A DNA stretch of 61,076 bases, counting the filler. It is 7 parts of 7 records of this genome, joined end to end, with 100 filler letters (N's around TTAATTAATTAA, not from the genome) between each part and the next. Parts side by side here need not be neighbours in the genome. Positions count along the whole stretch, not along the records: positions 39,983 to 45,595 come from SRR31156797_26140; 6 more parts are not named here. One strand, written 5' to 3'. This document shows, in pieces, positions 1-61,076 of the stretch. The notes under the pieces were generated by a model. The model ran no database searches, was not told the origin of the DNA, and saw only the letters and a list, made by a program, of their open reading frames with translations. Positions within the stretch are counted from its first letter, which is position 1. The number at the start of each line of letters is the position of its first letter. The translations under genes and the position numbers were made by a program.

Positions 1-80
1 CACGAGAGGACTCGTGCGGTAGCGGGGGGTCTTTAATGATTTATTGCTTGAGAACGCGATGCAATCGCGCACTAGCGGGG
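1..80. repeat. Two REP-like palindromic units at the contig edge
   Basis: cacgag-agga-ctcgtg..tagcgggg (1-27) and cgcgat-gca-atcgcg..tagcgggg (55-80): short hairpins, each followed by the same TAGCGGGG tail. Confidence 0.4.
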
Positions 81-303
81 ACAATATTAGTCCTTCGGCC
101 TTAAGCAAACAATATTGTTCTAATTATAATACAAAAGACAAACCTGCTTCGCAGGTTAATAAAAGTTAAATATTTTACATGCATCAATCTGTATATATCA
201 CATATTCTGCACATTAACGCAATAAACTAAAAGTAATTTGTTCAAATTAAAAAATCTATTGAAACTCCTGTATTCAATTACCGTAACAGGAAGAAACAGA
301 GTG

Positions 304-375
304 AGTTTTTTCATAAATTAGGGTTTAGGTTAAGTAAATAAAAAGAGCTGTTCATTTTGAGCAGCTCTTTTTTAT
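304..375 (+). ncRNA. Candidate paralogous sRNA copy 1 (TTTTCATA.ATTAGGGTTTA.GTT motif plus terminator)
   Basis: The same motif recurs at 7207 and 7298; each copy is directly followed by a hairpin. Confidence 0.5.
341..375 (+). terminator. Intrinsic terminator
   Basis: aaaagagctgttca-ttt-tgagcagctctttt followed by a T-run. Confidence 0.75.
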
Positions 376-408
376 TTTTTATTCAGCTCAAATAAGCTGT
401 AAAAGTAT

Positions 409-416
409 TACTTTTG
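409..416 (+). promoter_or_regulatory. Bacteroidota -7 promoter element
   Basis: TACTTTTG matches TAnnTTTG, about 20 nt upstream of tsaB. Confidence 0.6.
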
Positions 417-435
417 CAGGGTTAAAACGCATAAT

Positions 436-1143
436 ATGGCACTTATTCTTTCGTTGGAAACTTCTACCAAAGTTTGTTCTGTTTGTTTATCTCAAGGAGA
501 ACAGATCATCGCAAAAAAGGAATTGTTTGAGGCAAATTCGCATGCCACACATCTTACAGTTTTTATTCAGGAATTATTTAAAGAGTTGGATAATTATATG
601 ATAAACGATGTAGATGCGATTGCGGTTAGTAGTGGGCCTGGATCTTATACCGGATTAAGAATAGGCGTTTCTGTGGCCAAGGGAATTTGTTATGCATTGA
701 GCAAACCGCTGATTGCGATTACTTCATTAGAAAGTCTGGTGCATGGTATTAAGTCAAATGAGGATATCAAAAGCCAAATAGATGAAAAAACGCTGTTTTG
801 TCCGATGATTGATGCCCGAAGAATGGAAGTTTATACTACTTTGTTTGATGCGCAATTAAACATGAAGCAGGAAATCACAGCCGAAATTATAGATGAGAAC
901 AGTTTTCTTGAAGAACTAAAGCATCATAAAATTGTTTTTATGGGAGATGGTGCTGATAAGTGTAAAAAAACCATTACACATGACAATGCTATATTTATAG
1001 ATGGCATGGCACCTTTGGCGGCTAATATGATATCATTGGCAGCGCAAAAATTTGAAAAAAAAGAATTTGAAGATGTGGCATATTTTGAACCATTTTATTT
1101 AAAAGATTTTGTAGCTACTACACCTAAAAAGAAAGTTCTTTAA
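436..1143 (+). CDS. tsaB: tRNA threonylcarbamoyladenosine biosynthesis protein TsaB
   Basis: ILSLETST start, GPGSYTGLRIG motif, IDARRMEVY, C-terminal EPFYLK. Confidence 0.95.
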   Translation: MALILSLETSTKVCSVCLSQGEQIIAKKELFEANSHATHLTVFIQELFKELDNYMINDVDAIAVSSGPGSYTGLRIGVSVAKGICYALSKPLIAITSLESLVHGIKSNEDIKSQIDEKTLFCPMIDARRMEVYTTLFDAQLNMKQEITAEIIDENSFLEELKHHKIVFMGDGADKCKKTITHDNAIFIDGMAPLAANMISLAAQKFEKKEFEDVAYFEPFYLKDFVATTPKKKVL

Positions 1144-1145
1144 AA

Positions 1146-1161
1146 TGGCCTGAATATTGCT
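1146..1161 (+). promoter_or_regulatory. Putative sigma54 (-24/-12) promoter
   Basis: TGGCCTGAATATTGCT fits TGGCACG-N4-TTGC, 30 nt before the DUF3108 ORF. Confidence 0.55.
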
Positions 1162-1190
1162 TTACCTGTTTTAAACCAAAACTTTTTACG

Positions 1191-1970
1191 ATGGTTAAGC
1201 ATTATCTGATATTTATTTTTCTGTGTTTATCTCTTGTGCTAAATGCAAAAGACAAAACAGAATCAGCGACTTATAAGCCGGGAGAGACCTTAAACTACAG
1301 TCTCAAATACGGCTTTATTAAAGGAGGTAATATTTCCTTTAAGGTTAAGGATACTTTGTGGAACGGGCTACAGACTCATGAGCTGGAGTTATTTGCCAAA
1401 ACATCCGGTATGGTGGATGCTATATTTAAAGTCCGCGATAAATATTCCAGTTATATCGATCCTTTATCAGATCAACCATTAAAATCAATCCGAAATATAC
1501 GAGAAGGTCGTTATAAATATTATAACGAAGTAACTTACGATTATGAGAATCTAATAGAAGATTCTATCTCAGTACAAAGTAAAAAGTCCGGAGAAGTTCG
1601 CGTTCCGCCTAATATTCATGATATTGTTTCTGCCTTTTATTTTGCCCGCCGTTATAAATTCAATGATCATATGCGCAAGGGTGAAATATTGGAATTCACC
1701 ACCTACTTCGATGATGAAATTTTCCCCTTAAAAATTAGGTATATGGGAAATGAAACGATTAATACAGAGTTTGGCAAGACGGAGTGTTACTTGTTTCATC
1801 CTGTAACCGAGGTAGGAAGGATGTTTGAAACGGAAGAAGATATGAAGATATGGGTTACCCGAGATAAAAATCACATCCCCATTAAAGCCAAGGTAAATCT
1901 AAAAGTGGGCTCCTTTACTTGTGAGTTAATAGACTATAAAGGTTTGGTTAACAGATTTGGAGAAAAATGA
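1191..1970 (+). CDS. DUF3108 family secreted protein
   Basis: Signal peptide, GETLNYSLKYG, FKVRDKYSSYID, KIWVTRDKNHIP. Confidence 0.8.
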   Translation: MVKHYLIFIFLCLSLVLNAKDKTESATYKPGETLNYSLKYGFIKGGNISFKVKDTLWNGLQTHELELFAKTSGMVDAIFKVRDKYSSYIDPLSDQPLKSIRNIREGRYKYYNEVTYDYENLIEDSISVQSKKSGEVRVPPNIHDIVSAFYFARRYKFNDHMRKGEILEFTTYFDDEIFPLKIRYMGNETINTEFGKTECYLFHPVTEVGRMFETEEDMKIWVTRDKNHIPIKAKVNLKVGSFTCELIDYKGLVNRFGEK

Positions 1971-2078
1971 TTATTCGGTAACAGACTGCCAATAAAAACA
2001 ATTAATTGTTAGCAAATTTGAGGATTTGCTTTATTTTTGCACTTTCTAAAGATTTACAAAGAATTAATATATAATACT

Positions 2079-2648
2079 ATGGCAACTACATCTGATATTA
2101 GAAACGGGATGTGCATCGAATTCAAAAACGATTTGTATGCAATTGTGCAGTTTCAGCATGTAAAACCGGGAAAAGGGCCGGCTTTTGTTCGTACTAAACT
2201 TAAAAATGTATCAACTGGTAAAGTTATTGATAATACTTTTTCTGCAGGACATAAAATTAATGAGCAGCGAGTGGAGCGTCGTCAATACCAGTTTTTATAT
2301 AAAGAAGAAATGGGTTATGTTTTTATGCATAATGAAACATATGAACAAGTGACTATCGAAGAAAAGATTATTGAAAACTTTGACTTCTTGAAAGATGGTT
2401 TAATTTGTGAAATTGTGTATCATGCAGATACAGAAACTCCATTATTGGTTGAATTGCCAATGCACATTGAGTTTGAAGTAACTTACACCGAACCGGGTGT
2501 TAGAGGAGATACTTCTTCAACTAACTCATTAAAACCAGCAACTGTTGATACAGGTTCTCAAATTATGGTTCCTTTATTTGTGAATACAGGAGACTGGATT
2601 AAAGTAGATACAAGAGACCGTTCATATGTTGAACGTGTGAAGAAATAA
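2079..2648 (+). CDS. efp: Elongation factor P
   Basis: [34 protein letters not shown]; start moved to ATG 2079; TATTTTTG -7 element at 2032-2039. Confidence 0.97.
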
Positions 2649-2664
2649 TTCACCTATTATTTTT

Positions 2665-2690
2665 AGCCCTGTTTTAAACAGGGCTTTTTT
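2665..2690 (+). terminator. efp terminator
   Basis: agccctgt-ttta-aacagggct-type hairpin followed by a T-run. Confidence 0.8.
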
Positions 2691-2807
2691 AATGCTTATT
2701 CGCATAAATTAGTTTATTAGTTGTTGATTGATTGGTTCAATACCACAGGTACACTTCCTTTCATCAAAAAAAATTAATAACTTACAGCGCATAATGTTTC
2801 ATGTGAA

Positions 2808-4040
2808 ATGGTAACTCAGCTTCAGAAAAAAAGATTGCGGCTATTTAAAGACAGGCTGAATATACTTTTGGACATTGCTCAAACGATCAATGAAGACCAT
2901 AGTATAGATGACCTGTTGTCTGAATTTGAGATTCTGTTGCGCGAGGAATTGGAGGTAGGTAAAATATTGGTATTTACCCTATCTGACAATAAATGGGAGA
3001 ATCTCTTAAATTCGGGTGTTACCAAAGATGAGGTGGCTAATATTGATGTGGAAAGAGATTTAATTCAATATCAGACCATTGAAAACATTACCATTTCGCA
3101 TCCTCCACAACTAAAAGGTTTCGATGCCGTTATTCCACTATTTCACCGTTACAAAGCCATTGGTTATGTGTTAATTGGTGATGTGGATGAAGAACATACC
3201 GGCATCAGTCCAACCATTAAACACCTGAAATTAATTCAGATCATTTCCAACCTGATTATTGTATTTATTGAGAATAAACGAATGCAGGATCAGTTGCTGG
3301 AACAAGAAGCGATGCGTAAAGAGATGGAGCTGGCTTCGCGTATTCAAACCAAGTTGGTGCCGGCTGATGATCATTTACCGGTGAGTACAAAATATTCGCT
3401 GCATACCTTTTATCATCCACAATTTGAAGTCGGTGGCGACTATTATGATTTTGTTCGTTTGTCGAAAAATGTATTGGGTTTTTGTATTGCCGATGTATCT
3501 GGAAAGGGAATTTCTGCCGCTATGTTGATGTCTAACTTCCAGGCAGTCTTTCGTACTTTATATACGCCACGCATAAGTTTAAAAAGGCTGGCTCATTTAT
3601 TAAATCGAAAGGTTAATCTGAGCGCCAATAACGAGAAGTTTATTACTATGTTTTTGGGTAAGTACAATACTATTACCCGCAAACTGACTTATATAAATGC
3701 CGGCCATTTACCACCCATGCTTTACGATCCTAAAAAGAAGCATTTATCCAATCTGGAAAAAGGATGTATTGGTTTAGGTATGTTGGATGAGATTCCTTCG
3801 ATAGAAATGGGAAAAATAAGAATTCCTAAGCATTCTAAATTTCTGGCTTTTACTGATGGTTTGGTAGAATTGGAAAATGGTGATCAGATTGAATCCGGCA
3901 TGAAACCTATTGAAGATATCATTTCGAATAATGATACCATTGAACAGAATATGGATGACCTTAAAAGTTTAATTAAAACTCAACTAGAAAGAGGCTCCGT
4001 TTTTGACGATATCTCCATTACTGGCATTGAGTTTAAATAG
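2808..4040 (+). CDS. PP2C/SpoIIE (RsbU-like) serine phosphatase with N-terminal GAF-like region
   Basis: VGGDYYD, IADVSGKG, NAGHLPP, FTDGLVE, DDISI motifs. Confidence 0.9.
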   Translation: MVTQLQKKRLRLFKDRLNILLDIAQTINEDHSIDDLLSEFEILLREELEVGKILVFTLSDNKWENLLNSGVTKDEVANIDVERDLIQYQTIENITISHPPQLKGFDAVIPLFHRYKAIGYVLIGDVDEEHTGISPTIKHLKLIQIISNLIIVFIENKRMQDQLLEQEAMRKEMELASRIQTKLVPADDHLPVSTKYSLHTFYHPQFEVGGDYYDFVRLSKNVLGFCIADVSGKGISAAMLMSNFQAVFRTLYTPRISLKRLAHLLNRKVNLSANNEKFITMFLGKYNTITRKLTYINAGHLPPMLYDPKKKHLSNLEKGCIGLGMLDEIPSIEMGKIRIPKHSKFLAFTDGLVELENGDQIESGMKPIEDIISNNDTIEQNMDDLKSLIKTQLERGSVFDDISITGIEFK

Positions 4041-4119
4041 TACTTAAGAAACCAATAAGCTACAATCACATAATATTTCGGTTTTAAAGATCATATTATT
4101 GTATGATATATTGATAGTA

Positions 4120-4266
4120 CAACTCCTCTGGAGTTGAATAAATGCATATCAATTTTAATCTATAAATATGTATCCCCTCTGGGGATATTTCAAACAACTT
4201 CAGAGAAGTTAAATATTTATAGAATATTAGTCACAGCCTATCAATTACAACCCCGCAGGGGTTGAA
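4120..4266. repeat. Cluster of REP-like short palindromes
   Basis: caactcc-tct-ggagttg, atcccc-tct-ggggat, aacttc-aga-gaagtt, caacccc-gca-ggggttg; inverted tctataaatat/atatttataga flanks. Confidence 0.55.
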
Positions 4267-4426
4267 CTCTCACAAATGAAACAACAGCTCTGCATTGAGT
4301 CTCGCTATGTCGAAATAATTTATACATCTTGTTGAATTAGGCAAAAATACTATACCATTTCTTATAACAGCCTTATTTTTTTGCAACGAAGCGTGACGCT
4401 TCGCTGAACAACGAATGGTTTGCATA

Positions 4427-4460
4427 AAAAAAGAGCTGCTCAACAAATGAACAGCTCCTC
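4427..4460 (-). terminator. Terminator of the YfhO-family gene
   Basis: gagctgttca..tgagcagctc plus T-run on the minus strand, just after the stop at 4471. Confidence 0.7.
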
Positions 4461-4470
4461 AAGTTATATC

Positions 4471-6993
4471 TTATTTTTTCTCTTCATGACTTTTTATCAT
4501 TCGATAAGCTCCAACAACAATTAACCAGATAATTAAAATGGAACTAATTAAGGCGATCATTTGACCTGTTTTGTAGGATGTAGGTTCAAACTTAAACTCA
4601 ACTTTATGCTCTCCGGCAGGCAACATCAATGCTCTTAATATATAATTAGCTCGTTTAATATCTACCTTCTTATCGTCTATATAAGCATTCCAACCTTTAG
4701 GGTAATAGATCTCAGAAAAAACAGCTAATTGATCCTGTGGAATACTGTAATCGTAGGTTAGGTGGTTCGGTTCGTAAGCGCTTAGTTTTATACTACCCGC
4801 TACCGAATCTACTTTATAGCTTTCTAAATCCTTAAACTCACTTACATTTATAATGGCATTCTCGGCTAAAGGCACATATTTTAAGGCATCAATGGCTCCA
4901 TCCGGTGCATCAACAGGATACACTTCTTTTACAAACCAGGCATTACCCAGGTTATTGTAATTAATGATTGGATTGGCATTAGGATTATACACCACAAATC
5001 GTGTATTCAGCATATTGATAACCGGCATATCGGCCAGCTCTTGTTGTAATTCTGTTTCGCTGCCTTGCTTTTGTAAAACACCTATTAAAGTCTGCCAGTC
5101 ATTCATCATATAACGATCAATCAAATCCTGATAACGACGAAGTTTAGCTCCGTGATATCCCCCAATAGATTGATGATGATAGGAAGTGTTGGCATCTTTA
5201 AATGGATCGCGGAATATCGTAAATACTCTTTCTCCATCCTTCTCCATTGCATTAATAGCTTTATCAGATGGTGTTAAAGCAAATTCATTTTTCAGTTTTC
5301 TGTTACTTGTAAAATGATCACTATTTAAATAACGCTTATCAACAAACCATAAATCAATTATAATCAATAATCCAAGACCCCAAATTAGATATTTGGCACT
5401 TAATTTATTAGTGGCGTAAAACCAAATAGAACCGGAAGCAATTAATATAAAACCAAATGAACGGATAGCATCATCTTTTAATAAAGCTGCACGTGCCACT
5501 TTTAAATTCGCTAAGAGTCCGTCAAAAAACTGAGATACCTGTGCTGCTTGACCAGCATTTTGCTGCAATACTTGTTGTTTTTGTTGCAGTAAACCAGCTA
5601 ACTCACTATCACTAATAAAAGAAAAGAATGCTCCGGGGAATAAATAAAACAACAAACTAAGTCCACCTGTTAAACCAAAGGCCGTAAAAAACTTCCAGTT
5701 TTCATCTCTAATCAAATTCGGTTTATTAATGACTTCTTTTAAACCCATAAATCCTAGAGCTGGTATGGTCATAGAAGCAATGACAAGTGCCATCTCAACC
5801 GTTCGGAATTTATTGTACAGCGGAAAATAGTAAAACATAAAATCGGTAAAGACAGGAAAATGCCTTCCCCAGGCCAGGAATATGGAGAAAATAGTTCCGG
5901 CAATAAGCCACCATTTATCTGGTCCTTTATAATAAAAAGCACCCAGCATAAATAAGAAGCAAACAATAGCACCGGCATAAACAGGTCCTTGTGTAAATGG
6001 CCTTCCTCCCCAATACTGGCTTTGTTGACCAACAGTTTCTTTATATCTACTTTCTACATTTTCTAATGCAGAAGGATTATTGGCAATGGCTTCTGATGCT
6101 CCACCTACCACATTCGGAATCATTAAAGTAAATGTTCCTGGTTTTTCTAAACTCCAGGAATGTGCATAAGTCTTATCTAGTCCGCTGTGTTGTTTTTCTC
6201 CGTCGTCTGCTTTTAAATCTGATTTTCCTCTGATACTATATTTACCGTATTCGTAGGTAGTCCATAAGTTACTAATATTGGGCAATACTGCCAAAAATGC
6301 AGCTATTACAAGTATTCCGGATGCCTTGGCAAACCGATTCAATGTTTTGTGCATAATGGCATAGACAAAACGACCAATAACCAGTATCATTACCAGTAAG
6401 GCTAAGTAGTAGGTAATTTGTACGTGATTATACGCAATCTGTAAGCCTAATGCAATGGTGGTAAACAAAGCTCCAATCCACATATTCCGGTTATAAGTAA
6501 ATATTATTCCGGCAACCACAGGTGCCATTAAGGCAACAGTATAAGCTTGAGTAATGTGCCCAGCAATAATGATTATAAGGTTATAGGAACCAAACCCGAA
6601 TGCAAGAGACCCGATTAAACTGAGTTTCCAATCCATTCTTAGACTCAACAGGAATACATAAAAACCAAGTAGGTATAAAAATAAAATAGCAACGGTATGG
6701 TAAGGAAGTCCTAACCTAAGCGTTTTATTAATGTAGGAGAATAAATTTTTGGAAGCATCACCTTTAATTTGATATGCCGGCATTCCACTAAATGCGCTGT
6801 TGGTCCACTGCGATTTTTTTCCGGTAGCTTCTTCAAAGGCTTTTACTTCCTGTGCCATGCCAATAGCATGACTGTTATCCATTTGATGAAGCGTTTTGTT
6901 TTTTAGAACAGGGCTAAAGTACGCAAAGCTTAAAATTACAAATAATACTATGGTGCCTATATATGGTAAGGCTGACTTTAATTTATCGATCAT
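4471..6993 (-). CDS. YfhO family membrane protein (GT-C-like glycosyltransferase)
   Basis: WTNSAFSGMPAY, many TM segments, SIGGYHGAKLRRYQD, FSEIYYPKGW, RANYILRA. Confidence 0.85.
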   Translation of the reverse strand: MIDKLKSALPYIGTIVLFVILSFAYFSPVLKNKTLHQMDNSHAIGMAQEVKAFEEATGKKSQWTNSAFSGMPAYQIKGDASKNLFSYINKTLRLGLPYHTVAILFLYLLGFYVFLLSLRMDWKLSLIGSLAFGFGSYNLIIIIAGHITQAYTVALMAPVVAGIIFTYNRNMWIGALFTTIALGLQIAYNHVQITYYLALLVMILVIGRFVYAIMHKTLNRFAKASGILVIAAFLAVLPNISNLWTTYEYGKYSIRGKSDLKADDGEKQHSGLDKTYAHSWSLEKPGTFTLMIPNVVGGASEAIANNPSALENVESRYKETVGQQSQYWGGRPFTQGPVYAGAIVCFLFMLGAFYYKGPDKWWLIAGTIFSIFLAWGRHFPVFTDFMFYYFPLYNKFRTVEMALVIASMTIPALGFMGLKEVINKPNLIRDENWKFFTAFGLTGGLSLLFYLFPGAFFSFISDSELAGLLQQKQQVLQQNAGQAAQVSQFFDGLLANLKVARAALLKDDAIRSFGFILIASGSIWFYATNKLSAKYLIWGLGLLIIIDLWFVDKRYLNSDHFTSNRKLKNEFALTPSDKAINAMEKDGERVFTIFRDPFKDANTSYHHQSIGGYHGAKLRRYQDLIDRYMMNDWQTLIGVLQKQGSETELQQELADMPVINMLNTRFVVYNPNANPIINYNNLGNAWFVKEVYPVDAPDGAIDALKYVPLAENAIINVSEFKDLESYKVDSVAGSIKLSAYEPNHLTYDYSIPQDQLAVFSEIYYPKGWNAYIDDKKVDIKRANYILRALMLPAGEHKVEFKFEPTSYKTGQMIALISSILIIWLIVVGAYRMIKSHEEKK

Positions 6994-7206
6994 GTCGTTT
7001 TTATTTTTGGCTGCCTAAAAATAGATAAAATGCTTAGATAGTGCAATGTTAACATTGCAGATTTAGAAGTTGTAATTCGAAGCTAACCTCACTTAATTCT
7101 TAATAAAGGTGAATTTTAGCTAACCTAAAGTTAACACATGTTAATATTGAAGCTAAAAATCAATGTTTGGTATAGACATTGTAATATTATTCTTCGAAGA
7201 GCAATT

Positions 7207-7272
7207 AAGTTTTTCATAGATTAGGTTAGGGTTTAAGTTTTATAATCGAGGTGTTTATCACCTCGATTATTT
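7207..7272 (+). ncRNA. Candidate paralogous sRNA copy 2
   Basis: aagtttttcatagattaggttagggtttaagttt followed by hairpin ataatcgaggtg/cacctcgattat. Confidence 0.5.
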
Positions 7273-7297
7273 ATCCAACAGTAAAAAAGAAATAGTT

Positions 7298-7357
7298 AAG
7301 TTTTTTTTCATAGATTAGGGTTTAAGTTTAAGGCATCTCCTCGGAGGTGCTTTTTTT
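7298..7357 (+). ncRNA. Candidate paralogous sRNA copy 3
   Basis: aagttttttttcatagattagggtttaagttt followed by hairpin gcatctcc/ggaggtgc and T7. Confidence 0.5.
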
Positions 7358-7362
7358 ATGCA

Positions 7363-7396
7363 CAAAAAAAAGGCAATCCAAAATAGATTGCCTTTT
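7363..7396 (-). terminator. glyQS terminator
   Basis: aaaggcaatc..gattgccttt with a T-run on the minus strand. Confidence 0.7.
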
Positions 7397-7415
7397 GATA
7401 TATATTATCGAATCC

Positions 7416-8411
7416 TTATACTAAATTCTTAAATACGTTTTTCATACTTACTTTTTCATTTAAGATACTTTCCAGGTTTTCAATGCTAACGCGCTCTTGT
7501 TCCATGGTGTCACGATAACGAATAGTAACCGTATTATCTTCTAGCGTTTGGTGATCAACCGTTATACAGAATGGTGTTCCGATTGCATCCTGACGACGGT
7601 AACGTTTTCCAATTGAATCTTTTTCGTCGTACTGAAGATTGTAATCATACTTTAATGTATTTACAATTTCACGCGCTTTTTCCGGCAAACCATCTTTTTT
7701 CAACAATGGTAAAACAGCCATTTTTACAGGAGCTAAAACTGCTGGTAATTTTAATACCACACGTTTTTCTTTTTTTCCATTGGCATCTTCCACGTCCTCT
7801 TCTGTATAAGATCCTGCCATCATACTTAAGAACATACGGTCGACACCAATTGATGTTTCCACTACATATGGAACGTAGCTTTTATTTAATTCCGGATCGA
7901 AGTATTGTAATTTCTTACCTGAATATTCCTGATGCTGCCCTAAGTCAAAGTCGGTACGAGAGTGAATTCCCTCTACCTCTTTAAACCCAAATGGCATACG
8001 GTATTCAATATCGGTAGCAGCATTGGCGTAGTGTGCCAGTTTTTCATGATCGTGGTAACGGTAGTTCTCATCTCCCATTCCCAAGGATTTGTGCCACTTC
8101 ATTCTGAACTCTTTCCAGAATTCAAACCATTTCATTTCTTCGCCTGGACGAACAAAAAATTGCATTTCCATTTGCTCAAATTCGCGCATACGGAAAATAA
8201 ACTGACGTGCTACAATCTCATTACGGAATGCCTTACCGATTTGAGCAATACCAAATGGAATTTTCATACGTCCGGTTTTTTGAACGTTTAAGAAGTTTAC
8301 GAAAATCCCCTGAGCAGTTTCCGGGCGTAGGTAAATTTTACTAGAACCATCAGCCGTTGAACCCATCTCTGTTGAGAACATCAGGTTAAACTGGCGCACA
8401 TCAGTCCAGTT
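7416..8411 (-). CDS. glyQS: Glycine--tRNA ligase (alpha2 type), 5' truncated by the contig end
   Basis: YLRPETAQGIF, GKAFRNEI, FRMREFEQME, SIGKRYRRQDAIGTP. Confidence 0.95.
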   Translation of the reverse strand, partial: NWTDVRQFNLMFSTEMGSTADGSSKIYLRPETAQGIFVNFLNVQKTGRMKIPFGIAQIGKAFRNEIVARQFIFRMREFEQMEMQFFVRPGEEMKWFEFWKEFRMKWHKSLGMGDENYRYHDHEKLAHYANAATDIEYRMPFGFKEVEGIHSRTDFDLGQHQEYSGKKLQYFDPELNKSYVPYVVETSIGVDRMFLSMMAGSYTEEDVEDANGKKEKRVVLKLPAVLAPVKMAVLPLLKKDGLPEKAREIVNTLKYDYNLQYDEKDSIGKRYRRQDAIGTPFCITVDHQTLEDNTVTIRYRDTMEQERVSIENLESILNEKVSMKNVFKNLV

Positions 8412-8511
8412 NNNNNNNNNNNNNNNNNNNNNNNNNNNNNNNNNNNNNNNNNNNNTTAATTAATTAANNNNNNNNNNNNNNNNNNNNNNNNNNNNNNNNN
8501 NNNNNNNNNNN
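8412..8511. other. Artificial contig linker
   Basis: N44-TTAATTAATTAA-N44; stops in all six frames. Confidence 0.98.
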
Positions 8512-9095
8512 CAGGCGGCGCAGTCCAGGGTGGGAAAGGTCTTGTCAAACTGGAGCATGTGGCCCCCGATGGTGGAATCCTTTTCCACGAGATACGCCTG
8601 CAGCCCGGCGTTGCCGATGTCGATGGCTGCCTGCATCCCGGCGATGCCGCCGCCGACGATCAGGATGTCGGGATTGATGGAAACCGTTCTCGATTCAAGG
8701 GGCTGGTGGAAATTGACCCGGTTGAGGGCGGCGGCACTCAGGGTCATGGCTTTGCGGGTGGCGCTGTCCCTGTCGTCCGTGACCCAGGAAACCTGTTCCC
8801 TGACCGAGGCCATCTGAAAGTTGTAGGGGTTCATGCCCGCCCGCATGCAGGTGCTTTGGAAGGTCTTTTCATGAAGCCTGGGAGAGCAGGAGGCCACCAC
8901 GATCCGGTTGAGGCCGAACGCCTTGATATCCTTCTCGATGAGTTCCTGGCCGGGATCCGAACACATGAACTTGTAATCCCTTGACACCACCACGTTCTCC
9001 ATGGAGCGGGCATAATTCGCGACGTCTTCCACCCGCACCATTCCGGCAATGTTGATTCCGCAATGACAGATATAGAATCCGGTCCTGATGGTCAT
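8512..9095 (-). CDS. hdrA: Heterodisulfide reductase subunit A-like flavoprotein, N-terminal part
   Basis: GFYICHCGINI, MCSDPGQ, VVASCSPRLHE, GGGIAG, DKTFPTLDCA. Confidence 0.9.
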
Positions 9096-9096
9096 G

Positions 9097-9504
9097 TTAC
9101 CCTCCCCTCTTTGTATCCGTGTCACCGGCTGGCCGGTTCAGGGTGTTGATAAGGCCAAGAAGCTCATCCTCCTGAAGGGGTTTCTCCAGAAAAGGAAACC
9201 GGGAAGCCGGTTTCAGGCCGTTATGGGCATGGATGAGCCGATTGCGAAAAAATAACGATTTCAATGGAATGGGGGAGATGAAAATCACCGGCGGCGTGAT
9301 ATCGCAACCGCAGAAGGTCAGCGCTCCCTCTTCCGGAAGCATGGCATCCACGATCATCAGATCGGGACAGCAGGATTGCTGCAAGCAAGTGCCGTCCTCA
9401 ACCCCCTCGGCACAGTGGACGATAAATCCGTGATTTGTCAGAAGCGTCGTCAGGAAAGCCCTGGTTTCAGGCTCCTGATCGACGACAAGAATGGAACATG
9501 CCAT
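9097..9504 (-). CDS. Single-domain, possibly atypical, response regulator receiver
   Basis: ILVVDQE, PDLMIVDAMLP, PVIFIS, FLEKPL. Confidence 0.75.
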   Translation of the reverse strand: MACSILVVDQEPETRAFLTTLLTNHGFIVHCAEGVEDGTCLQQSCCPDLMIVDAMLPEEGALTFCGCDITPPVIFISPIPLKSLFFRNRLIHAHNGLKPASRFPFLEKPLQEDELLGLINTLNRPAGDTDTKRGG

Positions 9505-9565
9505 GGCTCCGTCTCCTTGTGGCTGAAGATTTTTTTTGGCCGGCTTTGTTCTCTGGGAACAATAC

Positions 9566-9582
9566 AGCACTATCCGTGCCAA
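9566..9582 (-). promoter_or_regulatory. sigma54 promoter for the receiver-hdrA operon
   Basis: Minus strand TTGGCACGGATAGTGCT (GG -24 / GC -12). Confidence 0.75.
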
Positions 9583-9754
9583 GACTATGGAATTGGAGAC
9601 GATTTGTCCCGGACGCCATGATTCCCGGGGCTATGGTTCGGAGAAAAGGATATAGAAAAGACAAAAGAATGAATCATAATCATAAAATATTGAAACATCC
9701 ATGCAACATATCAAAAAAACAAATCCTAAGAGGGGGTTGATTCAGGATTACACA

Positions 9755-9766
9755 TGTTGCGCAACA
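9755..9766. promoter_or_regulatory. Candidate upstream activator sequence
   Basis: Perfect palindrome TGTTGCGCAACA about 175 nt upstream of the sigma54 site, with nearby TGCAAC half-sites. Confidence 0.45.
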
Positions 9767-9785
9767 CCTGTGCAACTCTGCTGCA

Positions 9786-11492
9786 TCACTCTGAGATGCC
9801 GTATTTTCGCATCTTCCGCCACAAGGTGGTCCGGTCCATGTTGAGCAGGAGGGCGGTTTTTTTCCTGTGCCAGGCATTGCGGGTAAGGGCATCCAGGATC
9901 AGTTGCCGTTCCAGGGCCTCTTCCGTATCCTCCGGTTCCTCCGGGGAGTCCTCCTGGGAGGCGGAGCGGTCCAGGATATAGGCTGGCAGGTGGCAGGGGG
10001 AGATCACATCCTCCTGGCATAGGATGATGGCGTGTTCGATGATGTTCTCAAGCTCCCGGATATTTCCCGGATAGCGGTAGTTCAGCAGGATTTTCATGGC
10101 GGCTTCGGAAATGTCGGGAAAGGGCTTCTTGGTGATGGCGGCCTGTTTTCTCATGAGGTGGCGGATCAGGAGCGGCAGGTCACCCCTGCGGCGGCACAGG
10201 GGCGGCAACTCGATCCTGAGCACGTTGAGCCGGTAAAAAAGATCTTCCCGGAACAGCTTTTTCTCCACCAGGGTTTCAAGCTTTCGGTTGGTGGCGGAGA
10301 TGATCCTGACATCCACCTTTTTCGTCTTCCTGCTGCCGAGGGGATAAAACTCCCGGTCCTCCAGCACCCGCAGGAGCTTTGCCTGGAGAGAGAGGGGAAG
10401 ATCCCCGATCTCATCCAGGAAAATGGTGCCGGTGTCGGCCTCGCTGAACCGGCCCGGCTTGTCCCTGTCCGCCCCGGTGAATGCCCCCCGGATGTAACCG
10501 AAGATTTCCGATTCAAGCAGGTTGTCCGGAATGGCCGCGCAATTCACCTTGACAAAGGGTTTCCCGCTCCGGTTGCTCTCGGAATGGATAATCTTGGCCA
10601 ACAGATCCTTGCCCGTGCCGGTGGAGCCTTCGATGAGCAGGGTGGATTCGGTCTTGGCCACCACCCTGACCATGTCGAAGATCTTCTGCATGGCGGGATC
10701 CTTGCCGATCATGTGATGGAACCGGTATTTTCCGGTGATGGCCCGGTCGAGCTGGTGGGCCAGGGTCATGTCCTGGAAGGCGGCAAGGGCGCCGATGATC
10801 CGTCCGTGATCGTTCAGGAGGGGAATGTAGTCACCGCTCACCGGGATGGACTCCCCCTGGGCGCTCAGGAGATCCCCCCGTATGGTCGTGGCCGGCACCT
10901 TGTTCTTCAACACCTCCCTGAGCACCCCGCAGGTTTTCTTCACATGCCCGGCAAAGAGGGTGGCGCAGTCCTTTCCAAGGAGCTTCATCCGGCTGAATCC
11001 GGAGATCTTTTCCGCGCCCCGGTTGAAAAAGGTGATGAGTCCGTTTCTGTTCACGGTGAAGATGCCCATGTTGAGGCTGTCAAGGATGATCTTCAGGCTC
11101 TGCTCCTCGTAGTGGATGCGGCTGACAAGTTCGCTGTAGGGGGAATGGTCCTGGAGCACGGTGACACATCCCTGCACCCTGCCCCGGCCGTCGAGAAGGG
11201 GGGCCCCCACCCGGGTCACCCGGTGTTTTTCGTCGATTTCGTCCAGGAACTCGATGTCCATGTCCCGGACATCCCTGGATTCCGGATCATGGAAGGGACA
11301 GGTGGAAAAACAGGGAATCCCGCAGAAGATCTCCTGGCAGTCCCCCCCGGAAATCTCATGTTCCTCGAGGCCGATGAGAATCCTGGCGCTGGTGTTGAAT
11401 CGCCGTATTTTCCGGTCGTCGTCGATGAGAAGGACACCGATGTTGAAATGATCCAGAATCTTGAGCCATTGATCGTAGAGGTTAAGATCCAT
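9786..11492 (-). CDS. PAS-PAS sigma54-dependent Fis-family activator
   Basis: Two PAS domains, GSTGTGKD Walker A, GAFTGA, FLDEIGD, C-terminal HTH. Confidence 0.95.
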   Translation of the reverse strand: MDLNLYDQWLKILDHFNIGVLLIDDDRKIRRFNTSARILIGLEEHEISGGDCQEIFCGIPCFSTCPFHDPESRDVRDMDIEFLDEIDEKHRVTRVGAPLLDGRGRVQGCVTVLQDHSPYSELVSRIHYEEQSLKIILDSLNMGIFTVNRNGLITFFNRGAEKISGFSRMKLLGKDCATLFAGHVKKTCGVLREVLKNKVPATTIRGDLLSAQGESIPVSGDYIPLLNDHGRIIGALAAFQDMTLAHQLDRAITGKYRFHHMIGKDPAMQKIFDMVRVVAKTESTLLIEGSTGTGKDLLAKIIHSESNRSGKPFVKVNCAAIPDNLLESEIFGYIRGAFTGADRDKPGRFSEADTGTIFLDEIGDLPLSLQAKLLRVLEDREFYPLGSRKTKKVDVRIISATNRKLETLVEKKLFREDLFYRLNVLRIELPPLCRRRGDLPLLIRHLMRKQAAITKKPFPDISEAAMKILLNYRYPGNIRELENIIEHAIILCQEDVISPCHLPAYILDRSASQEDSPEEPEDTEEALERQLILDALTRNAWHRKKTALLLNMDRTTLWRKMRKYGISE

Positions 11493-11824
11493 AACCGCTC
11501 CTGAAAGAGGCTTATTTCAAATTATAAATAAAACATCCTCCTGAACCGCCTGAAGAAGTATCGTCAGAAGAATCATACGGATTTATCGTTTGTCTGTCCG
11601 GTTGGCCCGTAACTTTCTATATCTGCAAAAACATATAACACTTTTCCATTTTTTTTGCAGTATTCTCTTATCTGCTCATTGCGCAGGTTAAGATTACCAT
11701 TTGCACCGGTTCCGTCAAGACGACCTGGCCAGATTCAAAATGCGACTCTTTTTATTAATGTCACGCAATTCCCCCAAAAAAGTTGTTACTCACGTGATCA
11801 AACATAGATTCATATAAAAAAGTA

Positions 11825-11853
11825 TTGACAGATTTATAAGTCACAACTAATGT
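11825..11853 (+). promoter_or_regulatory. sigma70 promoter
   Basis: TTGACA-17-TAATGT upstream of the glycosyltransferase operon. Confidence 0.6.
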
Positions 11854-11903
11854 GGTAAACATCGATACCACACCATAACAGCGTTTACAAAAACGAGGCG
11901 GCC

Positions 11904-12632
11904 ATGAATCGACTGCTGATTATCATTCCAGCTTACAACGAAGAGAATAATCTTCAGGGCGTTGTTGACTCTTTGAACCGGGATGTTCCCCACGCCGATT
12001 TTCTGATCGTCAATGACGGCTCATTAGATAATACAGAGGCCGTTGCCAGAAATATAGAGACAGCCCGAGTGATATCTCTTCCGGTAAATCTCGGGATCGG
12101 GGCGGCCGTTCAAACGGGTTTCAAGTATGCTGCAAGAGAAAACTATGATATCGCCATTCAGTTTGACGGGGATGGCCAGCATCTATCTTCCGAAATAAAA
12201 AAACTGCTGGTTCCGATAATAAAAGATGAAGCAGATGTTGTTATTGGCTCCCGATTTAGACAAAAAGATGAGGATACCTATCGATCAACCCGGTTAAGGC
12301 GCATGGGCATCACATTATTTCGGGTGATTAATTCCCTGTTGATCGGCCAGATCATCACCGACAACACCTCAGGCTTTCGCGCCTACAACAAGAAGGCCAT
12401 TAACTTTCTCGCCCATAATTATCCCATGGATTATCCTGAGCCGGAAGCTGTTATTTTACTTGGAAAAAATCATTTCAGACTGAAAGAGATCCCAACCCGC
12501 ATGGCGAAAAGGGAAGGAGGCACATCATCCATCCGCGGATTTGATTCGGTCTACTACATGATAAAAGTGTTTTTATCCATTTTAATGAACGCCCTGCGAT
12601 CCCCTGTCCAGTCCAAGGTGATATCTAAGTGA
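11904..12632 (+). CDS. GT2 glycosyltransferase (DPM1-like)
   Basis: IIPAYNEE, VNDGS, QFDGDGQH, DNTSGFRA. Confidence 0.92.
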   Translation: MNRLLIIIPAYNEENNLQGVVDSLNRDVPHADFLIVNDGSLDNTEAVARNIETARVISLPVNLGIGAAVQTGFKYAARENYDIAIQFDGDGQHLSSEIKKLLVPIIKDEADVVIGSRFRQKDEDTYRSTRLRRMGITLFRVINSLLIGQIITDNTSGFRAYNKKAINFLAHNYPMDYPEPEAVILLGKNHFRLKEIPTRMAKREGGTSSIRGFDSVYYMIKVFLSILMNALRSPVQSKVISK

Positions 12633-13033
12633 TGGAGCCGTCGATCAATACCCTGACCATTCAATTTCTTTCCATTGGAGGGAGCCTTTTTTTTCTCGTC
12701 GTCATCATTGAACTGATACGAAGAAAAAAATTAAGGGAAGAATACTCTTTGCTTTGGTTGTTTTTCGGTTGTGTGTTTCTGCTTATTTCAATCTTCAGGC
12801 AGATCATTGATGCCATTTCCTTTCTTATGGGAATCGCCTATCCGCCGGCCGCTCTTTTTTTAATCCTGATCATTGCCCTGATAGTCATTCTTATTCATTT
12901 TTCACTCGTTATATCGCGTCTTACCGATCATTCCAAAAACATCATACAGGAAATGGGGCTATTGAAACATGAATTAGACAAACTTAATTCCAGGAACAAA
13001 AAACGCCAAAATCAAATTAACGTCGACAAATGA
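12629..13033 (+). CDS. DUF2304 family membrane protein
   Basis: IRRKKLREEYSLLW, MGIAYPP; typical partner of a DPM1-like GT2. Confidence 0.8.
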   Translation: MMEPSINTLTIQFLSIGGSLFFLVVIIELIRRKKLREEYSLLWLFFGCVFLLISIFRQIIDAISFLMGIAYPPAALFLILIIALIVILIHFSLVISRLTDHSKNIIQEMGLLKHELDKLNSRNKKRQNQINVDK

Positions 13034-13848
13034 GGTATTTGCAAATGGCCCCTCCCGATCTTAAAGATCTTCATACTTTTGTAATACTTGCTTACAAAGA
13101 ATCGAATTATCTTGAATCATGTATACACTCCCTTTTGAGCCAATCGATACCGAGCAAAATAATCATTTCCACCTCTACTCCCAACGCACATATCCGTTCC
13201 CTGTCTGAACAATACGACCTCCCGCTTCGCATCAATCCGGAACAAAAGGGGCTTGCAGCGGACTGGACCTTTGCATTAAAAACTGCTGATACCCGCTATG
13301 TCAGCCTTGCTCATCAGGATGATCTCTATTTCTCCAGCTACACGGAAAAATTTCTTAGGGCAGCTCTGCAAAATCAAGATATCCTCATTGCCTTTTCAAA
13401 TTATGTGGAAATGGATGAACGGTTTGTTAAACCAATTAGTCTGCTATTAATGATTAAAAAGCTTCTGCTTATTCCATTTTTTTTCAACAAAGTCGTTTCA
13501 TCAAAGGCCATAAAAAGGCTTATTGTCTCATTTGGGTCTCCCCTCTGCTGTCCAAGCGTCATGTTCAATAAAGAGAGGCTTGGTTCGTTTTCCTTTGACA
13601 GCTCATTTCGTATAAACGCAGATTGGGAAGCTTGGCTCAGGCTCTCCCTCATCCGGGGGGGATTTCTTTATGTTGATCAACGACTGGTGGCCCACAGAAT
13701 ACATTCAGAAGCTGAAACAACACTCGGTTTGAAATCCAACTTCAGACAACTTGAAGACCGACGGCTTTTTGAAAAACTCTATCCCAGCCCCCTGTCAGAT
13801 TTAATGCGAACCATATACTCCTTATCTTATCGGTTCAATACCGGTTAA
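13030..13848 (+). CDS. GT2 glycosyltransferase
   Basis: FVILAYKES, LAHQDDLY, CCPSV, DWEAW. Confidence 0.85.
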   Translation: MRYLQMAPPDLKDLHTFVILAYKESNYLESCIHSLLSQSIPSKIIISTSTPNAHIRSLSEQYDLPLRINPEQKGLAADWTFALKTADTRYVSLAHQDDLYFSSYTEKFLRAALQNQDILIAFSNYVEMDERFVKPISLLLMIKKLLLIPFFFNKVVSSKAIKRLIVSFGSPLCCPSVMFNKERLGSFSFDSSFRINADWEAWLRLSLIRGGFLYVDQRLVAHRIHSEAETTLGLKSNFRQLEDRRLFEKLYPSPLSDLMRTIYSLSYRFNTG

Positions 13849-13868
13849 TAGAGGTTTTAGTCTTATAG

Positions 13869-14188
13869 ATGAAAAATCATACCTATACTGACAATATATC
13901 TGTTTATTCCATGGCACAAATCATTTGTGGATTATTGATGGTAACATACACAATGTTAGCTGTCAGAATGCTCGATTTGTCTGAATATGGCCTATTTCAA
14001 GCCGTAATGGGACTATATGCCATTATTTTTGTTTTTGGATTTCCATTGAATGTTGCAACGCTGCATTGTGTGGGGAATGCCCCGAATCACAAGAAAGGTT
14101 CCGCATTGGAAATGTGTCTGCGTTTATCAGCGATTATAGGTGTCGTTTGTTTTTGTTTTGTTGTTTTCTTTTCAAAAAAAATGGCTCT
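13869..14188 (+). CDS. Polysaccharide flippase (Wzx-like), truncated
   Basis: RMLDLSEYG motif and TM helices, in a glycosyltransferase operon. Confidence 0.65.
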
Positions 14189-14288
14189 NNNNNNNNNNNN
14201 NNNNNNNNNNNNNNNNNNNNNNNNNNNNNNNNTTAATTAATTAANNNNNNNNNNNNNNNNNNNNNNNNNNNNNNNNNNNNNNNNNNNN
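14189..14288. other. Artificial contig linker
   Basis: N44-TTAATTAATTAA-N44. Confidence 0.98.
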
Positions 14289-14485
14289 ATGCGGCGGCAA
14301 CAATGCTCGAATATGCTCTGGCATGTCCTTGCGCTTGTTTTCTTGCATGCGACGCGTCTTTTGCAAACGCAATCGCATCGATTTAATGGGTCCTGACCCT
14401 AACTCGAACGCGTGCTCTTCACCCTTGGAACCGCACGGGGAAAGCCGCACTCAATTTCCATAACCATCCGATCGGAGAAAACACC

Positions 14486-14797
14486 ATGCCTGATGCGTGG
14501 ACGGTTAACGTTGTCTGGTGGATAACGGCGGTCGAAATTCCGGCTCTTGCAGGCCTTTATTGGCTCGCCTGGCGGAACCGCCGCGATGCCGACGGGACAA
14601 TTGAAAAGACCCGCGTCGCCCTTGATGCGCGCCTTGCCCACCTTCGCGACAGCCTTTCCGCCTATAAGCTCGAGGTCGCCAAAAGCTACGCCTCGATCGC
14701 ATATATCAAGGAGGTCGAAAAACGCCTGACCGGGCACCTGGTCCGCATCGAGGACAAGATCGACAACGTCAATAGCCGACGGGGAGGCGGCCAATGA
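14486..14797 (+). CDS. Small membrane-anchored coiled-coil protein (lysis-cassette associated)
   Basis: GGAG RBS, N-terminal TM, YKLEVAKSYAS..RIEDKID; stop overlaps the next start (ATGA). Confidence 0.7.
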   Translation: MPDAWTVNVVWWITAVEIPALAGLYWLAWRNRRDADGTIEKTRVALDARLAHLRDSLSAYKLEVAKSYASIAYIKEVEKRLTGHLVRIEDKIDNVNSRRGGGQ

Positions 14798-15255
14798 ACA
14801 CGCCCGGCAAACACCTGCCTGAAGGCTGGAAACCGGCGGTGCGCGATCCGGCCGTCGATTTGCTGGCCCGCACGCTTTATGGCGAGGCCCGGGGCGAACC
14901 CGTGCGCGGCAAGGAAGCGGTTGCCGCCGTTGTCATGAATCGCGTTTCGCGCGCCGCCAAAAGGGGCGGCGCCTGGTGGGGAAACAGTGTCGCCGAAGTT
15001 GTTCTTTGTCCAAGGCAATTTTCCTGTTGGAACCGGAAGGATCCGAACCGCTTAAAGATCCTGGTGATCGGTCCCGACGATCCGAACTTCCAATCCTGCG
15101 TTCGCATCGCCCGGCGGGCGGTGGCCGGCGCTCTTCAGGACCCCACCGACGGCGCCACCCATTACCACACCAAAAGGGCCCGGCCGGATTGGTCGGTCGG
15201 CCGCATCCCGTCGGCCATCATCGGCAATCACAAATTCTATTACGACGTCGAATAG
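14794..15255 (+). CDS. Cell wall hydrolase (SleB/Hydrolase_2)
   Basis: LARTLYGEARGE, VVMNRV, QFSCWN, GATHYH, IGNHKFY. Confidence 0.9.
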   Translation: MNTPGKHLPEGWKPAVRDPAVDLLARTLYGEARGEPVRGKEAVAAVVMNRVSRAAKRGGAWWGNSVAEVVLCPRQFSCWNRKDPNRLKILVIGPDDPNFQSCVRIARRAVAGALQDPTDGATHYHTKRARPDWSVGRIPSAIIGNHKFYYDVE

Positions 15256-15269
15256 GAAGGGGCAGGAAC

Positions 15270-15650
15270 ATGCTGACCGCGCTTCTCGGCCCCCTGGTGT
15301 CCGGCATCTTCGGGGTCATCGACAAGGCCGTCGAGGACAAGGACCAGGCCGCCCAAATCAAAGCCAAGCTGCAGGAAATGGTCTTGACCGGTCAGATGAA
15401 GGAAATCGAGGCCGCCGCCCAGGTCATCGTTGCCGAGGCCAAGTCGGATTCCTGGATCGCCCGGTCCTGGCGGCCGATCCTGATGCTTCTGTTCGGCGTC
15501 ATCATCGCCAATAACTATCTGGTCGTGCCTTTGTTCGGCACGCCTTCCGCCGACATCCCGCCCGACATGTGGGACCTCTTGAAACTCGGCGTCGGCGGTT
15601 ACGTGCTCGGCCGCTCGGTCGAGAAGGGGGTGAAGGTGTGGAAGGGATGA
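15270..15650 (+). CDS. 3-TM holin (GTA-type holin family)
   Basis: Start at ATG 15270; IVAEAKSDSWIARSWRP, LGVGGYVLGRSVEK. Confidence 0.8.
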   Translation: MLTALLGPLVSGIFGVIDKAVEDKDQAAQIKAKLQEMVLTGQMKEIEAAAQVIVAEAKSDSWIARSWRPILMLLFGVIIANNYLVVPLFGTPSADIPPDMWDLLKLGVGGYVLGRSVEKGVKVWKG

Positions 15651-15821
15651 TGAATTGATAGCTAATGTAATTAGGCTAACGGTATTCCACTTGAGTGTGC
15701 CATACAACTTCCTACCTAGATCATGATCTGTTTAATTTTTTTATTAAAAATGCTGTGGTAGTATACACAAGGGGCATGTCAATTTTTTCCTGTTACTAGG
15801 ACCAGTCGCTGCCAAAAGAAC

Positions 15822-15851
15822 TTGACATTATTACCTAACGTAACATCTAAT
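15822..15851 (+). promoter_or_regulatory. sigma70 promoter for the ncRNA-DUF3800 unit
   Basis: TTGACA-18-TCTAAT, ending 5 nt before the structured RNA. Confidence 0.7.
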
Positions 15852-15856
15852 TGACT

Positions 15857-15909
15857 GCCCGCTAGTCCAGTCGTTGTGGACTGGGAGATCTATAGTGATC
15901 CTGGTGGGC
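15857..15909 (+). ncRNA. DUF3800-associated structured RNA (three-way junction)
   Basis: P1 gcccgctag/ctggtgggc, P2 tccagtc/gactggg, P3 gatc/gatc; GC-rich structure inside AT-rich DNA. Confidence 0.75.
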
Positions 15910-15914
15910 GACCA

Positions 15915-15946
15915 AAGCAGCCCCTTCGGGGGCTGCTTGTGTTTTT
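15915..15946 (+). terminator. Intrinsic terminator between the ncRNA and the DUF3800 gene
   Basis: aagcagcccc-ttcg-ggggctgctt then gtgttttt. Confidence 0.85.
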
Positions 15947-15957
15947 AGGGGGAGAGT

Positions 15958-16782
15958 ATGGCTGATTGGGTGCTATACCTAGATGAATCCGGCGTTTGTG
16001 AGAAGCACGATATTCCCCTTAAACAAGGCCAACAACCCGTATTTTCTCTTGCCGGTCTGGCTCTGCCGATTGATTGTTGGCGTGACTATGATCGTCGATA
16101 CCTAAAATTAAAATATCATTACTTTGAAAACGAAATATCATCATCTTCGAAGCATGGTGCATCGTGGGAGTTCAAAGGAAATAGAGCGATAGCTCCGAGA
16201 AATAAAGATTCTGATAGAATTGTATCTTTTGTTCATAGTTGCTTAGACTTGATTTCCGAGTTTAAAGGAAATCTCTTCTCCTGTTCATTCTTGAAAAATC
16301 CAGTCCGCCCAACAGCGTCATCTTCGATATATACTGTTGGGCTGCAAATAATTGCCGAAAGTTTCGATATTTTTTTAAGAGAAAATGATTCTTATGGCAT
16401 AATAATAATGGACTCTAGGATGGCGCATGTTAAGCCTGGGCAAGGATTAGATTATGCTGTTGCATTAAGTTTGTTGACTTATTTTTTCGGAAATGAAAAA
16501 GGAAGAGAATTAAAGAGAATTACGGAAGCTCCACTATTTGCGGATTCCGGATTGACTGCCGGGCTTCAGATGGCCGACTTAATAGCATGTTTAATGTTTG
16601 CAAATACTTACAAACATCGTCTGGCGCCAAACGGCGCGAATGGCGAGACTGGTTACTTGGACTACAGACATGTATCAAGATATTGGAATGAATTAAATAA
16701 CCTAGAATTTAAAAGTTCCAGAGAGTACGAAGGATTCGTTAAGTATGGATTTAAAGTACAGGATCATAGCATTCATAAATAA
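15958..16782 (+). CDS. DUF3800 family protein (predicted RNase H-like fold)
   Basis: LYLDESG N-terminal motif, EFKG, IIMD, SGLTAGLQMADLIA; much lower GC than its neighbours. Confidence 0.85.
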   Translation: MADWVLYLDESGVCEKHDIPLKQGQQPVFSLAGLALPIDCWRDYDRRYLKLKYHYFENEISSSSKHGASWEFKGNRAIAPRNKDSDRIVSFVHSCLDLISEFKGNLFSCSFLKNPVRPTASSSIYTVGLQIIAESFDIFLRENDSYGIIIMDSRMAHVKPGQGLDYAVALSLLTYFFGNEKGRELKRITEAPLFADSGLTAGLQMADLIACLMFANTYKHRLAPNGANGETGYLDYRHVSRYWNELNNLEFKSSREYEGFVKYGFKVQDHSIHK

Positions 16783-16831
16783 AATAAAAAAACTATACGT
16801 ACTCCCAAAATATTGCTTCAAATTAGATAAG

Positions 16832-18970
16832 CTAACCTCCCCGAATAATCCCCAAAATCTCACGGGCCGCCGTCGGGATGTGGGTGCCAGGGCCGTAGAT
16901 GGCGGCGACGCCGGCGTCGCGTAACGGCTCGTAATCCTGGACCGGAATGATGCCGCCGCAGATGACGGCAATTTCGCCGGCGTCGACCTTCTTCAATTCC
17001 TCGATAAGCGCCGGTACCAGGGTTTTGTGGCCGCCGGCCTGGGTCGACACGCCGATCACATGCACGTCGTTTTCGGCGGCGCTGCGGGCCGCTTCCGCCG
17101 GCGTTTCGAAAAGCGGCCCCATGTCGACATCGAAGCCGATATCGGCAAATGCCGTGGCGATTACATGGGCGCCCCGGTCGTGGCCGTCCTGGCCCAGCTT
17201 GACCACCAGCAGGCGGGGCCGCCTTCCTTCCTCCCTGGCGAATTCCGCCACCTCTCCCCTTATCATACCAAACCCTTCGTCGTCCTCGAACGCGGCGCCG
17301 TAGACGCCGGAGATCGAGCGCACCTGCGCGCGGTAACGCGTAAACACCTTTTCCAGCGAATCCGAAATCTCGCCGACCGTGGCGCGCGCCCGAACCGCAT
17401 CGATGGAAATTTCCAGAAGATTCCCATCACCACTTGCGGCCGCCGCCGTCAGCGCCTCCAGCGTTTTGCGGCATTGCGTTTCGTCGCGTGTTGCGCGGAT
17501 GCGTTTCAGGCGTTCGATCTGCGCTTCGCGAACCTGCGTATTGTCGATTTCAAGGATGTCGATATCGGTCTCGGATTCCGGTCGGTATTTGTTGACGCCG
17601 ACGACGATGTCTTCGCCACGATCGATACGGGCCTGGCGGCGCGCGGCCGATTCCTCGATACGGCTTTTCGGCATGCCGGCCTCGACCGCTTTTGTCATGC
17701 CGCCCATGGTCTCGACCTCGTCGATCAGCTTGCGCGCTTCGGCGGCCAGCGAATGGGTCAGGTGTTCGACGTAGTAACTGCCGCCCAAAGGATCGATCAC
17801 CTTGGGAATGCCGGTTTCTTCGGCCAGGATCAGTTGCGTATTGCGCGCGATCCGTGCCGAAAACGGCGTCGGCAGGGCCATCGCCTCGTCCAGCGCGTTG
17901 GTGTGCAGGCTCTGGGTGCCGCCCATGACGGCGGCCATCGCCTCGATGGTGGTGCGTACGACATTGTTGTAGGCGTCGTGTTCCGAAAGCGACACGCCGG
18001 ACGTCTGGCAATGGGTGCGCAGCATCGACGAGCGCGGGTCCTTCGGCGCAAAATCCTTCATCATCTCGGCCCACAAAAGACGTGCGGCGCGAAGCTTTGC
18101 GACCTCCATGAAAAAATTCATGCCGATGGCGAAAAAGAAGCTCAACCTTGGGGCAAAGGCGTCGATATCGAGGCCGCGGGTCAGCGCGGCGCGCACATAT
18201 TCCAAGCCGTCGGCCAGCGTAAAGGCCAGTTCCTGAACCGCCGTGGCGCCCGCTTCCTGCATGTGATAGCCGGATATGGAGATCGAGTTGAACCGCGGCA
18301 TGCGTTCGGCCGAATAGGCGATGATGTCGGCGACGATGCGCATGCTTTGCGCCGGCGGATAGATATAGGTGTTGCGGACCATGAACTCCTTCAGGATGTC
18401 GTTCTGGATGGTCCCGGTCAGCTTATCGGGTGCCACGCCCTGTTCCTCGGCGGCGACGATGAACCCGGCCAACACCGGCAGGACGGCGCCGTTCATGGTC
18501 ATCGATACGCTCATGCGATCCAGCGGGATGCCGTCGAAAAGGATCTTCATGTCTTCGACGCTGTCGATGGCGACACCTGCCTTGCCGACATCGCCGACAA
18601 CGCGCGGATGATCCGAATCATACCCTCGGTGGGTGGCCAGATCGAAGGCGACCGATAGCCCGCGCTGGCCGGCGGCCAGATTGTCGCGGAAGAACGCGTT
18701 CGATTTCTCGGCCGTCGAGAAGCCCGCGTATTGACGGATGGTCCACGGCCGGTTGGCGTACATGGTTGCCCGCGAGCCGCGAACGAAGGGAGACATGCCG
18801 GGAAGCGTATCGATGGCCTCAAGCGATTCCAGGTCGGCCGCCGTATAAAGCGGCTTGATGACGATCCCTTCCGGCGTTGTCCACGAAAGCTCGCTCGCAT
18901 CGCGGCCTTTCAGCTCGGCGGCGGCCAGTTCTTCCCAAGTGGATGGCTTCCGGCTGTCACTTTCGCTCAT
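16832..18970 (-). CDS. scpA: Methylmalonyl-CoA mutase
   Basis: [30 protein letters not shown]12-binding [10 protein letters not shown]; start at ATG 18970. Confidence 0.97.
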
Positions 18971-19251
18971 GGGTTTGCTCCATTTTCCGGCCCCGACGGA
19001 GTATAGCCGCCCGAACCGGAGAGGCGAACGATGTTTCCGATACTCGCCGCTAACGGCAATTTCCGTGTTTTTTCCCCGCTTTGACCCCAAAATCTTGGCT
19101 CGCTCCTTGCCAGATTTCTCCAGATATTGTAGATGTTTCGGCTCGTTTGGCTCGCCGTTCGAAGTCGCCTAGGCGTTGGTAGGCCGACGGTCCAAGAAAA
19201 AGACAGCTTCCCGGCCAATGTCGGCAAACCACGGACGAAATCGAAAAGAAA

Positions 19252-19614
19252 ATGACGATCGAGTGGACGAAAACACAAATCGACGAACTTGTCCGACTTT
19301 GGAATGAAGGACATCCAACCAGCGAAATAGGCCGCCTTCTTGGTACGACCAAGAATGCCGTCGTCGGCAAGGCGCATCGGTTAGGCCTGACCAAGCGTCA
19401 GTCGCCGATCCGCAAAAAACCGGAAGAAAAGCAGGTTATCCGGTTGAAGGAACTGCGTGCCGGCATGTGCTCATGGCCTCACGGCGAACCGGGCAAGCCG
19501 GAATTCCATTTTTGCGGAAAACCGGCCGTTGCCGGCAAACCCTATTGCGCCGAGCATTGCGCCATGGCCTATGTCAGCGGCAAGGAGCGCAAAGAAACAA
19601 CCGAGGCTGCTTGA
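19252..19614 (+). CDS. gcrA: GcrA-family cell cycle regulator (short form)
   Basis: WT..LWNEG, TKNAVVGKAHRLGL, CSWPHGEP, FCG, PYCAEH. Confidence 0.85.
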   Translation: MTIEWTKTQIDELVRLWNEGHPTSEIGRLLGTTKNAVVGKAHRLGLTKRQSPIRKKPEEKQVIRLKELRAGMCSWPHGEPGKPEFHFCGKPAVAGKPYCAEHCAMAYVSGKERKETTEAA

Positions 19615-19753
19615 CAGCCCTCCCACATCGTTTGTTGTGACCGGTTCGTCACCGATACGGATGGACTGCAGCCATCTTCAATCGCCATAAATAGAAACAA
19701 GGCCGGCAGGTGTTTTACCGGCCATTCCGGAATTGTCGATTTGCGGACCGCCA

Positions 19754-20206
19754 CTAGGAATAAGTGATGCTGCCGTCGTCTTCCAATTCACGGGCGGTAA
19801 TGGCGATGCGTCCAACGGCCTTGCCCAGCATTTCGTCCGCGACGGGTTCCTTGAACTGATAGGCCAGATCCTCGGCAAACATCTTGCGCGATTTTTCGGT
19901 CATGTTTCCGTAGATCTTCGACCTCAGGGCATTGTCCTCTTCGCCATGCTTCAACAGAACCAGAAGGTCGTCGTGCTCGGCCATTCGCAGCAGTTTCTGG
20001 ATACCGATGTCGTTGGCCGCCTTTATTTTCCGGACCAGTTCGTCTGCCCGCTTTTCCGCACTTTTGGCCATTGCCGCTTCGGGGATCAGCACCTTGGTCA
20101 ACTCAAGAAGAAGCGTTTTCGTTTCGGCGCCGTTCAGCGTCACCCGTTTGTCGTCAAACGCGATCGCGATATCGCCTTGTTCGGATTTCGTGACGGCTAT
20201 TTTCAT
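19754..20206 (-). CDS. Protein with a FliG C-terminal-like domain
   Basis: GIQKLLR, KIYGNMTEKSRKMFAEDL, RELEDDGSI. Confidence 0.65.
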   Translation of the reverse strand: MKIAVTKSEQGDIAIAFDDKRVTLNGAETKTLLLELTKVLIPEAAMAKSAEKRADELVRKIKAANDIGIQKLLRMAEHDDLLVLLKHGEEDNALRSKIYGNMTEKSRKMFAEDLAYQFKEPVADEMLGKAVGRIAITARELEDDGSITYS

Positions 20207-20295
20207 CGGCTGCCCCGTCGAATTGGTTGCGGCGTGTGGCCACGAGGCTCGCATACCCGTCGGTGAATGACAACCACAACCGTTAAGATGGCGGC

Positions 20296-20323
20296 TTGAC
20301 GGGCGCTGGAACTGCGGTATGAT
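20296..20323 (+). promoter_or_regulatory. sigma70 promoter
   Basis: TTGACG-16-TATGAT. Confidence 0.6.
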
Positions 20324-20332
20324 CCAACCATT

Positions 20333-20433
20333 ATGAAAAAACGACTACCAGTCCTGATGATTGAGATTCGGCGAATTACAGGCCCGGCCCTCGTTTGAGG
20401 TCCGGGAGGTTCGTCGCCTAATTCAACATCAGG
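20333..20433 (+). promoter_or_regulatory. Leader peptide (MKKRLPVLMIEIRRITGPALV) with a long overlapping hairpin
   Basis: uORF 20333-20398; cctgatg/catcagg closes a long stem that reaches the AGGAAAGGA purine tract. Confidence 0.5.
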
Positions 20434-20450
20434 AAAGGAAGTCGTTTATC

Positions 20451-20750
20451 ATGTCTGCTATGCCCGACCATGGGCCTTCCCAATCGAAAAATACTGCGTG
20501 CTTTTCCGTTCATGCGCCTACGAATCCATCGGTCATGCCGCGCGTGCTTGAAGTATTCACCCGGCGCGGTCTGATTCCGACGGTTTGGCACAGCACCCTT
20601 TGCGGTGCCGAGAAAGAGGAAATCCAGATCGACGTTCAAGTCGCCGACGTCGACGATCCGATGGCCGAGCGCTTGGCCCAATTGCTGCGTGTTCTGCCTT
20701 GCGTCGGATGCGTGCTGACCTCGGATAAACGGCAGTCCATTGCCGCCTGA
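20451..20750 (+). CDS. Small ACT-domain protein
   Basis: FSVHA..PSVMPRVLEVFTRRGLIP, resembling IlvM-type ACT domains. Confidence 0.7.
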   Translation: MSAMPDHGPSQSKNTACFSVHAPTNPSVMPRVLEVFTRRGLIPTVWHSTLCGAEKEEIQIDVQVADVDDPMAERLAQLLRVLPCVGCVLTSDKRQSIAA

Positions 20751-20771
20751 TCCGGCACACGGTATGCGGAT

Positions 20772-21653
20772 TTGAGCTATCTCGATCGCATTGCGGAATG
20801 TTCGGCCTATGAGCCGGCCAACTATGTGCCGTTCGTTGTCGCCGATCAGCCGGTTGGGGCAATTGCCAATAGCGTCGCACCGGAACTGACGGTGTATCCA
20901 AAGGTATTCTCGGTTCGCGCCGATGGCGTTTGGCTGCATTCGAATCTGTTGGATTTCGACGCCCGCACCGAGGCCGTGCACGGCGCCTTGCTTGACTTGC
21001 GTGAACGCGGCCATGTCCCAAGATGGTGCGATGAGGCGTTCCCGGTCGGTGTTTCGTTTTCGGCGCCGCCCCTGTTTCAGATCGAGCGGGGGGCGGTGGC
21101 GCTATTTGGCGTTCACGCCTACGGCGTTCACCTGAACGGCTACGTCCGCAATGGCGATGAAATCCACATGTGGATCGCCCGGCGCAGTCTTGATCGCGAG
21201 ATGGACCCCGGAAAGCTCGACCAAATCGTTGCCGGCGGGCAACCGGCCGGCCTTTCCTTGCGCAAAAACCTGATCAAGGAGTGCGCCGAGGAAGCGGCGA
21301 TTCCCGAATCCCTGGCCAACAGGGCAACAGGCGTCAGCGCCGTTTCCTATTGTTTTGAAAGGCCCGAGGGCATCAGGCGCGACGTCGAGTTCGTCTACGA
21401 TCTCGTACTGCCGAAGGATTTCACGCCGAAAAACACCGACGGCGAGGTCGCAGCATTCGAGCTTTGGCCCATCGAAAAAGTCGCCCAGGCGGTCCGGGAA
21501 ACCACCGCGTTCAAATTTAATTGCAGCCTGGTTATCATCGATTTCCTGATCCGCCACGGTTTCATCGAACCGGACCATCCCGAGTATACCGATCTGATCC
21601 ATGGGCTTCGGTCCGGCCAACACGTTCCCGGACTATCGATCGGTCGCGCCTGA
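20772..21653 (+). CDS. DUF4743 + Nudix hydrolase
   Basis: FGVHAYGVHLNGY, LDQIVAGG, KECAEEA, DGEVAAF, FKFNCSLV. Confidence 0.88.
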   Translation: MSYLDRIAECSAYEPANYVPFVVADQPVGAIANSVAPELTVYPKVFSVRADGVWLHSNLLDFDARTEAVHGALLDLRERGHVPRWCDEAFPVGVSFSAPPLFQIERGAVALFGVHAYGVHLNGYVRNGDEIHMWIARRSLDREMDPGKLDQIVAGGQPAGLSLRKNLIKECAEEAAIPESLANRATGVSAVSYCFERPEGIRRDVEFVYDLVLPKDFTPKNTDGEVAAFELWPIEKVAQAVRETTAFKFNCSLVIIDFLIRHGFIEPDHPEYTDLIHGLRSGQHVPGLSIGRA

Positions 21654-22526
21654 ACTTTCGGGCGTGGCCATCCGCCGCACCGATTCGGGCGTATTCCCAG
21701 CCTCGCGGAGGGCCCGAATGGTCAGCGACCTGTCCCTTTTGGCGTATCGTTTGCCGTCGGCACCAACCAGCAGCGGATGGTGATGATAGGACGGTTCGTC
21801 CAAACCCAGCAGGGCCTGAAGCAATCGGTGCACATGGGTGGCTTCGAACAAATCCGTTCCCCGCGTCACCAGTGAAATGCCCTGTAGGTGATCGTCCAGC
21901 GTCACCGCCAAATGATAACTGGTCGGCGTATCCTTGCGGGCTAGGACGACATCCCCGAAAACCTCGGGCGTTGCGGTAATCCTCCCCTTTTCCCGGTCGT
22001 GCCAGGAAAGAGGGCCGGCGTGCGCGATCGCGGCTGCCATATCCAGGCGAAGGGCATAGGGCGTGCCCGATTGCATTTTGCTGGCACGCTCCGCTTGCTT
22101 CAGGTTCTGGCAGGTTCCCGGATAGACGGGCCCGTCGGGGCCGTGCGGGGCGTTGGCGGCGCCGGCGATCTCGCGCTGAATATCCTTGCGGGTGCAAAAA
22201 CAGGGATACAGCAAATCCAGTGTGGTCAGCTTCTCCAGGACTTCGGCGTAGTCGTCCATATGATCGCTCTGCCGTCGGACCGGTTGTTCCCACGACATTC
22301 CCAACCATTCGAGGTCTTCGTAAATGGCGTCTTCAAACTCGGGCCGGCAACGGGTGCCATCGATGTCCTCGATGCGAAGGATAAAACGACCACCCTGCGC
22401 GTTTGCCTGTTCGGCGGCAAACAGCGCCGAATAGGCATGGCCCAGGTGCAAATACCCGGTTGGGCTGGGCGCAAAACGCGTCACTACCGCTTTGCCCGTA
22501 TTGTTTGGTCCGGTCGATTCAGTCAT
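21633..22526 (-). CDS. gluQ: tRNA glutamyl-Q(34) synthetase
   Basis: RFAPSPTGYLHLGH, RIEDID, CFCTR, RGTDL, KRYAKR; no anticodon-binding domain. Confidence 0.9.
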   Translation of the reverse strand: MTESTGPNNTGKAVVTRFAPSPTGYLHLGHAYSALFAAEQANAQGGRFILRIEDIDGTRCRPEFEDAIYEDLEWLGMSWEQPVRRQSDHMDDYAEVLEKLTTLDLLYPCFCTRKDIQREIAGAANAPHGPDGPVYPGTCQNLKQAERASKMQSGTPYALRLDMAAAIAHAGPLSWHDREKGRITATPEVFGDVVLARKDTPTSYHLAVTLDDHLQGISLVTRGTDLFEATHVHRLLQALLGLDEPSYHHHPLLVGADGKRYAKRDRSLTIRALREAGNTPESVRRMATPESSGATDR

Positions 22527-22598
22527 GGCGTGACAATAACACGTTCGTTCGGGTAGGACTGATCGGCAAGGCAATTATTGGACCGGGAACAAACCGAA

Positions 22599-23276
22599 AT
22601 GGCAGATCAACAAATGCTCAGCGGACCGGAGCTGGCGCCGGCTTCCGGCGGCGCACCGAAACAGCTTGTCATCTTTCTTCACGGCGTTGGGGCCGACGGC
22701 AACGACCTGATCGGCCTGGCGCCGCTTTTCCAGCAGATCCTTCCCGATGCCCGGTTCGTTTCCCCGAACGCGCCGTATCCATTCGACATGGCGCCGTTCG
22801 GCTACCAATGGTTCAGCCTGCAGGACTTCACCGAGGAAGCCCGCCTTGCGGGCGCCCAGCGGGCGGCACCCATCCTCAACGATTTTATCGATGCCGAACT
22901 CGCCAAGGACGGTCTCACCGAATCCGATCTTGCCCTGATCGGTTTTTCGCAAGGGGCCATGATGTCGTTGCATGTGGGGGTGCGGCGAGCGCGTCAACTG
23001 GCGGCGATCGTTAGCTATTCGGGCCTGCTGGTCGGCAAGGATCTGATGGAAGAGGAAATGCAATCGAAGCCGCCGATCCTGCTGACCCACGGCACCGTCG
23101 ATCCGGTTCTTCCCTTTGCCTTCCTTGACCAGGCACAACAGGGCCTGACCGAGTTGGGACTGATCGTCGAAGCCCATCCGCGCCCCGGTCTGCCCCACGG
23201 AATCGACGAGGAATGCATCCGGCTCGGTCAGGCGTTCCTGCTGCGTGCCTTCGGAATGGCCGGAGAAGATACCTGA
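22599..23276 (+). CDS. Phospholipase/carboxylesterase (alpha/beta hydrolase)
   Basis: LHGVGADG, GFSQG, HGTVDPV, HGI. Confidence 0.9.
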   Translation: MADQQMLSGPELAPASGGAPKQLVIFLHGVGADGNDLIGLAPLFQQILPDARFVSPNAPYPFDMAPFGYQWFSLQDFTEEARLAGAQRAAPILNDFIDAELAKDGLTESDLALIGFSQGAMMSLHVGVRRARQLAAIVSYSGLLVGKDLMEEEMQSKPPILLTHGTVDPVLPFAFLDQAQQGLTELGLIVEAHPRPGLPHGIDEECIRLGQAFLLRAFGMAGEDT

Positions 23277-23440
23277 TCGCCAATAATTCCGGACCCAAAA
23301 GCCGTCAATAGGGTTCCGGATACCCAAAAATCCAAACCTAAAAACGATGGTGCCGATGTAACGAAAAGTTAATTGCGCGGGCATTTGGCATTGTCCACAA
23401 CATGTAGTATCCTGCGCGCAACCAGGAGGGAGAGCACACG

Positions 23441-24004
23441 GTGTCGGTTGCGCTTGAAAACTTTCCGGCCCTCGTCCTCAACACCGATTTCCGGCCGTTG
23501 AGCTACTTTCCCTTGTCTCTTTGGTCCTGGCAGAACTCGGTAAAGGCCGTGTTCATGGACCGGGTCAACGTCATTTCCGAATACGAGCGCTGCATTCATT
23601 CGCCAAGCTGGGAGATGCGTCTTCCCAGTGTGATTGCGCTGAAGGATTACGTGCCACTTTCCCGGCGGCCGGCCTTCACGCGGTTCAATGTCTTTTTGCG
23701 CGACCGGTTCAGCTGTCAGTATTGCGGACAGCGGTTCCCGACCGAACGTTTGACGTTTGATCATGTAATTCCGCGCAGCCGCGGCGGACGTACCCTTTGG
23801 GACAACGTCGTGACGGCGTGCGAACCGTGCAATCTGCGCAAAGGCAACAGAATGCCGGAAAGGTCCGGCATTTTTCCAATCCGAAGACCGTCCGAGCCGG
23901 GTGCCTACGAGCTTCAGCAGAATGGACGGTCCTTCCCGCCAAACTATCTTCATGAAAGTTGGCGGGACTTTTTATACTGGGATGCGGAACTGGATTCCGC
24001 CTAG
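23441..24004 (+). CDS. HNH endonuclease (McrA-like, conserved alphaproteobacterial type)
   Basis: FTRFNVFLRDRFSCQYCG, TFDHVIPRSRGG, CEPCNLRKG. Confidence 0.92.
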   Translation: MSVALENFPALVLNTDFRPLSYFPLSLWSWQNSVKAVFMDRVNVISEYERCIHSPSWEMRLPSVIALKDYVPLSRRPAFTRFNVFLRDRFSCQYCGQRFPTERLTFDHVIPRSRGGRTLWDNVVTACEPCNLRKGNRMPERSGIFPIRRPSEPGAYELQQNGRSFPPNYLHESWRDFLYWDAELDSA

Positions 24005-24184
24005 GCCGGAGTCGATCCCAGATCTTCCGATCTGCTCTCGTTCCTTGTGTTTGCGGTTGTCGAATTGACATCCGTTGGCCTGTGGGTATACTCCGCCGCC
24101 TTATTCCCGAGAACGCGGGCCGCTTGGCCACGCCCGAAATGGGCCTATCGGGACATCAACAACCGGAAAACGGATCACACAGTT

Positions 24185-24476
24185 ATGAGCAAGCGTATTC
24201 AGTCGAAGTACAAGATCAACCGACGTTTCGGCGTCAATCTTTGGGGCCGGCCGAAAAGCCCCGTCAACACCCGAGATTATCGCCCCGGCGAACATGGCCA
24301 GCGACGCGGCCGTAAGCCTTCCGATTTCGGCTTGCAGCTCGCGGCCAAGCAGAAGCTGAAGGGCTACTACGGCAATATCAGCGAGCGCCAGTTCCGCCGC
24401 TACTACGATGAAGCCGTCCGTCGCAAGGGCGACACGTCCGAAAACCTGATTGGAATTTTGGAACGCCGGCTTGATG
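24185..24476 (+). CDS. rpsD: 30S ribosomal protein S4, truncated
   Basis: [43 protein letters not shown]. Confidence 0.95.
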
Positions 24477-24576
24477 NNNNNNNNNNNNNNNNNNNNNNNN
24501 NNNNNNNNNNNNNNNNNNNNTTAATTAATTAANNNNNNNNNNNNNNNNNNNNNNNNNNNNNNNNNNNNNNNNNNNN
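24477..24576. other. Artificial contig linker
   Basis: N44-TTAATTAATTAA-N44. Confidence 0.98.
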
Positions 24577-24769
24577 ATCCGTCTATGCCGGGCATCATGA
24601 TATCCATAAGAATAATATCCGGAGGCTCTTCCTCAATAACTTCCAGGGCTGATTCGCCGTCCATGGCCACACTGACCAGATAATCGTCACCAAGGGCATC
24701 CAATAGGATATCCACATTGGTTTCAACATCATCTACAACAAGAACGCGCATTTGGGATAAGTCAGTCAT
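24577..24769 (-). CDS. Response regulator, N-terminal part
   Basis: VLVVDD, PDIILMDIMMPG. Confidence 0.9.
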
Positions 24770-24772
24770 AAT

Positions 24773-27700
24773 TTATCCTATATTCTCCAGTTTTACGATA
24801 ACTTTTTCAAGGATTTCTGCCGCCGGTTTGAATTGGTACCTGGAAATCAGGCGACCTAACTCTGTTATATCAGACTCTATATGCTTTGGCCATGCCAGGG
24901 TGGTCATCTTTTTTATTCGTTCCTTTGCCGGTTTTGCCTCCCGTTTTTTTACGAACGGGGCAAGGTCATTCAACATCAAGACCAGCTCTTTTTCGGATTT
25001 AATTTCGAGAATTTTCGGAACTGAGGGGGCTTTTACAACTGATCCTGTAAGTTGATCCACCGAAGACAAGACAAGGGGCAACGCCTGGGAAAACAGTGTT
25101 ATCAGGGTGTCGTATTCAGATTGTGCCTTGTCACGGAAGGCTGTTTCCAGGTTGGCTGCTGCCTTTTGCAGGTCTGTCATGCCGATATTGCCGGCCACAC
25201 CTTTGATGGAGTGGGCCAGGCGCCGGGCATCCTCATCCTGCTTCTTTTCAATGAGATCCCTTAAATCCTTGTCCGCGTGTGCATAACTTTGTTTGAATTT
25301 ATCCAGCAGGCCTATATATAGCCTCTCATTTTGATCCAGACGGGAGAGGGCTTGCTTTACTGATATTCCCGGGACGTCGCCCAAGGCGCTTTTTTTGTCT
25401 GATTTTTTGTCAAAGCCCTTTGGCAGGGCTCTGTCTCCAGGCTTGATCCACCGGGAAAGGGCCTGGAACAGCTCTTTTAAATCAATGGGTTTGCTCACAT
25501 GGGAATTCATGCCCGCTGCCAAGGCCTTTGCCCGGTCCCGGGGCATGGCAGAGGCCGTCATGGCTACAATGGGCAGATCCTCGGCTGTTTTGTGCCGCCT
25601 TATTTCACGGGTCGCCTGGTACCCGTCCATCACCGGCATTTGAAGGTCCATGAGGACCAGGTCAAAATTCTGGGACAGTGACATGGAAAGAGCCTCTTTC
25701 CCATTATTTGCAATCCGGACGAAAAAACCGGCACCTTCCAGAATTTCCCGTGCAACCTGCTGGTTGATGTCGTGGTCTTCCACCAGAAGAATGTTGGCCC
25801 CCAGAATGGTTCTGGGAAGTTTTTGTTCCTCAATCGTTTGGCTGGGCAGCAGTTTGCCGCGGCCAAAAGCGCTGAGCAGGCTGTTAAAAAGCTGCGAGGC
25901 GGTGGTGGGTTTGACAATAATACCTTCAATTGCCATCTCCTTTGCCCGGGAACGCACCTGCTCATCTTCCCTGGCGCAGGCCAGGATGATTTTAGGCCGG
26001 CGGTTGGCCGACGTAATCCTCTGGATTTCCCGTATGGTTTCAAAACCGTCCAGGTCAGGCATCTGAAGGTCAACCAGAACAAGTTCATAGGGCTGTTCCG
26101 CCGCAGTTATTATAGAAAGGCCATCTTTTCCGGACTCTGCATCCCGGGCGGTGATGGAAAAATTGTTGAGCATCTGCATAAAGATCTGCCGGGATGCAGG
26201 GTTATCATCAATGACCAGTACCCTGATCCCTGCCACGGCATCATCTAATTCAGGCAGCCTAGGTGTCTCATTGTGACCGATTCCCATGGGCACGGTAAAG
26301 GAGAAGGCACTTCCCTTGCCGGGGGTACTTTCGAGAAATATTTCGCCGCCCATCATCTCGACAATCCGTTTTGAAATGGCAAGGCCCAATCCTGTGCCCC
26401 CGTACTTTCGGGTTGTGGAAGAATCGGCCTGGGTGAAGGCTTTAAATAGTTTTTTCTGCTGTTTGGGTGTCATGCCGATTCCGCTGTCCATAACGCAGAA
26501 ATTTAAGACCATCCGGTCTTTTTGCATCCTAAGCATATCCACCGACACAATGATGTGGCCTTTGTCAGTGAATTTTACTGCATTATTGCCAAGGTTGACC
26601 AGGACCTGATTCAGCCTTAAAGGGTCGCCTTTCAGGGCGTTTGGGATTTGGGGATCCATCCTGAACAATACCTCCAGGTCTTTTTTGGCCGCGGCTTTAA
26701 CCGTGATCAGACCGGCAAGTTTTTCCATGGTTTCATTCAGGCTGAACGCCACAACTTCCATGTCCATCTTGCCGGCTTCAATCTTTGAAAAATCCAGGAT
26801 ATCGTTGATCAGGTTCAGCAGGGATTTGGCAGATGAATCAATTTTGGTCGCATAATCCATCTGTCTTGTATCCAGGCTGGTCTGCATAATCAAATGGGTC
26901 ATGCCGAGGATCGCATTCATGGGGGTACGGATTTCATGGCTCATATTGGCCAGAAATTCACTTTTTGCCTGGTCTGCTGCCATGGCTTTCTGCTTTTCTT
27001 CCTGGGCCTGGGCCACGGCCACGGCCAATTCTTTGTGACTCTCCCTCAAAGAGGCTTCCGCCTTTTTAAGTTTATTGTTGGAAAAAAGAATAATGCCCAG
27101 GATGGTACATGAGACAAGGGTCATTCCCAGAATCCATTTCCACAGAAGGGTCCAGTTGATTTTATGCTCAAACTGCATGCGGACCCATTCATCCCGTATT
27201 TTGTTTTTTTCAGATTCCGGCATGTTCTCCAAAATTTTGTCAAGGATGGAGACCAGCTGGGGCCAATCCTTTCTTACCCCCATGGAGAGCTCAAATTTGT
27301 AGGGGGTCACAGCGGAAATTTTGATGTTGACCAGTCCTGTTTGCTTGGCGCAATAGGTAATGGAGGCAAGGTTTCCCACAAATACATCTGCCCTGTTCTG
27401 GCTGACCCGCTTGAGACCCTCGGTCACTGATTCAACGGATGAAAGTGTAAGATTTTGAAAATTTTTTTTAAGAATTTCCTGGGATACATAGCCATCCACC
27501 ACGGCAATTGTTTTGCCTTCCAGATCTTCAAGTCCGCTGATAAAGGGAAAATTCGTTCCGGCGGCAATGACCATGGGAAAAGATAGATATGGCTTGGTGA
27601 AATTAAGAAATTGTGCCCGCTTGGGACTGGGGGTAATGCAGGGAAACAGGTCAATCTCTTTTTGCCGCCCCTTGCCTAACGCCTGTTGCCAGGTCAGGCC

Positions 27701-30094
27701 GGCCTGGGGTTGCAGGGAGATATTGAGCCGTTTTTCAAAATTTTTGATATATTCGGAGGCCAGCCCTGAATACCCGGATTCCTTGGAATAGAATTCAAAT
27801 GGCGGCCAGGCCGGATCAATCCCCAGTCTTACAACGGAATGGGATTTGAGCCATTGCTTTTCATTGTGTGAAAATAAAGACTGGATTTTCCAGTCTGCAT
27901 CCTCCGGGTCTTCCATCCAGTTCTGGTTGATCAGGCGGTGGGATTCCTGGGAGATATTTTCAATGGCTTTGTTAATGGACGAGACCAGAAGGGGCCAGTC
28001 CTTGCGGATACCAAGGCATAGTCTGGATTCCGGCCAGGGAGCCGGTGCGGCGACTTTGAGCGTATCAATACCCTTTTCATTCAACAGATATTTAATCACC
28101 ATGAGATTTCCGGCATAGGCATGGGTTTCCCCATTCATTACACTCTCAAGGGCTTTGATCGTATTTTTAACCGGTTTGATAATTATTTCAGGATATTGTC
28201 TTTTCAACCTGGACTGTAGAAAATAGCCCTTTTCAATGGCCAGGATTTTTCCGGCCAGATTTTCTATGCCGGAAATGGTCGGTGCCTGTTTTTTAGTCAC
28301 AATGACATAGGGGCAGACAAAATAGGGCGTGCTGAATGACAGCCACTGCTCCCGTTCCTTTTCTTTGACAATACAGGTAATGCCGTTTGCCTTACCCGCT
28401 TTTACCAGGGCTGTCATCTGGTTCCAGGTATAGTCGCTGATGACTTCAAACCGGATGCCCAGCCGGCGTCCGATCAGATTGATATAGTCGGCGCCTACCC
28501 CTTTATACCTGCCGGTTGGATCTGCAAAGCCAATGGGCGGCCAGCTGGCGTCGCCTAAAAGCGGGATCACCTGGTGGGATTTGAGCCAGGTTTTTTCTTC
28601 CGAGGTCAGGATATTGGCCGTGGCGTTGTCCCCAAACCGTCTCAGGGAAGGATCTTTGATCCAGCGCGCTTCGATATCAGCCAGTTCAACATCGGACATG
28701 GCAGCAAGACCTTTGTTCACCGTCTCTAAAAGCGTTGGATTGTTTTTTGCCACTCCCGCATAAATGGACTGGGTCATTTTTCCCTGGTTCAGAAGACCGT
28801 ATGCGCCCTGTTCTCCCCTTCGTTCAAGCTGGGCCGAGACATGGGGCAGTTCTGCAAAAAAAATGTCAAAGGCGCCCAGGGATGCCTCCAAAAGCAGATC
28901 TTGCTCTGTGGGCTGCACCAGAAAAGCTTTGTCGTTTGCCTGTAGATGGTTTGACACGATGGTGTCGGCATTTGTTCCGACAAGGTGTCCCTGTATATCG
29001 GCCAGTGTTTTGGGTGAATTCGGTCCTCGTTTATAAAAGAAGCCGCTTTCCATCCGGTAAAAGGGTTGGGAGAATTCAATGGTGTTTTCCCGCTCCTGGG
29101 ATTTGTACAGCCCTGAATGGATATCAGCCCTCCCGTCTCCAACGGCTTTTATGGATTCTTCCCGGTTGAAAAATCTAAAGTTTATTTTTCTTCCGGTCTT
29201 GGCCGCCCACAACCGCCATACATCCACCAGCATGCCGGACGGATGGCCTGCAGCGCTGATCATGGACATGGGTGGGTACTCATTGCAGCAGGAGATGGTT
29301 AATATATCGGTTTCCAGGTCCTGGGACCTGCCGGTCCATTTACGAATAATTGTGGCTTTGTCTGCCTGGGGGATGGCCTGCATCCCGTTTCGTATAATTT
29401 CGGCCAGGGCGTTATTCCCCCTGCGCACAGCGCAAAGCCAGTCCCCTTCGTAAAGCGGCTCCTGGTCAAAATACCGGTATTGGTTCAATATCCCCTTTTG
29501 TTTGAGGATGGCCAAAGCGATATTGGTATCTTTGACAAATGCAAGAATATCGCCGGACTTAACAGCGTCAAACAGGGACTGGTTATCCGGATATACAGCC
29601 AGTGCGGCATCGGGGATTTTTTGTTTCAGGTAATCAATGGCGGCATCACCCTTAATGATGCCAATGCGAAAGCCCCGCAGATCCCCCAGCCGGTTTACGC
29701 CCAGGATATTTTTTTTAACAAAAAAATGGGTTCTGACATGAACCACTGGCGCTATGAAATCAAGGGTTTTACTTCTTTCCCGGCTGAAAAAACATCCGGC
29801 ATGGACATCGGCATCTCCGTTTTGTACGGCGATAAGGGTCTGGTAAAAGGGGAAAGGTTTGAAAACGACTTTTATTCCGGTTTGCCTGGCCCAATTATGC
29901 CAGATATCCACCACCAGCCCAGCAGGGTTCTTCTTCTGATCCAGGAAATAATAGGGGGTGCTGTCCGTGCCCACAGCCACGACAACCTGTTTGGGGAGAG
30001 AGGCAGCCAAACAGAAGTTTGACGCAAAAAAACAGAATACGAATAAGATGATTAAAATATATTTTAATCCGGCAATGTATCTATTCCAGTGCAT
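24773..30094 (-). CDS. BvgS/EvgS-like hybrid sensor kinase: 4 VFT (SBP family 3) domains, HisKA, HATPase, 2 REC, Hpt
   Basis: Four PP/PY-initiated SBP repeats; [24 protein letters not shown] twice; AHSIKG. Confidence 0.92.
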
Positions 30095-30408
30095 TGTCTT
30101 TTTCCAACAGAAACGTAGCTGATGATTTGATGTTTAAATTGTTATTATTGATTTTCGCTATTGGAACGAACTTTATTACGTTAAGTTGGAAAAAGCAAGT
30201 GTCCGTTTAAACGCAACATTGTTACCGTACGAAATATGAAGATGCTCAGGCATCCCGACTATTCCAAAATCAGACAGGCTGGGTAACGGGTTGTTATTAT
30301 CCCTGAAAATGAATACAAAGTTATATTGGGTAAGAAGAGGTAACGATCTGTTTTATTCGTAAACACGGTTGATGTATGCGTAACACAAAAACATGACTGG
30401 GGATTAAC

Positions 30409-31083
30409 ATGCAGCTGGATATTGATTTTGATTCCATTGACCAAATTTTCTCCAACGCCTGGGACCAGGGCCGGGATTTTCTTTTTGAATCCGAGGTATA
30501 CGAACTCCTGGCGAAATCCGGTGCAGAGACCTTTCCCCGGGCTCGGCTGATTGAGCGAGGGGTCCGGATTTCGGATGAAGAGCTTGTGGGCATGCCGGGA
30601 AAGAAAAGCGTATTAAAGATCGTCTCTCCCTATATAATCCATAAAACAGAGGTGGGCGGGGTCCGGGTGGTGGACAAGGATCCAAATAAAATCCGCTCTG
30701 CTGTGCGTCGGATGTTTTACGAGGTGCCGGAAAACTATGCAGCCGGCCTGGCCCGTGCCCAGGAAGGCCTGCCCGCCCATTATCAAGGCCTGACCGGTGA
30801 CGACCTGACAGCTGCTGTTTCCAGGGATATTAGAGGCGTACTCCAGGTGCAGTATATGCCGCCGGATTCTGCAGCCTTTGGCAATGAACTTATTGTTGGG
30901 CTGCGTCACACCCGGGAGTTCGGCGCCATATTATCTGCCGGATTAGGCGGCACAGACACGGAGTTATATGCCAAGCGGTTCAGGAAAGGCCAGGCCATTG
31001 TGGCAGCCTCCCCGGCCATGTGCACCGGAGAGCGTTTTTTTCAATTGTATCGTAAGACCATTTCCTACAGAAAACTTGCCGGT
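30409..31083 (+). CDS. ADP-forming acetate/acyl-CoA ligase (ATP-grasp N-terminus), truncated
   Basis: VLKIVSPYIIHKTEVGGV, ELIVG, FGAILSAGLGG. Confidence 0.8.
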
Positions 31084-31183
31084 NNNNNNNNNNNNNNNNN
31101 NNNNNNNNNNNNNNNNNNNNNNNNNNNTTAATTAATTAANNNNNNNNNNNNNNNNNNNNNNNNNNNNNNNNNNNNNNNNNNNN
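31084..31183. other. Artificial contig linker
   Basis: N44-TTAATTAATTAA-N44. Confidence 0.98.
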
Positions 31184-31959
31184 CCGCCGGCATGGCCCAT
31201 GAGATCAACAACCTGCTGCTGCCGATTTCAACCCTGACCCGAATGACGGTAAAACGCCTGCCCGAGGAAAGCGCCGAGCGGACCAAGCTGGAGAAAGTCC
31301 TGGAAGCGGCCGACCGCGCAGCCGGGATCATCTCCGGCGTGATGGATTTCGCCCGCCAGGATACCGGCAAGCGGACCGAGCTCGATTCCCGCGACGTCAT
31401 CGAAAAATCGATCGCGATCATCCGCTCCATGCTCCCGGCCAACGTCACCTTCGAACGCAAGCTGGCCCGCAACGTCGGAAAGATCGACGTCAATTCCGAA
31501 GGGATCAACGTCGCCTTGTCGAACCTCGTAACCAACGCCATCGATGCGCTGGCCGGCAAGCCGGGCAAATTGCAGGTCTCGCTCCGGCGTCTGCAAAGCG
31601 GCGCCGAGCAGAAATCGGTCGAACTGGGCGACGGGCCGTATGCCCTCATTCACGTCGCCGATAGCGGTTGCGGAATGGATCCCGAAACCGTCGAGCGCGC
31701 CCTCGATCCGTTCTTCACGACGAAGGAGGTCGGCGAGGGGACCGGCCTCGGCCTTTCCGTCGCCAACGGCATCGTCGAGCGTCACGGCGGCGTCATGCAT
31801 ATCGACAGCACGCCCGGCGAAGGCACCGAAATCAGCATCTTCCTGCCGTTGGTCACCGACCAACCGCAGGCCACGAACGTCCCCGAACCGGGGCAACAAT
31901 CCGAAAACGACTTCGTATCTGAACTGGAGAGGAAATATGGCACGAGTACTCGTCATTGA
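31184..31959 (+). CDS. Sensor histidine kinase, C-terminal part
   Basis: AHEINN, NLVTNA, DSGCGM, PFFTTK, GTGLGL. Confidence 0.93.
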
Positions 31960-32305
31960 CGACGAACAACTGGCCCGCTTCACGGTGCGGGAAATTCTGG
32001 AAACGGCCGGCCACGACGTGGTCGAGGCGAAAAACGGCAACCAAGGCGTCGCCTTTCAGCAGGCCAACTGCTTCGACATCGTCGTAACCGACATCATCAT
32101 GCCGGAGAAGGAAGGCGTCGAGACGATCATCGAGTTGAAACGCGATTTCCCCGACCTGCCGATCATCGCCATCTCCGGCGGCGGCAGGACACGCAACCTG
32201 GATTTCCTGGAAATCGCCAAACAGTACGGGGCCAATACCGTTCTCGCCAAGCCCTTCTCCGAGGAAGAGCTGCTGGGCGCCGTCGACGCCTGCCTACCGA
32301 ACTAA
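31937..32305 (+). CDS. Single-domain response regulator
   Basis: [29 protein letters not shown]; start ATG 31937. Confidence 0.92.
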   Translation: MARVLVIDDEQLARFTVREILETAGHDVVEAKNGNQGVAFQQANCFDIVVTDIIMPEKEGVETIIELKRDFPDLPIIAISGGGRTRNLDFLEIAKQYGANTVLAKPFSEEELLGAVDACLPN

Positions 32306-32354
32306 AATCGCCAACGCGCGGCCGAAAGGCATCCGGACCCTTTCGCCGCTGCAA

Positions 32355-33806
32355 ATGGAGGCCGCATTGGCCGCAGATACGACGATCGAGAAAGCAATGC
32401 CGCGAAACATAAAAAACGAGGCCGCAGGCGCCCGCCAAAAAGCGCCTCCGGCGCGATCCGCACCGCCGAGCCCGAAACAGGACGACGAACTGAACAAGTT
32501 CGAAAATCGCCTGGGTCAGATTCTGGCACGCAGCCATCAATCCGTCGACGACAGGGTGTTCGTCATCGGCTTCGAAAGCTGGCGCGCCCGGTTGGGCGAC
32601 AAATGGGACCGTCTGCGGGACAAGGTTCACGCCACGGTCAAGGCGATTCTCGATCAACGCCTGTCGGAACACAGCCTCTACGTCCAACGGGATGAAAATT
32701 CTTACGTTATCGTCATGACCGGCGCCACCGCCCGCGAAGCGCAATTGCGCTGCCGGATCATCGCCAACGAAATCAAGGAACGTCTGGCCGGACGCGAAAG
32801 CAAGACGGAAATCGCCGACATTCAATCGGCCGAGGTCAACGCCGACGGCACCCTCCATTTGCAGGATCTGCCGCCGATGCAGGACATGCTGGAGCAATTG
32901 CCGGCGGAAGTTTCGGAAACGGCGCCGGGCGCCGAGACGGTCGCCCCCGGTTTTCTCAAGGATGGCGGCAGTGCCGGGCTCGAAAAGGTCAGGTTCATCT
33001 ATCGCCCGATGCTGGCGGTCCGCACGAAGGTTCTTTCGACCTTCATTTCCCTGCCGATCCGGCAGGTCCACAAGGAATTCTTTCTGTCCGGATATGCCGT
33101 CTTGGGGCAAAAAGCCAGCACACGGGAGTTTCTGGAACTCGACCGCCTGACCGCCCATCACGTCGGCCGGGACCTGCAGCGGTTGGTGAGCCGGGGCGCC
33201 AAGTCCCTGCTGGCGCTGCCGGTGCACTATGAAACCCTTGCCGACAATCGAACGCGGGCAGCCTACCTCGGTCTTTGCGCCAGCGAATTCCACGACATGA
33301 GCGATCGCATCGTGTTCGAACTGGTCGGCCTGCCCGATGGCTTTCCGCAGGTCCGCCTGGCCGAAGTGGTGTCGCTTTTGCGCCCCTATGGCCGTGCCGT
33401 CATTGCCCGGTTCGCGGTGACGCGGCGCAACTTCGAAGGTTTTCGCATCGGCGGCCTGCATGCCGTCGGCATCGACCTCTACAACAACGCCACGCGCGAA
33501 GAAACCCTGATGCGGGACGTCGAGGAGTTCGCGCTGGCCGCCAACAAAGCCAATCTGAAATCCTTCGCCCTCGGGGTCCGCTCGATCAGCCTTTACACGG
33601 CGATCGTTGCCGCCGGCTTCGACTACGCGGCGGGGCACGCGCTGACCTCGATCGCCGAATCGCCCGACAATGCCTGCGTCTTCAGGATGGACTCGCCCTA
33701 CCACGCGGTTCTCAACGCGGCCCAAACCGATGACAACCGGAAACCGACCTTCTCGGACGAGGACGATCTGCTCAATCCCGAAACCCCTTCAAAGCCAGAA
33801 AGGTAA
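32355..33806 (+). CDS. Degenerate GGDEF/EAL-like protein
   Basis: RFIYRPML, ELDRL, IVFEL, ALGV, GFDYAAG resemble the EAL scaffold but lack the EAL and DDFG motifs. Confidence 0.55.
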   Translation: MEAALAADTTIEKAMPRNIKNEAAGARQKAPPARSAPPSPKQDDELNKFENRLGQILARSHQSVDDRVFVIGFESWRARLGDKWDRLRDKVHATVKAILDQRLSEHSLYVQRDENSYVIVMTGATAREAQLRCRIIANEIKERLAGRESKTEIADIQSAEVNADGTLHLQDLPPMQDMLEQLPAEVSETAPGAETVAPGFLKDGGSAGLEKVRFIYRPMLAVRTKVLSTFISLPIRQVHKEFFLSGYAVLGQKASTREFLELDRLTAHHVGRDLQRLVSRGAKSLLALPVHYETLADNRTRAAYLGLCASEFHDMSDRIVFELVGLPDGFPQVRLAEVVSLLRPYGRAVIARFAVTRRNFEGFRIGGLHAVGIDLYNNATREETLMRDVEEFALAANKANLKSFALGVRSISLYTAIVAAGFDYAAGHALTSIAESPDNACVFRMDSPYHAVLNAAQTDDNRKPTFSDEDDLLNPETPSKPER

Positions 33807-33810
33807 TCCG

Positions 33811-34908
33811 ATGGCCGTGCAATCAATTAAGCTAGAACCGGACTTCTCGGGGTGCGAACCGGGGTCTTTGGCCGAATGTTTTTGGCGGCTGCTGCAGACT
33901 TGCGCGGTCGATCCGAACCTTCACGAAAGGTTCCGTATCTACGGGCCGGACAGCGGCGAAATAGAGCTTTCCGAAGAAGGGTTCGCCCTCACCCTTTCCG
34001 ACGGATACGTCCTCGTCTTCGATCCCGATTACGACATCCCGGTCTCCAAAGACCGTTGCCTGGAGATCCTCGCCGTCGGCCCCCGCGACATCACGGTTAA
34101 AATACCGCAAGCCGAAAAAACCGATGTGTCCCTGCGCTCCGAACTGACCGTAATGGCCGACCCCGAGCATATCTTCGCGCCGATTTGGGACGTCGGCGCC
34201 AACCAGTTGTACTGCTACGTCACCCGGTTGCTGTGGAACGGACCGGGCGGCCGGCAGATTTCCGAACAATCCGTCGAATCCTTCGGCATCTCGCTGGATC
34301 GCCTTCTGGCCGTCGACTTGGACGCGGCGGCGCGAACGGTTGAAACACTCCAGCAAACGCCGGAAGCGTTCGGCGCCGGCGCCTTTGCCATACCGGTCCA
34401 CCCGAAAGTCCTGGAAGAAGCGGCCGGCCGCTGGAACGACGAGATGTGGAGCCTCGCCCTGCCCGTCCTCGATCAGATCATCTTCGAGATCGTTCTCGAC
34501 TACACCACCCCGGCCAACGGCCAGGTCGAAACCGCCGTCGCCGTTCTTCAGGATTTCGGGCGCCCCATTCTTCTGCGCACCGGTCCGGGAGTCGATAAAA
34601 TCGGATCGGCTTCGCGTCTGCCGGTCGACGCGGTCGGCTTCGATGGCGGCCCCCTCGCCCGGGCCCATTGCGATGTGGCCGGTTTCGACGCCTATTCCGC
34701 GGCAACCGAAAACGGCATGCCCAACTATGTGCTGGGGCTGACGTCGGTCGCTCCGACGGCCGCCGCCATCAGCGCCGGTTTCGCCTATGTCGGAAGCGAC
34801 GCCATTTCGCCATCCTCCCGTTGCGAGACCGCCGGTGGCGTTTCCGACGATCCGGCGGCGCTGCTCAGAACATTGATCGCGCATCGCTCTGCGGCAAGCC
34901 GCTTTTAA
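33811..34908 (+). CDS. Hypothetical protein with a degenerate EAL-like C-terminal domain
   Basis: FAPIWD, IIFEI, YVLGL, GFAYVG parallel the preceding ORF. Confidence 0.5.
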   Translation: MAVQSIKLEPDFSGCEPGSLAECFWRLLQTCAVDPNLHERFRIYGPDSGEIELSEEGFALTLSDGYVLVFDPDYDIPVSKDRCLEILAVGPRDITVKIPQAEKTDVSLRSELTVMADPEHIFAPIWDVGANQLYCYVTRLLWNGPGGRQISEQSVESFGISLDRLLAVDLDAAARTVETLQQTPEAFGAGAFAIPVHPKVLEEAAGRWNDEMWSLALPVLDQIIFEIVLDYTTPANGQVETAVAVLQDFGRPILLRTGPGVDKIGSASRLPVDAVGFDGGPLARAHCDVAGFDAYSAATENGMPNYVLGLTSVAPTAAAISAGFAYVGSDAISPSSRCETAGGVSDDPAALLRTLIAHRSAASRF

Positions 34909-34918
34909 GGGACACGCC

Positions 34919-35929
34919 ATGGGTTTTCTTTCGGTTTCCATCGACCTGTCGGGATCGACCCAGGCCAAACAGGCCATCGTCGCGTCGACCGAAGGCAACG
35001 CCGACCGTCGCGCCGCCTACTACGCCGATTACCTTCGGCTTCTCTATTCGACCGAGCGGGATTTCTATCGCGGCCTGATGAACCGGCCACTGTTCCGGCT
35101 CAAGGATCTGTTCCTGGTCAAGATGATCGGCGATGAATTCTGGTGGGTCTACGAAACCCAGAACGACAGCCCGGAGCATATAACGGCCATCGCCACCGCC
35201 TTTTTCTCGACCATCCTGGACCTGTTTGCGATGGACCGGTACCTGACCCTGAGCCTCGATTGCGACCAGCCGGAGGAATCGTTTTCCGATCACCCGATCC
35301 GGCAGTTCAATCTGCCGCTCAAGGCCTATATAGACCACATCGAAGAAGCAACCGAACTAAGCACGGCGCGCTACGAATACCTCAAGGATGTGATCACCAT
35401 GTCCGAGGGTTATCCGGCCACGGTCTATCGCGTCGACGAACGCTTCGCATCCATGTGCAACCGGCTCAATCTGGGCTCCGCCACCGAGCCGGGAAACGGC
35501 CGGCGCGTCACCCCGCGAAAGGACTATATCGGACTGGAGGTCGACCGCTATTTCCGGCTGACCGGCTGTTGCAAACCATCCCTGCTTGGCATCGGCGAAC
35601 AGTTGATGCGGCGCCTGCCCCATTCCATTGATGCCCCGGCAAGCGCGCCGGAAGGGGTCGGCATCGGCGTCCTCGATATTCCGCTGGCCTGGGATGAAAG
35701 CGGTACCGACGAGGGCTTCCGCAAGTACGCCATCGTCGAAACGGTGCAATCCCAATCGATGAAAGGGATCAGTGCCGACTATACGGTCAACCACATATTC
35801 GGAGCCGCCAGCCTGGGCGAAGACATCTACGCGCCGCCGCCGGCCATCGAAACCCTGCTGGCGCCGACCCAGGCGTTCCTGGCCGAGCACGGATTTTTTG
35901 CGCTCAACCGCGAAACGCTGCTGCAATGA
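34919..35929 (+). CDS. Class III nucleotidyl cyclase-like protein
   Basis: SIDLSGST, KMIGDEFW, DYIGLEVDRYFRL, MKGI. Confidence 0.6.
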   Translation: MGFLSVSIDLSGSTQAKQAIVASTEGNADRRAAYYADYLRLLYSTERDFYRGLMNRPLFRLKDLFLVKMIGDEFWWVYETQNDSPEHITAIATAFFSTILDLFAMDRYLTLSLDCDQPEESFSDHPIRQFNLPLKAYIDHIEEATELSTARYEYLKDVITMSEGYPATVYRVDERFASMCNRLNLGSATEPGNGRRVTPRKDYIGLEVDRYFRLTGCCKPSLLGIGEQLMRRLPHSIDAPASAPEGVGIGVLDIPLAWDESGTDEGFRKYAIVETVQSQSMKGISADYTVNHIFGAASLGEDIYAPPPAIETLLAPTQAFLAEHGFFALNRETLLQ

Positions 35930-35971
35930 GTGCCGGAGGCGAGGGCCTTTCGGGGCCCGCCTGCCTCCGGC

Positions 35972-37183
35972 TCAATACCCCTTGGTTTCCCGCGCCAAAA
36001 GATGGCTGCGCAAGGCGTCGCGAAAAACCGGCAGGGCGGCGCCGAGGATTTCGTCGTCGGCGCCCGGTCGCGCCGCGTGCAGCGATACCCGGCCCTTTGC
36101 ATAAACCGGCAGGCGTTGGCGGAAAACCGCTTCCAGGCGTTGCATGATGGCACCGTCCTGAACGAACGGGCCGGTCAGGATGATGCGGTCCGGGAAAAAG
36201 GCCAGATAGAGGTTGCCGAGGGAACGCGCGAAAACCTCGGTCGCGTTTCGAACGGCCGGATGGGCGGCCAGATCGTTGGTGCGCAGAAAACGTTCGAAAG
36301 CCCATTCCTCGGCCGGGGCATTGGCGTGATCGCGCCGGATCTGCGGCAACAGCGCCCACAGGGCCGCTTCGGTTTCCAGGCAGCCGTCCTGTCCGCAGAT
36401 GCAGGGCCGGGAATTCTCGCCGGCCGTCTTCCAATGTCCGAACTCGCCCAAGCTACCGACCGCTGAATTGAGCACGTGGCCGTCGCGGGCCAGGGCCGAA
36501 CCGATGCCATGGCCCCAATGGACGAACAGGATATTGGCGTGGCGTTCGTCGGCGCGGCGCTGCAACCGGGCCCGCAGTTCCAGATTGAGGTTGCGCTCGA
36601 TGCGGATCGGCAGGTTGCAATGATCGGCCAGGTCGTCGAACGTCATGTCGGCCATGCGCGGCCAGCGCGACGCGTAGACCCAGCGGCCGCCTTCCGAATC
36701 GACGATGCCGGGCACCGAAATGGCAATGCCGGGCACGTGCGAACCGGGCGGCACATTGCTCAACAGCGAGGTTGCGACCTGCCGGAAGGCTTTCGACAGT
36801 CCCCCGTTGTCGGCCTGTTCGAGATCGACCCGCAGGGCATGTTCGATGCGGATTTCGCCGTTGATGTCGAGAAGAACGCCCCGAATGTCGTGGGAAACCA
36901 CATGGATCACCAGAACCATTTGACGGTCCGGCACCAAATTCAGGAAAATCTCGGGCCGGCCTTTTCGTGCCGTCGTCGCCGCGCGACCTTCCGAAACCAG
37001 GCCGTCTTCGATCAGTTCCTTGACAAGCGCCGTCACCGTCGACGGACGGATACCGAATTGCTTGGCCAAGCGTTTGCGGGTGGCGTGATCGGTTTCGCCG
37101 ACGGCAAAAAACAGCCGGGCCTTCTGACGGTCGGTCTCGCGCGCCTCGTTGGTTTGGTGGATGTCGTCGAAAGCTACCAGCAT
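35972..37183 (-). CDS. ROK family transcriptional regulator
   Basis: N-terminal HTH, KGRP, GHGIGS, GEFGH, CICGQDGCLE. Confidence 0.9.
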   Translation of the reverse strand: MLVAFDDIHQTNEARETDRQKARLFFAVGETDHATRKRLAKQFGIRPSTVTALVKELIEDGLVSEGRAATTARKGRPEIFLNLVPDRQMVLVIHVVSHDIRGVLLDINGEIRIEHALRVDLEQADNGGLSKAFRQVATSLLSNVPPGSHVPGIAISVPGIVDSEGGRWVYASRWPRMADMTFDDLADHCNLPIRIERNLNLELRARLQRRADERHANILFVHWGHGIGSALARDGHVLNSAVGSLGEFGHWKTAGENSRPCICGQDGCLETEAALWALLPQIRRDHANAPAEEWAFERFLRTNDLAAHPAVRNATEVFARSLGNLYLAFFPDRIILTGPFVQDGAIMQRLEAVFRQRLPVYAKGRVSLHAARPGADDEILGAALPVFRDALRSHLLARETKGY

Positions 37184-37374
37184 GGTGGGTCTTTCTTTAA
37201 CCCCAACGTCCTTTTGTCAATGCATCCGCTGACAGGATGTCGCAACATCCTTATGGACATATAATTAATTACAGTTTATGTTATTAAATGCAATGGCCGA
37301 TGCGGTGTCCTATCCTCAGGCACCGTTTAGCGGCTGGGAGAATCCGTCAAAACGTCAAACAGGGTGAAGCCATC

Positions 37375-38364
37375 ATGAGAAAATTCAGCCAACTTGCCTT
37401 CGGCGCCGCTGCAATTGTGGCGCTGGGGATTGCCTCCGACGGTTGGGCCAAGGATCTGCGCCTCGGGCATATCCGGGCGACCAACCATCCGACCCACGTA
37501 GCGGCCTTGAAGTTCAAGGAGATTGTGGAAGCCGAATCGAAGGGCGCCTATTCGGTCAAGGTCTACCCCAACAGCCAATTGGGCGGCCCGAAGGAAATGT
37601 TCGTGCAGTTGCAGACCGGGGATCTGGAAATGGTCTACGGCGGCATCAACACGTTTGCCTGGATCAAGGGCGCCGAGGCCTTCGAAATCACCGCCATACC
37701 GTTCCTGTTCCGCGATTACGACCACATGAAGAAATCGCTGGACGCCGATTTCTTCAAGCCGATCCTCGCCGCCGCCGAAGAGGAAACCGGCATCAAGGTC
37801 GTCGCCATGAGCGGCGACACCACCCCGCGCGGCCTCAGCACCAAAGGCCATGCGGTCAAAAGCGCGGCCGACTTCAAGGGTCTGAAGATCCGCACCGCCG
37901 CCAGCCCGACCGTGCTGCGCGCCATGAAGACGCTTGGCGCCCTGCCGCAGCAGGTGCCCTTCGCCGAGCTTTACATGGCGCTCAAGACCGGTGTCGTCGA
38001 CGCCCAGGAAAACGGCGCCATGGTGGTCTGGGCGAAAAGCCTGCACGAGGTCCAGGACTACTACGTCAAGACCGACTACATCCGCGATATCGAGACCTTC
38101 TATATGTCCGGCGACATCTGGGCCGAACTGCCGCAGGCCGATCGCGACATGATCGCCAAGGCGGCGGAAACCGCCGGCGCCTATGAAACCGAAGTCCTGC
38201 AAAAGGAAATGGGCGAGGTCTATGACAATCTACGCACGAAAATGACCGTCATCGACCAACCCGACCTTGCCAGCATCCGCCAGGCACTGACCGGCGCCTT
38301 CGACGATTTCGAAGGGAAAAAATGGCCGAAAGGTCTGATTGCCAAAATTTCCGACGTAAAATAG
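37375..38364 (+). CDS. dctP: TRAP transporter substrate-binding protein DctP
   Basis: Signal peptide, VYPNSQLG, FKGLKIR, ELYMALKTGVVDAQEN. Confidence 0.92.
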   Translation: MRKFSQLAFGAAAIVALGIASDGWAKDLRLGHIRATNHPTHVAALKFKEIVEAESKGAYSVKVYPNSQLGGPKEMFVQLQTGDLEMVYGGINTFAWIKGAEAFEITAIPFLFRDYDHMKKSLDADFFKPILAAAEEETGIKVVAMSGDTTPRGLSTKGHAVKSAADFKGLKIRTAASPTVLRAMKTLGALPQQVPFAELYMALKTGVVDAQENGAMVVWAKSLHEVQDYYVKTDYIRDIETFYMSGDIWAELPQADRDMIAKAAETAGAYETEVLQKEMGEVYDNLRTKMTVIDQPDLASIRQALTGAFDDFEGKKWPKGLIAKISDVK

Positions 38365-38437
38365 ACCGCTTGCGGGGAGGGCTCGACCGACCGGCCCTCC
38401 CCGCCCCATTTTCTTTAATCCCTTCGCGAGGCCCACC

Positions 38438-39718
38438 GTGATCGTTCTTCTGTTCCTGATGATGTTCGGTCTTGTCGCCTTCGGCATGAGCATCTGGCTG
38501 GCGATGGGGATCAGTGCCGTCCTCTATATTCTGATCAACGGCGAAATGTCGTTGCGGCTGGTCGCCTCGACCATGGTCGGCGGCGTCGATTCGACGACCC
38601 TGGTGGCCATTCCTTTTTTCATTCTCGCCGGCGATTTGATGAACCGGGCCGGCATCACCCGCAAGCTGACCGACTTGGCCGATTATTTCATCGGCCGCTT
38701 CAAGGGCGGGCTGGCCTATGTCGCGGTGGCCGTCAACGTCATCGTCGCCGGGGTTTCCGGTTCCGCCGTCGCCGATGCCAGCGCCGTTTCCTCGGTCCTG
38801 CTGCCGACCATGCGCCAACGCGGCTACGACAAGCCCTTCGCCGCCTCCGTCAACGGCGCGGCGGCGGTGATCGGGCCGATCATCCCGCCCAGCATTCCGA
38901 TGATCTTCATCGGCGTCATCAGCGGCATTTCGATCGGTAAGCTGTTTCTCGGCGGCCTCGTGCCGGGCCTGATGATGGGCGCCGCGCTGGTCGTCCTGAT
39001 CGCCATCATGACCCGGAAGCGGAATTATCCGGTCGTCCATCACAAGCTGGCCTGGCCGACGCTGTGGCCGCTACTCCGGGATTCGTTCTTCGCCCTGATG
39101 GCGCCGTTGATCATCCTGTTCGGGGTCATTTTCGGGGTCGTCACGCTGGTCGAGGTATCGGTTCTGGCGATCCTCTACATCCTCGCCATTTCGCTGTTCG
39201 TCTATCGGTCGATCACCTGGCGCGACATCCCGGGCATCTTCCGGCATTCGGCGATTTTTTCGGCCTCGATCATGATCATCTTCGCGGTCGTCGGGCTCTA
39301 TCAGTACATCGTCGCCTACGAACAGGTCGGCGAACATCTGGGCGCGCTGCTGCCGGCGCTGAACCTGAACCGGTTCTGGTTCCTGCTGTTCGTCAACATC
39401 TTTTTCCTGCTGATGGGCTGCATCCTCGATGCCGTTCCGGTCATGCTGATCTTTTTCCCGGTGCTGCTGCCGGTCGCGGTGACGCTGGGCATCGATCCGA
39501 CGCATTTCGGCGTCATCGTCGTCATGAACCTGATGATCGGCCTGCTGACACCGCCGATCGGCGTCCTGCTGTTCCTGGAAGCCAAGATCGCCGACATGGG
39601 CTTCGACGAACTGGTCCGCAGCATCTGGCCGTTCACGCTGATGCTGATCGCGGTCCTTTTGCTGTGCACCTACATTCCGGAACTCGTGACCTGGGTTCCC
39701 GGACTGGTTTTCGGTTGA
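38438..39718 (+). CDS. dctM: TRAP transporter large permease DctM
   Basis: AIPFFILAGDLM, SGSAVAD, IIPPSIP, GLLTPPIG. Confidence 0.93.
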   Translation: MIVLLFLMMFGLVAFGMSIWLAMGISAVLYILINGEMSLRLVASTMVGGVDSTTLVAIPFFILAGDLMNRAGITRKLTDLADYFIGRFKGGLAYVAVAVNVIVAGVSGSAVADASAVSSVLLPTMRQRGYDKPFAASVNGAAAVIGPIIPPSIPMIFIGVISGISIGKLFLGGLVPGLMMGAALVVLIAIMTRKRNYPVVHHKLAWPTLWPLLRDSFFALMAPLIILFGVIFGVVTLVEVSVLAILYILAISLFVYRSITWRDIPGIFRHSAIFSASIMIIFAVVGLYQYIVAYEQVGEHLGALLPALNLNRFWFLLFVNIFFLLMGCILDAVPVMLIFFPVLLPVAVTLGIDPTHFGVIVVMNLMIGLLTPPIGVLLFLEAKIADMGFDELVRSIWPFTLMLIAVLLLCTYIPELVTWVPGLVFG

Positions 39719-39734
39719 GCGGAGGCAGGCAGAC

Positions 39735-39882
39735 ATGAACATCAGATCCTGGCTCAACACCCTGGCACAGGGACTCGGCTGGATTGTCGGCGGCCTCTTC
39801 CTGGTCATTTTCTGTCTCTACGTCGTGCAGATCTCGCTGCGCTACGTGTGGGGCGAAACCTGGCTGTGGACGCCCGATTTCA
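39735..39882 (+). CDS. dctQ: TRAP small permease DctQ, truncated
   Basis: VQISLRYV..W motif after dctM. Confidence 0.75.
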
Positions 39883-39982
39883 NNNNNNNNNNNNNNNNNN
39901 NNNNNNNNNNNNNNNNNNNNNNNNNNTTAATTAATTAANNNNNNNNNNNNNNNNNNNNNNNNNNNNNNNNNNNNNNNNNNNN
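39883..39982. other. Artificial contig linker
   Basis: N44-TTAATTAATTAA-N44. Confidence 0.98.
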
Positions 39983-40008
39983 GGTTAGCGTAGCGTAACC
40001 CAACCTAC
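39983..40008 (-). repeat. GTAG-type REP element, truncated at the contig end
   Basis: Minus strand GTAGGTTGGGTTACGCTACGCTAACC: GTAG head plus palindrome. Confidence 0.55.
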
Positions 40009-40029
40009 AGGACGCATGCCAAATCCTTT

Positions 40030-40692
40030 CTATTGGTTGTTGAAGGCAGCCCCTTGCCGCTTCAGACTTTCAATGCCGGACACGGCCCTTATCAGGGCTT
40101 TGGAATAATGATCCACTTGTCCGGGGCCGTTATAAATCCTGGCAAACGATCGCCAGTCCTTGTTCCTTATTTCATCAAGCAACCGGTTGGCTTTTATGAA
40201 CCCGAAAAAACCGTCTACCTGCTCCAGGCAGCTATCCTGGAAAGCCAGGGCCATTTCACGGGCGTTTCCATGCCTGGTGGTCAGCCAGTTGAAACCCATG
40301 ATCTGAGGCAGCCCCCAGCTGGTGCTTTCAAGGGCGGCTTCAGGATTTAATTTAAAAGCCCGCGTAAGGTTGCGCCATTCAGACTTTTGACCGTTGCGCC
40401 AAACTTTCACGCGCCGGTCGGTCTTGCGTCTGAATACGTGAGGTTCAAAACGGATTATGACCAGGCCGTCCAAACCATAGGCCCGGCCTGATTCCACGGC
40501 GAATACAGCCAGGGCGGATTCAACCGGCAGACAGGCGCCTTCAGCCTGTACCGCGATCCCTTTTCCGTAATCGTTCCATAAGGAAATAATCCTCCTTTCC
40601 ATGGCCGTCCGTCCCCGCATTCCAATCGGAACGTCCGGCTGTGCAGTAGGCTGACGGGCAGCCCTGAATTCCATGTCGCCGACAGTTTTCAT
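40030..40692 (-). CDS. Phage endolysin, N-acetylmuramidase (DUF3380)
   Basis: AVESG, IRFEPHVF, STSWGLPQIMGFN, WRSFARIYNGP. Confidence 0.88.
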   Translation of the reverse strand: MKTVGDMEFRAARQPTAQPDVPIGMRGRTAMERRIISLWNDYGKGIAVQAEGACLPVESALAVFAVESGRAYGLDGLVIIRFEPHVFRRKTDRRVKVWRNGQKSEWRNLTRAFKLNPEAALESTSWGLPQIMGFNWLTTRHGNAREMALAFQDSCLEQVDGFFGFIKANRLLDEIRNKDWRSFARIYNGPGQVDHYSKALIRAVSGIESLKRQGAAFNNQ

Positions 40693-40707
40693 TTTTCCTC
40701 CCACATT

Positions 40708-40971
40708 TTATTGCCGCTGGCTCAACCAGCCCACGGCCACGGAAAGCAAGGCGGTCAGTATAGCCACGCCCCGGTTGAAAAAGGATTGGTCCTTTTTCAT
40801 AACCGCCTGCTCCTGTTTAATAAGGCCTACTTCGCTGACAAGACCGCCCATGCCGTTGCTTCCATGAACGGTTTTTTTCAATTCCGCATTGTCTTCGCAC
40901 GAATTTTTCAAACGCTCCTTGATAGCTGCCAGGTCGGTCAAAACCTGTTCCTGAAATTGTTTTTCAGTCAT
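40708..40971 (-). CDS. Holin-like small protein (coiled coil plus C-terminal TM)
   Basis: 87 aa with a C-terminal hydrophobic helix, immediately upstream of the endolysin. Confidence 0.55.
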   Translation of the reverse strand: MTEKQFQEQVLTDLAAIKERLKNSCEDNAELKKTVHGSNGMGGLVSEVGLIKQEQAVMKKDQSFFNRGVAILTALLSVAVGWLSQRQ

Positions 40972-40996
40972 AAAAACTCTACAGCCCCTCTAAAAC

Positions 40997-42508
40997 TCAT
41001 TTCAGCTTTGTAATTTTCATCTCCGCATAAATCTCACTCCCCAATCCGGCCGCCCGGCCCTGGCCGTTAGCGGCTTGAGTAGTATTGCATCTATGCTGCA
41101 GTTCAATTGTCGATACGGTATTCAACCTGATCATGCCCGATAAAAACGACCTGTTTTGAACATCGGCCCCGCCGGCCAGTTCGGATGTGCCAAGAAGCAG
41201 GGTTTCCGATGCCGAAACATTCCATAATCTTGTTTTATGCCCCGCAACCCTGTATGCCGGCGCAGATGCTTCAATAAAATACCGGGCGCCTGGAAGGATA
41301 ATCCGCCACGAAACGGGATCTAAAATCGCGCCGGGTATCTGGTCCGCCTGGGCGCTGTCAAGCGCACGCCTTTGCCAATCTCCGCTGGTAAAATTACCGC
41401 CGTTAGTCCCGCTGGAACGCAAATCCTGAACATGCATAATTGCACCGGAAAAACAATTATCCCGGCAGGTAAAGATGCTGTTGTCCTTTATGTTGGCGTT
41501 TGCGCCGGTTTTAAATGCTCCAATCAGTCGATGCCTTGTATAATCCGGTATAGCCGCCCTGAAATTGGCCCCGGTATTAGACGTGTCAAAGCAGACATCC
41601 GCATCTGTCCCGTCATCCTTGGCTACAGCCAATACATAGTATTGTGAATCCGAGCCCAGACTTTCTCCCGGCGCCATGCCTCCGGCGTTGTTTCCAATCG
41701 CCCAGGCAGCGTCGGCGCGTTTGCACAGGTTATTAAATGAAATATCAATCTGGTCATCTGCATCGCGGCACGCGCCGGTTATTTTAATATCGTGATCAGA
41801 GTCCGCGCCCGGCTCCAATATTATGGATGTATAGTCTGTCGGGTATTTTGTTTCGTCTATTTCAAGGGTTGCTTTGACAGCGGCCGCCGAATCGTCATCA
41901 AGTATCGATTCCGCAAAGGCCGACACCTTGGCCGCTTCAAACGCCCCCAGCGTTCCCCTGGCCGAGGACGCCGATTCATCATCAAGGACCGTTCTCATGA
42001 AAGCTGATATACCTACGCCGGCAGGCACACTTGCGGAATTGATCAAACCGTCGCCGGCTGCATTCCAGGCCAGATGCTGTCCCGCGGCAGGCGCGGGCAG
42101 TTCCAATTCTTCAAGGCTTGATGACGCCGGGACCTTGGCCGACCTTGCGACCTCCTCATTGAGCATCTGTGCAATCATGGTCAGCTTGTCAAACGCGTCT
42201 TCGACCACGTCGGCCGGGAAATCGTCATTATCCACCAGGTCCATTTCCTGGGTGGCTTCCACGTTTCGTAGAATCGTCACTTTGTGTCCGATTGCCGGCG
42301 CAACGGTTAATGATATCCGCCCTCCACCGGCGTCTCCGGCGCCGCTTACGGTATAATCGGAGCATAAAGCCAGTTCCGTATCCACCGAATCCAGGTCGGT
42401 CAGGATCACTCTAAGGTCGTCGTCCTTAAGGATTTTAAAGGTATAGTCGTACCCGGTCCCGCCGGCGCTTATGTATTGGTTTCTGGCAATGCTGGAAGAG
42501 ATAGTCAT
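40997..42508 (-). CDS. Phage tail fibre protein
   Basis: N-terminal podovirus-type attachment region (YDYTFKIL, DYTVSG, EDAFDKLTMIAQ); AAGGAG RBS. Confidence 0.8.
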   Translation of the reverse strand: MTISSSIARNQYISAGGTGYDYTFKILKDDDLRVILTDLDSVDTELALCSDYTVSGAGDAGGGRISLTVAPAIGHKVTILRNVEATQEMDLVDNDDFPADVVEDAFDKLTMIAQMLNEEVARSAKVPASSSLEELELPAPAAGQHLAWNAAGDGLINSASVPAGVGISAFMRTVLDDESASSARGTLGAFEAAKVSAFAESILDDDSAAAVKATLEIDETKYPTDYTSIILEPGADSDHDIKITGACRDADDQIDISFNNLCKRADAAWAIGNNAGGMAPGESLGSDSQYYVLAVAKDDGTDADVCFDTSNTGANFRAAIPDYTRHRLIGAFKTGANANIKDNSIFTCRDNCFSGAIMHVQDLRSSGTNGGNFTSGDWQRRALDSAQADQIPGAILDPVSWRIILPGARYFIEASAPAYRVAGHKTRLWNVSASETLLLGTSELAGGADVQNRSFLSGMIRLNTVSTIELQHRCNTTQAANGQGRAAGLGSEIYAEMKITKLK

Positions 42509-42712
42509 AAAAAACTCCTTGGGAAAGAGGGAATAGTGGCCTATATCTCAAATAAATGGCCATCTATTTCATCCAAAGACACCGCCTTATATAATTACTA
42601 TTAGCCATTATTCATGACTTTGACTGGAGCAATATTTAAGGCGTTCGCGTTAATCAATAAGAGGCGGCAGAGCCGCCAAGACATTGCGTTCCCAATTACC
42701 CTCCCTTTCCGC

Positions 42713-42742
42713 TTGATTTTATACCCTGTAAGAATTTATTAT
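42713..42742 (+). promoter_or_regulatory. Promoter of ncRNA copy A
   Basis: TTGATT-18-TATTAT. Confidence 0.6.
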
Positions 42743-42749
42743 ATTCATT

Positions 42750-42845
42750 GGGGTTGTGACGCTGGTCGGTTTTCCGGCGAAGGGCGTTCAGCCTCAGGCT
42801 GTCCAATAAATGCTCCGGTCTGCCCGTCGGACGTCGTCACCCCCC
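42750..42845 (+). ncRNA. Structured RNA family copy A (intergenic, just past the stop of the polyvalent gene)
   Basis: Closing stem gggg..gtgacg/cgtcac.cccc; core gggcg-tt-cagcc-tca-ggctg-tcca...tgccc. Confidence 0.75.
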
Positions 42846-42869
42846 TTATTGAATCCGCGCAGCCGGTTA

Positions 42870-45595
42870 TTATTTTTTATTTTCTATCCGCCTTACTTCA
42901 GCGGACAATTCCCGAAGTTCAAGCAATGTCATTTCTGAAAAGGGATTCTTGCAGGCCGGATCATAGCGGCTCAGTAAATTCAATATCCGTTTCTTGCGCC
43001 CCAAAGACACGCCGGTCGATTGCAGAACCTCCATGATAAATCGCTTGCTCCTGGCGAATTCTTCCCTGCCCCTGGAAAGCACCCTTATTTCAATGGCCAG
43101 TCGTCTCTGGTTATTCCGGCGTTGCCCGGCCTCCTCAAGCCTGCCATCCTGGTAGGCCATCCTGGCCGCCATATCTTCGTCCTTCAAACGCCTTTTCATG
43201 TTATCATTGCAAACAGCTAATTCCTCTTCCGTCCAAACTTCGACCCGCTGTTCCATCGACTTTTTCAGTTCATCAGAACTGCGCATTTGGCGGCTGTCAT
43301 CATTAGTCAAGGCCCGGATTTCCATATCAAGCAATTCAATATATTCATCAGTAATGCCCAAAACTTCAAAATCGATCACGGCCAAATATTCCTCTTCAGC
43401 CGTATCCAAATAGTCCTCCACCAATTCCTTTTTAGAAGGTGTTTCCAAAAGCGCGGCCAACAAATCACTACTATTTTTAAAGCCGTATTCGGTCCGGTAT
43501 TCCTCGGCAAGCAAATCCAATGACAGCTTTCCGTTTTTCCACACCAGGCCCACGCGCTTTTTCGTAATTTCACGAATGGTTTCTTCTTCGTAGTAAAATA
43601 AAAGATCCTCTTCGCGCAGCCCCCCGCGCTTCACAATATCATCCATCAGCACATGCACGGGATGCTGTTTGGCCATTTCCCGGCCCTGGGCGCGCCAGCC
43701 GGCCATTCTGGATCCGACTTCGCATTCCCGTTTTTTCTTCACCGCCTCTTCAGCCGCCCTGCCGGCCCTGGCCGCCATTTCCTTGTATTCATCGGTTTGA
43801 AAAAATGCAAAAATCTCCCGGCCTTGTTCATCGATCCGGAAACCACCCTTAATCCGGCCGCCGCGATCTTGATTCAACTGATCGGATTCGTCAGGCTTTT
43901 TTTCTTGTTTTTTTTCATTTTCGGGAGTATTTTTAAATAGAGGTATATACTGGTGAACTCCATTGAGAGATGGGCGTTCAGCTTCCAGCTGTCCACTAAA
44001 GACGCCGAGTCGCCCGCCGGCCGCCAATGAAATACCTCTAATTTTTTCTTCTACACGGCCGCCGCGTTCTTGACTCAACTCCTCGGATTCTTCAGGCTTT
44101 TTATCTTGAATTGATCCCTGTTCAGATGTAATATCAGAGCTTGAGGGTGTGAGGGGACGCCTGCTAAACCGGGATGGGCGTTCAGCTTTGTGCTGTTCAA
44201 AAAATTGGCCGGTCTGCCCGTCGGTCGTCGCCGAATCACCCTCAATTATTTTTGTTATAATTTTTTTTGTCCCTTTAGGCGCATTCTTAGCTAATGTTTG
44301 ATAAGCAAAATTCTTACTTTTTGCTTTCCAAAATCCGTCTACATAGAGTAATTCGGGGTTTTCCTTGGAGGGTGGAGTCCATGATCCAACAAGGGTGTAA
44401 TATTTTGCGCCAATCTTTTTGATAAAGCCGAAACCTTGACTATTTATGTATTTTTTATTCCTTTTAGCTCTATAAAATTCATCTGCTTCATTAACTACTT
44501 CTCTTACAAAGAGCCAATCCTCGAACGTTAAATCTAAATGCTTCTTCATCTCACTGTATATTTCAAAAGCCGGTATGAGTATTATTGGAGATTCGATTTC
44601 AAGACCACTAATTTGTTTCATTTTTTGGACCATCTCAGGTGAGATTCTACGTCGGCGAAAGCATTTACTCTGATCGAACTCTTTACCTTGCGACATTACC
44701 CATTCAGCAAATTCCGCCTCATCTTCATGGTCGGTCGGTTCCATGGCATAAAGCCATCCGCCTTCCGGAACCTCTTCAGCCCAGTCCGACATCTCCAGGT
44801 CGCGGCGGGCTTCGTCCTCCCGCTTTTTCTTCACCGCTTCTTCAGTCGCCCTGCGGGCCCTGGCCGCCATTTCCTTATATTCATCATATCCGTCGTCAAT
44901 TATCGCCTTGTTTTCAAACAATGGCTGATTATTCGCCAGTTCCCGGGCCGCACGGATTTCATCTTCCGTGGACAACATCCGGTCAAACACACGTCGCATT
45001 TCATCGGAAAGTTCCACATCCAAACTATCCAGGGTTTTATAAATACGCAGAAGCCAATCCCGGAAAAGATCAAAGACGCCCTGCAACTCGGGAATAGGCG
45101 CCCGTCCTTCGGCAAGATATTTTTCAAAACCTCTGGCCCATTTTTCATGCTGAGCTCGAGTCCATTTCTGGCCGGGCTTTGCCCCGACCCAGCGGCAAGC
45201 GGTTTCATAATCCCGCCTCACCCAGTCCGGCGAATTTGGATCATTGGCAAGGTCTTCCAGATCCCGCAGGAAAAAATGCCCGATCTCATGCGGGGCAGTT
45301 GAAAAATCCTTGGCCTGGAAAAATGCCAATATCGCCCGGCCCTGTTCATCAATCCTGAAACCGCCCTTAATCCGGCCCCCGCGCTCTTGGTTCAACTCCT
45401 CGGGTTCGTCAGACTTTTTATCTTGATTTGATCCCTTTTCGGGTGTAATATCTTTATCGGGGAGAAGTGGTGTCCCGGACTCGTTACCGGGAATCGGCCG
45501 TTCATTCATTTTCGAATGTTCAAAAAATCGGGCGGGTTGGCTGTCGTCGGACTGTTTCTCCCCATTGTTTTTTTGTTCAATAAATTCTTTTCTTT
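42870..45595 (-). CDS. Large polyvalent phage protein, 5' truncated (zincin-like HExxH region, putative PBECR-like RNase domain, repeated linkers)
   Basis: Frame stays open from the contig edge (RKEFIEQK...) into the 879-aa ORF; FSTAPHEIGH, HEKWARGFEKYLAEGRAP; position next to the tail fibre. Confidence 0.7.
43905..43933 (+). promoter_or_regulatory. Promoter of ncRNA copy C (intragenic, antisense)
   Basis: TTGTTT-17-TATTTT at the position homologous to the other copies. Confidence 0.5.
43938..44040 (+). ncRNA. Structured RNA family copy C (antisense, inside the CDS)
   Basis: Perfect closing stem tagaggtat/atacctcta then a T-run; core gggcg-tt-cagct-tcc-agctg-tcca...cgccc. Confidence 0.78.
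44106..44134 (+). promoter_or_regulatory. Promoter of ncRNA copy B (intragenic, antisense)
   Basis: TTGAAT-17-TAATAT. Confidence 0.65.
44141..44245 (+). ncRNA. Structured RNA family copy B (antisense, inside the CDS)
   Basis: Perfect closing stem ttgagggtg/caccctcaa then a T-rich tail; core gggcg-tt-cagc-tttgt-gctg-ttca...tgccc. Confidence 0.8.
45423..45451 (+). promoter_or_regulatory. Promoter of ncRNA copy D (intragenic, antisense)
   Basis: TTGATT-17-TAATAT. Confidence 0.65.
45459..45563 (+). ncRNA. Structured RNA family copy D (antisense, inside the CDS)
   Basis: Closing stem ggggagaa/ttctcccc then a T-run; covaried core ggccg-tt-cattc-attttc-gaatg-ttca...tggct. Confidence 0.75.
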
Positions 45596-45695
45596 NNNNN
45601 NNNNNNNNNNNNNNNNNNNNNNNNNNNNNNNNNNNNNNNTTAATTAATTAANNNNNNNNNNNNNNNNNNNNNNNNNNNNNNNNNNNNNNNNNNNN
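45596..45695. other. Artificial contig linker
   Basis: N44-TTAATTAATTAA-N44. Confidence 0.98.
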
Positions 45696-46174
45696 ATAAT
45701 AAGGATGCCGAAAAAAATGCATCTATCATATTAAACAAATGGAGAGCATTAAATCTACCTGTTTTTCATGTCATTCATAGTTCAAAAGATCCAAATTCAA
45801 GGTTTCGCGAATCTCTGTCAGGATTCGAAATAAAAGATGAAGTTAAACCAATAACCGGAGAACCTGTGATTACAAAAAATGTCCATAGCGCTTTTATGGG
45901 TACGGATTTAAAAGACAGGTTGGATAAACAAGGAATCAATAGTGTAGTAATTACTGGATTAACCACTAACCATTGTGTTTCAACATCGACAAGAATGGCT
46001 GGGGACTTCGGATTTGATACTTTTTTAATATCAGATGCCACTGCTACATTTGACAGAATTGGAATTAATGGTGAAAAATTCTCATCCGAAATTATTCATC
46101 AAACGGCTTTAGCTAATCTGAACAATGATTTTGCACAAGTAATTGATACAAAAAAACTACTTGAATTGGTGTAA
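45696..46174 (+). CDS. Isochorismatase-family cysteine hydrolase, 5' truncated
   Basis: KNVHSAF.GT, GLTTNHCVSTSTR, SDATAT. Confidence 0.88.
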
Positions 46175-46200
46175 CAACTGTTTACAATGTGCTGGAAAGA

Positions 46201-47586
46201 TTATTGCCATCCGCCACCCAAGGCTTTATACAGTTGAACAATCGAAACAAGCTCATCGCGTTTCGCCTGGTTAAGGCTCAGTTCTGCATTTAAAAGACTT
46301 CGCTGTGCGTCGAGCAAGTCGAGATAGCCAATTACTCCGTTTAGATACTGGACTACTCCCAAACGTTGGTATTCGCGTGCTGCGCGTACCAGCTTACGCT
46401 GCGCCGAGGTAATTTCTTTGGTTTTTTCAACAGCAAAAATTGCACTGTTCACCTCGTGAAAAGCTTTTAAAACCGTATTCTGATAGGCATAAATCTGCTC
46501 TTCGTAAAAGGCTTCAGCAATGCGTTGTTCATTTTTAAGTTTACCCGCCTGAATCAATGGTGCAATAACATCGCCCGCCACAAACCAAAATGGCGATTTT
46601 AACAGGTCTTTTAAATCGTCATTTTTCCCACCAAACTCTGCAGTTAAAGCAATACGCGGGTAACGGTTGGTAACGGCTACTCCAACATCAGCATTGGAAG
46701 CAATCAGGTTTTGTTCGGCCTGCATAATGTCGGGGCGCTTCAATAACAAATCAGAAGGAAGGCCAACCGGAATCTCTTCGGGCATTTTCTGGTCAGACAA
46801 AATACTTCCCCGTTTAAACGAATGATCGTAGGAACCAATAAGCGTTGCCAACTGGTTCTCAATTATTCTTATTTCCCTTTCAACCGATGGAGCAAGTGTT
46901 CTGGTATTTTCCAGTTCAACCAAAGCTTGTTGCACCGATGTTTCGGATGTAAGTCCCCCTTCAAATCGCAGGTTGGCAATTCGCGATCCTTCCTCACGCG
47001 ATTTTATCGTTTTGTATATTATTTGTAGTTCATCATCCAGCGCTATCAAATTAAAGTAAGCTTCGGCAACTTCGGCCACAATACTTAGCTGCACAGCCCG
47101 TTGTGCTTCTACCGATGCCAGATAATCGGCTATTGCCGCCTCTTTTCCCCAACGAATATTTCCCCATAAATCAAGCTCCCATTCCAAAGTCGCCAAAAGA
47201 TTATATTCATAACTTTCCTCCTTTGCATCTCCTCCAAAATTTTCCATTTCTTTTTCAGCATGAAAGTCACCGATAACCTGAGGATACAGACCGGCAGAAG
47301 CTATTTGTTTTGAAGCCCAAAACTGCTTTAGCCTTGTTGTGGCAATTTTCAGATCGTTATTGTTATTAAATGCTGTTTCAATAAGATCCTGCAATACTGT
47401 ATCTCCGTATAGTTCCCACCACGCCATATCGCCAAGCGACATTGAATCGATCTTTGCCGTATCGAGGCTGACAGGCAACTGTAATTCGGGTCGGGTATAA
47501 ACAGAACCCACCTTACAGGAAAATGTGCTTAACAAAATCCAAAAAGCAAGAAACTGAATAATATGTATTAAGCGAATATTCTTCAT
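46201..47586 (-). CDS. RND outer membrane factor lipoprotein (NodT/OprM-like)
   Basis: Lipobox FSC, WELDLWG, RPDIMQAE, LYKALGGGW. Confidence 0.93.
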   Translation of the reverse strand: MKNIRLIHIIQFLAFWILLSTFSCKVGSVYTRPELQLPVSLDTAKIDSMSLGDMAWWELYGDTVLQDLIETAFNNNNDLKIATTRLKQFWASKQIASAGLYPQVIGDFHAEKEMENFGGDAKEESYEYNLLATLEWELDLWGNIRWGKEAAIADYLASVEAQRAVQLSIVAEVAEAYFNLIALDDELQIIYKTIKSREEGSRIANLRFEGGLTSETSVQQALVELENTRTLAPSVEREIRIIENQLATLIGSYDHSFKRGSILSDQKMPEEIPVGLPSDLLLKRPDIMQAEQNLIASNADVGVAVTNRYPRIALTAEFGGKNDDLKDLLKSPFWFVAGDVIAPLIQAGKLKNEQRIAEAFYEEQIYAYQNTVLKAFHEVNSAIFAVEKTKEITSAQRKLVRAAREYQRLGVVQYLNGVIGYLDLLDAQRSLLNAELSLNQAKRDELVSIVQLYKALGGGWQ

Positions 47587-50500
47587 TATTTTTCCTCTGA
47601 AAGTTCAACTTTAGTGTTCTTTTGTTTTTGTGGTTTTAGCTTGTAAATCATCACAAAAAAGAACGGTACCAAAACAATACCAACAGTTAAGGCAATCAAC
47701 ATTCCGAAAAACACGCCAGTACCAATCGAGTGTCGTCCTGCCGAGCCGGGACCAGTAGCCAGTACCAATGGTAACATCCCCAGAACAAAAGCCAACGAAG
47801 TCATTACAATTGGTCGAAAACGCAAACGCCCGGCTTTTATGGCAGCTTCAACCAGGTCGCATCCATTATCTACTTCAACTTTGGCAAATTCCACTATTAA
47901 TATGGCATTTTTAGCCGCTAAACCAATTAAGGTTACCAAACCAATCTGGAAATAAATATTGTTATCCAGTCCGGTTATCCAAATGCCTAAGAAGGCACCA
48001 AAAGCAGCCACCGGTAGCGATAATAAAACAGCCGCCGGAACCAACCAGCTTTCATATTGGGCGGCCAGAAAAAGAAACACAAAAAGAAAAACCAGGGCCA
48101 TGATATACCCCGTTTGTCCTCCGGCCTTTTTCTCTTGGTAGGACAAGCCACTCCAATCGTAACCAATGTTATCGGGTAACCGGGTTCTAATTATTTCTTC
48201 CATAGCAGCCATTGCATCTCCCGAACTATAGCCGCCAGCCGGGGTACCCCGAATTACTGCCGATGAAAACATATTAAATCGTTTAATACTTCCGGGGCCG
48301 GTTGTATACGATGTTTCTCCCAGTGCGGTTAGTGGCACCATGGTATCGTCGGCACCACGAACAAAAAACAGTCCCAGCATATTCTGGTTGGCACGGAAAG
48401 GTTCTTCTGCCTGAATATATACTTTGTAAATACGGTTAAACATGTTAAAGTCGTTAACATAAACCGATCCTAAAAAAGCTTTCATACTGGAAAAAACATC
48501 GGCCAATGGAATCCCCAAAAGCTTTACACGATCGCGGTTAACATCGAAATACAATTGTGGAATATCGGCTTGCAAACTCGATGAAACACCTTCTAAAGCT
48601 TCGTGTCCGGCAGCATACAACAGCAAACTATCGGTTGCTGCCACAAGGTCTTCCCAGGTGGCTCCCGATTTGGCCTGAAGCTGCAATTCAAATCCCCCCG
48701 AGGTTCCAAGGCCTGGAATTACCGGTGGTTTATTAAAGAAAAAATTGGCCTCAGGTATCTCATGAAATGCCCTGCCGGCCTCATCAATAACAGCCTGTAC
48801 ATTCATTCCTTTATCCCGTTCTCCCCAGGGTTTTAAAGTAACCGTAAGCTCTGCCCTTCCCTGGTTTACACCTGTTCTCGGGCCTGTACCGGCAATATGC
48901 TGCACGTAGTCGACTGCCGGGTGCGCTTTAAAATATTCCACCACCTTATCGGTAATTATACGCGTACGTTCGAGTGTAGCCCCATCGTTTAATTCAATCT
49001 CCAATACAAAATATCCCTGGTCTTCTTCGGGAATAAAAGAGGTTGGAATCACCTTCGATAAAACAAAAATGAAAACGAGCACCATGCCAAAACCGGCAAT
49101 TATCCGTTTTGGTTTTTTAATGGCCCCTCTTAATAAGCTTATGTATTTGTTATTTCCGGCTTGCAGCCAGGCATTAATCTTTCGGAATACTACATTTGTT
49201 CCATTAGCCGGCTTTAAAATAATAGCACACATTGCCGGACTTAAGGTTAAAGCAACAAGGGTTGATATTAACACAGAAACCACAATGGTTACAGAAAATT
49301 GCCGGTACAGTTCTCCGGTTATTCCTGATAAAAAACTAACCGGCACAAACACTGCTGCAAGTACCATGGAAGTTGCAATAAGTGCCCCCGATAAATTTTT
49401 CATAGCTTTATGTGTGGCTTCACGTGCACTCAGTTTCTCGGTTCTCATGAGGTATTCCACGCTTTCCACCACCACAATGGCATCGTCAACCACAATACCA
49501 ATAGACAAAATTAAACCCAGTAGTGTTAACATATTTAATGAAAAGCCCATTGCAAGCATAAATCCAAAAGTTCCGATCAGGGAAATAGGGACGGCAATTA
49601 GTGGGATAATGGTTGAACGCCAGTTTTGAAGCGATAAAAACACCACCAACACCACAAGCAACAAAGCCTGAAAAAGGGTGGAATAAACCTCCTTTATTGA
49701 GGCTTTAATATATGCAGTCATGTCGAAAGGAATCTGATAATCGAGACCTTCAGGAAAATTCTGACTTAATTCTGCCATGGTTGCTTTTATATTATCGGCT
49801 ACTTCAACGGCATTTGCTCCAGGCAACATATAAATGGCCAACATTGCTGCATTCCCTCCGTTTATTCCACTTTCCTGTGTATACGATGATGCTTCAAGCG
49901 AAACCCGTGCAACATCTTTCATTCGAATGATGGTACCATCGTTGGAGGCCCTAACCACAATTTGTTCAAATTCAGCAGCGGTCTCCAACCTTCCTTTTGT
50001 TGAAATAGGCAGGGTAATGTCAAGGTCATTCATGGGTTGCAAGCCCAGCTCACCCGCCGCCGATTCCCGGTTTTGATCTTTAAGGGCATCCTGCAAATCT
50101 TTTACTGTCAGGCCAAAACTTGCCAACCTGTCGGGCATCACCCAAATACGCATACCGTAGTAACGACTACCACGGTTCGATACCCGACCTACCCCGGGAA
50201 TTCTTCGAAGTACATCCAATACATTAATAGTTGCAAAATTACTCAGGTAAATCTCATCATATTTCCCATCTTCGGCCACCAAACAAATGGTAAGCAATTG
50301 ACTTGCCGATTGTTTTTCAACAGATAATCCATTCTGAACAACTTCGGCCGGTAGTCGCGATTCGGCCAGTTTAACCCTGTTTTGAATTTCAACTGCTGCC
50401 AAATCAGGATCAACACCAACATCAAAGGTTACGTTTATACTTATTCCCCCCGAGTTTGAACTACTCGACTCCATATAAATCATCCCTGGGGTTCCGTTTA

Positions 50501-50708
50501 ATTCCTGCTCGATGGGAGTTGAAACTGCCTGCGAAACAGTTACGGCACTTGCTCCGGGATACGATCCACTAATTTTAACAACAGGCGGTGTAATTTTCGG
50601 ATACTGATCAATGGGTAACAGCATTAAACCAATAACACCGATAATAACCAGTAATATTGAGATAACCGAAGAAAATACCGGGCGTTCAATAAAAAATCCA
50701 GGTTTCAT
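47586..50708 (-). CDS. RND efflux permease (HAE1 family)
   Basis: FIERPVFS, GIVVDDAIVVVE, AAKNAILIVEFA, RFRPIVMTS. Confidence 0.96.
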   Translation of the reverse strand: MKPGFFIERPVFSSVISILLVIIGVIGLMLLPIDQYPKITPPVVKISGSYPGASAVTVSQAVSTPIEQELNGTPGMIYMESSSSNSGGISINVTFDVGVDPDLAAVEIQNRVKLAESRLPAEVVQNGLSVEKQSASQLLTICLVAEDGKYDEIYLSNFATINVLDVLRRIPGVGRVSNRGSRYYGMRIWVMPDRLASFGLTVKDLQDALKDQNRESAAGELGLQPMNDLDITLPISTKGRLETAAEFEQIVVRASNDGTIIRMKDVARVSLEASSYTQESGINGGNAAMLAIYMLPGANAVEVADNIKATMAELSQNFPEGLDYQIPFDMTAYIKASIKEVYSTLFQALLLVVLVVFLSLQNWRSTIIPLIAVPISLIGTFGFMLAMGFSLNMLTLLGLILSIGIVVDDAIVVVESVEYLMRTEKLSAREATHKAMKNLSGALIATSMVLAAVFVPVSFLSGITGELYRQFSVTIVVSVLISTLVALTLSPAMCAIILKPANGTNVVFRKINAWLQAGNNKYISLLRGAIKKPKRIIAGFGMVLVFIFVLSKVIPTSFIPEEDQGYFVLEIELNDGATLERTRIITDKVVEYFKAHPAVDYVQHIAGTGPRTGVNQGRAELTVTLKPWGERDKGMNVQAVIDEAGRAFHEIPEANFFFNKPPVIPGLGTSGGFELQLQAKSGATWEDLVAATDSLLLYAAGHEALEGVSSSLQADIPQLYFDVNRDRVKLLGIPLADVFSSMKAFLGSVYVNDFNMFNRIYKVYIQAEEPFRANQNMLGLFFVRGADDTMVPLTALGETSYTTGPGSIKRFNMFSSAVIRGTPAGGYSSGDAMAAMEEIIRTRLPDNIGYDWSGLSYQEKKAGGQTGYIMALVFLFVFLFLAAQYESWLVPAAVLLSLPVAAFGAFLGIWITGLDNNIYFQIGLVTLIGLAAKNAILIVEFAKVEVDNGCDLVEAAIKAGRLRFRPIVMTSLAFVLGMLPLVLATGPGSAGRHSIGTGVFFGMLIALTVGIVLVPFFFVMIYKLKPQKQKNTKVELSEEK

Positions 50709-51862
50709 TGTTCAGAGTTTTTAGTGCTTGAGATTTCTGTGTTTTCATCCGTGGCTTTAGTGGGTTTTACTTTTACTCCCGGATGAATTTTATGTTGTCC
50801 GTCAATGATAACCTGTTCTCCTTTCGACAGCCCCCGTTCAACAACTACCGAATTTTCAAATTCTACACCGGGTTGAACAAAACGTTTTTCCACAATTGTA
50901 TCACTTCGCATCACATAAACAAAACTCCCGCCTTTTTCAATGATCAAGGCTTTACGCGGAATCACAGTTGCATCTTCAATTATATCCAGCAGAAATTTTA
51001 CGCGAGTAAATTGCCCGGGGAGCAATACCTGGTGAGGATTAGGGATTTCGGCACGAACACCAAAAGTACCCGATTTAGGATCAACCACAGGATCTGCAAA
51101 ATCAACAATACCTTTTAATGGATATTCGGTATTATCTGCTAAAGTTACATTTATGGTAGGTTTCCAGGTACGTGAGCTATCCACATCACCAATATGTACA
51201 TTTCGTTTTTTACTGCGCAAATAGTCCATGGCCGTCATTTTAAAATCAACAAAAACGGTATCACTCTGAACTACAGTTGCCAGCAGCGATTTATTTCCCG
51301 GCCCAACCAAAGTGCCAATATCCACATAACTATCGCTAATCCTTCCTTCCAGTGGCGAACGCACATTGGTATAATCAAGTTCCAATCGGCTTTGCGCCAG
51401 TTCAGCTTTGCTCATGGCAACATTAGCCTCTGCATTTTCGTAGCTTGAAACCGCATTATCCAAATCCAACTGACTTGCCGCGTTTTGTTCAAAAAGAGGG
51501 CGCATACGTTCAATATCACGAATCGATTTTCGCAAGGCTGCACTATCTCGTTTTAGTTGGGCAACAGCTTTTTCATACCTGGCCCGGTACAGAGACGGAT
51601 CAATTTGAAACAGAGTTTCATCTTTTTTTACGCTTTTTCCCTCATCAAACATCATCTTCTTCAGATAGCCTTCAACACGTGCACGAACCTCTACATATTT
51701 ATAAGCCCTGATATTGCCCACGTATTCACCATAAACTTTCACGTCTTCCTTTTCGGCGGGGGAAGCAATAACGGTGGGAATAGAAACTTCCTTTTTTTCT
51801 TCACACGCATAAAACAGAACAATTAAAGCTGTAAAGAGAATTGCATTTTTAAGATTCATCAT
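50705..51862 (-). CDS. RND periplasmic adaptor (MFP)
   Basis: Lipoprotein signal, EVRARVEGYL, LDYTNVRSP, LLPGQF. Confidence 0.93.
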   Translation of the reverse strand: MMNLKNAILFTALIVLFYACEEKKEVSIPTVIASPAEKEDVKVYGEYVGNIRAYKYVEVRARVEGYLKKMMFDEGKSVKKDETLFQIDPSLYRARYEKAVAQLKRDSAALRKSIRDIERMRPLFEQNAASQLDLDNAVSSYENAEANVAMSKAELAQSRLELDYTNVRSPLEGRISDSYVDIGTLVGPGNKSLLATVVQSDTVFVDFKMTAMDYLRSKKRNVHIGDVDSSRTWKPTINVTLADNTEYPLKGIVDFADPVVDPKSGTFGVRAEIPNPHQVLLPGQFTRVKFLLDIIEDATVIPRKALIIEKGGSFVYVMRSDTIVEKRFVQPGVEFENSVVVERGLSKGEQVIIDGQHKIHPGVKVKPTKATDENTEISSTKNSEQ

Positions 51863-52176
51863 AAGGTATTCGTTCGGTTTTAGTCAAAAATACAATAATT
51901 CAGCAGTAATGGGTTAACAATATGTAATTATTTTAAAATTACTTTTTACTCTTCAATCAACTGTTTTTCACCGTAAAAAAACTCGTTGTAATCGCATACA
52001 GGATTTATAGGTTAACACCGCTATGGTAAGGTTTTAAAAGAGAACAAAGTGCTTTATTTAAGATCAATTCAGGCCCGTAATAATAATACTAATGCATATT
52101 CCGGATTAAATAACGAAATGAAACAATACAATTTTAAAAACTAAAACTTATTTTAGTCTGATTTTTTATATGCATC

Positions 52177-52614
52177 ATGGATTTTACAGCACTAACATTC
52201 GATACGCCCGTAGAAATAATTAATAAGGCATTAAGCAATAGCCTGATAGGGAGCCTGGGTATTGAGATTACAAAAATTGAAGATGGCAGCGTTGAAGGGC
52301 AGTTAAATCTTTCATCGAAAAACGCACGTCCTGATGGAATTTTACATGGAGCAGCCAATTTGGCCCTGGGAGAAACATTGGCCGGACTGGGAAGTATGCT
52401 ATTGGTAGACCTGAAAAAATCGGACGTTTTAGGCATCATTGTTAATGGTAATCACACGGGTATTTTAAAAGCCGGATTGGCTAAAGCGGTGGCAAAAATA
52501 ATTCATCGCGGCAAACAAACACATGTTTGGAATGTTGACATTTGCAATGAAGAGGGAAAGTTGATATCATCGGTTCGTGTTACCAATATGATTACGGAAA
52601 AGAATGGCAGATAA
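52177..52614 (+). CDS. menI: Hotdog thioesterase (DHNA-CoA hydrolase-like)
   Basis: GILHGAA..ET, HRGKQTHVW; first gene of the men cluster. Confidence 0.75.
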   Translation: MDFTALTFDTPVEIINKALSNSLIGSLGIEITKIEDGSVEGQLNLSSKNARPDGILHGAANLALGETLAGLGSMLLVDLKKSDVLGIIVNGNHTGILKAGLAKAVAKIIHRGKQTHVWNVDICNEEGKLISSVRVTNMITEKNGR

Positions 52615-53719
52615 AAAACAGTTAGCATTTTTAATTGACAGGCTGGTAAAAAACAACAATTCTTTTGGACTCTGGTCGATGCCGGGAGATGACAACCTTG
52701 AACTACTTATTTCTTGCCAGCAAGCATTGTACTATCCTGATCAGTTTAATCGCCTAAATGGTCAGGAGGGATTTGTTTTTGCACCTTACGAAATTAGTGA
52801 ACAGACGCCCTTAATTCTTCTTAAACCGGATATTTACAAGAAAGGACTGGAAAATATTCTTCAAACCGATCCGGCAAGCATTCCATCCTGTTCTGAAGAT
52901 CAGGAGATCGATCTTTCGCATTTTATTATCGGAAAAGAGGCTTACCTGCAAGACATAAAAAACACCATAAAAACCATAAAATCAACCAAACTTTCAAAGG
53001 CAATTGTTTCCAGAATTATTCCTGTTGAAAGAAACAACGAATCGGTAGGCGAATTGTTTGTTCAATTATTTGAACAAACACCCAATGCTTTTGTGTACCT
53101 GGTAAACTTGCCACACGCCGGATTGTGGATGGGAGCAACACCCGAGATTTTGCTCAAATCGGAAGGGCGAATGATGGAAACTGTTTCGTTGGCCGGAACT
53201 CAACAGCGACAAAATGGAACGGAATACTCGTGGAACACAAAAGACATTGAAGAACAAGCCTTTGTATCGCGTTATTTGTTGGATGTTTTTTACCGTTTTA
53301 ACATCCACCCTTATACCACAAAAGGTCCAGAAACGCTTGAAAGCGGGAAAGTAGCACATTTAATGACCAGCTTCGAATTTTCGAGAAAGAAACTGGCCAG
53401 CAACTTAGGAGATTTTATCGCGGAACTTCATCCAACTCCAGCAGTATGTGGCTACCCAAAAAGTAAAGCACACCGGTTTATTCATACCATCGAAAAACAC
53501 AACCGACGATATTATAGTGGTTTTCTTGGTCCATGGCAATTAAACAATTCAGTAAGATTATTTGTAAATTTGCGCTGCATGGAAATTATTCCCGACTACT
53601 ACATGCTCTATTCCGGCGGAGGAATTACCTCCAGGTCGGTACCAGAAGATGAATGGGAAGAAACCAATAACAAAGCCAAAACACTGTTATCGGCAATAGA
53701 AGTGATTAAAGCACAATGA
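52604..53719 (+). CDS. menF: Isochorismate synthase
   Basis: GATPE, SLAGT, LHPTPAVCG, FVNLRC, GGGIT. Confidence 0.9.
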   Translation: MADKKQLAFLIDRLVKNNNSFGLWSMPGDDNLELLISCQQALYYPDQFNRLNGQEGFVFAPYEISEQTPLILLKPDIYKKGLENILQTDPASIPSCSEDQEIDLSHFIIGKEAYLQDIKNTIKTIKSTKLSKAIVSRIIPVERNNESVGELFVQLFEQTPNAFVYLVNLPHAGLWMGATPEILLKSEGRMMETVSLAGTQQRQNGTEYSWNTKDIEEQAFVSRYLLDVFYRFNIHPYTTKGPETLESGKVAHLMTSFEFSRKKLASNLGDFIAELHPTPAVCGYPKSKAHRFIHTIEKHNRRYYSGFLGPWQLNNSVRLFVNLRCMEIIPDYYMLYSGGGITSRSVPEDEWEETNNKAKTLLSAIEVIKAQ

Positions 53720-55398
53720 TTTCAACAAAAAGACAGGTTCAACAATTAGCGGCCATACTTCACGCCAAAGGGATACACGATGTGGTTATCTCTCCTGGTT
53801 CCAGAAACGGCCCATTGATTTCCACTTTTGCCGGCTGTGGTTTGTTTCATTGTAAAAATGTGGTTGATGAAAGGAGTGCAGCCTATTTTGCTCTGGGCAT
53901 AGCTCAAGCCAAACAAAAACCAGTAGCAATAGTGTGCAGTTCGGGCACCGCAACACTAAATTTTGCGCCAGCAGTAGCCGAAGCCTTTTATCAAAATGTT
54001 CCGTTATTGATTATAACTGCCGACCGTCCTGACTACTGGATCGATCAGGCAGATAATCAATGTATTCAGCAAAAAGGCATTTACCGGAATTTTATAAAAA
54101 GTGAGTTTAGCCTACCGCTTGGAGAGTCGGAACAGGAACTTTGGTTTGCCAACCGAAAAATTAATGAAGGTATTAATGTGGCTTTAAATAATACACAGGG
54201 GCCTGTTCATTTTAATGTTCCTCTGGAAGAACCATTACACGATTTGCTGGATGATGAATTACCTTCAATTCGTATTATTAATACGGAGCAAACGGACTCT
54301 TCGTTAAGCCCGGAAACCATTCAGGAATTGGTAACTCAATTCAACCGCAGCAAAAAAGTTTTAATCCTGGCCGGACAAGAATATTCAAATTCTGCCTTGA
54401 CCAAACTACTTGATTCAATTGTTCAACAAACCGGAGCTGTTGTTTTAAAAGAACACCTGGCCAATTTATACAGTACTGATTTTTGCAGTAACATTGATGC
54501 TTTAATGGCTGCCATTTCAAGCGATAAACCGGAAGATTTTCAACCTAATCTGTTGATTAGTTTTGGTGGACAGTTTGTATCGAAAGCATTAAAACAGTTT
54601 CTACGGAAAAATAAAGCTTCGCAACATTGGCACCTTAGCCCATCCAATCAGCATTTCGATACTTACCAGTCGCTTACCAAGGTAATTAGCTGCGATGCTT
54701 TTTCGCTTTTTCAACAACTACACTCTTTGTTATCGAGTAAGGAGGATGATTATTTACAACGTTGGAGAAACAAAGAAAATGCTGTAATTAAACTGCGTAA
54801 GGAATATATTACCAAAACAACATTTTCAGACCTTACAGCAATAAATAAAATAAGCAACGCGCTACCTCAATCATCTGTCTTGCACCTGGGAAACAGTTCT
54901 CCTGTACGTTATGCCTTAATTTGTGATTCCAAAGAAAACATTGAATATTACAGCAATCGGGGTACAAGCGGTATAGACGGTTCGCTTTCTACGGCAGTGG
55001 GATTTGCCTCCGAATCAGCGAAAATAAATACCGTCCTGCTGGGTGATTTATCGTTTTTTTACGATTCAAATGCGTTATGGAATAAACACATCAAAAACAA
55101 CCTTCGCATAATCGTTATAAACAACCGCGGAGGAAATATTTTTGGGCTCATAAAAGGTCCGGGAGAATCACCGGCTTTCAAAGAGCATTTTCTGGCAGAA
55201 AATAATTTTGAGGCGAAAGGGCTGGCAAAAACCTATGGGCTCGATTATTTAAGAGCCGATGATGAAAAAGAGCTTAACAAAGCCCTAAGCGAGCTCTATG
55301 CTCCCGAAAGAAAAACACCTACCCTTCTTGAGTTTTTTACTGATGCACAAACAAATGCAGAGATCTTTCAGGGATTATTTAACGATGTAAAACAATAA
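53716..55398 (+). CDS. menD: SEPHCHC synthase
   Basis: [36 protein letters not shown]. Confidence 0.95.
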
Positions 55399-55411
55399 AA
55401 AACAACATATA

Positions 55412-56236
55412 ATGAGAACTAAAAGACAATGGGAAACCCTTAAAGAATACGAGGATATATTTTTCGAATACTTTGATGGAATAGGAAAAATAACCATAAA
55501 CCGTGAGCATGTGCGAAATGCTTTCCGGCCAACAACAGTAAATAACATAAGCGATGCTCTTCACCTTTGCCGCGAAGACAACAGGATTAATGTTATTGTT
55601 TTAACCGGTGCCGGCGATAAAGCGTTTTGCTCTGGAGGCGATCAAAATGTGAAGGGTACAGGTGGTTATATCGATGAAAACGGTATTCCCCGTCTAAATA
55701 TTCTGGAAGTGCAAAAACAAATTCGCAGCATGCCAAAACCCGTAATTGCAATGGTTAATGGTTTTGCCATTGGTGGAGGCCATGTTTTACACGTAGTTTG
55801 CGACATAAGTATTGCCAGCGATAATGCTATTTTTGGTCAAACCGGGCCAAAGGTTGGAAGTTTTGATGCCGGACTTGGATCATCGTACCTGGCCAGTATT
55901 GTTGGTCAAAAGAAGGCACGTGAAATTTGGTTTATGTGTCGTCAGTATTCGGCGCAGGAAGCCCTGGAAATGGGATTAGTAAATAAAGTAGTTCCTTTTG
56001 ACGATTTGGAAGACGAAGTTGTTGCCTGGGCACAAAAAATGCAGGAACACAGCCCATTAGCATTACGAATGCTTAAGCTTGGTTTGAATGCCGAACTCGA
56101 CGGGCAGATCGGAATCCAGGAATTTGCAGGAAATGCTACGCTTCTTTATTATTTAACCGAAGAAGCACAGGAAGGGAAACATGCCTTCCTCGAAAAACGC
56201 AAACCGGACTTTAACAAATACCCAAAATTTCCATAA
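55412..56236 (+). CDS. menB: 1,4-dihydroxy-2-naphthoyl-CoA synthase
   Basis: [28 protein letters not shown]. Confidence 0.97.
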
Positions 56237-56264
56237 ATAGTATTTTAAAGGATCTAAATCAGAT

Positions 56265-57173
56265 ATGGCATCACCAAAAAGCTGGTTAAAAGCCGCCCGA
56301 CTTCGTACCTTACCCCTGGCATTATCGGGGATAATTATGGGATCGGCACTTGCTGCATTTTATGGCTCTTTTAAGCTCTCGGTTTTTGTTTTGGCGGTAT
56401 TAACTGCCACTTTTATTCAGATATTTTCCAATTTTGCCAACGATTACGGCGACTTTCAAAAAGGCACCGACAACCAACAACGACTGGGGCCAACCCGCAC
56501 CATGCAGGGAGGAGAAATCTCGGTGAAAGAAATGAAACAAGGCATGTTCCTTATTGGTGGCTTAAGTTTTATACTGGGAATTCTTTTGGTCTATTTTGGA
56601 ACCTGGCAACAAAGTCCAACTGCTTTTTTTGTTTTTATTGGCTTGGGCATTCTGGCTTTATTGGCTGCCTATTTTTATACAGCAGGGAAAAGATCGTACG
56701 GTTATGTTGGTTTGGGAGATCTGGCGGTATTCCTCTTTTTTGGATTGTTACCGGTTATCGGTGTATTTTTTCTGCACAGCGCAATGTTCAAACCGACGAT
56801 TATACTACCGGCTACTTGCATGGGGCTTTTTAGCACAGGAGTACTCAACCTTAACAACATGCGCGACATTGAAAACGACCGCAATTCCGGTAAAATTACC
56901 CTGGCCGTTAAACTCGGAAAAGACAAAAGCAGACTGTACCACAATTTTCTAATTTCAGGTGCCTGGCTAACGATATTACTTTATACCATGCTAAACAAAC
57001 AGTCTTATTGGCAATGGATATTTCTGCTAATAGCACCTGTATTTCTTTCCGATTTATTAAAAATAGCGCAAATAAGCGATAACCAAAATCTGGATCCGTT
57101 TTTAAAACGATTGGCCTTACAAACCTTAGGAATTACTCTTTTGTTTTCATTGGGATTAATATTAGCAAGCTGA
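56265..57173 (+). CDS. menA: DHNA polyprenyltransferase
   Basis: ARLRTLPL, NFANDYGD..KGTD, NNMRDIEND. Confidence 0.95.
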   Translation: MASPKSWLKAARLRTLPLALSGIIMGSALAAFYGSFKLSVFVLAVLTATFIQIFSNFANDYGDFQKGTDNQQRLGPTRTMQGGEISVKEMKQGMFLIGGLSFILGILLVYFGTWQQSPTAFFVFIGLGILALLAAYFYTAGKRSYGYVGLGDLAVFLFFGLLPVIGVFFLHSAMFKPTIILPATCMGLFSTGVLNLNNMRDIENDRNSGKITLAVKLGKDKSRLYHNFLISGAWLTILLYTMLNKQSYWQWIFLLIAPVFLSDLLKIAQISDNQNLDPFLKRLALQTLGITLLFSLGLILAS

Positions 57174-58195
57174 TGAATGCTTCCTTTAAAAAATACGAAC
57201 TACTTTTTAAACAAGCTGCCGGAACATCGCGGGGGGTGCTAAAGAAACGTATCGTGTGGTTTTTGTTTCTAGAAAAGAACGGCAGAACCGGACTTGGCGA
57301 ATGTGCTCCCTTACCGGGTTTAAGCAAAGAAACACCCGAAGAAGTTGAGGCCGCTATAATAAAATTGTGTTCCTCTCCCGAGCGCTTTATACAAAACAAG
57401 AAGCTTTTAGTAAACATACCTTCCTTACGATTTGCCCTGGAAACCGCTTTGGCAGATCTTGAAAACGGTGGCAACAGAATTCTTTTTCCATCTGCATTTA
57501 CTAATGGAAAGAAAGGTATTCCGATTAACGGATTGATCTGGATGGGTGAGATTAATTTCATGCAAAAACAGATTGAAGAAAAACTAGATGCGGGATTTAA
57601 CTGTATAAAAATTAAAATTGGCGCAATAGAATTTGAGGATGAGTTAAAGCTTCTGCAAGCAATTCGCAAGCAATTCTCTCCGGAACAGATTATTTTACGG
57701 GTTGATGCCAATGGAGCTTTTAATCCTGCAGAAGCAGATAAACTCAACAAGCTGGCAGCTCTGGAAATCCATTCCATTGAACAACCGATCAAAGCAGGTG
57801 ACTGGAAAAAAATGGGGCAATTGTGTAAAAACACACCGCTCCCCATTGCTTTAGATGAAGAATTGATTGGGATTAATACACGTAACGAAAAAAAACAACT
57901 TTTGGATGAAATCAATCCGCAATTTCTGGTGTTAAAACCCAGTTTGCATGGAGGGAAATCAGGTTGCGACGAATGGATTGAGTTAGCGGAAGAAAGATCA
58001 ATCGGCTGGTGGATTACTTCTTACCTCGAGTCGAATATCGGGCTAAATGCCATTGCACAATGGACTTTTACAAAACAAGTAAAAGCGCATCAGGGATTGG
58101 GAACCGGCCAACTTTTCACCAATAATATTAACTCGCCCCTTGAGATTCGGGGTGAACAGCTATGGTTTAATCCGTCAAAATCTTTTGGACTATAA
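57173..58195 (+). CDS. menC: o-succinylbenzoate synthase
   Basis: GECAPLPGLS, KIKIG, VDANG, IEQP, ALDEE. Confidence 0.92.
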   Translation: MNASFKKYELLFKQAAGTSRGVLKKRIVWFLFLEKNGRTGLGECAPLPGLSKETPEEVEAAIIKLCSSPERFIQNKKLLVNIPSLRFALETALADLENGGNRILFPSAFTNGKKGIPINGLIWMGEINFMQKQIEEKLDAGFNCIKIKIGAIEFEDELKLLQAIRKQFSPEQIILRVDANGAFNPAEADKLNKLAALEIHSIEQPIKAGDWKKMGQLCKNTPLPIALDEELIGINTRNEKKQLLDEINPQFLVLKPSLHGGKSGCDEWIELAEERSIGWWITSYLESNIGLNAIAQWTFTKQVKAHQGLGTGQLFTNNINSPLEIRGEQLWFNPSKSFGL

Positions 58196-58198
58196 TGC

Positions 58199-59272
58199 AT
58201 GGAACTGTTCCCGTCACATATCATTATTAATGGGCAAGAAACGACAGTGGATAGTTTGCTCCAAAACTCAGCTGAAAAAACGGAATGGGAAAAACATTGG
58301 TTTGCTTTTTTGCGGGAATGGTATAATCCCCAAAAATATATCGAGGTTCAAACTTCCGGAAGCACCGGAACTCCCAAAACAATTTGTTTACAAAAACAAT
58401 TTGTGGCTGAAAGTGCCCAACGAACGATTCTGTTCTTCAAGCTTAAAAAAGGCGACCGCATATTGCATTGTCTTCCCTGCAATTTTATCGCCGGGAAATT
58501 AATGATCGTACGCGCCCTTTTGGGTGAATTGGACCTGCACCCTGTTGATCCGGCTACAAATTTTGATTTTTTACAACAAAAAGAACCATTCCGCTTTGCA
58601 GCGATGGTGGTAAATCAGGCAAAAAAGTACGTGGATCTTTCAAGCAAAAAAGTTGAACATCTATTGCTTGGCGGATCAGCTATTCCAAAAACACTGGAAG
58701 AGCAACTGCAGCAGCATCCAACCTTATGCTATTCGAGTTATGCCATGACCGAAACGGCAACACACATTGCTTTACGCCAACTAAACGGTAAGCAAAAAAG
58801 CGATACCTATCATTGCCTGGAAAACATCACCGTTGACCTTAATGAGAATAGATGTATTCGAATAGCGATGCCGGGATTGGCAGGAGGCTCAATTGAAACC
58901 AACGACCTTGGAGAACTTAAAAACAACACAACTTTTAAAGTGCTGGGCAGAGCAGATAATGTAATCATATCAGGCGGAATAAAATTTATACCCGAACAGA
59001 TTGAGGAAAAACTTCAGCAATATATTCCTTTGCCCATTGTTATTACTTCGATGCCCGATGAGCAATTGGGCGAGAAACTGATTCTTGTAACAGAAGGCAA
59101 ACAAGACTTGCAAGTTCAATCTGCCATTGAAACAAAATTCAAATCGCAACTGTCCAGGTACGAAAGACCCAAACAGATTATCTTTATCAATATGATCCCG
59201 AAAACAAAAAACGGGAAAGTGAACCGAAAGCAACTTAAGCAACAGCTAACAAACACTTATCCGAATACTTAA
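58199..59272 (+). CDS. menE: o-succinylbenzoate-CoA ligase
   Basis: TSGSTGTPK, YAMTET, TNDLG, GRADNVIISGG. Confidence 0.9.
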   Translation: MELFPSHIIINGQETTVDSLLQNSAEKTEWEKHWFAFLREWYNPQKYIEVQTSGSTGTPKTICLQKQFVAESAQRTILFFKLKKGDRILHCLPCNFIAGKLMIVRALLGELDLHPVDPATNFDFLQQKEPFRFAAMVVNQAKKYVDLSSKKVEHLLLGGSAIPKTLEEQLQQHPTLCYSSYAMTETATHIALRQLNGKQKSDTYHCLENITVDLNENRCIRIAMPGLAGGSIETNDLGELKNNTTFKVLGRADNVIISGGIKFIPEQIEEKLQQYIPLPIVITSMPDEQLGEKLILVTEGKQDLQVQSAIETKFKSQLSRYERPKQIIFINMIPKTKNGKVNRKQLKQQLTNTYPNT

Positions 59273-59347
59273 TCCAAATTACTTTAAAATGCCTGAACAA
59301 TAAACTTGTTAGCTTTGTTTCACCTTATTCGAAAAAACAAAAATCAA

Positions 59348-60157
59348 ATGGAGAAATTATTAGAATATAATCCGGTACTTCTAGCTCTTGGAGCTACACT
59401 TTTTACCTGGTTTTTAACTGCAGCCGGGGCGTCAATGGTTTTCTTTTTTAAATCGATAAACAAAAAAATACTAAACTCGATGCTCGGTTTCGCAGCAGGT
59501 GTAATGATTGCGGCCAGCTTTTGGTCTTTGTTAAAGCCTGCTATCGAGATGACAGAAACACAGGGAGGACTTCCATGGGTACCAGCAGTTGTTGGATTTT
59601 TGGCGGGTGGTGCTTTTCTTTTGCTAATCGATAAAATCCTGCCCCACCTTCACCTTGGTTTGTCAATCGATAAGGCCGAAGGTATAAAAACAAGCTGGCA
59701 GCGCAGCATTCTTCTGGTACTGGCAATTACTTTGCACAACATTCCTGAAGGACTAGCTGTGGGCGTTGCGTTTGGAGCCTTGGCCAATAATCCCGATATG
59801 GGGATACTTACCGGGGCTGTTGCGCTGGCGCTTGGTATCGGAATACAAAACTTCCCCGAAGGAGCTGCAGTTTCTATCCCCTTGCGCAGAGAAGGACTGT
59901 CGCGATGGAAGTCGTTTAATTATGGACAACTATCAGGAGTTGTTGAACCTTTAGCCGGAGTATTGGGAGCTTACCTTGTTTTATCCATCGAGCCGTTGCT
60001 GCCTTATGCGCTATCGTTTGCTGCCGGAGCTATGATTTTTGTGGTTGTAGAAGAGTTGATTCCTGAATCTCAAAACGGCAATGAAACCGATTTATCGACC
60101 ATTGGTGCCATGTTGGGTTTTGCCACCATGATGCTGCTTGATGTGGCATTGGGATAA
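59348..60157 (+). CDS. ZIP family metal transporter (ZupT/GufA)
   Basis: LHNIPEGLAVG, IQNFPEG, ELIPES; TAGCTTTG -7 element at 59310-59317. Confidence 0.93.
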   Translation: MEKLLEYNPVLLALGATLFTWFLTAAGASMVFFFKSINKKILNSMLGFAAGVMIAASFWSLLKPAIEMTETQGGLPWVPAVVGFLAGGAFLLLIDKILPHLHLGLSIDKAEGIKTSWQRSILLVLAITLHNIPEGLAVGVAFGALANNPDMGILTGAVALALGIGIQNFPEGAAVSIPLRREGLSRWKSFNYGQLSGVVEPLAGVLGAYLVLSIEPLLPYALSFAAGAMIFVVVEELIPESQNGNETDLSTIGAMLGFATMMLLDVALG

Positions 60158-60320
60158 AGCTACCAGGTGATTAATAAACTTCAGATGAAGTTAGGTTGTG
60201 GGTGTAAACAACAAGTTATAATACCTTTAAACGAGGTGTTTTTTCATAAAAAACACATGATTTCCGGGAATTACGAACAGGAATAAAAGGATGCCAATAA
60301 TGCCAGGATGAAATTTTCAG

Positions 60321-60363
60321 AAAAAAGGCTGCATCCCTATTTTTTTAAAGTGATGCAGCCTTT
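60321..60363. terminator. Terminator between the convergent ZIP and FprA genes
   Basis: aaaggctgcatc..gatgcagccttt inverted repeat. Confidence 0.65.
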
Positions 60364-60385
60364 CCAGTTATTCTGAAATAATGAT

Positions 60386-61076
60386 TTACATTTTTTCAGC
60401 GGGAGGCATTTCCAATAATTTATCGGCCATTGCATCAGCCAATTTTATCAATTCTTCCTGTGTTGCTAATTTCATATTGCCTTTCTCTTCAATCGGCTCA
60501 TAAACCATATCCCATTTAATTTTCTCGGCAAACGTTTTTAGGTTTTTAACGCCACCACCGTTCCACGAGTAATTTCCGAAAATACCCAGATAGTGGTTTT
60601 TAGGTCCCATATGCTCAATGGTAGTAAGCAATGTTTCAACATTAGGGAACATGGCATTGTTATAAGCCGCACTACCCACAATAAATCCTTTGTATTTAAA
60701 AATGTCGTTGATGATGTAGGAAGAGTGCGTTTTTGAAGCATCGTAAACACGAATATTTTTAATGCCGCGAACCGCAATCTGACGGGCAATCGTTTCTGCC
60801 ATTTTTTTGGTATTGCCGTACATCGAACCGTAAACGATAACCACACCACGATCCAGGTCGTACGAACTCCATTTATTGTAACGTTTTAAAATCCAATTTA
60901 AATCGCTGCGCCAAATTGGGCCATGGGTTGCTGCGATCATTTTTATATCGATACCAGCCAGTTTTTTAATGGCGCGCTGGGTATGCGGACAATATTTACC
61001 TACAATATTGGTAAAATAACGCATCACTTCTACTTCGTAAAAGTCAAGGTTAATTTCGTCGTCGAAAATACCACCG
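60386..61076 (-). CDS. FprA family flavodiiron protein, C-terminal part
   Basis: THGPIWR, YGSMYGNT flavodoxin loop, FGNYSWNGG. Confidence 0.9.
   Translation of the reverse strand, partial: GGIFDDEINLDFYEVEVMRYFTNIVGKYCPHTQRAIKKLAGIDIKMIAATHGPIWRSDLNWILKRYNKWSSYDLDRGVVIVYGSMYGNTKKMAETIARQIAVRGIKNIRVYDASKTHSSYIINDIFKYKGFIVGSAAYNNAMFPNVETLLTTIEHMGPKNHYLGIFGNYSWNGGGVKNLKTFAEKIKWDMVYEPIEEKGNMKLATQEELIKLADAMADKLLEMPPAEKM

Follow-up and report, generated by a model that had tools for sequence, protein, structure and literature searches.

Four related foldable elements of about 100 nt opposite the coding strand of a phage giant virion-protein gene

Small structured RNAs of about 70-100 nt, built of a closing stem and hairpins and made by the host polymerase, are known from several phages (c4 of P1/P7, CI of P4, OOP of lambda, sar of P22). 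These antisense or immunity RNAs pair with a phage mRNA, and in c4 a few variable loop bases determine the specificity between related phages. Promoter and structure modules that duplicate and move by recombination between conserved parts occur in multi-copy small-RNA families and in PeSL cassettes of T4-type phages. Hairpin-forming repeats of 100-150 bp, the Rickettsia palindromic elements (RPEs) and intragenic MITEs, lie in frame in protein genes and add a conserved peptide to the product (PMC10969869).

The elements described here (units A, C, B and D, in the order of their positions) are four copies of a folded sequence of about 100 bases on the plus strand of phage DNA, opposite the strand that encodes a giant virion protein. 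They were found in a window of 61,076 nucleotides, filler included, which consists of seven joined parts and along which all coordinates are counted. In predicted size and fold the units are like c4, P4 CI, OOP and sar, which are likewise small structured phage RNAs with a closing stem. However, those RNAs are single-copy and belong to immunity regions, whereas the units are present in four copies, three of them inside a reading frame that encodes a structural protein. PeSL cassettes and sibling small RNAs are intergenic; the units, in contrast, are overlaid on coding sequence whose frame is kept open. Like RPEs, three of the units are in frame and add a peptide core, F..Q..(A)ERP, to the protein. 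Copies of RPEs and MITEs have their terminal inverted repeats in common and occur dispersed among unrelated genes, whereas the units have unlike terminal stems, lack target duplications and are all located in and beside one gene. We know of no counterpart in which four paralogues have a common core and copy-specific closing stems and the opposite strand is translated through.

The four units and their host gene

An earlier note on this DNA had proposed four plus-strand units, and all four were present where it had placed them. Unit A (42750-42845, 96 nt) has the closing stem P1 GGGG..GTGACG/CGTCAC.CCCC, hairpin P2 GTCGG/CCGGC, the core and hairpin P4 CAGCC/GGCTG. Unit C (43938-44040, 103 nt; residues 518-553 of the 907 readable codons, in frame) has P1 TAGAGGTAT/ATACCTCTA and a further helix, P1b, GGTG/CGCC. 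In unit B (44141-44245, 105 nt; residues 450-484, in frame) P1 is TTGAGGGTG/CACCCTCAA and P1b GACG/CGTC, and in unit D (45459-45563, 105 nt; residues 11-45, in frame) P1 is GGGGAGAA/TTCTCCCC, P1b GTCC/GGAC and P4 CATTC/GAATG. It was also confirmed that three units lie in frame inside the minus-strand ORF 42870-45595 and that unit A lies 24 nt beyond the stop of this ORF.

The ORF encodes a large virion protein of the Bbp10 type and probably of the polyvalent kind; it is cut by the contig end, leaving 907 readable codons. A zincin-like HEIGH region occupies residues ~63-257, and the protein matched phrog_9880 (5.2e-57). It is syntenic and homologous with Bbp10 of phage BPP-1 (33% over 240 aa, 7e-32), and the alignment with Bbp10 begins only at the start of the zincin region. 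Pfam gave no match for the 907 residues encoded in the window; its homologues carry ART-PolyVal (3.8e-24), LPD22 (3.9e-11) and SLT (4.2e-28) domains. The term polyvalent-protein gene, used in the earlier note, is probably appropriate as to kind, by the domains of the homologues, though not by any Pfam match of the window's own protein. Units are found at the border of every domain block, the order being D, zincin plus middle domain, B and C, C-terminal domain, A. Each unit inside the ORF is followed by a linker. After D and C comes GGRIKGGF, the start of a zincin-type segment, and after B the zincin-type segment is truncated to GGRVEEK.

The core common to the units is 45-58 nt long. The core pattern CGTTCA-N9-12-TGTYCA..AAA.....CG....G.C.G.CG matched four times in the 61-kb window, each time on the plus strand and at a unit; 100 shuffles gave no match. 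A covariance model built from unit B only retrieved all four units on the plus strand (B 138, C 50.8, A 44.5 and D 27.6 bits; the match to A spanned 42748-42846), and had no other match in the window at E<=10. All copies lie within 2.9 kb of one gene; pattern and covariance-model searches of the remaining contigs of the window yielded no further copies.

Compensated helices and constraint at the nucleotide level

The closing stem P1 had been described as different between copies and always pairing, and both parts of this description held. In six comparisons between pairs of copies, the 5' arms of P1 agreed at only 1-4 of their inner 8 nt, and perfect pairing runs of 9 (C and B), 8 (D) and 6 pairs (A) were found, with four extra G-C pairs past a TT bulge in A. 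When placements were chosen at random in the same contig, at least 8 P1-type pairs were obtained in 125 out of 5000, a count that includes placements on the units themselves. In a model-fitted alignment of the four paralogues of this one gene (A6), which is biased in favour of the structure, 91.8% of 97 cells were paired and 12 pairs were changed on both sides, compared with 78.5% and 4.6 in shuffles (neither value was attained in 500 shuffles). Slid controls on this alignment were 35-60% paired.

The helices were not equally well defined. Helix P1b (GACG/CGTC in two copies, GGTG/CGCC and GTCC/GGAC in the other two), which was added to the fold of the earlier note, pairs in all four units. The reported covariation of P4 was confirmed: CAGCC/GGCTG in A is replaced by the compensated CATTC/GAATG in D. 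P2 is indeed a variable hairpin, but it could not be aligned by the model and was 77.8% paired. Stem P3 was 100% paired, and its reported covariation amounts to one double change. An alternative hairpin, P5 (GCCGG/TCGGT around a TGCCC loop; 95% paired, two double changes), is mutually exclusive with P3 and receives equal support from the four sequences. Single-sequence folding z-scores were modest and alike on the two strands (-1.6 to -3.0 on the plus, -1.1 to -3.0 on the minus strand). Unit A, outside the ORF, retains all helices.

The unit frame is free of stop codons in all four copies, and G, F, E-R-P and P are invariant in the translated units. Differences between the cores of B and C are distributed 6/8/3 over codon positions 1/2/3. 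The motif was present in one of the 150 top homologues and missing from 149, and a profile of the unit peptide, run against 5.8 billion proteins, retrieved only protein P0001. Judged from these comparisons, the constraint on the units is on the nucleic acid and not on the peptide. The earlier claim of selection on RNA structure can be maintained in so far as nucleic-acid structure, which may form in RNA of either strand or in DNA, is favored over peptide; the structure conservation index differs little between the plus (0.75) and the minus strand (0.70).

Occurrence of the units and exchange between two close phages

Units were found only in the phage of the window and in one close relative (protein P0001, run X2), a narrower range than the word family in the earlier note had implied. 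Its suggestion of novelty was upheld by Rfam 15, whose families cover self-cleaving ribozymes, riboswitches, Y and 6S RNAs and phage RNAs and gave no match in the window at gathering thresholds; at E<=10 there were seven weak matches in 42650-45596, none inside a unit, one of them (STnc150, E 3.1) touching 7 nt of unit C. ARAGORN detected no tRNA or tmRNA gene in 39983-45595, and a tRNA-like nature of the units was discarded. In IMG/VR the strict core pattern hit 11 loci, all of them chance matches in G+C-rich coding DNA with neither the A-rich loop nor the remainder of a unit, and a looser family pattern hit none. The looser pattern matched three loci in the JGI metagenomes, representing one sequence without P4 and GG, and three loci in GTDB genomes, which were chance matches. 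Protein-guided searches of IMG/VR (with the whole protein and with its alignment to P0001) led to no confirmed case, and a word-index search for proteins of similar length, blastn of 42700-45595 against GenBank phages and an exact look-up of the protein in the protein cluster table were all negative. Model R2, applied to the window, to BPP-1 and to 80 homologous-gene loci, retrieved the four units alone (next best E 0.36). Full-text literature searches brought up no account of comparable elements in structural genes of phages, which is not proof of absence.

Several other candidates were considered and rejected. By eye, the units contain no CUGANGA of a hammerhead-type core, and an ATG-led plus-strand ORF for a small peptide occurs only in B and C and is not conserved. 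No consistent slippery site or spacing of a -1 frameshift signal was seen ahead of the units, again by eye. The frame, open in all copies, argues for translation and against introns spliced from the mRNA. The tails of A and B seemed homologous, but only through a low-complexity alignment.

In the relative, the promoter-like flank (see below) and unit B together show about one change in 153 nt, compared with 8.4% in the neighbouring coding DNA. Over the longer stretch 44056-44247 there were six differences in 192 nt, compared with 83 differences in the 989 nt of the domain next to it. In P0001, unit B is identical at 34 of 35 residues and unit B plus the promoter-like stretch at 49 of 50; the peptide over the promoter-like site is unchanged, and four of the next eight linker residues differ. 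The single change in unit B, D to N, would imply a C>T at 44237, as deduced from the protein and not from DNA. Such a change would keep the P1 pair as G-U on the plus strand only. The high conservation of unit B could reflect recent exchange instead of purifying selection.

The arrangement of the modules also differs. In the relative the order of B and C is permuted, the place of D is taken by a unit that has a C-like core but a different 5' part, and a stretch of 466 letters directly beside a unit is replaced by one of 262, while the neighbouring domains are 92-95% identical. Copy number, order and identity of the units thus vary between the two close phages, which together contain five different versions of P1/P2.

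Strand, flanks and possible nature of the units

Each unit is preceded on the plus strand by a promoter-like site. TTGATT-18-TATTAT (42713-42742, 9/12 matches) ends 7 nt before P1 of A, TTGTTT-17-TATTTT (43905-43933, 7/12) 4 nt before that of C, TTGAAT-17-TAATAT (44106-44134, 8/12) 6 nt before that of B, and TTGATT-17-TAATAT (45423-45451, 8/12) 7 nt before that of D. The site of A passes the threshold of the sigma-70 scan (TTGACA-16..18-TATAAT, at least 9/12 matches, with A2 and T6 required in the -10 hexamer), and the other three fall below it; all four keep TTG...TA...T. In the 5613-nt contig TTGnnn-16..19-TAnnnT occurs at eight plus-strand positions, four of which lie 4-7 nt before a P1, and at one minus-strand position. 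A minus-strand promoter-like site also adjoins unit B (44273-44245), and the flanks are AT-rich. Upstream of C, B and D lie copies of a linker repeat (D1) at 43855-43934 (76% to the reference), 44056-44135 (the reference copy) and 45373-45452 (86%), respectively, all recorded on the plus strand; antisense to the first is coding sequence for an acidic, lysine-rich protein linker.

T-rich tails behind B (44246-44268), C (44041-44052) and D (45564-45575) had been reported and were found, with 9 T in the first 12 nt of each; unit A has 5 in 12. The corresponding counts on the minus strand are 4-5. Read on the sense strand, the T-runs are codons for lysine (the tail of B codes for KKIITKII), and protein composition could account for them. 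A scan for intrinsic terminators (G+C-rich hairpin with a loop of 3-8, then a T-run) found no site at the units, because P1 encloses about 85 nt and not a small loop. As to the earlier statement that the G-U pairs work only on the plus strand, six G-U cells were counted as against one A-C, but this excess carries a bias, since it was on that strand that the structure had been drawn; 83 of the 97 cells are Watson-Crick pairs, good for either strand or for DNA. Summed over the four units, the model structure is 16 kcal/mol better on the plus strand. These signals, weak as they are, point to the plus strand. Among the sequencing runs listed as containing the stretch there was no RNA run, which speaks neither for nor against transcription.

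The best reading, which we hold at a little under even chances, is that the units are paralogous small plus-strand RNA genes lying antisense over linker-coding parts of the Bbp10-type, polyvalent-kind gene. Each cassette would then start with a sigma-70-like promoter (TTGnnT, 17-18 nt, TAnnnT) ending 4-7 nt before P1. It would continue with an RNA of about 100 nt, the 5' and 3' ends of which, paired by P1 and P1b, would enclose the variable hairpin P2 and a conserved core with P4 and either P3 or P5. In three of the four copies a U-run directly after P1 could end transcription. The cassette of unit A would overlie the first bases past the stop of the gene, and the sense strand would read through the other three as disordered-looking linker peptide; therefore the same DNA would serve both strands. 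Through recombination in the conserved linker and promoter flanks, cassettes could multiply, change order and be exchanged among related phages.

Some of the same observations can be read differently. The units might be a selfish or neutral translated palindromic repeat like the RPEs, which spreads by recombination in tolerant linkers with one frame kept open, makes no RNA product and owes its hairpin to the spreading DNA. Three in-frame copies, no stop in the unit frame of any of the four, a short common peptide core and the variation in copy number, order and identity between the two phages all fit, as do the RPEs themselves, which are about 150 bp long and carry a conserved peptide in frame in unrelated ORFs (PMC10969869). 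Yet an end recognised by a transposase would be conserved, and the terminal inverted repeats are unlike. Duplications at the target sites are inconsistent (3, 6, 0 and 2 nt, the 6 being the low-complexity ATTTTT) and every copy lies within the same 2.9 kb. Compensated P1, P1b and P4, together with the nearly unchanged unit B and its flank, call for selection on pairing. We regard such a repeat as unlikely. The position of units beside every domain block brings to mind an element acting in DNA or in the sense mRNA, either as a recombination point at which domains are shuffled or as an mRNA structure pacing translation between domains. The homologues are domain-shuffled polyvalent proteins, the rearrangements in the relative occur beside well-conserved domains, and the Watson-Crick pairs could be used on either strand or in DNA. 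However, plain homologous recombination needs neither compensated helices nor a conserved core, no recombinase is visible in the contig (which is only 5.6 kb long), the 80 homologous-gene loci of other phages lack similar units (best E 0.36), and the six G-U cells become A-C mismatches on the sense strand. Such an element seems quite unlikely.

A repeat selected at the protein level, such as a linker or processing motif of a polyprotein cut by its embedded zincin-like domain, with incidental pairing, is very improbable. It would explain the invariant residues and the linkers with GGRIKGGF or GGRVEEK behind the in-ORF units, but peptide selection cannot produce, at one and the same place, closing stems of 8-10 perfect pairs that differ in all four units. 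The absence of a third-position preference among the B/C differences, the location of A outside the ORF and the 149 best homologues without the motif also oppose it, and the P1 statistics come close to refuting it.

If the units are transcribed, they would form a family of structured small-RNA genes with promoters of their own, packed into the frame of a structural gene on its opposite strand. This would be an extreme case of dual coding by genes invisible to ordinary annotation, and domain shuffling in polyvalent proteins would be tied to RNA-gene cassettes. If they are not, we know of no earlier case of an RPE-like hairpin repeat that lies in frame in a structural gene of a phage, and the copy-specific compensated end stems would be an added puzzle. 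With four paralogues and one natural variant set, the units may serve as a compact system for separating selection at the RNA level from that at the protein level.

As for the function of small plus-strand RNAs from the units, a long shot is that the cassettes are exchangeable dual-coding modules (promoter, P1-closed RNA and terminator), each a self-contained small-RNA gene hidden where an ejected polyvalent protein has its disordered linkers. The conserved core would act as a decoy that binds a host or phage factor or a defence signal, the fast-changing P1/P2 arms would set specificity between competing phages, and units would be swapped like alleles. Our best guess, by analogy with other structured phage antisense RNAs, is that such RNAs would exert antisense control on the large late-gene mRNA. 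The complementarity of each unit RNA sequence is complete at its own site and, for A, B and C, 71-81% at the cores of the other sites.

The phage contig and its large gene

The window consists of separate contigs with a G+C content from 35% to 62%, joined by N44-TTAATTAATTAA-N44 linkers (8412-8511, 14189-14288, 24477-24576, 31084-31183, 39883-39982 and 45596-45695). The units are located on a 5.6 kb phage contig (39983-45595) whose genes are all on the minus strand: an endolysin gene (40030-40704), a small ORF, a tail-fibre gene whose product has an N-terminus of podovirus type (40997-42508) and a large ORF extending from 42870 to the contig end (907 readable codons, 879 counted from the first ATG). 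Pfam gave no match for the large protein itself. It was similar to phrog_9880 (5.2e-57) and, through the zincin-like HExxH region, to Bbp10 of phage BPP-1 (33% over 240 residues, E 7e-32), a protein of 2052 residues whose gene likewise precedes a tail-fibre gene. Exhaustive search found 9294 relatives at E<=0.001. Because some of these contain ART-PolyVal, LPD22 or SLT domains, 'polyvalent-protein gene', the name used in the earlier note, would by homology be a fair label.

The OEP/AcrB genes at 46201-50708 lie on another, unrelated contig and are uninformative about the phage contig. A 1773-residue ORF on yet another contig (24773-30094, minus strand), strongly similar to PHROGs without an assigned function (phrog_20458, 3.9e-159), encodes a second phage-like giant protein of the same bin; it carries no units.

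Four units with copy-specific stems

Units A (42750-42845), C (43938-44040), B (44141-44245) and D (45459-45563) were found where the earlier note had placed them: three are translated in frame within the large ORF (residues 11-45, 450-484 and 518-553), and A lies 24 nt beyond its stop codon. A pattern derived from the core had four matches in the window and none in 100 shuffles. At E<=10 the covariance model built from unit B alone had just four hits in the window, each on the + strand: B, C, A and D, with 138, 50.8, 44.5 and 27.6 bits.

The closing stem P1 had been described as different between copies but always paired. This was confirmed: just 1-4 of 8 positions are identical between copies, yet the pairing is perfect, with 9, 9 and 8 pairs in three copies and 6+4 in A. 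In the model-fitted alignment of the four units, which leans towards structure, standard pairs made up 91.8% of the 97 pair cells (78.5% in shuffles) and 12 pairs were changed on both sides (4.6 in shuffles); neither value was reached in 500 shuffles. When the partners were slid as a control, pairing fell to 35-60%. The remainder of the proposed common fold stood only in part. P2 is a hairpin in every copy, but cannot be aligned, and P3 is equalled in support by an alternative hairpin, P5, which takes the same bases and was preferred by RNAalifold on the + strand. An extra helix inside P1 (P1b) has to be added; it pairs in every one of the four copies, and two of its positions are compensated. 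Folding z-scores of single units were modest (-1.1 to -3.0) and similar on both strands.

The A-rich loops at 42803-42808 (A), 44198-44204 (B) and 45521-45527 (D) are complementary to the tail behind P1 (CAATAA/TTATTG in A, CAAAAAA/TTTTTTG in B and D), the T in the loop of A having an A as its counterpart in the tail; the fit is poor in C. This may reflect real pairing or chance in low-complexity sequence. At the edge of the contig, immediately behind unit D (45564-45595), TGTTCAATAAAT repeats the loop motif of the units (cf. TGTCCAATAAAT in unit A) and encodes EFIEQ, which resembles QFFEQ. Part of a fifth unit may be present here.

Distribution and exchange of the units

The Rfam scan detected no family at gathering scores and none inside the units at E<=10, in agreement with the earlier note, in which it had not been recognised as a known RNA family. 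No tRNA or tmRNA was found, GenBank phages gave no blastn match, and the core had no relative in IMG/VR, JGI metagenome contigs or GTDB genomes, where the few pattern matches were due to chance. The four-sequence model found nothing in 80 homologous phage gene loci and BPP-1 (best E 0.36). Since the Rfam, metagenome, genome and phage searches came back empty, the family is known only from this phage and a close relative in run X2; run X1, probably the source sample, was not counted as an independent occurrence. By every library searched it is a new RNA-like family. Structured antisense RNAs of phages and hairpin repeats lying in frame are known kinds; new, as a variant, is that four self-contained cassettes with copy-specific compensated stems are overlaid on the coding frame of a structural gene and that units are swapped.

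Upstream of each unit within the ORF, in the + strand direction, lies an 80-nt linker repeat (76-86% alike), of which unit A has only about the last 50 nt in common. In run X2 unit B with its linker adjoins the C-terminal domain and a C-like unit comes after 20 other letters, thus the B/C order is permuted. In the place of D a different 35-nt 5' part sits on a C-like core, with the flanking 938 nt 95% identical, and beside the units 466 letters are replaced by 262. Within the core of the units the X2 assembly is interrupted, as would be expected of a repeat. From this different arrangement it follows that at least five P1/P2 versions exist in the two phages and that whole units are exchanged between conserved flanks.

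Both edges of the zincin-type block recur in the segment 43718-43934, which follows unit C (GGRIKGGFRIDEQGR.I.AFFQ and DEYKEMAARA..EEAVKKKRE; 82% and 89% at the DNA level to 44810-44885 and 45307-45447). As ~140 residues between the two edges are missing, it is a duplicate of the block with a deleted core.

The relative's protein, P0001, encoded by a Logan contig of run X2, is 85% identical overall to the large protein. Over unit B and the promoter-like stretch 49 of 50 residues are identical, and four of the next eight linker residues differ. At the DNA level 44056-44247 has 6 differences in 192 nt, as opposed to 83 in 989 nt of the adjoining domain; placed via the protein, at least five of the six belong to the linker or to the inner P1 end. 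The only change in unit B is D to N. Judged from the protein, not from DNA, it implies C>T at 44237, which would convert the innermost P1 pair from G-C to G-U on the + strand and to A-C on the - strand.

Level of constraint, strand and possible function

The idea that selection acts on structure rather than on the encoded peptide was favoured by four lines of sequence evidence, which place the constraint on the nucleic acid. The 17 differences between the translated cores of B and C are distributed 6/8/3 over codon positions 1/2/3, with no excess at third positions. The unit peptide was present in one of the 150 best relatives of the large protein, and nothing in BPP-1 Bbp10 corresponded to the unit region when the two proteins were aligned. 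A profile of the translated modules matched the same single protein, P0001, among 5.8 billion. Unit A is outside the ORF, yet all its helices are kept, with the caveat that its frame (the -1 frame of the ORF) is still open for 43 codons and A may have left the ORF recently. As the fourth line, a natural test is provided by the relative, in the nearly unchanged block of unit B and promoter-like stretch described above. A pure protein motif is highly improbable, leaving four different perfect stems unexplained. The open frame of A (42748-42890, minus strand) runs from AAAAAA at the last codons of the ORF to TGA at the unit end; it is either left over from a copy once in frame or might serve as a frameshift extension.

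Ahead of each unit the + strand carries TTGnnT and TAnnnT, 17-18 nt apart, the latter ending 4-7 nt before P1. In the 5613-nt contig this loose promoter-like motif occurs at eight + strand positions, four of which are the units' sites, and at one - strand position. A promoter scan was passed by the site of unit A alone (9/12; B and D 8/12, C 7/12). The T-rich tails reported behind B, C and D are present (9 of 12 T each); A has none, nor has the other strand. G-U pairs had been said to work on the + strand only, and the six G-U cells versus one A-C cell agree with this, although the structure was drawn on that strand. Summed over four copies, the + strand favours the model structure by 16 kcal/mol. 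All of these strand signals could have trivial causes: the flanking DNA is rich in A and T, the T-runs encode lysine on the opposite (sense) strand, it was on the + strand that the structure had been drawn, and the structure conservation index differs little between the strands (0.75 on + vs 0.70 on -). Among sequencing runs, no RNA run containing this stretch was found.

Our first-ranked reading, held at somewhat short of even chances, is that the units are + strand small-RNA genes with putative transcription, since this alone uses all the parts, namely the promoter-like site at fixed distance, the pairing ends, the T-runs, the G-U pairs and the frozen promoter-plus-unit block of the relative. 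In function, such RNAs would most simply act as antisense regulators of the late mRNA. A translated hairpin repeat resembling the Rickettsia palindromic element also fits the insertion in frame and the conserved peptide it adds, but conserved terminal repeats and target duplications were both lacking, and we consider this unlikely. A DNA or mRNA element at the borders of domain cassettes is a little less probable still, about on a par with something outside these readings.

Between unit A and the tail-fibre gene, a stretch of ~36 nt (42657-42693) contains the hairpin GGCGGC-AGA-GCCGCC. Present once in the window, it recurs with 1-4 differences in numerous further contigs of X1 and X2, at a summed depth of 1444 (X1) and 248 (X2) vs ~50 per contig; IMG/VR contained no exact match. 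According to a loose-end consensus the other copies are followed by a second hairpin (CGTTCCC...GGGAACG). Possibly this is a repeat dispersed in the phage or its host, regulatory or REP-like in nature.

Follow-up and report, generated by a model that had tools for sequence, protein, structure and literature searches.

Candidate antisense small-RNA units in the linkers of a phage polyvalent-protein gene

Cis-antisense small RNAs of phages and plasmids, of the OOP, Sok and CopA type, are structured transcripts of about 60-110 nt that have their own sigma70-type promoter, end in a stem and U-run, and overlap a gene on the opposite strand. Polyvalent proteins, reportedly found in phages and conjugative elements, are said to be giant proteins with swappable modules and low-complexity linkers. 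Rickettsia palindromic elements (RPEs) are reportedly palindromic repeats of about 100 nt that occur in frame within genes as well as outside coding sequence and encode a peptide that is apparently tolerated and not selected; they are said to be dispersed over many unrelated genes and to carry neither promoter nor terminator signals. The OOP RNA of phage lambda is made from promoter pO and lies opposite the end of cII (PMC5869508). Promoter-early stem-loop (PeSL) cassettes of T4-type phages are described as intergenic, in the same sense as the small early genes, and provided with stop, Shine-Dalgarno and start signals (PMC2839356). In the literature searched, we found no RNA layer in polyvalent-protein linkers.

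The window, by which we mean the whole stretch of DNA that was analysed, comprises 61,076 nt in seven joined parts, and the phage contig SRR31156797_26140 occupies positions 39,983 to 45,595 (5613 nt). The minus strand of this contig carries the 3' part of a polyvalent-protein gene (42870..45595), with 908 codons visible and the contig end cutting the gene. Its product is a multi-domain protein that is probably virion-internal or ejected. Residues 64-258 of the open reading frame (ORF) match phrog_9880 at 5e-57, with HEIGH inside the matched part, and 135 proteins match the ORF at E ≤ 0.001. The 120 listed homologues among these are 1,600-4,400 residues long, share a homologous zincin-like HExxH module with the ORF and mostly carry LPD22, ART-PolyVal, PBECR and LPD3 Pfam domains; this kinship with phage proteins of many domains, in which LPD, ART or PBECR modules occur, places the ORF among the polyvalent proteins. 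Two homologues, AF_016 of phage AF and bbp10 of BPP-1, are placed between structural lysozyme and tail fibre genes, and the gene order here agrees. A terminator-like hairpin on the gene strand (42663..42677, minus) lies between the element called E1 below and the tail fibre gene, within a repeat of about 36 nt that recurs across many contigs in both run X1 and run X2. At the other end of the visible gene, the domain preceding the element called E4 is lost beyond the contig end, and the alignment to the LPD3 tail of a distant relative, P0123, involves the E4 peptide alone.

Four structured elements of 96-105 nt, a size typical of cis-antisense small RNAs, lie along the gene and its flank on the plus strand. 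E2 (43938..44040, about 103 nt), E3 (44141..44245, about 105 nt) and E4 (45459..45563, about 105 nt, the most diverged copy) are in frame and wholly inside the minus-strand ORF. E1 (42750..42845, about 96 nt) is outside the ORF, in its 3' flank only, and its -1 frame reads TSDGQTGAFIGQPEAERPS and closes in the linker. Each element is preceded on the plus strand by a -35/-10 pair, as the first-pass annotation had reported, and all four pairs were recovered: TTGATT-18-TATTAT before E1 (42713..42742), in non-coding DNA past the polyvalent stop codon; TTGTTT-17-TATTTT before E2 (43905..43933), the weakest of the four; TTGAAT-17-TAATAT before E3 (44106..44134); and TTGATT-17-TAATAT before E4 (45423..45451). 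The gap between the end of the -10 box and the start of the closing stem measures 7, 4, 6 and 7 nt (E1 to E4), in agreement with the reported 4-7 nt, and the intragenic pairs do read on the minus strand as linker peptides, namely NTPENEKKQEKK at E2, DITSEQGSIQDKK at E3 and DITPEKGSNQDKK at E4.

These pairs stand out above chance. With an approximate sigma70 matrix, the host and with it the promoter consensus being presumed from relatives, which infect Pseudomonadota, the sites of E3, E4, E1 and E2 rank 1, 2, 3 and 25 among the 11,164 positions scored over the two strands of the contig. The loose pattern TTGnnn-N16-19-TAnnnT occurs eight times on the plus strand of the 5613-nt contig, four of these being the sites of E1-E4, and once on the entire minus strand, with no minus-strand promoter at the units by this pattern. 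Shuffling each 50-nt upstream stretch 5000 times placed a site at least as good 4-9 nt ahead of the stem in 18, 271, 14 and 19 trials (E1 to E4). All four -10 boxes have the form TAnnnT at 17±1 bp (spacings 18, 17, 17 and 17), and the TGn extension is absent from the pairs. The hexamers are of moderate quality and match the consensus at 7-9 of 12 positions, with the -35 boxes agreeing with TTGACA at 4, 3, 4 and 4 of 6 (E1 to E4) and TTG invariant. A consensus scan with a threshold passes only the E1 site (9/12), and by consensus scan the contig holds 3 promoter-like sites against a mean of 6.1 in shuffles, fewer than expected. Further, the hexamers of E2-E4 are not independent events, and their sharing is largely inherited, because the linkers are paralogous copies that are 76-86% identical. 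Aligned locally, E1 is homologous to the E3 unit and to the E4 unit from the CTTG of the -35 box onwards (42712/44105 and 42712/45422).

Fold z-scores of the elements on the plus strand range from -1.7 to -3.0 (E2, -2.99), and they do not tell the two strands apart, the mean being about -2.2 for each. The conserved core consists of CGTTCA, a hairpin, TGTYCAMWAAA and GCCCGYCG, and paired cells make up 88.6% of the alignment of this core, compared with 18-59% when partners are slid, with two-sided changes at two pairs. Compensatory changes are found in E4, where the inner hairpin has gone from CAGC/GCTG to CATTC/GAATG, and also in helix P3. The closing stems are variable, and despite their sequence differences pairing is preserved in each of the four copies; the duplex energy is attained by 14, 14, 107 and 8 of 1000 shuffles. 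Of the pairs in helices defined by hand, picked by eye on the plus strand, 101 are Watson-Crick, 11 are G·U, one is A·C and two are of other kinds, and the 11 to 1 bias has a binomial p of 0.006. The next 12 nt contain 9 T after each of E2 (starting TTTTTT), E3 (a T-rich run) and E4 (TTTTTTT). The same 12 nt contain 5 T after E1, which has no direct T-run: a weak T stretch follows it directly and a long T-run lies at 42862-42878. Twelve-mers with 9 T form 11 clusters on the plus strand of the contig, and a terminator scan lists none at E1-E4 on that strand, the stem adjacent to the T-run being the one that closes a multi-branch fold. Together, the G·U versus A·C bias and the T-runs after the elements point to the plus strand as the probable sense of the RNA.

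Known RNA families offer no match. A cmscan search of positions 40000-48000 against Rfam 15 at E ≤ 1 gave nothing at E1-E4 and two weak matches to snoRNA models elsewhere, and ARAGORN found no tRNA or tmRNA. The GTTCA of the core was considered as a tRNA-like or T-loop motif and ruled out on the ARAGORN result and the lack of a flanking stem.

The peptide encoded on the other strand can be judged from the linker repeat D1, an 80-nt sequence at 44056..44135 with further copies at 43855-43934 and 45373-45452. Differences at codon positions 1, 2 and 3 number 6/42, 2/42 and 11/39 in its distal half and 8/39, 8/39 and 12/39 in its proximal half. On this substitution pattern the distal half behaves like coding sequence, and the proximal half carries the hexamers. 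Paralogue differences in the E cores number 44/120, 44/120 and 35/114, lacking the third-position excess that is usual in coding sequence and is seen in the distal linker and adjacent domain pieces; thus the E peptide seems to be a passenger. These counts bear on the idea that the repeats are protein features only, that is, a K/E/D/Q-rich flexible linker and the last beta-hairpin of an LPD3-like domain, with fold and promoters coincidental. The frame is indeed open through three units, the distal linker substitutions are of the coding type, and the E4 peptide and its linker align, in a single BLAST alignment, with the LPD3 tail and pre-zincin linker of P0123. However, besides the missing third-position excess, the peptides of the four copies are strongly different, E1 is untranslated in the frame of the gene, with stops in its linker frame, and the closing stems co-vary. 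Moreover, the domain preceding E3, which has no Pfam family and no tblastn match in phages, is not LPD3: compared together with E3 (residues 285-480) against eight LPD3 (PF18798) segments by hhalign, it gave a probability of 0.07%, and Pfam gave none. A location downstream of nuclease domains, as suggested in the first-pass annotation, found no confirmation, the domain preceding E3 matching no family. We consider a purely protein-level origin very unlikely.

Further evidence comes from a second, independent sample, X2. The elements are known from two genomes, with the DNA read from one. X2 keeps the units, and the events by which it departs from the window start or end at their edges. A 201-nt skip in X2 amounts to the deletion of one unit, another unit is re-ordered, and 262 nt stand in place of 466 nt. 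New sequence begins 2 nt past the E3 stem and 7 nt past the E2 stem, and at E4 the match ends at 45451, the final base of the -10 box, with the E4 body swapped. The stretch 44056-44247, which covers the distal linker, promoter and E3, has 6 differences in 192 nt, whereas the domain next to it has 83 over 989 nt, and at least 4 of the 6 are explained by altered residues of the distal linker. Divergence in the flanking domains is 8.4% and 4.7%, and the T-run after E3 is reduced to about 4 T.

Such events are what would be expected if the units were recombination joints for module shuffling, similar to PeSLs, with their main effect on DNA and transcription secondary, a reading that partly overlaps with that of small-RNA cassettes. 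Within the window, repeats D2 and D5 bracket a zincin module that has been duplicated and gutted, and in P0123 the zincin is directly followed by the C-terminal domain, with the units absent between them. PeSLs are themselves described as sigma70 promoters and stem-loops that mediate shuffling (PMC2839356). But any repeat recombines, and recombination leaves the compensatory fold, the G·U bias and the fixed order of promoter, stem and T-run unexplained; in addition, PeSLs lie between genes and share their orientation, while the E units are intragenic and antisense. We regard joints acting chiefly on DNA as an unlikely account of the units, although a better one than a protein feature alone.

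At the patterns used, searches of public collections brought up no further copies of the elements. The remaining 55 kb of the window holds no further E copies, and a set of 50,697 phage records contains no blastn match to 42700-45595. Three element patterns run against IMG/VR returned 39 chance matches in GC-rich contigs, then 0 and 0; the element pattern gave three chance loci, one unrelated sequence, in JGI metagenomes and 0 in GTDB genomes. Locus searches in IMG/VR with P0001, with a P0001/P0122 alignment and with the tail fibre yielded no confirmed locus. LPD3 segments likewise had no match in phage records, a locus search with an alignment of two LPD3 sequences gave no confirmed locus, and PF18798 is absent from phages AF and BPP-1. 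No homologous proteins of near-equal length were found, and a P0122 search at longer lengths found one distant protein, P0123. The first-pass annotation had proposed that the linker pattern could serve as a searchable footprint of such cassettes in other polyvalent proteins, and this expectation failed: phmmer with 156 residues covering E3, linker, E2 and linker returned a single match, a near-identical relative, among 1.84 billion representative proteins; the element and linker motifs are repeated in none of the 59 homologues examined of the 120 listed; and comparable AT-rich islands are lacking in the homologues from phages AF and BPP-1. Judged by sequence similarity, the peptide spanning element and linker does not constitute a protein family. 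Repeats of a diversity-generating retroelement were also considered and ruled out on inspection, as the copies vary at all bases and not at adenines alone.

A restricted distribution is one of several features that would suit a selfish palindromic repeat, similar to the Rickettsia elements, that spread in frame into tolerant linkers and has no RNA function, the hexamers being AT-rich by-products. There are in-frame copies in the ORF and one non-coding copy, the ends are palindromic, and the peptide is unconstrained. Against this, all four known copies are confined to one gene and its 3' flank, with none in the other 55 kb or, by the patterns used, in the three public collections. Reading the unit ends by eye, we saw neither terminal inverted repeats of the MITE kind nor target duplications. 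The hexamers also exceed composition-matched shuffles, and the homology of E1 begins at the -35 box and not at the palindrome. A selfish origin without RNA function is in our judgment distinctly unlikely.

Established at the level of sequence are the architecture of the units, a fold with compensatory changes, a strand bias and modular inheritance. The reading we prefer, to which we assign a probability of roughly 0.5, is that the E units are antisense small-RNA cassettes overprinted on linkers. Each cassette had originally been described as an autonomous antisense transcription unit. What stands of this description is that the pairs are indeed there, score highest on the contig, are well spaced and are kept in the non-coding E1, together with the G·U bias, the T-runs and the apparent passenger peptide; transcription itself is the step that we infer. 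As small-RNA cassettes, the spacers between polyvalent modules would double as genes on the opposite (plus) strand, each running from a T-rich tract through a sigma70-type -35/-10 pair to a start 4-7 nt further on, at the foot of the closing stem, and then through a multi-helix RNA of about 100 nt to a T-run. Because the frame stays open through E2-E4, the protein would read through these units as flexible linker; the fourth copy, E1, sits just beyond the stop codon. We infer that host RNA polymerase would start at the pairs, that the T-runs would terminate the transcripts and that the RNAs would have roles of their own. The likeliest role would be regulatory, either by pairing with the polyvalent mRNA, to which E2-E4 are perfectly antisense, or by action of the shared core in trans; the latter could explain why the non-overlapping E1 keeps the core.

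More broadly, and tentatively, since we would put the odds somewhat against it, the injected polyvalent proteins of some phages may hide a second gene layer, in which promoter-RNA-terminator “RNA morons” are inserted backwards and in frame at domain joints. Host polymerase would transcribe them separately from the late operon, for instance at an early stage of infection or from a prophage, and the RNAs would regulate or neutralise neighbouring modules or act on the host via the shared core. One DNA stretch would then be at once a peptide linker, a swappable small-RNA gene and a recombination joint.

If the units are transcribed, this would be a case of dense overprinting, with a structured RNA gene and its own signals inside an opposite-strand ORF, recurring wherever modules of an injected effector meet. 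The phage polyvalent-protein toolkit would gain a layer of RNA along with a mechanism that ties module shuffling to the exchange of regulatory RNAs, and such genes would be wholly missed by annotation pipelines. If the units are not transcribed, what remains is a structured repeat lying in frame within a phage gene, which is still unusual but of narrower interest.

The ORF resembles other polyvalent proteins in being multi-domain, with swappable modules and linkers, and differs from the other polyvalent genes examined (59 of the 120 listed, by motif, and those of AF and BPP-1, by DNA) in that spacer units are found only here. Like RPEs, the E elements are palindromic repeats of about 100 nt with in-frame and non-coding copies and an apparently tolerated peptide; unlike them, the four copies are confined to a single gene and its 3' flank, and a promoter-like pair and a T-run accompany each. 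They share with PeSLs the repeated combination of AT-rich tract, sigma70-like promoter and stem-loop, and a place at the joints of modular shuffling between related phages (here seen in X2). They depart from PeSLs in being intragenic (three of four), translated in frame and antisense, and in folding into a multi-helix structure of about 100 nt and not a simple hairpin. With the OOP type they have in common a short structured element, a promoter-like pair and, in three of four, a stem and T-run opposite a coding gene. Unlike the OOP type, they form a set of four paralogous copies with a common core, three of which lie wholly inside an open reading frame at domain joints, while the fourth, E1, overlaps no coding sequence.

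The large ORF in which three of the four structured repeats lie (42870-45595) runs off the end of a 5.6-kb contig (39983-45595) whose genes are all on the minus strand: an endolysin (40030-40704), a tail fibre gene (40997-42508), a small ORF listed between these two, and the large ORF itself. The seven contigs of the window are unrelated to each other; their GC content runs from 34% to 62%, the spacers between them read N-TTAATTAATTAA-N, and adjoining contigs may differ in organism. Inside the large ORF is a zincin-like HEIGH module (phrog_9880 match, 5e-57) homologous, at 28-63% identity, to at least 120 proteins of 1,600-4,400 residues, and most of the 120 listed homologues bear polyvalent-protein domains (LPD22, ART-PolyVal, PBECR, LPD3). 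Among cultured phages, Pseudomonas phage AF (AF_016) and Bordetella phage BPP-1 (bbp10) encode the homologue, a giant protein whose gene has the structural lysozyme on one side and the tail fibre on the other. Given the HEIGH-module homology and the position of these two genes, the product is, as judged from sequence, a polyvalent protein of a ~42-kb podovirus, probably virion-internal; its relatives infect Pseudomonadota, which would place the phage's host in that group. At its start, the C-terminal domain carries a gutted second copy of the zincin module (43718-43929 versus 44810-44885 and 45307-45447), whose first strands (GGRIKGGFRIDEQGR..FFQ) are fused directly to its tail (DEYKEMAARA..KKKRE), without the HEIGH core.

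The repeats E1 (42750-42845), E2 (43938-44040), E3 (44141-44245) and E4 (45459-45563) share a core found four times in the window, where 0.00 occurrences are expected, and their fold z-scores range from -1.7 to -3.0. The sequence of the closing stem is unlike in all four copies (GGGGTTGTGACG, TAGAGGTAT, TTGAGGGTG and GGGGAGAAGTGGT), and it pairs with the far end in every one of them; 14, 14, 107 and 8 of 1000 shuffles, from E1 to E4, reached the duplex energy. In E4 the inner hairpin changes from CAGC/GCTG to CATTC/GAATG and helix P3 from GGGC/GCCC to GGCC/GGCU, and 88.6% of cells in the core alignment are paired versus 18-59% with partners slid. Differences among the four cores fall evenly on codon positions 1, 2 and 3 (44/120, 44/120 and 35/114), whereas the distal linker (6/42, 2/42 and 11/39) and adjacent domain pieces (3/22, 1/22 and 8/22) show a coding pattern. 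On these sequence comparisons the repeats are structured nucleic acid rather than a protein family. Repeats that exist purely at the protein level are a distinctly improbable reading. Neither Rfam families nor a tRNA search gave a match at E1-E4.

The repeat begins 4-7 nt past a -35/-10 pair in each case. All four hexamer pairs reported in the first-pass annotation (at 42713, 43905, 44106 and 45423) are present, and translation of the three intragenic ones yields the linker peptides it had quoted. The pattern TTGnnn-N16-19-TAnnnT occurs eight times on the plus strand of the contig, four of these being the E1-E4 sites, and once on the minus strand. Among 11,164 positions scored with a sigma70 matrix, the E3, E4 and E1 sites rank 1-3 and the E2 site 25, the matrix being approximate and the consensus of the host possibly different. 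Composition-matched shuffling of the 50 nt upstream of each element equalled or exceeded the score at the right distance in 18 (E1), 271 (E2), 14 (E3) and 19 (E4) of 5000 trials; the linkers of E2-E4 are paralogues (76-86% identical across 80 nt), and their hexamers are not independent. A stricter promoter scan passes the E1 site alone, and finds three promoter-like sites on the whole contig versus 6.1 ± 2.6 in shuffles, fewer than chance. Beside the E1 unit are two extra plus-strand promoter-like sites, TTCATC-16-TATAAT (42568-42597, matrix rank 4) and TTGAAT-16-TATTTT (42849-42876, rank 6).

E1 is located past the stop codon, ahead of the gene-strand terminator hairpin; the element is open in another frame, and its linker is full of stops. 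Local alignments of E1 with E3 and with E4 start at the CTTG of the -35 box and end with the closing stem, so the unit kept outside a coding context is exactly promoter plus RNA. We regard these limits as the best single argument for the interpretation of the first-pass annotation. A selfish palindrome inserted in frame, like the Rickettsia palindromic element (RPE), is a reading that we consider quite unlikely. The polyvalent ORF ends AAT AAA AAA TAA TAA (region 42745-42885), and a -1 frame from the A-run continues for ~41 codons through E1 (..TSDGQTGAFIGQPEAERPS..) until a stop, which might be what remains of a longer protein or an extension produced by slippage. The terminator hairpin, GGCGGC..GCCGCC, belongs to a ~36-nt stretch (42657-42693) that has no further copy in the window and is found in many other contigs of sequencing runs X1 and X2, usually with a second hairpin after it and at the same depth as the E contig (about 44-58); perhaps it is an intergenic signal repeated across the same genome, or else a repeat from the host.

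The helices of the elements, defined by eye, comprise 101 Watson-Crick, 11 G·U, 1 A·C and 2 other pairs. Because G·U pairs would turn into A·C mismatches on the minus strand, their excess points to the plus strand as the folded one; this is suggestive only, since the helices were picked by eye and the fold z-scores, alike on both strands, do not separate them. The 12 nt after the closing stem contain nine T's on the plus strand after E2, E3 and E4 and five after E1, which gives the same plus-strand order in every copy: T-tract, -35, -10, stem-closed RNA and T-run.

A relative at 92-97% identity is contained in X2, which comes from a different study. It is without one linker-plus-E unit (201 nt skipped); its new sequence begins 2 nt past the E3 stem and 7 nt past the E2 stem, with 262 other letters in place of 466 nt of the neighbouring domain. 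At E4 the match ends with the last -10 base, and 35 differing letters precede the shared core. With such joints at their edges, the units act as discrete modules of a mosaic evolution. Recombination joints resembling promoter-early stem-loops (PeSL) would account for such edges and are partly compatible with the small-RNA reading; as the explanation of the units we think them unlikely. Across the distal linker, promoter and E3 (44056-44247), 6 of 192 nt differ in X2, at least four of them attributable to amino-acid changes of the distal linker, and the peptide from IEG to DKK is identical at 49 of 50 residues; the flanking domains differ at 83/989 and 44/938 nt, and the E2-like unit has diverged more (21/134 and 8/78 nt). 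This conservation would fit selection or recent exchange, on the basis of one genome pair. The module before E3 (44250-44800, about 180 residues), whose last ~88 codons are swapped for the 262 letters in X2, matches neither a Pfam family nor a phage record and, on an impression from reading, looks AT-richer than its neighbours.

The proposal that the linker peptide could serve as a searchable marker of such cassettes elsewhere found no support in the comparison with relatives. A 156-residue query (E3, linker, E2, linker) had one match among 1.84 billion representative proteins, the product of the 14,937-nt contig also in run X2. In each of 59 homologues [AN]ERP occurs at most once and GGR[IVL] at most twice, a count covering, with the query, 60 of 121 proteins. 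AT-rich islands number one in the AF gene and zero in the BPP-1 gene, and comparable units occur in neither. In P0123, a distant relative, the C-terminal domain directly follows the zincin module. The E4 peptide and linker (45459-45596) align with P0123 residues 871-930 (ARFFEHS versus KRYYDHS), which cover the end of an LPD3 domain plus the linker ahead of the zincin, so that an LPD3-like domain may be situated just past the contig end; by Pfam and by profile comparison, the domain before E3 is not an LPD3.

We give about even odds, and the first place, to the reading of the units as antisense small-RNA cassettes that carry host-type promoters of their own and are overprinted on linkers. The polyvalent protein would then merely read through them, and its mRNA, to which E2-E4 are perfectly complementary, may be a pairing partner of the RNAs; a common function acting in trans is suggested by the conservation of the core and by E1, the copy without overlap. 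The interpretation of the first-pass annotation is partly supported: as an antisense transcription unit the claimed arrangement is convincing in its architecture, but its expression stays predicted. In the portions of the literature covered by our search, no description of RNA genes in polyvalent-protein linkers was found. Lambda OOP RNA serves as a comparison system for the units. So do PeSL cassettes (PMC2839356). The units resemble known cis-antisense RNA genes and regulatory cassettes, in an overprinted, in-frame, multi-copy form that is unusual.

Follow-up and report, generated by a model that had tools for sequence, protein, structure and literature searches.

Antisense RNA cassettes behind BECR-type RNase domains of phage polyvalent proteins as candidate antitoxins

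A polyvalent protein gene with an AT-rich insert

The window, i.e. the whole stretch of 61,076 nucleotides that was analysed, consists of seven contigs joined by N spacers. The features under study lie on a 5.6-kb phage piece (39983–45595), which carries on its minus strand a large ORF open at the 5′ end, a tail fibre gene, a small ORF and a muramidase gene (Table 1). The large ORF matched phrog_9880 in PHROG (E 5e-57, residues 63–257) and Bbp10 of Bordetella phage BPP-1 (E 1e-25). Its homologues are polyvalent proteins of 1,600–4,300 aa, LPD22-bearing ones included. A zincin-like HExxH segment homologous to phrog_9880/Bbp10 was found in it, and it lies upstream of the tail fibre and lysis genes. 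By homology, the gene encodes a Bbp10-type podophage polyvalent (ejection) protein; an earlier reading of the letters without database searches (the sequence-only reading) had already named a polyvalent phage protein, and the two matches agree with it.

The C-terminal core of the large ORF is short: HExxH is followed by 805 aa, some 360 of which are inserted, versus approximately 1,100–1,400 aa in most homologues. An assembly error peculiar to this contig does not explain the short form, since a relative (X2; contigs from another study, ~90–95% alike, compared with the window through joint tables) runs likewise from the core into the tail fibre gene. An internal duplication of 141 nt (82% alike) and repeated RGGRIKGG/YKEMAARA motifs were found within the ORF. 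No minus-strand ORF of at least 50 aa lies between its stop codon and the tail fibre gene, in line with the earlier remark that no immunity ORF is visible.

Table 1. Features on the phage contig (positions count along the whole window)
Feature	Position	Strand	Basis or remark
Bbp10-like polyvalent internal virion/ejection protein gene, 3′ part	42870..45595	-	907 aa, 5′ end beyond contig edge
Conserved zincin-like segment, HEIGH at nt 45290	44880..45400	-	label from motif and PMC5512222
AT-rich ~140-aa insert, probable PBECR-type (BECR-fold) RNase domain	44241..44680	-	ESM Atlas PBECR2/PBECR3/MuF_C clusters, 0.91-0.93
RNA B, directly 3′ of insert, predicted cognate RNA	44141..44252	+	fold, sequence layout
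Promoter of RNA B, sigma70-like, TTGAAT-17-TAATAT	44106..44134	+	pattern
RNA C, tandem cassette, no preceding domain here	43938..44046	+	directly after variant domain in X2
Promoter of RNA C, TTGTTT-17-TATTTT, weakest of four, 7/12	43905..43933	+	pattern
RNA D, slot just before zincin segment, own domain beyond contig edge	45459..45575	+	X2 comparison
Promoter of RNA D, TTGATT-17-TAATAT	45423..45451	+	pattern
RNA A, intergenic orphan past stop codon	42750..42845	+	fold, layout
Promoter of RNA A, TTGATT-18-TATTAT	42713..42742	+	pattern and generic promoter scan
Tail fibre gene	40997..42508	-	phrog_1640, E 1e-38
Small ORF preceding endolysin, putatively holin-like	40708-40971	-	
N-acetylmuramidase endolysin	40030..40704	-	PF11860, E 2e-35

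The insert is in frame, and its GC content is 0.348 versus 0.535 and 0.491 in the flanks. The AT-rich stretch of about 140 aa running straight into cassette B, as first described, was thus verified. In the ESM Atlas, the insert had 184–194 language-model features in common with the clusters given in Table 1. Its ten best named Atlas matches all belonged to one clan, a score of ten out of ten that one-third of shuffled proteins also reached. The His lies in KKHL, and the C-terminal strand LYVDGFW has Asp-Gly at the place of the usual Ser/Thr (with the register taken from sequence reading). A BECR fold consists of a helix and, after it, a sheet of 4–5 strands; a single-sequence model of the insert with a pLDDT of 45 showed a helix–three-strand core. 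With this model, Foldseek gave no match at E≤0.001, and the VIA structure comparison reached a Z of at most 4.8 (CdiA-CT), with ParE/RelE-type entries among the ties. Comparison with six PBECR3 domains in hhalign gave a probability of 1.5%, and the best E-value of our own HMMs was 0.03, for a single sequence. There was no Pfam or PHROG match, and no profile of PBECR1–5, MuF_C or LPD3 matched. Relatives of the insert were found neither by phmmer on 1.84 billion representatives nor by near and longer word searches, nor in viral contigs. The insert is probably a BECR domain, a call that rests on the Atlas feature match and the position in the gene.

Antisense cassettes in the window and their exchange with the domain

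Four cassettes (A, B, C and D; ~100 nt each) have the layout GTTCA-[hairpin]-TGTYCA-NN-AAA-N11 in common on the plus strand. The cassettes span 42750–42845 (A), 44141–44245 (B), 43938–44040 (C) and 45459–45563 (D). The sequence-only reading had placed copy C in tandem and copy D after a Lys-rich tail (RKEFIEQKNNG) at the contig edge, and both were seen there. In all four, a 4-bp stem encloses the motif, the variable hairpin has 4–5 bp and N11 is a variable segment of fixed length. The enclosing stem of D contains a compensatory change from G-C to C-G and a G-U pair that is workable on the plus strand only. The closing stems of B, C and D (9–13 bp) are unlike in sequence and are followed by a U-rich tail on the plus strand; the outer stem and tail of A are weaker. 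Folding z-scores on the plus strand were −1.6 (A), −3.0 (B), −2.7 (C) and −1.7 (D), every one below its minus-strand value. Three of 14 control windows taken from this ORF also had z < −2, so the z-scores by themselves support the window cassettes only modestly.

Each cassette is preceded on the plus strand by TTGnnn-17/18-TAnnnT, ending 4–7 nt short of the closing stem. In the contig, 18 of 11,106 positions show this pattern; the four promoters are paralogous and hence not four independent events. A generic promoter scanner listed the one of A alone among the four. Their own plus-strand promoters, together with the U-rich tails of B, C and D, mark the cassettes as small-RNA genes antisense to the protein gene. 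The earlier idea of in-gene RNAs is corrected in one point: the cassettes are read opposite to the gene, from sigma70-like promoters, and are neither parts of its mRNA nor an array of the type III kind. A sense-strand reading was dropped likewise, as the promoters and G-U pairs favour the plus strand. Nothing was matched by Rfam and ARAGORN over the window, and the identities c4 antisense RNA, ribozyme and tRNA were set aside for lack of support from these two.

Homologues of the window's RNA motif or insert were found in relative X2 alone. Three pattern scans led to 3, 29 and 51 loci, none of them full-length; a descriptor of the RNA matched none of 160 loci, and blastn versus phages returned noise. 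Model R1 of the window RNA, run on 99 loci, recovered only its four training copies, and it gave weak matches in five genomes (E 0.09–0.8); it was built from eight pairs and four sequences, so its blanks carry little weight.

The order of elements is domain′-E-zincin-domain (variant C-half)-C-B in X2 and ?-D-zincin-domain-B-C in the window. The 466 nt that hold the C-half of the insert and unit B in the window have their place taken in X2 by a different stretch of 262 nt, which leads into C. The variant C-half thus stands directly before C, and B is displaced downstream. At the D slot, the identity with X2 stops right after the −10 box, and X2 has in this slot a fifth cassette (E), whose core is the same. 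Region A of X2 does not resemble its counterpart in the window and is shorter by 132 nt. Similarly, three Stx-phage alleles have the N-half of the domain and the promoter in common, and differ in the C-half and the RNA. The RNA is exchanged jointly with the C-half of the domain, and displaced copies are retained. The proposal that A and C are orphan immunity cassettes gains support from X2 in one respect, namely the downstream retention of a displaced cassette. Hitchhiking might also explain why domain half and RNA are exchanged together, a point against an antidote reading of the RNAs.

Antisense promoters restricted to BECR domain ends across phages

The first set comprised 160 loci with a zincin segment. 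The motif was parsable in 142, of which 116 were non-redundant and 111 had enough upstream frame; these 111 were scanned with Pfam over at most 380 aa. There were 32 BECR-type ends (17 LPD3, 7 MuF_C, 6 PBECR3 and 2 PBECR1), with LPD3 counted as BECR-like by our own inference. Six partial ART matches and one partial PBECR5 match were left out, as their ends could not be placed. A promoter was scored if it had TTG at −35, a 17-nt spacer, [TC]A...T at −10 and at least 8 of 12 consensus positions, on the antisense strand and 30–230 nt past the domain end. This rule was fixed after the first BECR set had been viewed and was applied unchanged to the later sets.

In the first set, the rule was matched at 26 of 32 BECR ends versus 0 of 39 other domain ends (ART, GNAT, GGDEF, zeta and others) in related proteins (Fisher p 5e-14, with relatedness ignored, although related domains are not independent samples). 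The sense strand gave 0/32, the inside of the domain 0/32 and core windows 4/308. Under synonymous recoding, 2.35 of 32 were expected. In a PBECR2 set (401 genomes, one phylum), 10 of 26 ends had the promoter, and nine of the 16 above 40 bits; most misses had near-consensus boxes by eye. The PBECR2 RNAs lie past the stop codon and overlap the 3′ end in MuF-PBECR2 genes. Nine of ten weak PBECR2 matches had no RNA promoter, and several were apparently followed by a small protein ORF, judging from the translation.

New MuF_C loci gave 4/5 in a small set (one duplicate locus dropped) and 26/32 in a larger one, with 1/32 on the sense strand, 2/32 inside the domain and 6/128 in distal positions. The larger set excludes a duplicate locus and three loci that were weak or cut; it includes two near-identical pairs, and one N-masked locus was scored as a miss. 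The distance from the MuF_C domain end was mostly 57–92 nt. Of the window cassettes, B and D pass the same rule; C scores 7, and the spacer of A has 18 nt. The co-occurrence of RNA and domain suggested at the outset was borne out, as the BECR link holds across five Pfam families against controls.

Such RNAs occur in prophages of Desulfobacterota and Negativicutes at one end of the range and in BPP-1 and Stx phages at the other. In BPP-1, Bbp10 itself has a PBECR1 domain accompanied by a closing-stem RNA and the promoter TAGAAC-17-TACAAT, a case not picked up by the strict rule; the antisense RNA is predicted to be ~80 nt long and to start near position 10081 of NC_005357. Phage Mu gp30, an inactive PBECR according to PMC5512222, has no such antisense promoter. 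An RNA with a T-loop-like arm was present at a locus (L288) with a Mu-like domain that retains the His, a single pair only in the comparison with gp30. This RNA looks tRNA-like by eye; ARAGORN made no call.

Read from the predicted +1, the RNA sequences form a long closing stem and have a U tract. Among 38 predicted RNAs (19 of the 26 from the new MuF_C set plus first-set RNAs of at most 125 nt; 15 shuffles each), the median z was −4.5, and 34 had z < −2. The antisense fold was better than the sense fold in 27 of 38 (p=0.014). By eye, the fold is family-specific. In MuF_C, the RNAs are 65–80-nt hairpins whose 4-bp stem carries a loop of 7 nt with the consensus AAUUGGA; other families fold differently. 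In 24 hand-picked MuF_C RNAs, the apical stem was paired in 95.8% with eight double changes, which none of 500 shuffles reached and which was also above all slid controls. The loop is nearly fixed across phyla and also codes for the conserved peptide LQLP, so the RNA and peptide constraints overlap. Rfam gave no match at the cassettes of 17 + 14 homologous loci.

One member of the class is expressed in a lysogen. Gene ECs1242 (8.4 kb) of prophage Sp5 in E. coli O157:H7 Sakai has a MuF_C domain at residues 1750–1839, and the predicted +1 of its RNA lies at ~1301614 in NC_002695.2. In the older numbering this is 1301472, given an offset of 142 that we take to hold between the two. The dRNA-seq table of E. 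coli Sakai in PMC7547250 lists an antisense TSS at 1301472(−) with an enrichment of 24.07. Prediction and measurement thus agree to the base, with TTGCGA-17-TATTTT upstream of both. The only other antisense TSS listed there for ECs1242 (1300538, enrichment 9.39) follows no BECR match. The RNA also overlaps EcOnc36 (1301433–1301515(−)), a Hfq-crosslinked RNA with a peak in five datasets, for which the accessible supplement of PMC4104026 gives no function or domain link. This published TSS and peak indicate that the RNA is expressed in the lysogen and contacts Hfq. The crosslink resembles those of base-pairing sRNAs, a point against an antidote reading.

These data bear on two readings that separate the RNAs from the domains. 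Ordinary trans-acting prophage sRNAs or decoys might have gathered in unstructured linkers, unconnected with domain activity. Hfq binding, the many sRNAs held by prophages (PMC4104026) and the location of A and C away from any adjacent domain in the window would suit this, but 0/39 other domain ends, 4/308 core windows and the narrow spacing behind MuF_C make it very unlikely. Still less credible are functionless repeats, i.e. by-products of gene duplication and linker amino-acid motifs. The window copies do lie in duplicated DNA, and the z-scores of A and D are weak; the recoding expectation is far below the count observed, however, some RNAs lie past stop codons, the MuF_C stem covaries and the Sakai TSS is measured. 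For the RNA class, absence of function is already largely refuted.

A candidate antidote and its relation to known systems

With moderate confidence, we regard the cassettes as cognate RNA antitoxins that bind virion-delivered BECR RNases. Each would be a self-contained small-RNA gene (sigma70 promoter, closing stem, U tail), placed antisense in the linker behind a BECR RNase domain. The RNA would take a substrate-like shape, bind the cognate nuclease and block it. Constitutive RNA from the prophage would shield the lysogen from leaky expression, the producer cell from nuclease made during virion assembly and, again, the lysogen when a superinfecting relative injects this nuclease. In a naive cell, the injected protein would arrive without the RNA and be active. 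The C-half of the domain and the RNA would be swapped as a single block between conserved flanks, and displaced RNAs (C and A) would be retained as orphan immunity against other alleles.

Silencing in cis is the main different use of such RNAs that has to be weighed; we consider it unlikely. The RNAs or convergent transcription would destroy or block the leaky mRNA of a toxic gene in the lysogen (type I-like), and extra copies would add silencing. This would explain the strictly antisense geometry, including the overlap with the 3′ end of MuF-PBECR2 genes, and the Hfq crosslink of EcOnc36 (PMC4104026). A, B, C and probably D are complementary to one transcript, and the RNA and peptide constraints coincide at LQLP. 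The MuF_C loop contains a YUNR-like UUGG, and the YUNR motif has a role in antisense pairing. However, silencing of a whole mRNA needs neither an RNA per BECR domain nor its absence after 39 other ends, the RNAs lie mid-gene and away from any ribosome-binding site, and perfect complements need no family-specific folds or near-fixed loop across phyla. Bacillus txpA/RatA is a type I toxin–antitoxin (TA) system with a 3′-overlapping antisense RNA. The arrangement here is alike in its convergent cis-antisense RNA overlapping the toxin transcript; type I toxins, though, are small hydrophobic peptides, whereas here the overlapped frame has at least 907 aa and the RNA lies mid-gene and tracks the domain family.

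A further role, which seems improbable to us, is that of a cofactor or guide bound by the ejection protein, packaged with it and directing or licensing the nuclease in the infected cell. All four window RNAs have, between invariant motifs, a variable segment that is always 11 nt long, which fits this role, and PMC5512222 suggests that PBECRs might act on particular RNAs and that RNA is bound by inactive members. Yet orphan RNAs without a domain fit immunity more easily, no guide-like segment is seen in the simple hairpins of MuF_C, and the RNA is produced in the lysogenic state, in which the late gene is presumably silent.

The antitoxin reading shares features with several described systems. 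The polyvalent proteins of Iyer et al. 2017 (PMC5512222) are alike in the host protein, zincin-like hub, mosaic BECR domains and virion context; in the accessible text, no RNA partner or immunity factor is named for the PBECRs, whereas antisense RNAs accompany them here. The phi24B homologue was detected in virions by proteomics, according to a preprint, which labels Muf-C a metallopeptidase, at odds with PMC5512222. Type III TA systems (ToxIN, CptIN, TenpIN; AbiF/RCd22, AvcID) are alike in the proposed logic of a structured RNA that neutralises an enzyme by binding. In those systems, the RNA is a repeat array that lies upstream, is transcribed together with the toxin gene and is cut by the toxin; the RNAs here form no such array. 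Unlike in type III, the BECR domain sits in a virion protein, and a single antisense RNA of ~65–150 nt lies 3′ of it with its own promoter. No known antitoxin RNA family of Rfam was matched in the window or the 17 + 14 loci.

MuF polymorphic toxins and CDI/Rhs orphan modules (Jamet et al. 2017, PMC5576092) are likewise exchangeable phage toxin domains with adjacent immunity and downstream orphans. MuF/CDI immunity is a small protein ORF; here, an RNA gene occupies that slot and the domain is internal. The Ct_MAD extensions are left unexplained there. No report of RNAs tied to PBECR, MuF_C or LPD3 was found in the non-subscription literature searched, partly swamped by unrelated matches. The accessible parts of PMC5512222, PMC5576092, PMC7547250, PMC4104026, bioRxiv 10.64898/2026.08.28.747851 and 10.64898/2026.04.10.717836 and the type III papers do not mention such RNAs.

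A bolder version, which we put forward as speculative and doubtful, is an RNA immunity code of phages for virion-injected BECR RNases. Each active domain would have, antisense in its linker, a gene for a tRNA- or substrate-like inhibitor, lysogens would store orphan RNAs as an immune memory of related phages, and in some families, as in the window with its 11-nt segment, the RNA would program the nuclease target.

According to PMC5512222, up to 26% of polyvalent proteins contain PBECR domains. How phages and lysogens survive their own injected RNases has been unexplained, because internal domains leave no room for an immunity gene. If the antitoxin reading is true, an antisense RNA gene in the linker solves self-protection for internal RNase domains. 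RNA antitoxins would then extend to the BECR fold, and they may add a layer of superinfection exclusion. The RNAs would define several new non-coding RNA families, none of them in Rfam. Even under cis-antisense silencing, they would be an undescribed domain-specific control element within phage structural genes.

Composition of the contigs

The GC content of the contigs joined in the window ranged from 33% to 64%, which means that they derive from mixed organisms. A contig unrelated to the phage piece encodes a hybrid histidine kinase of 1,773 aa with four periplasmic solute-binding domains. Further contigs carry genes for a methylmalonyl-CoA mutase, an RND pump, a sigma54 activator, DctM and a MenD-like protein.

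Coordinates of the features discussed
Feature	Sequence	Position	Orientation
Hybrid histidine kinase	Window	24773–30094	
Phage contig end	Window	39983–40020	
REP-like repeat	Window	42652–42695	
tRNA-Leu gene	L088	5992–6076	antisense
tRNA-Ser gene	L109	4089–4183	antisense
Antisense RNA after MuF_C	L288	1779–1881	−
PBECR2-like gene with cassette	L265	2102–3198	

Repeats and tRNA genes at probable prophage edges

The region separating the tail fibre gene from RNA cassette A contains a short palindromic, REP-like repeat. This repeat was multicopy in two sequencing runs (summed depth 770 in X1 and 133 in X2), and the X1 contig matching the phage contig stops at this repeat. The phage contig itself terminates directly after the endolysin gene, in what we take to be another REP-like sequence, suggesting that the prophage ends there in a host chromosome. 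At two homologous loci (L088, L109), a tRNA gene just 3' of a short form of the polyvalent gene is probably a prophage attachment site.

RNAs linked to BECR-type domains

The antisense RNA following a Mu-like MuF_C domain in L288 is tRNA-like by eye (7-bp acceptor-like stem, GUUCGA T-arm); ARAGORN made no tRNA call on it. It is a possible tRNA mimic. In two Negativicutes genomes (L309, L316), the MuF_C genes are frameshifted or truncated, yet promoter and RNA are intact; these may be orphan RNAs.

The intergenic PBECR2-linked RNAs of seven loci (L248, L251, L253, L254, L259, L260 and L272) share a motif like CCGG(U/C)UGGGCC, loosely resembling the 3' portion of the RNAs in the window, and form a candidate second family. 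In L265, a solo PBECR2-like gene and its antisense cassette immediately adjoin a CRISPR array, which bears on the idea that PBECR domains interact with CRISPR RNAs.
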